A stretch of DNA of 63,037 nt, counting the filler, from Octopus bimaculoides (lineage: Eukaryota): the NCBI RefSeq assembly GCF_001194135.2. It is 4 parts of 4 records of this genome, joined end to end, with 100 filler letters (N's around TTAATTAATTAA, not from the genome) between each part and the next. Parts side by side here need not be neighbours in the genome. Positions count along the whole stretch, not along the records: positions 55,156 to 63,037 come from NC_069007.1; 3 more parts are not named here. One strand, written 5' to 3'. The notes below the pieces were generated by a model that saw only the letters and a program-made list of their open reading frames with translations, ran no database searches and had not been told where the DNA came from. This document shows positions 1 to 63,037 of this stretch, piece by piece; the stretch's first letter is position 1; each line of letters starts with the position of its first letter. Both the position numbers and the translations under genes were made by a program.

Positions 1-13
1 GTGTAGAACGAAA

Positions 14-64
14 ACAACAACAACAGGATCATCATCATCATCATCATCAACAACAACAACAACA

Positions 65-102
<38 letters not shown>

Positions 103-360
103 AATAATAATAGCAGCAGTAAAAAATATTCCTACAATAATAAAATAGAAATAAGAAGAACAACAACAACTATAACATCAACAGTGATGACAAGATACTC
201 GTCATCATCATCATCAACTTCAACAACAACACCAGCAATAAAAAAAATACCCCCAAAATTCCAACAGTAGTAAAGAACAGTAGCAACAGCAGCATCATTG
301 TTTTGATCAACAACAACAACAACAACAGCAACAACAGCAACAACCAGACAGCAGCTTGGT
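14..360. repeat. Compound trinucleotide microsatellite tract (AAC, CAT, ACT, AAT, AGC)
   Basis: Directly visible simple repeats. The ORFs at 170-385 and 457-684 are low-complexity artefacts. Confidence 0.95.
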
Positions 361-573
361 CGTGTTTTGTCATTAATTTCAGCAATTGTAAATGATTCTT
401 TTTTTGTTATATAAAATGTCTTCTACCAAAGAAATGTAGGTGGTATTTCATCGGCATTACAGAAAGAATGTAGTAGTAGTGGTGGTGGTGGTGGCAGTAG
501 GCTGTGGTGATGGAAACAATATTGTCTGAGGGTAAGACAATGCCATAAATTTGTCGAGCGGGAGTATTGACGG

Positions 574-730
574 ATGAATCGCAAGGAATGTAGAAGAGCC
601 GTTGCTGTTGTTAATGATGGTAATGGTTTTGTAAATCAACATGAAAGAAGCGAGCAGAAGAGAAGGGCTGCTCTGTGTGGTCAATCAGTGGTCTCGAAAC
701 AGACGTCGAAATTAGACACTATGGTCCTAG
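574..730 (+). CDS. Candidate first coding exon of an unidentified host gene (MNRKECRRAVAVVNDGNGFVNQHERSEQKRRAALCGQSVVSKQTSKLDTMVL, phase 1)
   Basis: ATG at 574 follows an in-frame TGA. There are 52 open non-repetitive codons ending at a consensus donor AG|GTAAGA (GT 731-732). No recognised homology. Confidence 0.35.
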
Positions 731-780
731 GTAAGAAAAAAAAGAAATAATTAATTAGCAAAATAAAACAGACGATAAGC

Positions 781-938
781 GCAGGTATGGCTGTGTAGCA
801 AAAAGTTTGCTTCCTAACCAAAAGGTTCAGCGCTCAATCCCACTGTGTTGCACCTTCAGCAAATATCCGCTAAAATAAACCCGGGTTGACCAAAGCCTTG
901 TAAATGGATTTTGAAGACTAACTGATAGAAACCAGTCG

Positions 939-940
<2 letters not shown>
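781..940 (+). mobile_element. SINE family A, tRNA-like head (diverged), running into (TA)n and a gap
   Basis: Matches the heads at 10431, 25984 and 49710, with A/B-box-like motifs and 'ccaaagccttgt..tggattt'. Confidence 0.8.
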
Positions 941-984
<44 letters not shown>

Positions 985-1645
985 NNNNNNNNNNNNNNNN
1001 NNNNNNNNNNNNNNNNNNNNNNNNNNNNNNNNNNNNNNNNNNNNNNNNNNNNNNNNNNNNNNNNNNNNNNNNNNNNNNNNNNNNNNNNNNNNNNNNNNNN
1101 NNNNNNNNNNNNNNNNNNNNNNNNNNNNNNNNNNNNNNNNNNNNNNNNNNNNNNNNNNNNNNNNNNNNNNNNNNNNNNNNNNNNNNNNNNNNNNNNNNNN
1201 NNNNNNNNNNNNNNNNNNNNNNNNNNNNNNNNNNNNNNNNNNNNNNNNNNNNNNNNNNNNNNNNNNNNNNNNNNNNNNNNNNNNNNNNNNNNNNNNNNNN
1301 NNNNNNNNNNNNNNNNNNNNNNNNNNNNNNNNNNNNNNNNNNNNNNNNNNNNNNNNNNNNNNNNNNNNNNNNNNNNNNNNNNNNNNNNNNNNNNNNNNNN
1401 NNNNNNNNNNNNNNNNNNNNNNNNNNNNNNNNNNNNNNNNNNNNNNNNNNNNNNNNNNNNNNNNNNNNNNNNNNNNNNNNNNNNNNNNNNNNNNNNNNNN
1501 NNNNNNNNNNNNNNNNNNNNNNNNNNNNNNNNNNNNNNNNNNNNNNNNNNNNNNNNNNNNNNNNNNNNNNNNNNNNNNNNNNNNNNNNNNNNNNNNNNNN
1601 NNNNNNNNNNNNNNNNNNNNNNNNNNNNNNNNNNNNNNNNNNNNA

Positions 1646-1830
1646 AACTGACGTCTGTATAAGGAATTCTCGTGGTAACATTGACTGTTCCCGTTGACTT
1701 AGTTGCTGTTTCGTTTCCGGGTCGTAGCCGTAGCCCCAGCTTTCGTCACCAGTGATGACCTTCGAAAAAAAGGTCCGGATCAACTTCCAACTGTTCTTTC
1801 AGTTCACGGAACGCATTCACTCGTGACTTG
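1646..1830 (-). mobile_element. Mariner transposase fragment
   Basis: Translates to ELKEQLEVDP..FSKVITGDESWGYGYDPETKQQLSQ, the mariner first catalytic Asp motif (TGDESW). Frameshifted. Confidence 0.9.
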
Positions 1831-2200
1831 CTTGGGCAAATGTCTTCTACTATAGTCTCAGGTCAACCTAAGCCTCGTGGGGGGGGGGATTTGGTAGACG
1901 GAAACTGAAAGAAGCCCGTCGTATATATATATATATATATATAAATATATATATATATATGTATACATCTATGTGTATGTGTCTTTGTGGTTGCCCCCCC
2001 CCCATCACCACATGACAACCGATGTTGGTGTATTTAGTCCCCATAGCTTAGCGGTTCAGCAAAAGAAGTTGCTAGGATAAGTACTAGGCTTAAAAATAAG
2101 CCCTGGGGTCGATTTGTTCGACTAAGACACCTTAAGGCGGTGCTCCAGCATGGCCACAGCCAAATGGCTGAAAGAAATAAAAGAATGAAAGAATAAAAGA
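1831..2200 (+). mobile_element. SINE family A, 5'-truncated, with internal (TA)/(TG) microsatellite and complete 3' tail
   Basis: 'cttgggcaaatgtcttctactatag' through 'ggcggtgctccagcatggccacagc..gaataaaaga'; homologous to the other A copies. Confidence 0.9.
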
Positions 2201-2214
2201 ACGTGTGCGCGCGC

Positions 2215-2265
<51 letters not shown>

Positions 2266-2272
2266 GCTATAC

Positions 2273-2445
2273 GTGCGTGTCTGTGTTTGGCCTCCACCAC
2301 CACTTGATATCCGTATTCGGTCTGTTTAAGACTCCGTAGCGTATCGGTTCGGCAAAAGAGAATGATGGTAGAAGTATCAGGCTTCAAAAGTAAGTATCAA
2401 AGTCAATTGGTTCGACCAGATCCCTTCAAAGCGCTTCCCCCAAAT
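2273..2445 (+). mobile_element. SINE family A 3' half, diverged
   Basis: 'ccaccaccacttga..cggttcggcaaaagag..ttcgac' resembles 2000-2130. Confidence 0.6.
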
Positions 2446-2689
2446 GTTTAATCCAGTGAACGAAACAAGGAAAGAGTAAAGACAATAACACTTTCAACAT
2501 TGATCACAGTCTCCTCCTTGGGTTTAACTAGAAACACCAGCAGACCCACATGTTCCCTCCAGGGATGTGTTTTGTTATATACTAGGATGGAAGTTTATCG
2601 ATTAACAATATTGCTTTTAAACACAACAGAGGGCACATCATTTGATTTCTTTTATAAAACAAACTTTGAGATTATTTCAAAAGTGCTTC

Positions 2690-2974
2690 AGACATATTTG
2701 ACCCGATAAAAGCCATTCACTCTGCAGTTTGCCATGGAGAAAAATTATCGCCTTACGCTAAAGCTGTAAAATCCCAAAGTCATTTCACAGCGCCCTCTAT
2801 GCTTTTCGAGTGCTTTATGCTCTCCTCAGTAGAAATGCATATATTGGTCCGTAGAGCTCGAAATGCATATACTAGTTCGTATGGTGGTGCACCGAAATAA
2901 TTTTGCCTAAAATGAGAATTTTTTCCGATGGCAAACTGCAGTGAAAATGGCTTTTTTTACGGATCAAATGTCTC
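2690..2974. mobile_element. MITE with ~55-bp imperfect terminal inverted repeats
   Basis: Left arm 'acatatttgacccgataaaagccattcactctgcagtttgccatgg' matches the reverse complement of right arm 'ccgatggcaaactgcagtgaaaatggctttttttacggatcaaatgt'. Confidence 0.75.
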
Positions 2975-3119
2975 AGACTTATTTGAACTGATCGAATAAT
3001 TTATTCATTTCACATCACTGATTCGCGTGCCAAACTTAACTTAGGAATAACATTTAAATCTTTCGACTGAAAAAAAAGTCTTTTGCAGCAGAGAAGGCAC
3101 ACTCCAACAAATTGATATT

Positions 3120-3245
3120 GTATTACTTGAATTAATTTTGTCGGTTCGAGAAAGCTGAAAGGTAATAACCTAAGATGCAGGAATTTTAAGCTCGAACGTA
3201 GAAGAATCAAACTAAACCACAACACTTTCAGGTCACAGCTTGGCA
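3120..3245 (-). mobile_element. SINE family C, old diverged copy
   Basis: Weak match to the Nin/Deu-like core ('aattttgtcggttcgagaaagctgaaagg..ggaattttaagctc'). Confidence 0.45.
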
Positions 3246-3809
3246 AGTTTCACACAACTTAGCTCTCCTTTGTTTTCACAACTAGCAATTTGCCAAGCAA
3301 GAATGGCTTTCTGCTTCGAAAACCTTTAATATTTATAATAAATCTATAATAATCGGAAGATATCCGTAAACAATACTTGATAAAGGAAAAAGAACAATGG
3401 GGCTCGGAGATGACTTATTGGTTTTCTCGCTGTTTCAGTTTACATGCTATTAATATCGTTTAATCACCACGAATAAAGGGATACTTTTTAAAGTAATGTC
3501 CTCAAAAGAGCAAACGTTAGCATAATCATAGTTTCGAACCACTGACCTTTATGTTAAGAATCCGGCTCATTATCTTTGATGCACTGTGTTGACACAGGTT
3601 GTGATTTTGTAGACCTGTGATCAAAAGCAATCCAGCTGTGTTCATCCAATCATTTTTGCTGACAGTTTTATCTCGGGCGATGTTATCAGATGGGACCTTA
3701 CAGGAGATCGATCAGTTGCTGATAGGTTTTCACGTTGTATATCTCAAAAAAAAAAATGTTCTAATCACATAATATAGGTATTATATATTATTACATTTAT
3801 TATGTAATG

Positions 3810-4045
3810 GTGAACAGACATAAACACTCACTCATTCCGCCCTTAACTCAGAGGAACATAAAGGATGTCTCAGGTGTGAAGAGAATGACGGGGTTGGAAG
3901 AGTCCCGGGCTAGGGAAGCATGTTCAGGGGAGAGAACTGGAGCAGCATTTAATAAAGTGACAAGAACATAAAACTCTACCGGGTCCAGGAACTGAAACCT
4001 CTACCTTATGATCGTGAGCTCAATACTTTAAGCACTTGGTCAGTA
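3810..4045 (-). mobile_element. SINE family B-like copy, head-to-head with the copy at 4127
   Basis: The reverse complement gives a tRNA-like head and 'cactttatt..tgctccagtt', matching 4227-4250. Confidence 0.6.
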
Positions 4046-4126
4046 CCTACCTACCTACCTACCTACCTACCTACCTACATGATGCATACAAGCAGACATG
4101 AAGGGGCATGGCTCAGTTGTTACAGG

Positions 4127-4470
4127 TGAAGGTGCATGGCTCAGTTGCTGGAGCATCCGGCTCACAATCATAAGGTAGTGAGTTCGATTCCCGGGCCGGG
4201 CTGTGTGTTATGTTCTTGAGCAAGACACTTTATTTCACGTTGCTCCAGTTCACTCAGCTGTAGAAAGGAGTTGCGACGTCACAGGTGCCAAACTGTATCG
4301 GCCCCTTTGCCTTTCTCTTGGATAACATCAGTGGTGTGGAGAGGGGAGGCTGGTATGCATGGGTGACTGCTGGTCTTCCATAAAACAACCTTGCCAAGAC
4401 TTGTACCTGGGAGGGTAACTTTCTAGGTGCAATCCCATGGTCAGTCATGACGGAAGGGGGTCTTTATCAT
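4127..4470 (+). mobile_element. SINE family B (tRNA-derived head)
   Basis: A-box-like 'tggctcagttgctgga', B-box 'gagttcgattccc' and 'ttgagcaagacactt'. The 5' start is duplicated at 4101-4126. Confidence 0.8.
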
Positions 4471-4509
4471 TTACAAATACACAATGAGAAGCAAACAGAC
4501 ACAAACATG

Positions 4510-4880
4510 AAAGTTGGGTAATGAGCGAAAGAATATGGCCATGAACACAATCGGCCGAAATGGGTTTCCTCCAAAGGATTTCTAGAGTAACGTTACTCGA
4601 CAGGGTGGGTAGTTCGGAGTTCAGGGAGTTTCACCGAGTCGAATCGCTCCTTCTTCGCATTAAGAGATCACAGCTCTGGTACTATGGATTTGCGGTTAGA
4701 ATATCGCAGAAATGAATCGCAAGACGGATTCTTCAAGTCAAACCAACTAGCAGTAGACCTTGGAGTAGATCATGAACGAGATGGTTGGATGACTTCCATT
4801 GTCTTAGTCGGTTATACTTGGGAATCTAGCCGGAAAATGTTCTCACCGTTGCTTCTGAAAGGACCGTATGCCAAGACAAT
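4510..4880 (+). mobile_element. RTE-clade LINE ORF2 C-terminal fragment
   Basis: Translates with stops to ESWVMSER..QSAEMGFLQRISRVTLLDRV..ESLLLRIKRSQLWYYG..TRWLDD, typical of the RTE C-terminus. Confidence 0.8.
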
Positions 4881-4903
4881 TGAACGAAGAAGGTGGATAG
4901 TTA

Positions 4904-5118
4904 GCAGCGAGGATGGCAGAATCGCTACAACGCCGCAAAAACGTGCTTAGCTGCGTTTCCCTTGACTTTACGTCCTGAGTTCAAATTTCGTCGAGGTCCA
5001 CTTTGCCTTTCATCCTTTCGGGTCGATAAAATAAGTAATAATTGAACACTGAGGTCGATGTGTAATCAACTTACCCTCTCCCCACAAAATTGCGGGCCTT
5101 GTACTAAAAGTTGAAGCC
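4904..5118 (+). mobile_element. SINE family C (tRNA head plus Nin/Deu-like domain)
   Basis: 'ctgagttcaaatttcgtcgaggtccactttgcctttcatcctttcgggtcgataaaataagta'. Confidence 0.9.
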
Positions 5119-5165
5119 AATATCATACATCTATGGATATGTAATATATATATATNNNNNNNNNN

Positions 5166-5200
<35 letters not shown>

Positions 5201-5860
5201 ATAAAAATATATATAATATATATACACAAATGTATATTTGTTATATATGTATGTATACATATAACATACACACACACATATATATAATGTGATGGTCACG
5301 TTTACACTCATTTTGGAAACTTCATACAATGTACCCATATCTTTTTCACACTATTTACGTCACCCCTTGCCCCCTAAACCTTCCTCACCAAGACCCCTCC
5401 CAAAACAAATGCAAAACTAAAACCGGGTGTGAGTGGTGACGGTGGTAACAACATCTGAAATGAATATGCAGGTATTTGAAGGCTCTGTACTGTCTCAGTT
5501 TACGCTGCCGTCTTTGCGTGTCTCCTCCTCCTTCTTGCAGTTATATATATCCGTTACAGGTTATGCTATCTTCTCTTATACGTGTACAATATATAAACAT
5601 CTTGAGCAAGATAGATTCCCATTTTGGTAATGGAGAACCGCGTGTCGCTACGTCTGTTCTGCATATGATGTACGTGTGTGTATGTGCGCGTGAAGACATG
5701 CACACACATATGTACAAGTACATATATCCTTATATATATATCAAATACATTTATGGGTTTATGTGAACATGTGTATATACTTATACGTGTATAGGCATAT
5801 CTATGTTTGTACATGCACACAGTCACATGCTCAATATATATGTATGTATGCATGTATGTG

Positions 5861-5891
<31 letters not shown>

Positions 5892-6473
5892 TCTTTTATT
5901 CTTATATATGAACGTGTATCTGTATATCAAATATATATATATATACGTGTGTGATTATGTGAACAAGTGAACATGGATGTGTACGCGTGAATATGCGTAT
6001 GTGTGAGTTTGTGCATGTATGTGTATGTGCGTCCGTGTATGTGCGTGCGCGTGAGAGCGTATAAGTGCATATGCGAATGTGTGCGCGTGTGTATGTGAGT
6101 GAATGTGTGTCTGGGCGTGTGTATGGTGAAGTCTTGGGTTGCAGGAGGCTAAAGAAAGGAACTATTCTTACGTGAGTAAGAGCATCCCTAAGAAAAAAGA
6201 AAGGAAACAATATGTAATTGCCTTACTGCGTAAGAATATTTAGGCTGCAGAGACCTAGATATTTCTCTTAGCCATCTGTCATTCGCCTTAAATGAAGAAT
6301 ATGTAACCAAATATTTAAATTACTATTTATACATTATAACACACACTTCTGTACAAAGAAAAAAAAACAGAAGAATTATACAATTTAAGAGTTCTTGTAG
6401 AAAAATTTAGAGTTCTTTCAAAGAAGCGTTCCAAATATTTTAGAACCAATTTAGTTTTCATATAACTTTCAGT

Positions 6474-6540
<67 letters not shown>

Positions 6541-6972
6541 CAATGAAAAAATGACTTTTGGATGGAAATTTATAGGTTTTATTAATGTATCGTGACAAAT
6601 GTTTCTGCATCCCACATTTCTGAGGACATTTTCACGTTCATAAGATATTAACTAAAGATTATTTGTAAAATCCATGAATCTTGAGTATGGTCGCCATTAC
6701 AGGCGTATGCTTCGTCAGGCAGTTACATTAATGCTCTTTTGCTGGTCCGATGTTTTTATTTAAGGCCATTTACCATTTTACATCAGTCAGAACGCTCCTT
6801 TAAGGGGCGTCGCTTGTGAATCGTCACAGCACAACAAGGCGAAAAACAAAGGTAAAAGAAAAAGAAAAGAAGGGATATTTTAAAAGCTTCCAAACTTTTT
6901 CAGGAGAGACATTTCACTTCAAAGAAGTGCAATGCTCTCANNNNNNNNNNNNNNNNNNNNNNNNNNNNNNNN

Positions 6973-7610
6973 CTTCGTCAAAGTAGGGTTCTCTGCATTT
7001 TGTGAAACTCCCTGGAAGTCCTCGAATGTAAAGGTATCGAGGGCCGCTTCGCCTTCTCTTTTAGCTTTGTGAAGAACTAAAAGTCACAGGGACCACGGTC
7101 TGGACAATAGTGGTGGTGGTGGTAGGTGGGGTGAAGGACAGTGTTGATGGCCATCTCTGTCAAGTGGCTGGTCACCTGGATGTTCCTCACTGAACACTTT
7201 TTGCAACAATCTTTGCTCAAATTCCGTGCATATTCCGATCTTCATGAAGAATTCTGTGTGCACTTGCAACACCAACTTATTGCATTCTGGATGACGGTCT
7301 TCATTCAGAAAGTAGCGAATGTTCTCCATCAGTTCTAATCTGATGTTCTACTCCTTCCCATACCTTTGGTCATCTCTCACCTCTTCTCTACCGTCTCCGA
7401 ACCTCTTGTGCCAATGAAAATGCTAATCCATAAATAACCTGGAGCATTTCACAGGATTCTCTAGCGTTTTGCCCACTTTAACACAAAACGTGATCGCATA
7501 GCCAACTTCCAAACATTCCGCAAACAAGTCAGCGGTGACAAGCAGTGTTCTGTGAATTGGTTGGTCAGTTAGTTCCTCTTATTCCATGTGGAACATGGGA
7601 GCGATAAAAG
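6973..7610 (-). mobile_element. Internally deleted mariner transposon relic
   Basis: Fragments translate to YAITFCVKVGK, WHKRFGDGREEVRDD, HRILHEDRNMH and YCPDRGPCDF*FFTKLKE (a YSPDLAPCDF-like motif). Confidence 0.8.
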
Positions 7611-7739
7611 AATTCAGTAGGATGTATTCAAAGTGCTGGTACAGACGTCACTTTAAATCTGGAATAACAAAAGGTGACAGGTCAGCTTATTAGAGATAAT
7701 AATGATATCCTAAAATTACAATAACATAGGACAGTTATA

Positions 7740-8072
7740 GCTCCCTCTCCTAAAAAGGGATTTCAAAACTTCTGGAATGTACATTTGTGTGCGGCTCATA
7801 CTCTCCCCTCCATACACTTTCTGCAACTTTGCGCAGACCTCTGAGCAGGTATCGCCATGACAACTTTCTCTGTCATGGTCAATACGCCGATCACGCGCTA
7901 CACAACTTCCTTCCAAGCACTGCTGTAAACAGCGTAGATGACCTAGAACGTTAAAACTTAGTGCGCATGCACAGCAGAGTTCAAGGTCAGTCTTTGTCAA
8001 GCGGTTTCACTCTGCGGGCTTGAGTTTCGTTACTATGGCAATAGTCCGGATACTTATTGATCAGACCTCGTA
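7740..8072 (-). mobile_element. Mariner 5' end with TIR and flanking TA
   Basis: The reverse complement of 8043-8072 reads TA-CGAGGTCTGATCAATAAGTATCCGGACT (mariner-type TIR). Downstream it translates to LQKVYGGESMSRTQ (HTH region). Confidence 0.85.
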
Positions 8073-8164
<92 letters not shown>

Positions 8165-8725
8165 TGTACATACACACATACACTCACACGCACACACACA
8201 CATATACAAACACACACACATACACACACACACAAGTGTGCGCATATAATATATGTTTAGGCAATCAGAATTTAGAAACTTCGAAAGAACGTGAAATAAC
8301 ACATTCTTATATAGCAATTGAACTCGAAAAAGATGAATATTTGGTGAAGAATTCCTTTGGATAGAAAAGACTGAAGGAATGAAATTTGGAGAATTGCTTC
8401 GGTTCAGAGGTAAAACGTCTGTCTGGCTTACAGGAAATATGGATTCGATTCTCACAGGCAACTTCGATTTTTTCTCTCAAAGGGCTTTTAATCCAATAGT
8501 TACGCACTTTTATTTACAGCTTTATCTACTTCGAGTTCAACCGTTAAAACGAGTTATATAAATAAATGTGTGAGTGTGTGTGTGTGTGCATGTGTGCATT
8601 GTATGTATGGTTGTATAATCTGACACAAAAGCCCATATGTATACATTTNNNNNNNNNNNNNNNNNNNNNNNNNTATATATATATATAATATATATACATG
8701 CATACACAGTTGTGCGTGCGTGCGT

Positions 8726-8765
<40 letters not shown>

Positions 8766-9859
8766 AAAGCGATCAAATATCAGGGGAAGCAAGCAACACA
8801 GAGAAACCCCCGTCTGCTTACGGAACGGAACTTTGGTCTATTTTTACCGTATGCTCCACACCTAAATTCCCACCCTGTTTTGCTATTCCTTAGTAATGAT
8901 CAATGTTACTATTTCTATATTGTGTACTCATTCATATTGGATTATTGACTTATTAGTCGACGCACAGCTTTGTTGGCACCTGTAACTGTCATTTATCCAG
9001 CATTTTTATATTATTACAAACGTTTCTCTGTGTAACATATATTTGCGCGTGAATCATTAATACGGGACTTAGTCAGCTTGTCTTCATTCTGGTGTTTTCG
9101 AACGAATGCTTACCTTTATAATTACTGTTTCATGCACAGGTTATCCTAAATGTTGATTCAGTTTTCAGATTTGTTAACGTTACTTCCTAATATTTTGGCG
9201 GGAGGCCATAAAAGCGTAGGGCTGTGGTTAAGACGATTCAGTTGACCCATTCTAGATCGACTACGTATCTGGCACTTGTTTTGGCACAAGAATAATATAT
9301 ATTTGTAGAGGTGAGTGAGTCAGGTCGAGCTGCATAAATATTTAGGCGTGCGTACGCGCACACACACGCATGTGTATGTATATATATATATATATATATA
9401 TGCACTTATATTTAAATATATATATGTATATGTTCATACCCGCATGTGCATATATATATATNNNNNNNNNNNNNNNNNNNNNNNNNNNNNNNNNNNNNNN
9501 NNNNNNNNNNNNNNNNNNNNNNNNNNNNNNNNNNNNNNNNNNNNNNNNNNNNNNNNNNNNNNNNNNNNNNNNNNNNNNNNNNNNNNNNNNNNNNNNNNNN
9601 NNNNNNNNNNNNNNNNNNNNNNNNNNNNNNNNNNNNNNNNNNNNNNNNNNNNNNNNNNNNNNNNNNNNNNNNNNNNNNNNNNNNNNNNNNNNNNNNNNNN
9701 NNNNNNNNNNNNNNNNNNNNNNNNNNNNNNNNNNNNNNNNNNNNNNNNNNNNNNNNNNNNNNNNNNNNNNNNNNNNNNNNNNNNNNNNNNNNNNNNNNNN
9801 NNNNNNNNNNNNNNNNNNNNNNNNNNNNNNNNNNNNNNNNNNNNNNNNNNNNNNNNNNN

Positions 9860-9901
<42 letters not shown>

Positions 9902-10249
9902 GAAAGTACTCAATACACATACGTTTCTTCACTTCATTTTTTTTTTCTCAGCTGGAGCCTTATTCTTTTAATCCTGTGAATCTCCCATTCCGTTAATCTC
10001 ACCCACAAAAAATCATAAAGAAATAAAAATGCTGGATCAGTGACAATTACATGTGTAAATGAGCCAACAAATGTCTAATCACCGAGTGTGATTCATTCTT
10101 TATAACAAGCAAATTGTAACATTAACATTTTCTCGAAATACTATTCAAGACAGCCGGACGGGGTTTTGTTTAGGCGAGTAGTATAAGCTATAAAACGATA
10201 TGTATATACAAGTGTAAGCACATAAATGCAAAACAATGTGGAAAAAATA

Positions 10250-10425
10250 GTACTCGAATACCGGAGGTAGAGTAATGTGCTTTATTATTAAAGCTATAAA
10301 AATATCACAAAAATCTGTTACTCAGAGTTTCACTTTTACGTTCGTCGGACGGTTGTAACCAAAACTGGAATAAAACTCTGAGTAACAAATGTTTGTGATG
10401 TTTCTGCAGCTTTAATAAAAATAAA
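10250..10425. mobile_element. Short element with ~50-bp inverted repeats (10281-10330 / 10373-10425); likely Penelope-type terminal sequence
   Basis: The inverted repeat is directly visible and encloses an HHR-like motif. Confidence 0.6.
10315..10352 (-). ncRNA. Minimal type I hammerhead ribozyme-like motif (U4C variant)
   Basis: Reads CCGU-CCGACGA-AC(GUAAAA)GU-GAAA-CUC-U-GAG-UA^ACAG. Stem III is palindromic, the triplet is GUA, and stem I has 3 of 4 pairs. Confidence 0.55.
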
Positions 10426-10430
10426 AAAAA

Positions 10431-10595
10431 CATGGCTGTGTGGTAAGAAGCTTGCTTTCCACCACATGGTCCTGGGCTCAGTCCAACTGCGTGGAATCTT
10501 GGGCAAGTGTCCTCTACTATAGCCTCGGGCCGGCCAAAGCCTTGTGAATGGATTTGGTAGACAGAACCTGAAAGAATCCCGTTGTATATATATGT
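10431..10595 (+). mobile_element. SINE family A head
   Basis: 'catggctgtgtggtaagaagcttgc..cttgggcaagtgtcc..gaaagaatcccgt', followed by (TA)n and a gap. Confidence 0.9.
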
Positions 10596-11166
10596 ATACA
10601 TATGTATATATATANNNNNNNNNNNNNNNNNNNNNNNNNNNNNNNNNNNNNNNNNNNNNNNNNNNNNNNNNNNNNNNNNNNNNNNNNNNNNNNNNNNNNN
10701 NNNNNNNNNNNNNNNNNNNNNNNNNNNNNNNNNNNNNNNNNNNNNNNNNNNNNNNNNNNNNNNNNNNNNNNNNNNNNNNNNNNNNNNNNNNNNNNNNNNN
10801 NNNNNNNNNNNNNNNNNNNNNNNNNNNNNNNNNNNNNNNNNNNNNNNNNNNNNNNNNNNNNNNNNNNNNNNNNNNNNNNNNNNNNNNNNNNNNNNNNNNN
10901 NNNNNNNNNNNNNNNNNNNNNNNNNNNNNNNNNNNNNNNNNNNNNNNNNNNNNNNNNNNNNNNNNNNNNNNNCGATCTAGAAGACCTTCGGAACAGGAAT
11001 AAGTTCATGAAATTGAAGTTGATGCGTAGATGAAAAATAAAACGAATTCAGAATATAATTGAAAGTGTTTGAAATTTTCTATTGAATAGCTATGCACATT
11101 CATATTTCGTATATGGAAATAATGTATTTCTAAATCTCTCAGAGAGATTTATACAGAAGCAGCACG

Positions 11167-11481
11167 ATAAAGTGATAGTATGTTGTCAACTTAATGTGAC
11201 AGTCCCATGAAAGGGAAGAATGCTACTGTTATTTAGCCCTAGGAAACACCGTTTCCTGTTGGACTTGACACATTTCTTGTGTCCTTATGAGCAATGGCTC
11301 TAAAACTAGTCTCTGGATGCTGGTTTTGCTGGGTGGAGGTGCTTATCTCCCTTTTGTAAACATAAGGACACAGGAAAAGTGTCAAGGCCAACAGAAACGG
11401 TGTTGCCTAGGGCTAAAAGCAGTAGTATTCTTTCCTTTCATGGGACTATCACATCAAGTTGACAACATACCATCACTTTAT
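11167..11481. mobile_element. MITE/foldback element with ~122-bp TIRs
   Basis: 11167-11289 is a close reverse complement of 11361-11481 (about 90% by eye). Confidence 0.9.
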
Positions 11482-11489
11482 GTTCGTGT

Positions 11490-11880
11490 ATATTCGAAAA
11501 TAAAGAAGACCAGAAGCAGAAAAGGTTTTGAAATGTGGACATATAGAAGAATGTTGAGAATGTCTTGGAGAAAATATAAAACTAACGAAAAAGTGTCACA
11601 ACTAGCAAATACAGAAAGATCATTTCTGTGAATTATTAAAAAAAGGGAAAGACAGCTAAAGTACTTTGGTCACATAGTAAGAGTAGAAGGTATAGGAAGG
11701 CGATTAGTAGAAGGAAAGAGAAATGGTAAACGTTGGAGAGGAAAACCTAGAACGAACAGGTTTGATAACATCACAGACTGTACAAGACTGTCACGTGGTG
11801 AATGTGTAAGAATGGTGGAGAAAATACCCGAATGGAGATCCTTGATATTGAACTTGCAGAGAACACTAATGACAATGATG
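11490..11880 (+). mobile_element. RTE LINE 3' fragment
   Basis: Translates to GFEMWTYRRMLRMSW..TNEKV..RQLKYFGHIVR..EGKRNGKRWRGKPRT, followed by an ATG-repeat-like tail. Confidence 0.9.
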
Positions 11881-62858: not shown

Positions 62859-62932
62859 TGGCCGGATAACTGAAGAGATGTCGGTGTGGGTTCCCACCCC
62901 TGCATCCGAAACTCGGAGTTTTATCATGGCTA
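62859..62932 (+). ncRNA. Type I hammerhead ribozyme (candidate, full core)
   Basis: Core CUGAAGA (62870-76) and GAAA (62908-11) with a G10.1-C11.1 pair. Stem I is 11 bp with a bulged A; stem II is GAUG/CAUC plus a hairpin; stem III is ACUC-G-GAGU. Cleavage triplet GUU at 62918-62920. Confidence 0.75.
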
Positions 62933-62959
62933 CCGAATAAGTGTTACATATATTTTTAC

Positions 62960-62993
<34 letters not shown>

Positions 62994-63037
62994 CGTGAGA
63001 GAGTTAGGAGTTGGGGGTTCAACCCACTAAGGGATAG

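What the first reader, a model, noticed from the sequence alone, without database searches (positions are those of the whole stretch)
62859..62932. Apparently complete type I hammerhead ribozyme (retrozyme/satellite-type self-cleaving RNA)
Seen in sequence: every conserved HHR core base is in register (C3-U4-G5-A6-A7-G8-A9 = 62870-76; G10.1 62877 / C11.1 62907; G12-A13-A14-A15.1 = 62908-11; U16.1 62919; U17 62920). Stem I pairs 62859-69 with 62921-32 over 11 bp (2 G-U, bulged A62926 five pairs from the core). Stem II is GAUG/CAUC with one extra C, capped by a GUGG/CCAC hairpin. Stem III is the palindrome ACUC-G-GAGU. Established: this long-stem-I/II, short-palindromic-stem-III type I layout is that of the Schistosoma Sm-alpha, newt satellite 2 and metazoan retrozyme HHRs, which yield small circular RNAs. 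Inference: this is a copy of a cephalopod retrozyme or Penelope-related family. I do not know of it being described at this locus.
Basis: partly seen in the sequence, partly recalled or inferred. Interest (0 to 1): 0.92.

Follow-up and report, generated by a model that had tools for sequence, protein, structure and literature searches.

The report
Lone hammerhead-like motif, unconfirmed ribozyme
The sequence does contain every conserved base and all three stems of a hammerhead self-cleaving RNA, far more than chance gives in one window, but no model, energy or context test supports an active ribozyme or a retrozyme, so it is most likely an ordinary, solitary and probably decayed relic of a ribozyme-carrying retroelement.

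Summary
At 62859-62932 (+) every conserved hammerhead base is in register (CUGAAGA / GAAAC / GUU), with an 11-bp helix I, a long imperfect helix II and the near-palindrome ACUCGGAGU as helix III. It finds none in 40 Mb of matched random sequence. Expected chance hits are about 1e-5 per 63-kb window and about 0.4 per 2.7-Gb genome.

Support stops there. No Rfam hammerhead model matches, even on 141 nt at E<=10 (below about 12 bits). A model built from three validated animal retrozyme hammerheads gives 7 bits, E=1.7. The hammerhead fold is 5-8 kcal/mol worse than the best fold alone and 11 kcal/mol worse in context. The stable helix II register puts an extra C into the core. There is no tandem unit, no second motif in 7.7 kb upstream, no Penelope-like ORF and no copy in any searchable collection.

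A SINE-type head lies 250 nt upstream and has a homologue at 58116-58195, but linkage to the motif is unproven.

Verdict: probably a genuine but solitary, blemished hammerhead relic (about 0.5); chance look-alike about 0.35. Known kind, modest interest.

The parts
62859..62869 (+). Helix I, 5' strand (UGGCCGGAUAA)
   Evidence: Pairs with 62921-62932 over 11 bp, 2 G-U. Pairing probability is high in the isolated 74-mer but about 0 in wider context.
62870..62876 (+). Core box C3-A9, CUGAAGA (N7 = A)
   Evidence: It matches the CUGANGA filter quoted.
62877..62907 (+). Helix II: G10.1-C11.1 (62877-62907), bulged C62906, AUG/CAU, G.U, two mismatches, distal hairpin GUGG/CCAC with loop GUUC (62890-62893)
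   Evidence: The thermodynamically preferred register is G62877-C62906, which leaves C62907 as an extra base between helix II and G12.
62908..62910 (+). Core G12 A13 A14
62911..62919 (+). Helix III, odd-length near-palindrome ACUCGGAGU (A15.1...U16.1)
   Evidence: The hairpin is essentially unstable (-0.1 kcal/mol). The self-duplex is -14.1 kcal/mol, like validated retrozyme hammerheads (-6 to -14.8), but with a central G.G. Validated examples are perfect even-length palindromes.
62920..62921 (+). U17 and predicted scissile bond (GUU|U) between 62920 and 62921
   Evidence: Position follows from the hammerhead numbering. GUU is allowed by the NUH/RUH rule but differs from the GUC and GUA of the validated examples. 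Cleavage was not tested.
62921..62932 (+). Helix I, 3' strand (UUAUCAUGGCUA) with bulged A62926
62822..62864 (+). Upstream competitor: CUUC 62822-25 pairs with core GAAG 62872-75, and CGGUCA 62832-37 pairs with UGGCCG 62859-64
   Evidence: MFE of 62800-62990 is -47.8 kcal/mol against -36.8 with the hammerhead forced.
62933..62961 (+). 29-nt stretch between the motif and the microsatellite
   Evidence: Sequence. It is comparable in length to the 30-40-bp PLE 'tail', but that is a resemblance only.
62962..62992 (.). (AT)15.5 microsatellite
   Evidence: TRF. Its adjacency is weak evidence, because 21% of non-N positions in the piece lie within 30 nt of a microsatellite.
62536..62615 (+). SINE-type tRNA-related head 250 nt upstream of the motif (context; linkage unproven)
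   Evidence: 72% identical over 82 nt to 58116-58195, blastn E=7e-8, 0/1000 shuffles. No Rfam tRNA or ARAGORN hit.
58116..58195 (+). Second copy of the same head (context)
   Evidence: Its 3' body is not significantly alignable to the motif region.

Best explanation
This is a solitary type I hammerhead motif with a complete catalytic centre. It is most likely a relic of a ribozyme-bearing non-autonomous retroelement: a Penelope-like-element 3' or pLTR fragment, or a retrozyme-type unit. It now sits alone beside an (AT)n tract. If transcribed by read-through, it would act as hammerheads do: G12 activates the 2'-OH of U62920, which attacks the 62920/62921 phosphodiester and leaves a 2',3'-cyclic phosphate and a 5'-OH. 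Helix III is a short near-palindrome that cannot form a stable hairpin, so efficient cleavage would need two copies pairing through helix III, as in dimeric hammerheads. No partner copy is present. This copy also carries an extra or bulged C at the base of helix II, a G.G in the would-be dimer helix III, a GUU triplet and strong competing folds. It is therefore probably weak or inactive. Shown here: the sequence features, their statistical rarity and the energetics. Inferred: ancestry, mechanism and present inactivity.
For: The core and three helices were verified base by base, including C15.2 and G16.2, against the field's filter CUGANGA/GAAAY/RUH. The candidate is the only descriptor hit in the piece. 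There were no hits in 40 Mb of random sequence, and about 1e-5 are expected per window. Real hammerheads occur at thousands to more than 100,000 copies in many animal genomes, mostly as single dispersed motifs from truncated PLEs. The helix III self-duplex (-14.1 kcal/mol) lies in the range of validated dimer-type retrozyme hammerheads. PLE-type hammerheads are known to have a long helix II, bulges, mispairing and small palindromic helices III, and to escape standard descriptors. Both blemishes are single-base length differences in CC and GG runs, in a draft assembly that is 18% N.
Against: No Rfam hammerhead family matches, even on 141 nt at E<=10, which is below about 12 bits. Model R1, built from validated animal retrozyme hammerheads, gives 7.0 bits, E=1.7, below a trivial hairpin. 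The hammerhead fold scores -17.6 or -21.0 kcal/mol against an MFE of -25.7 in isolation, with helix III probability 0.003. In context it is 11 kcal/mol worse than the MFE, and the competitor is upstream, so it would be transcribed first. No tandem unit or second motif was found, no PLE ORF and no target-site duplication. No related copy was obtainable, so there is no covariation evidence. About 0.4 chance hits of this quality are expected per large genome.
Confidence: 0.5

Rival explanations
1. It is a chance look-alike. The three-way junction and the core boxes arose fortuitously in diverged repeat DNA, and no ribozyme was ever encoded here.
For: Both covariance-model tests are negative. The hammerhead fold is strongly disfavoured. 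The preferred helix II register inserts a C into the core. Helix III has odd length, unlike all four validated examples. The GUU triplet is atypical. About 0.4 hits (helix I >= 11 bp) to about 36 hits (>= 5 bp) are expected per 2.7-Gb genome under a random model, and the number of windows the scan has read is unknown. At the same offset from its head, copy A reads CTAAAGG instead of CTGAAGA.
Against: About 1e-5 chance hits are expected per window, with 0 hits in 40 Mb. All of about 16 constrained positions are correct at once, together with an 11-bp helix I. The comparison with copy A is not statistically valid homology.
Confidence: 0.35
2. It is an active non-LTR retrozyme unit: one monomer of a tandem array whose transcripts self-cleave and are ligated into small circular RNAs.
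For: The topology is type I with a near-palindromic helix III and a dimer-competent helix III duplex. The possible unit 62691-62960 (270 bp) falls within the 170-400 nt size range. The piece ends 105 nt after the motif, so a downstream repeat cannot be excluded.
Against: No repeat of the unit and no second motif lie in the 7.7 kb upstream. Helices I and II are not the canonical 6 and 4 bp with loop-loop contacts. Models built on validated retrozyme hammerheads do not recognise it. The (AT)n tract and then a different, head-like sequence follow the unit.
Confidence: 0.08
3. The motif is a by-product of tRNA-derived SINE sequence. CUGAAGA would be a tRNA-Phe-type anticodon loop and the GUGG/CCAC hairpin a T arm or B box, so the region would be a degenerate tRNA-like head rather than a ribozyme.
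For: CUGAAGA equals the tRNA-Phe anticodon loop (established knowledge). GGGTTC-CCCAC resembles the B box of the two SINE heads in the piece. SINE heads are demonstrably present nearby.
Against: ARAGORN finds nothing. There is no Rfam tRNA match on 62820-62960 at E<=10. Alignment of 62835-62940 to either head is no better than shuffles (242 and 249 of 1000). No anticodon stem can be drawn from the sequence.
Confidence: 0.04

Closest known systems
Hammerhead variants of Penelope-like elements with a small palindromic helix III (Drosophila, rotifer, shrimp and mosquito types; Cervera & de la Pena 2014, PMC4209133)
   Same: Both have type I topology, a G10.1-C11.1 pair and a long helix II with a bulge. 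Both have a small palindromic helix III that implies dimeric action. Most are solitary dispersed copies, have low expected activity and are missed by standard descriptors.
   Different: [quoted passage not shown] Helix I is 11 bp rather than 2-5 bp. Helix III has odd length. No pLTR or RT-EN ORF is detectable.
Canonical type I hammerheads of animal non-LTR retrozymes (coral Amil224, mussel Mg353, axolotl Ax353/Ax330; PMC7229834)
   Same: They share the same catalytic centre CUGANGA/GAAAY/RUH, the C15.2-G16.2 pair, and a helix III that is palindromic and far more stable as a duplex than as a hairpin.
   Different: The validated examples have helix I of 6 bp and helix II of 4 bp with loop-loop contacts, perfect even-length palindromes, GUC or GUA triplets, and sit in tandem repeats. 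None of that holds here.
Schistosoma Sm-alpha, a SINE-like element that carries a hammerhead (Ferbeyre et al. 1998, cited in PMC4209133; its Pol III boxes are from my own knowledge)
   Same: A hammerhead motif lies within a few hundred bases downstream of a tRNA-related SINE-type head.
   Different: It is not shown that the head and the motif belong to one element. The bodies of the two head-bearing copies are not alignable. Five runs of four or more T lie between the head and the cleavage site, so Pol III would stop first.

Membership tests
Hammerhead ribozyme (motif level) | Conserved catalytic centre CUGANGA / GAAAY / RUH in register | tested here: met
   CUGAAGA 62870-76, GAAAC 62908-12, GUU 62918-20.
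Hammerhead ribozyme (motif level) | Three helices around the core, with helix I open (type I) | tested here: met
   Helix I is 11 bp, helix II has 11 pairs with 1 bulge and 2 mismatches, and helix III is 4 bp around one G.
Hammerhead ribozyme (motif level) | G10.1-C11.1 pair directly adjoining A9 and G12 | tested here: inconclusive
   This is possible only if C62906 bulges out (-17.6 kcal/mol). The more stable register pairs G62877 with C62906 and leaves C62907 inserted before G12 (-21.0 kcal/mol).
Hammerhead ribozyme (motif level) | Significant covariance-model match (Rfam Hammerhead_1 and relatives) | tested here: not met
   There is no hit at E<=10 on the whole piece or on 141 nt. E=8.4 corresponds to 12.5 bits at that size. 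My own model R1 gives 7.0 bits, E=1.7.
Hammerhead ribozyme (motif level) | Active fold thermodynamically accessible | tested here: not met
   The hammerhead fold is 4.7-8.1 kcal/mol above the MFE in isolation and 11 kcal/mol above it in context. Tertiary contacts and protein assistance are not modelled.
Hammerhead ribozyme (motif level) | Mg2+-dependent self-cleavage after N17 | not testable with these tools
   This needs in vitro transcription.
Animal non-LTR retrozyme | Head-to-tail tandem repeats of about 150-450 bp, each with a hammerhead | tested here: not met
   There is no repeat of the unit and no second motif upstream. Downstream, only 105 nt remain before the piece ends, and they hold (AT)n and a different sequence.
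Animal non-LTR retrozyme | Canonical helix I (6 bp) and helix II (4 bp) with loop 1-loop 2 tertiary contacts | tested here: not met
   The candidate has 11 bp and 13 positions instead.
Animal non-LTR retrozyme | Short palindromic helix III | tested here: inconclusive
   ACUCGGAGU is one base away from a perfect palindrome. The duplex is stable (-14.1 kcal/mol) but has a G.G.
Animal non-LTR retrozyme | [quoted passage not shown] | not testable with these tools
   No transcriptome data are available.
Penelope-like element hammerhead | Lies in a pLTR flanking an RT plus GIY-YIG ORF (or is a truncated copy of one) | tested here: not met
   Pfam finds nothing in 10 upstream and nearby ORF pieces. 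However, most genomic PLE hammerheads are solitary.
Penelope-like element hammerhead | Large helix II (6-8 bp) with G10.1-C11.1 | tested here: met
Penelope-like element hammerhead | [quoted passage not shown] | tested here: not met
   A9 (62876) is followed directly by G62877. The feature is as listed.
Penelope-like element hammerhead | Consensus families within the genome, full of compensatory changes | not testable with these tools
   No DNA of this organism could be reached.
Sm-alpha-type SINE with hammerhead | tRNA-related Pol III head and hammerhead within one element | tested here: inconclusive
   A head is present 250 nt upstream. Unity of the element is not shown. T-runs would stop Pol III first. 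No TSD was found.

The most novel reading that the evidence does not exclude
The head at 62536-62615 and the motif could belong to one roughly 425-bp element. That would be a tRNA-headed SINE family whose 3' module is a hammerhead borrowed from a Penelope-like element. It would be a Sm-alpha-like ribozyme SINE outside flatworms, and it would imply that PLEs mobilise tRNA-headed SINEs in this (probably cephalopod) lineage.
Probability: 0.12. Interest if true: 0.55.

Novelty: new member of a known kind. Interest (0 to 1): 0.3.

Why it matters
If genuine, it adds one more animal lineage to the long list of genomes that carry retroelement-associated hammerheads. The source is probably a cephalopod, for which the searchable literature holds no hammerhead report. 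It would also provide a variant with unusually long helices I and II. That is useful for cataloguing, and for testing how much bulging next to G10.1-C11.1 a hammerhead tolerates, but it does not open a new question. The practical lesson is methodological. A perfect core plus three helices can fail every covariance model, so both the descriptor hit and the model miss have to be weighed against family-level evidence, which is lacking here.

Tried and rejected
1. The Rfam scan of the piece and of a 141-nt stretch found no hammerhead. The many 'miRNA' rows are microsatellite artefacts, far below their gathering scores.

2. I used translated ORFs over the motif, the SINE head and a LINE-like tail as probes into the 5.8-billion-protein collection, hoping to reach genomic copies.

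3. Pattern scans found nothing useful. The family-specific hammerhead pattern gave 0 hits in metagenome contigs and 0 in viral contigs. The SINE-head pattern gave one metagenome hit, a 58%-GC bacterial coding contig and therefore chance, and 0 hits in prokaryote genomes and in viral contigs.

4. I tried to use copy A (58116-58612) as a sister copy. The heads are homologous, and a 29-nt block (CTAAAGG plus a GTGAG/CTCAC hairpin) lies on the same diagonal as the candidate's box (p about 0.03 given position). However, whole-body, chained and second-block alignments are no better than shuffles, so I rejected it as evidence in either direction.

5. The tRNA-like-head reading of the motif itself was rejected.

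6. The search for a PLE ORF found nothing, and no TSD was found.

7. (TA)n adjacency as a PLE insertion signature was discounted, because 21% of positions in the piece lie that close to a microsatellite.

8. Literature and supplement searches for a printed consensus of this repeat found nothing.

9. From memory, the head resembles an abundant octopus SINE. That is a lead only and could not be tested here.

10. Ax330 was left out of model R1 because MAFFT misplaced its GAAA box.

Full report
**Observation.**
The piece (55156-63037) is AT-rich draft sequence. It is 18% N and dense in (TA)n, (TG)n and (TATG)n tracts.
- The core is CUGAAGA (62870-76), G62877/C62907, GAAA (62908-11), U62919 and U62920.
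- Helix I has 11 pairs (two G-U) with a bulged A62926.
- Helix II is a G-C pair, a bulged C62906, AUG/CAU, a G.U, two mismatches and a GUGG/CCAC hairpin.
- Helix III is ACUC/GAGU around the single G62915.
- C15.2 and G16.2 also fit, so the motif passes the whole filter that the de la Pena laboratory uses, CUGANGA/GAAAY/RUH.

**Chance.**
- It hits only this site in the piece, on either strand, and nothing in 40 Mb of first-order Markov sequence modelled on the piece.
- In staged sampling over 120 Mb, the core plus helices II and III occurs at 1.6e-7 per base-strand, and P(helix I >= 11 bp with one bulge) is 5e-4.
- That gives about 1e-5 expected hits per 63-kb window and about 0.4 per 2.7-Gb genome. 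With helix I >= 5 bp the genome figure is about 36.
- The motif is therefore far beyond chance for one window. A large genome could still produce one such site by accident, and I do not know how many windows the scan has read.

**Model tests.**
- No hammerhead family of Rfam 15 matches at E<=10, either over the piece or over a 141-nt stretch.
- At that search size E=8.4 corresponds to 12.5 bits, so the candidate scores below about 12 bits.
- I then took experimentally validated animal retrozyme hammerheads from the supplement of PMC7229834. I aligned three that align cleanly and built a covariance model.
- With filters off, the model aligns the candidate in the expected register at 62862-62928. 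The score is only 7.0 bits, E=1.7, below a trivial hairpin.
- The model is weak because it rests on three sequences. PLE-type hammerheads are also known to escape standard descriptors. These negatives therefore lower the claim but do not kill it.

**Energetics.**
- In isolation the hammerhead secondary structure scores -17.6 kcal/mol (with G10.1-C11.1 next to G12 and C62906 bulged). It scores -21.0 in the register that pairs G62877 with C62906 and leaves C62907 inserted in the core. A rod-like MFE reaches -25.7. Helix III has pairing probability 0.003.
- In a 191-nt context, an upstream hairpin (62832-37 with 62859-64) and the pairing CUUC/GAAG (62822-25 with 62872-75) take the 5' strand of helix I and part of the core. 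Forcing the hammerhead costs 11 kcal/mol.
- Helix III is unstable as a hairpin (-0.1) but stable as a self-duplex (-14.1). That resembles the validated dimer-type examples (-6.0 to -14.8), except that its odd length puts a G.G in the middle.
- All four validated examples have perfect even-length palindromes.

**Context.**
- No unit containing the motif is repeated in the piece. The descriptor finds no second motif in the 7.7 kb upstream, and TRF finds only (AT)15.5 at 62962-92.
- Pfam finds no RT or GIY-YIG remnant in ten ORF pieces, and no target-site duplication flanks the region.
- Adjacency to (TA)n fits the PLE insertion preference. It carries little weight, because 21% of positions in this piece are equally close to a microsatellite.
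- A SINE-type, tRNA-related head lies 250 nt upstream (62536-62615). It has a clear homologue at 58116-58195 (72% identity, E=7e-8, 0/1000 shuffles). A possible third, partial head lies at 63009-33.
- I could not show that the motif belongs to the same element as the head. The bodies of the two copies are not alignable.
- One 29-nt block of copy A lies on the same diagonal and reads CTAAAGG with a GTGAG/CTCAC hairpin. It is only marginally better than chance (12/400) and does not survive the chained test (203/1000).
- Five T-runs of four or more bases, one of them at the cleavage site, would stop Pol III transcription from the head.

**Comparative data.**
No DNA from this organism could be reached.
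- The three protein-collection probes found nothing.
- Pattern scans of the metagenome, prokaryote-genome and viral collections gave nothing, or one chance bacterial hit.
- Covariation, copy number and family consensus are the decisive evidence, and all remain untested.
- The searchable literature has no report of a cephalopod hammerhead and prints no consensus for this repeat.

**Interpretation.**
Hammerheads occur at thousands to more than 100,000 copies in many animal genomes, mostly as single dispersed motifs derived from truncated PLEs. Set against a per-window chance rate of about 1e-5, a genuine but solitary and blemished hammerhead relic is the best single explanation. I put it at about 0.5. 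It would cleave after U62920 by the standard mechanism and would need a partner copy for helix III, which this locus lacks. A fortuitous look-alike remains a serious rival (about 0.35) because every independent test was negative or impossible. An active tandem retrozyme (about 0.08) and a tRNA-head origin of the motif (about 0.04) are unlikely.

**Comparison with known families.**
- The nearest match in architecture is the group of PLE hammerhead variants with a small palindromic helix III and a long, bulged helix II. The candidate lacks their extra base between positions 9 and 10.1, and its helix I is much longer.
- It shares its catalytic centre and helix III style with retrozyme hammerheads, but not their helix sizes or tandem setting.

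**Novelty.**
If real, this is a new member of a known kind, and the interest is modest.

Noticed in passing
58116-58195 and 62536-62615 (+); possibly 63009-63033: Two homologous SINE-type tRNA-related heads (72% identity over 82 nt, blastn E=7e-8, 0/1000 shuffles). Neither is recognised by ARAGORN or the Rfam tRNA model. A third, partial B-box-like segment lies at the edge of the piece (34/2000 shuffles). From memory, the head resembles an abundant octopus SINE; that was not tested.
   Followed up: partly
58757-59050 (+) and 59093-59144: One reading frame reads ...YVWQQDFASCHTNRTQ*WLSENFCNCFTPNIWPPNSPDCNTLDYHV*GAVEQETNK.... By eye this is the C-terminal DDE half of a Tc1/mariner-type transposase with in-frame stops. 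An 18-nt inverted repeat (59093-59110 / 59127-59144) follows it. Pfam did not confirm the reading on the separate pieces.
   Followed up: partly
60986-61258 (-): A 91-aa stop-free stretch ends ...FKKHLDKFLSEIP.... It looks like the C-terminal tail of a non-LTR retrotransposon ORF. It has no Pfam hit and no homologue in the protein collection.
   Followed up: partly
55413-55576, 57391-57533, 58588-58765, 61388-61732: Dozens of Rfam 'microRNA' matches (mir-297, mir-466, mir-5014, mir-3149 and others, 20-60 bits) all fall on (TA)n, (TG)n or (TATG)n microsatellites and are far below their gathering scores (81-119 bits). They are low-complexity artefacts, not genes.
   Followed up: yes
55572-56042, 58746-58755, 59202-60139: These are assembly gaps (N runs of 471, 10 and 938 bases). 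The long 'inverted repeats' I1-I4 from the repeat finder, and the X-filled ORFs, are artefacts of these runs.
   Followed up: yes
62878-62940 (+): An ATG sits on the first bases of helix II and opens a 20-codon ORF (MSVWVPTPASETRSFIMATE*). In the anole PLE PAc, the element's ORF starts at the start of stem II (PMC11167929). Here the ORF is too short to mean anything, so this is a curiosity only.
   Followed up: no
57683-57768 (+) and 60352-60885 (-): A (GAT)n/(GAC)n trinucleotide tract and an Asp-rich 177-aa ORF (a run of D/N residues). Both are low-complexity sequence with no sign of a real gene.
   Followed up: no
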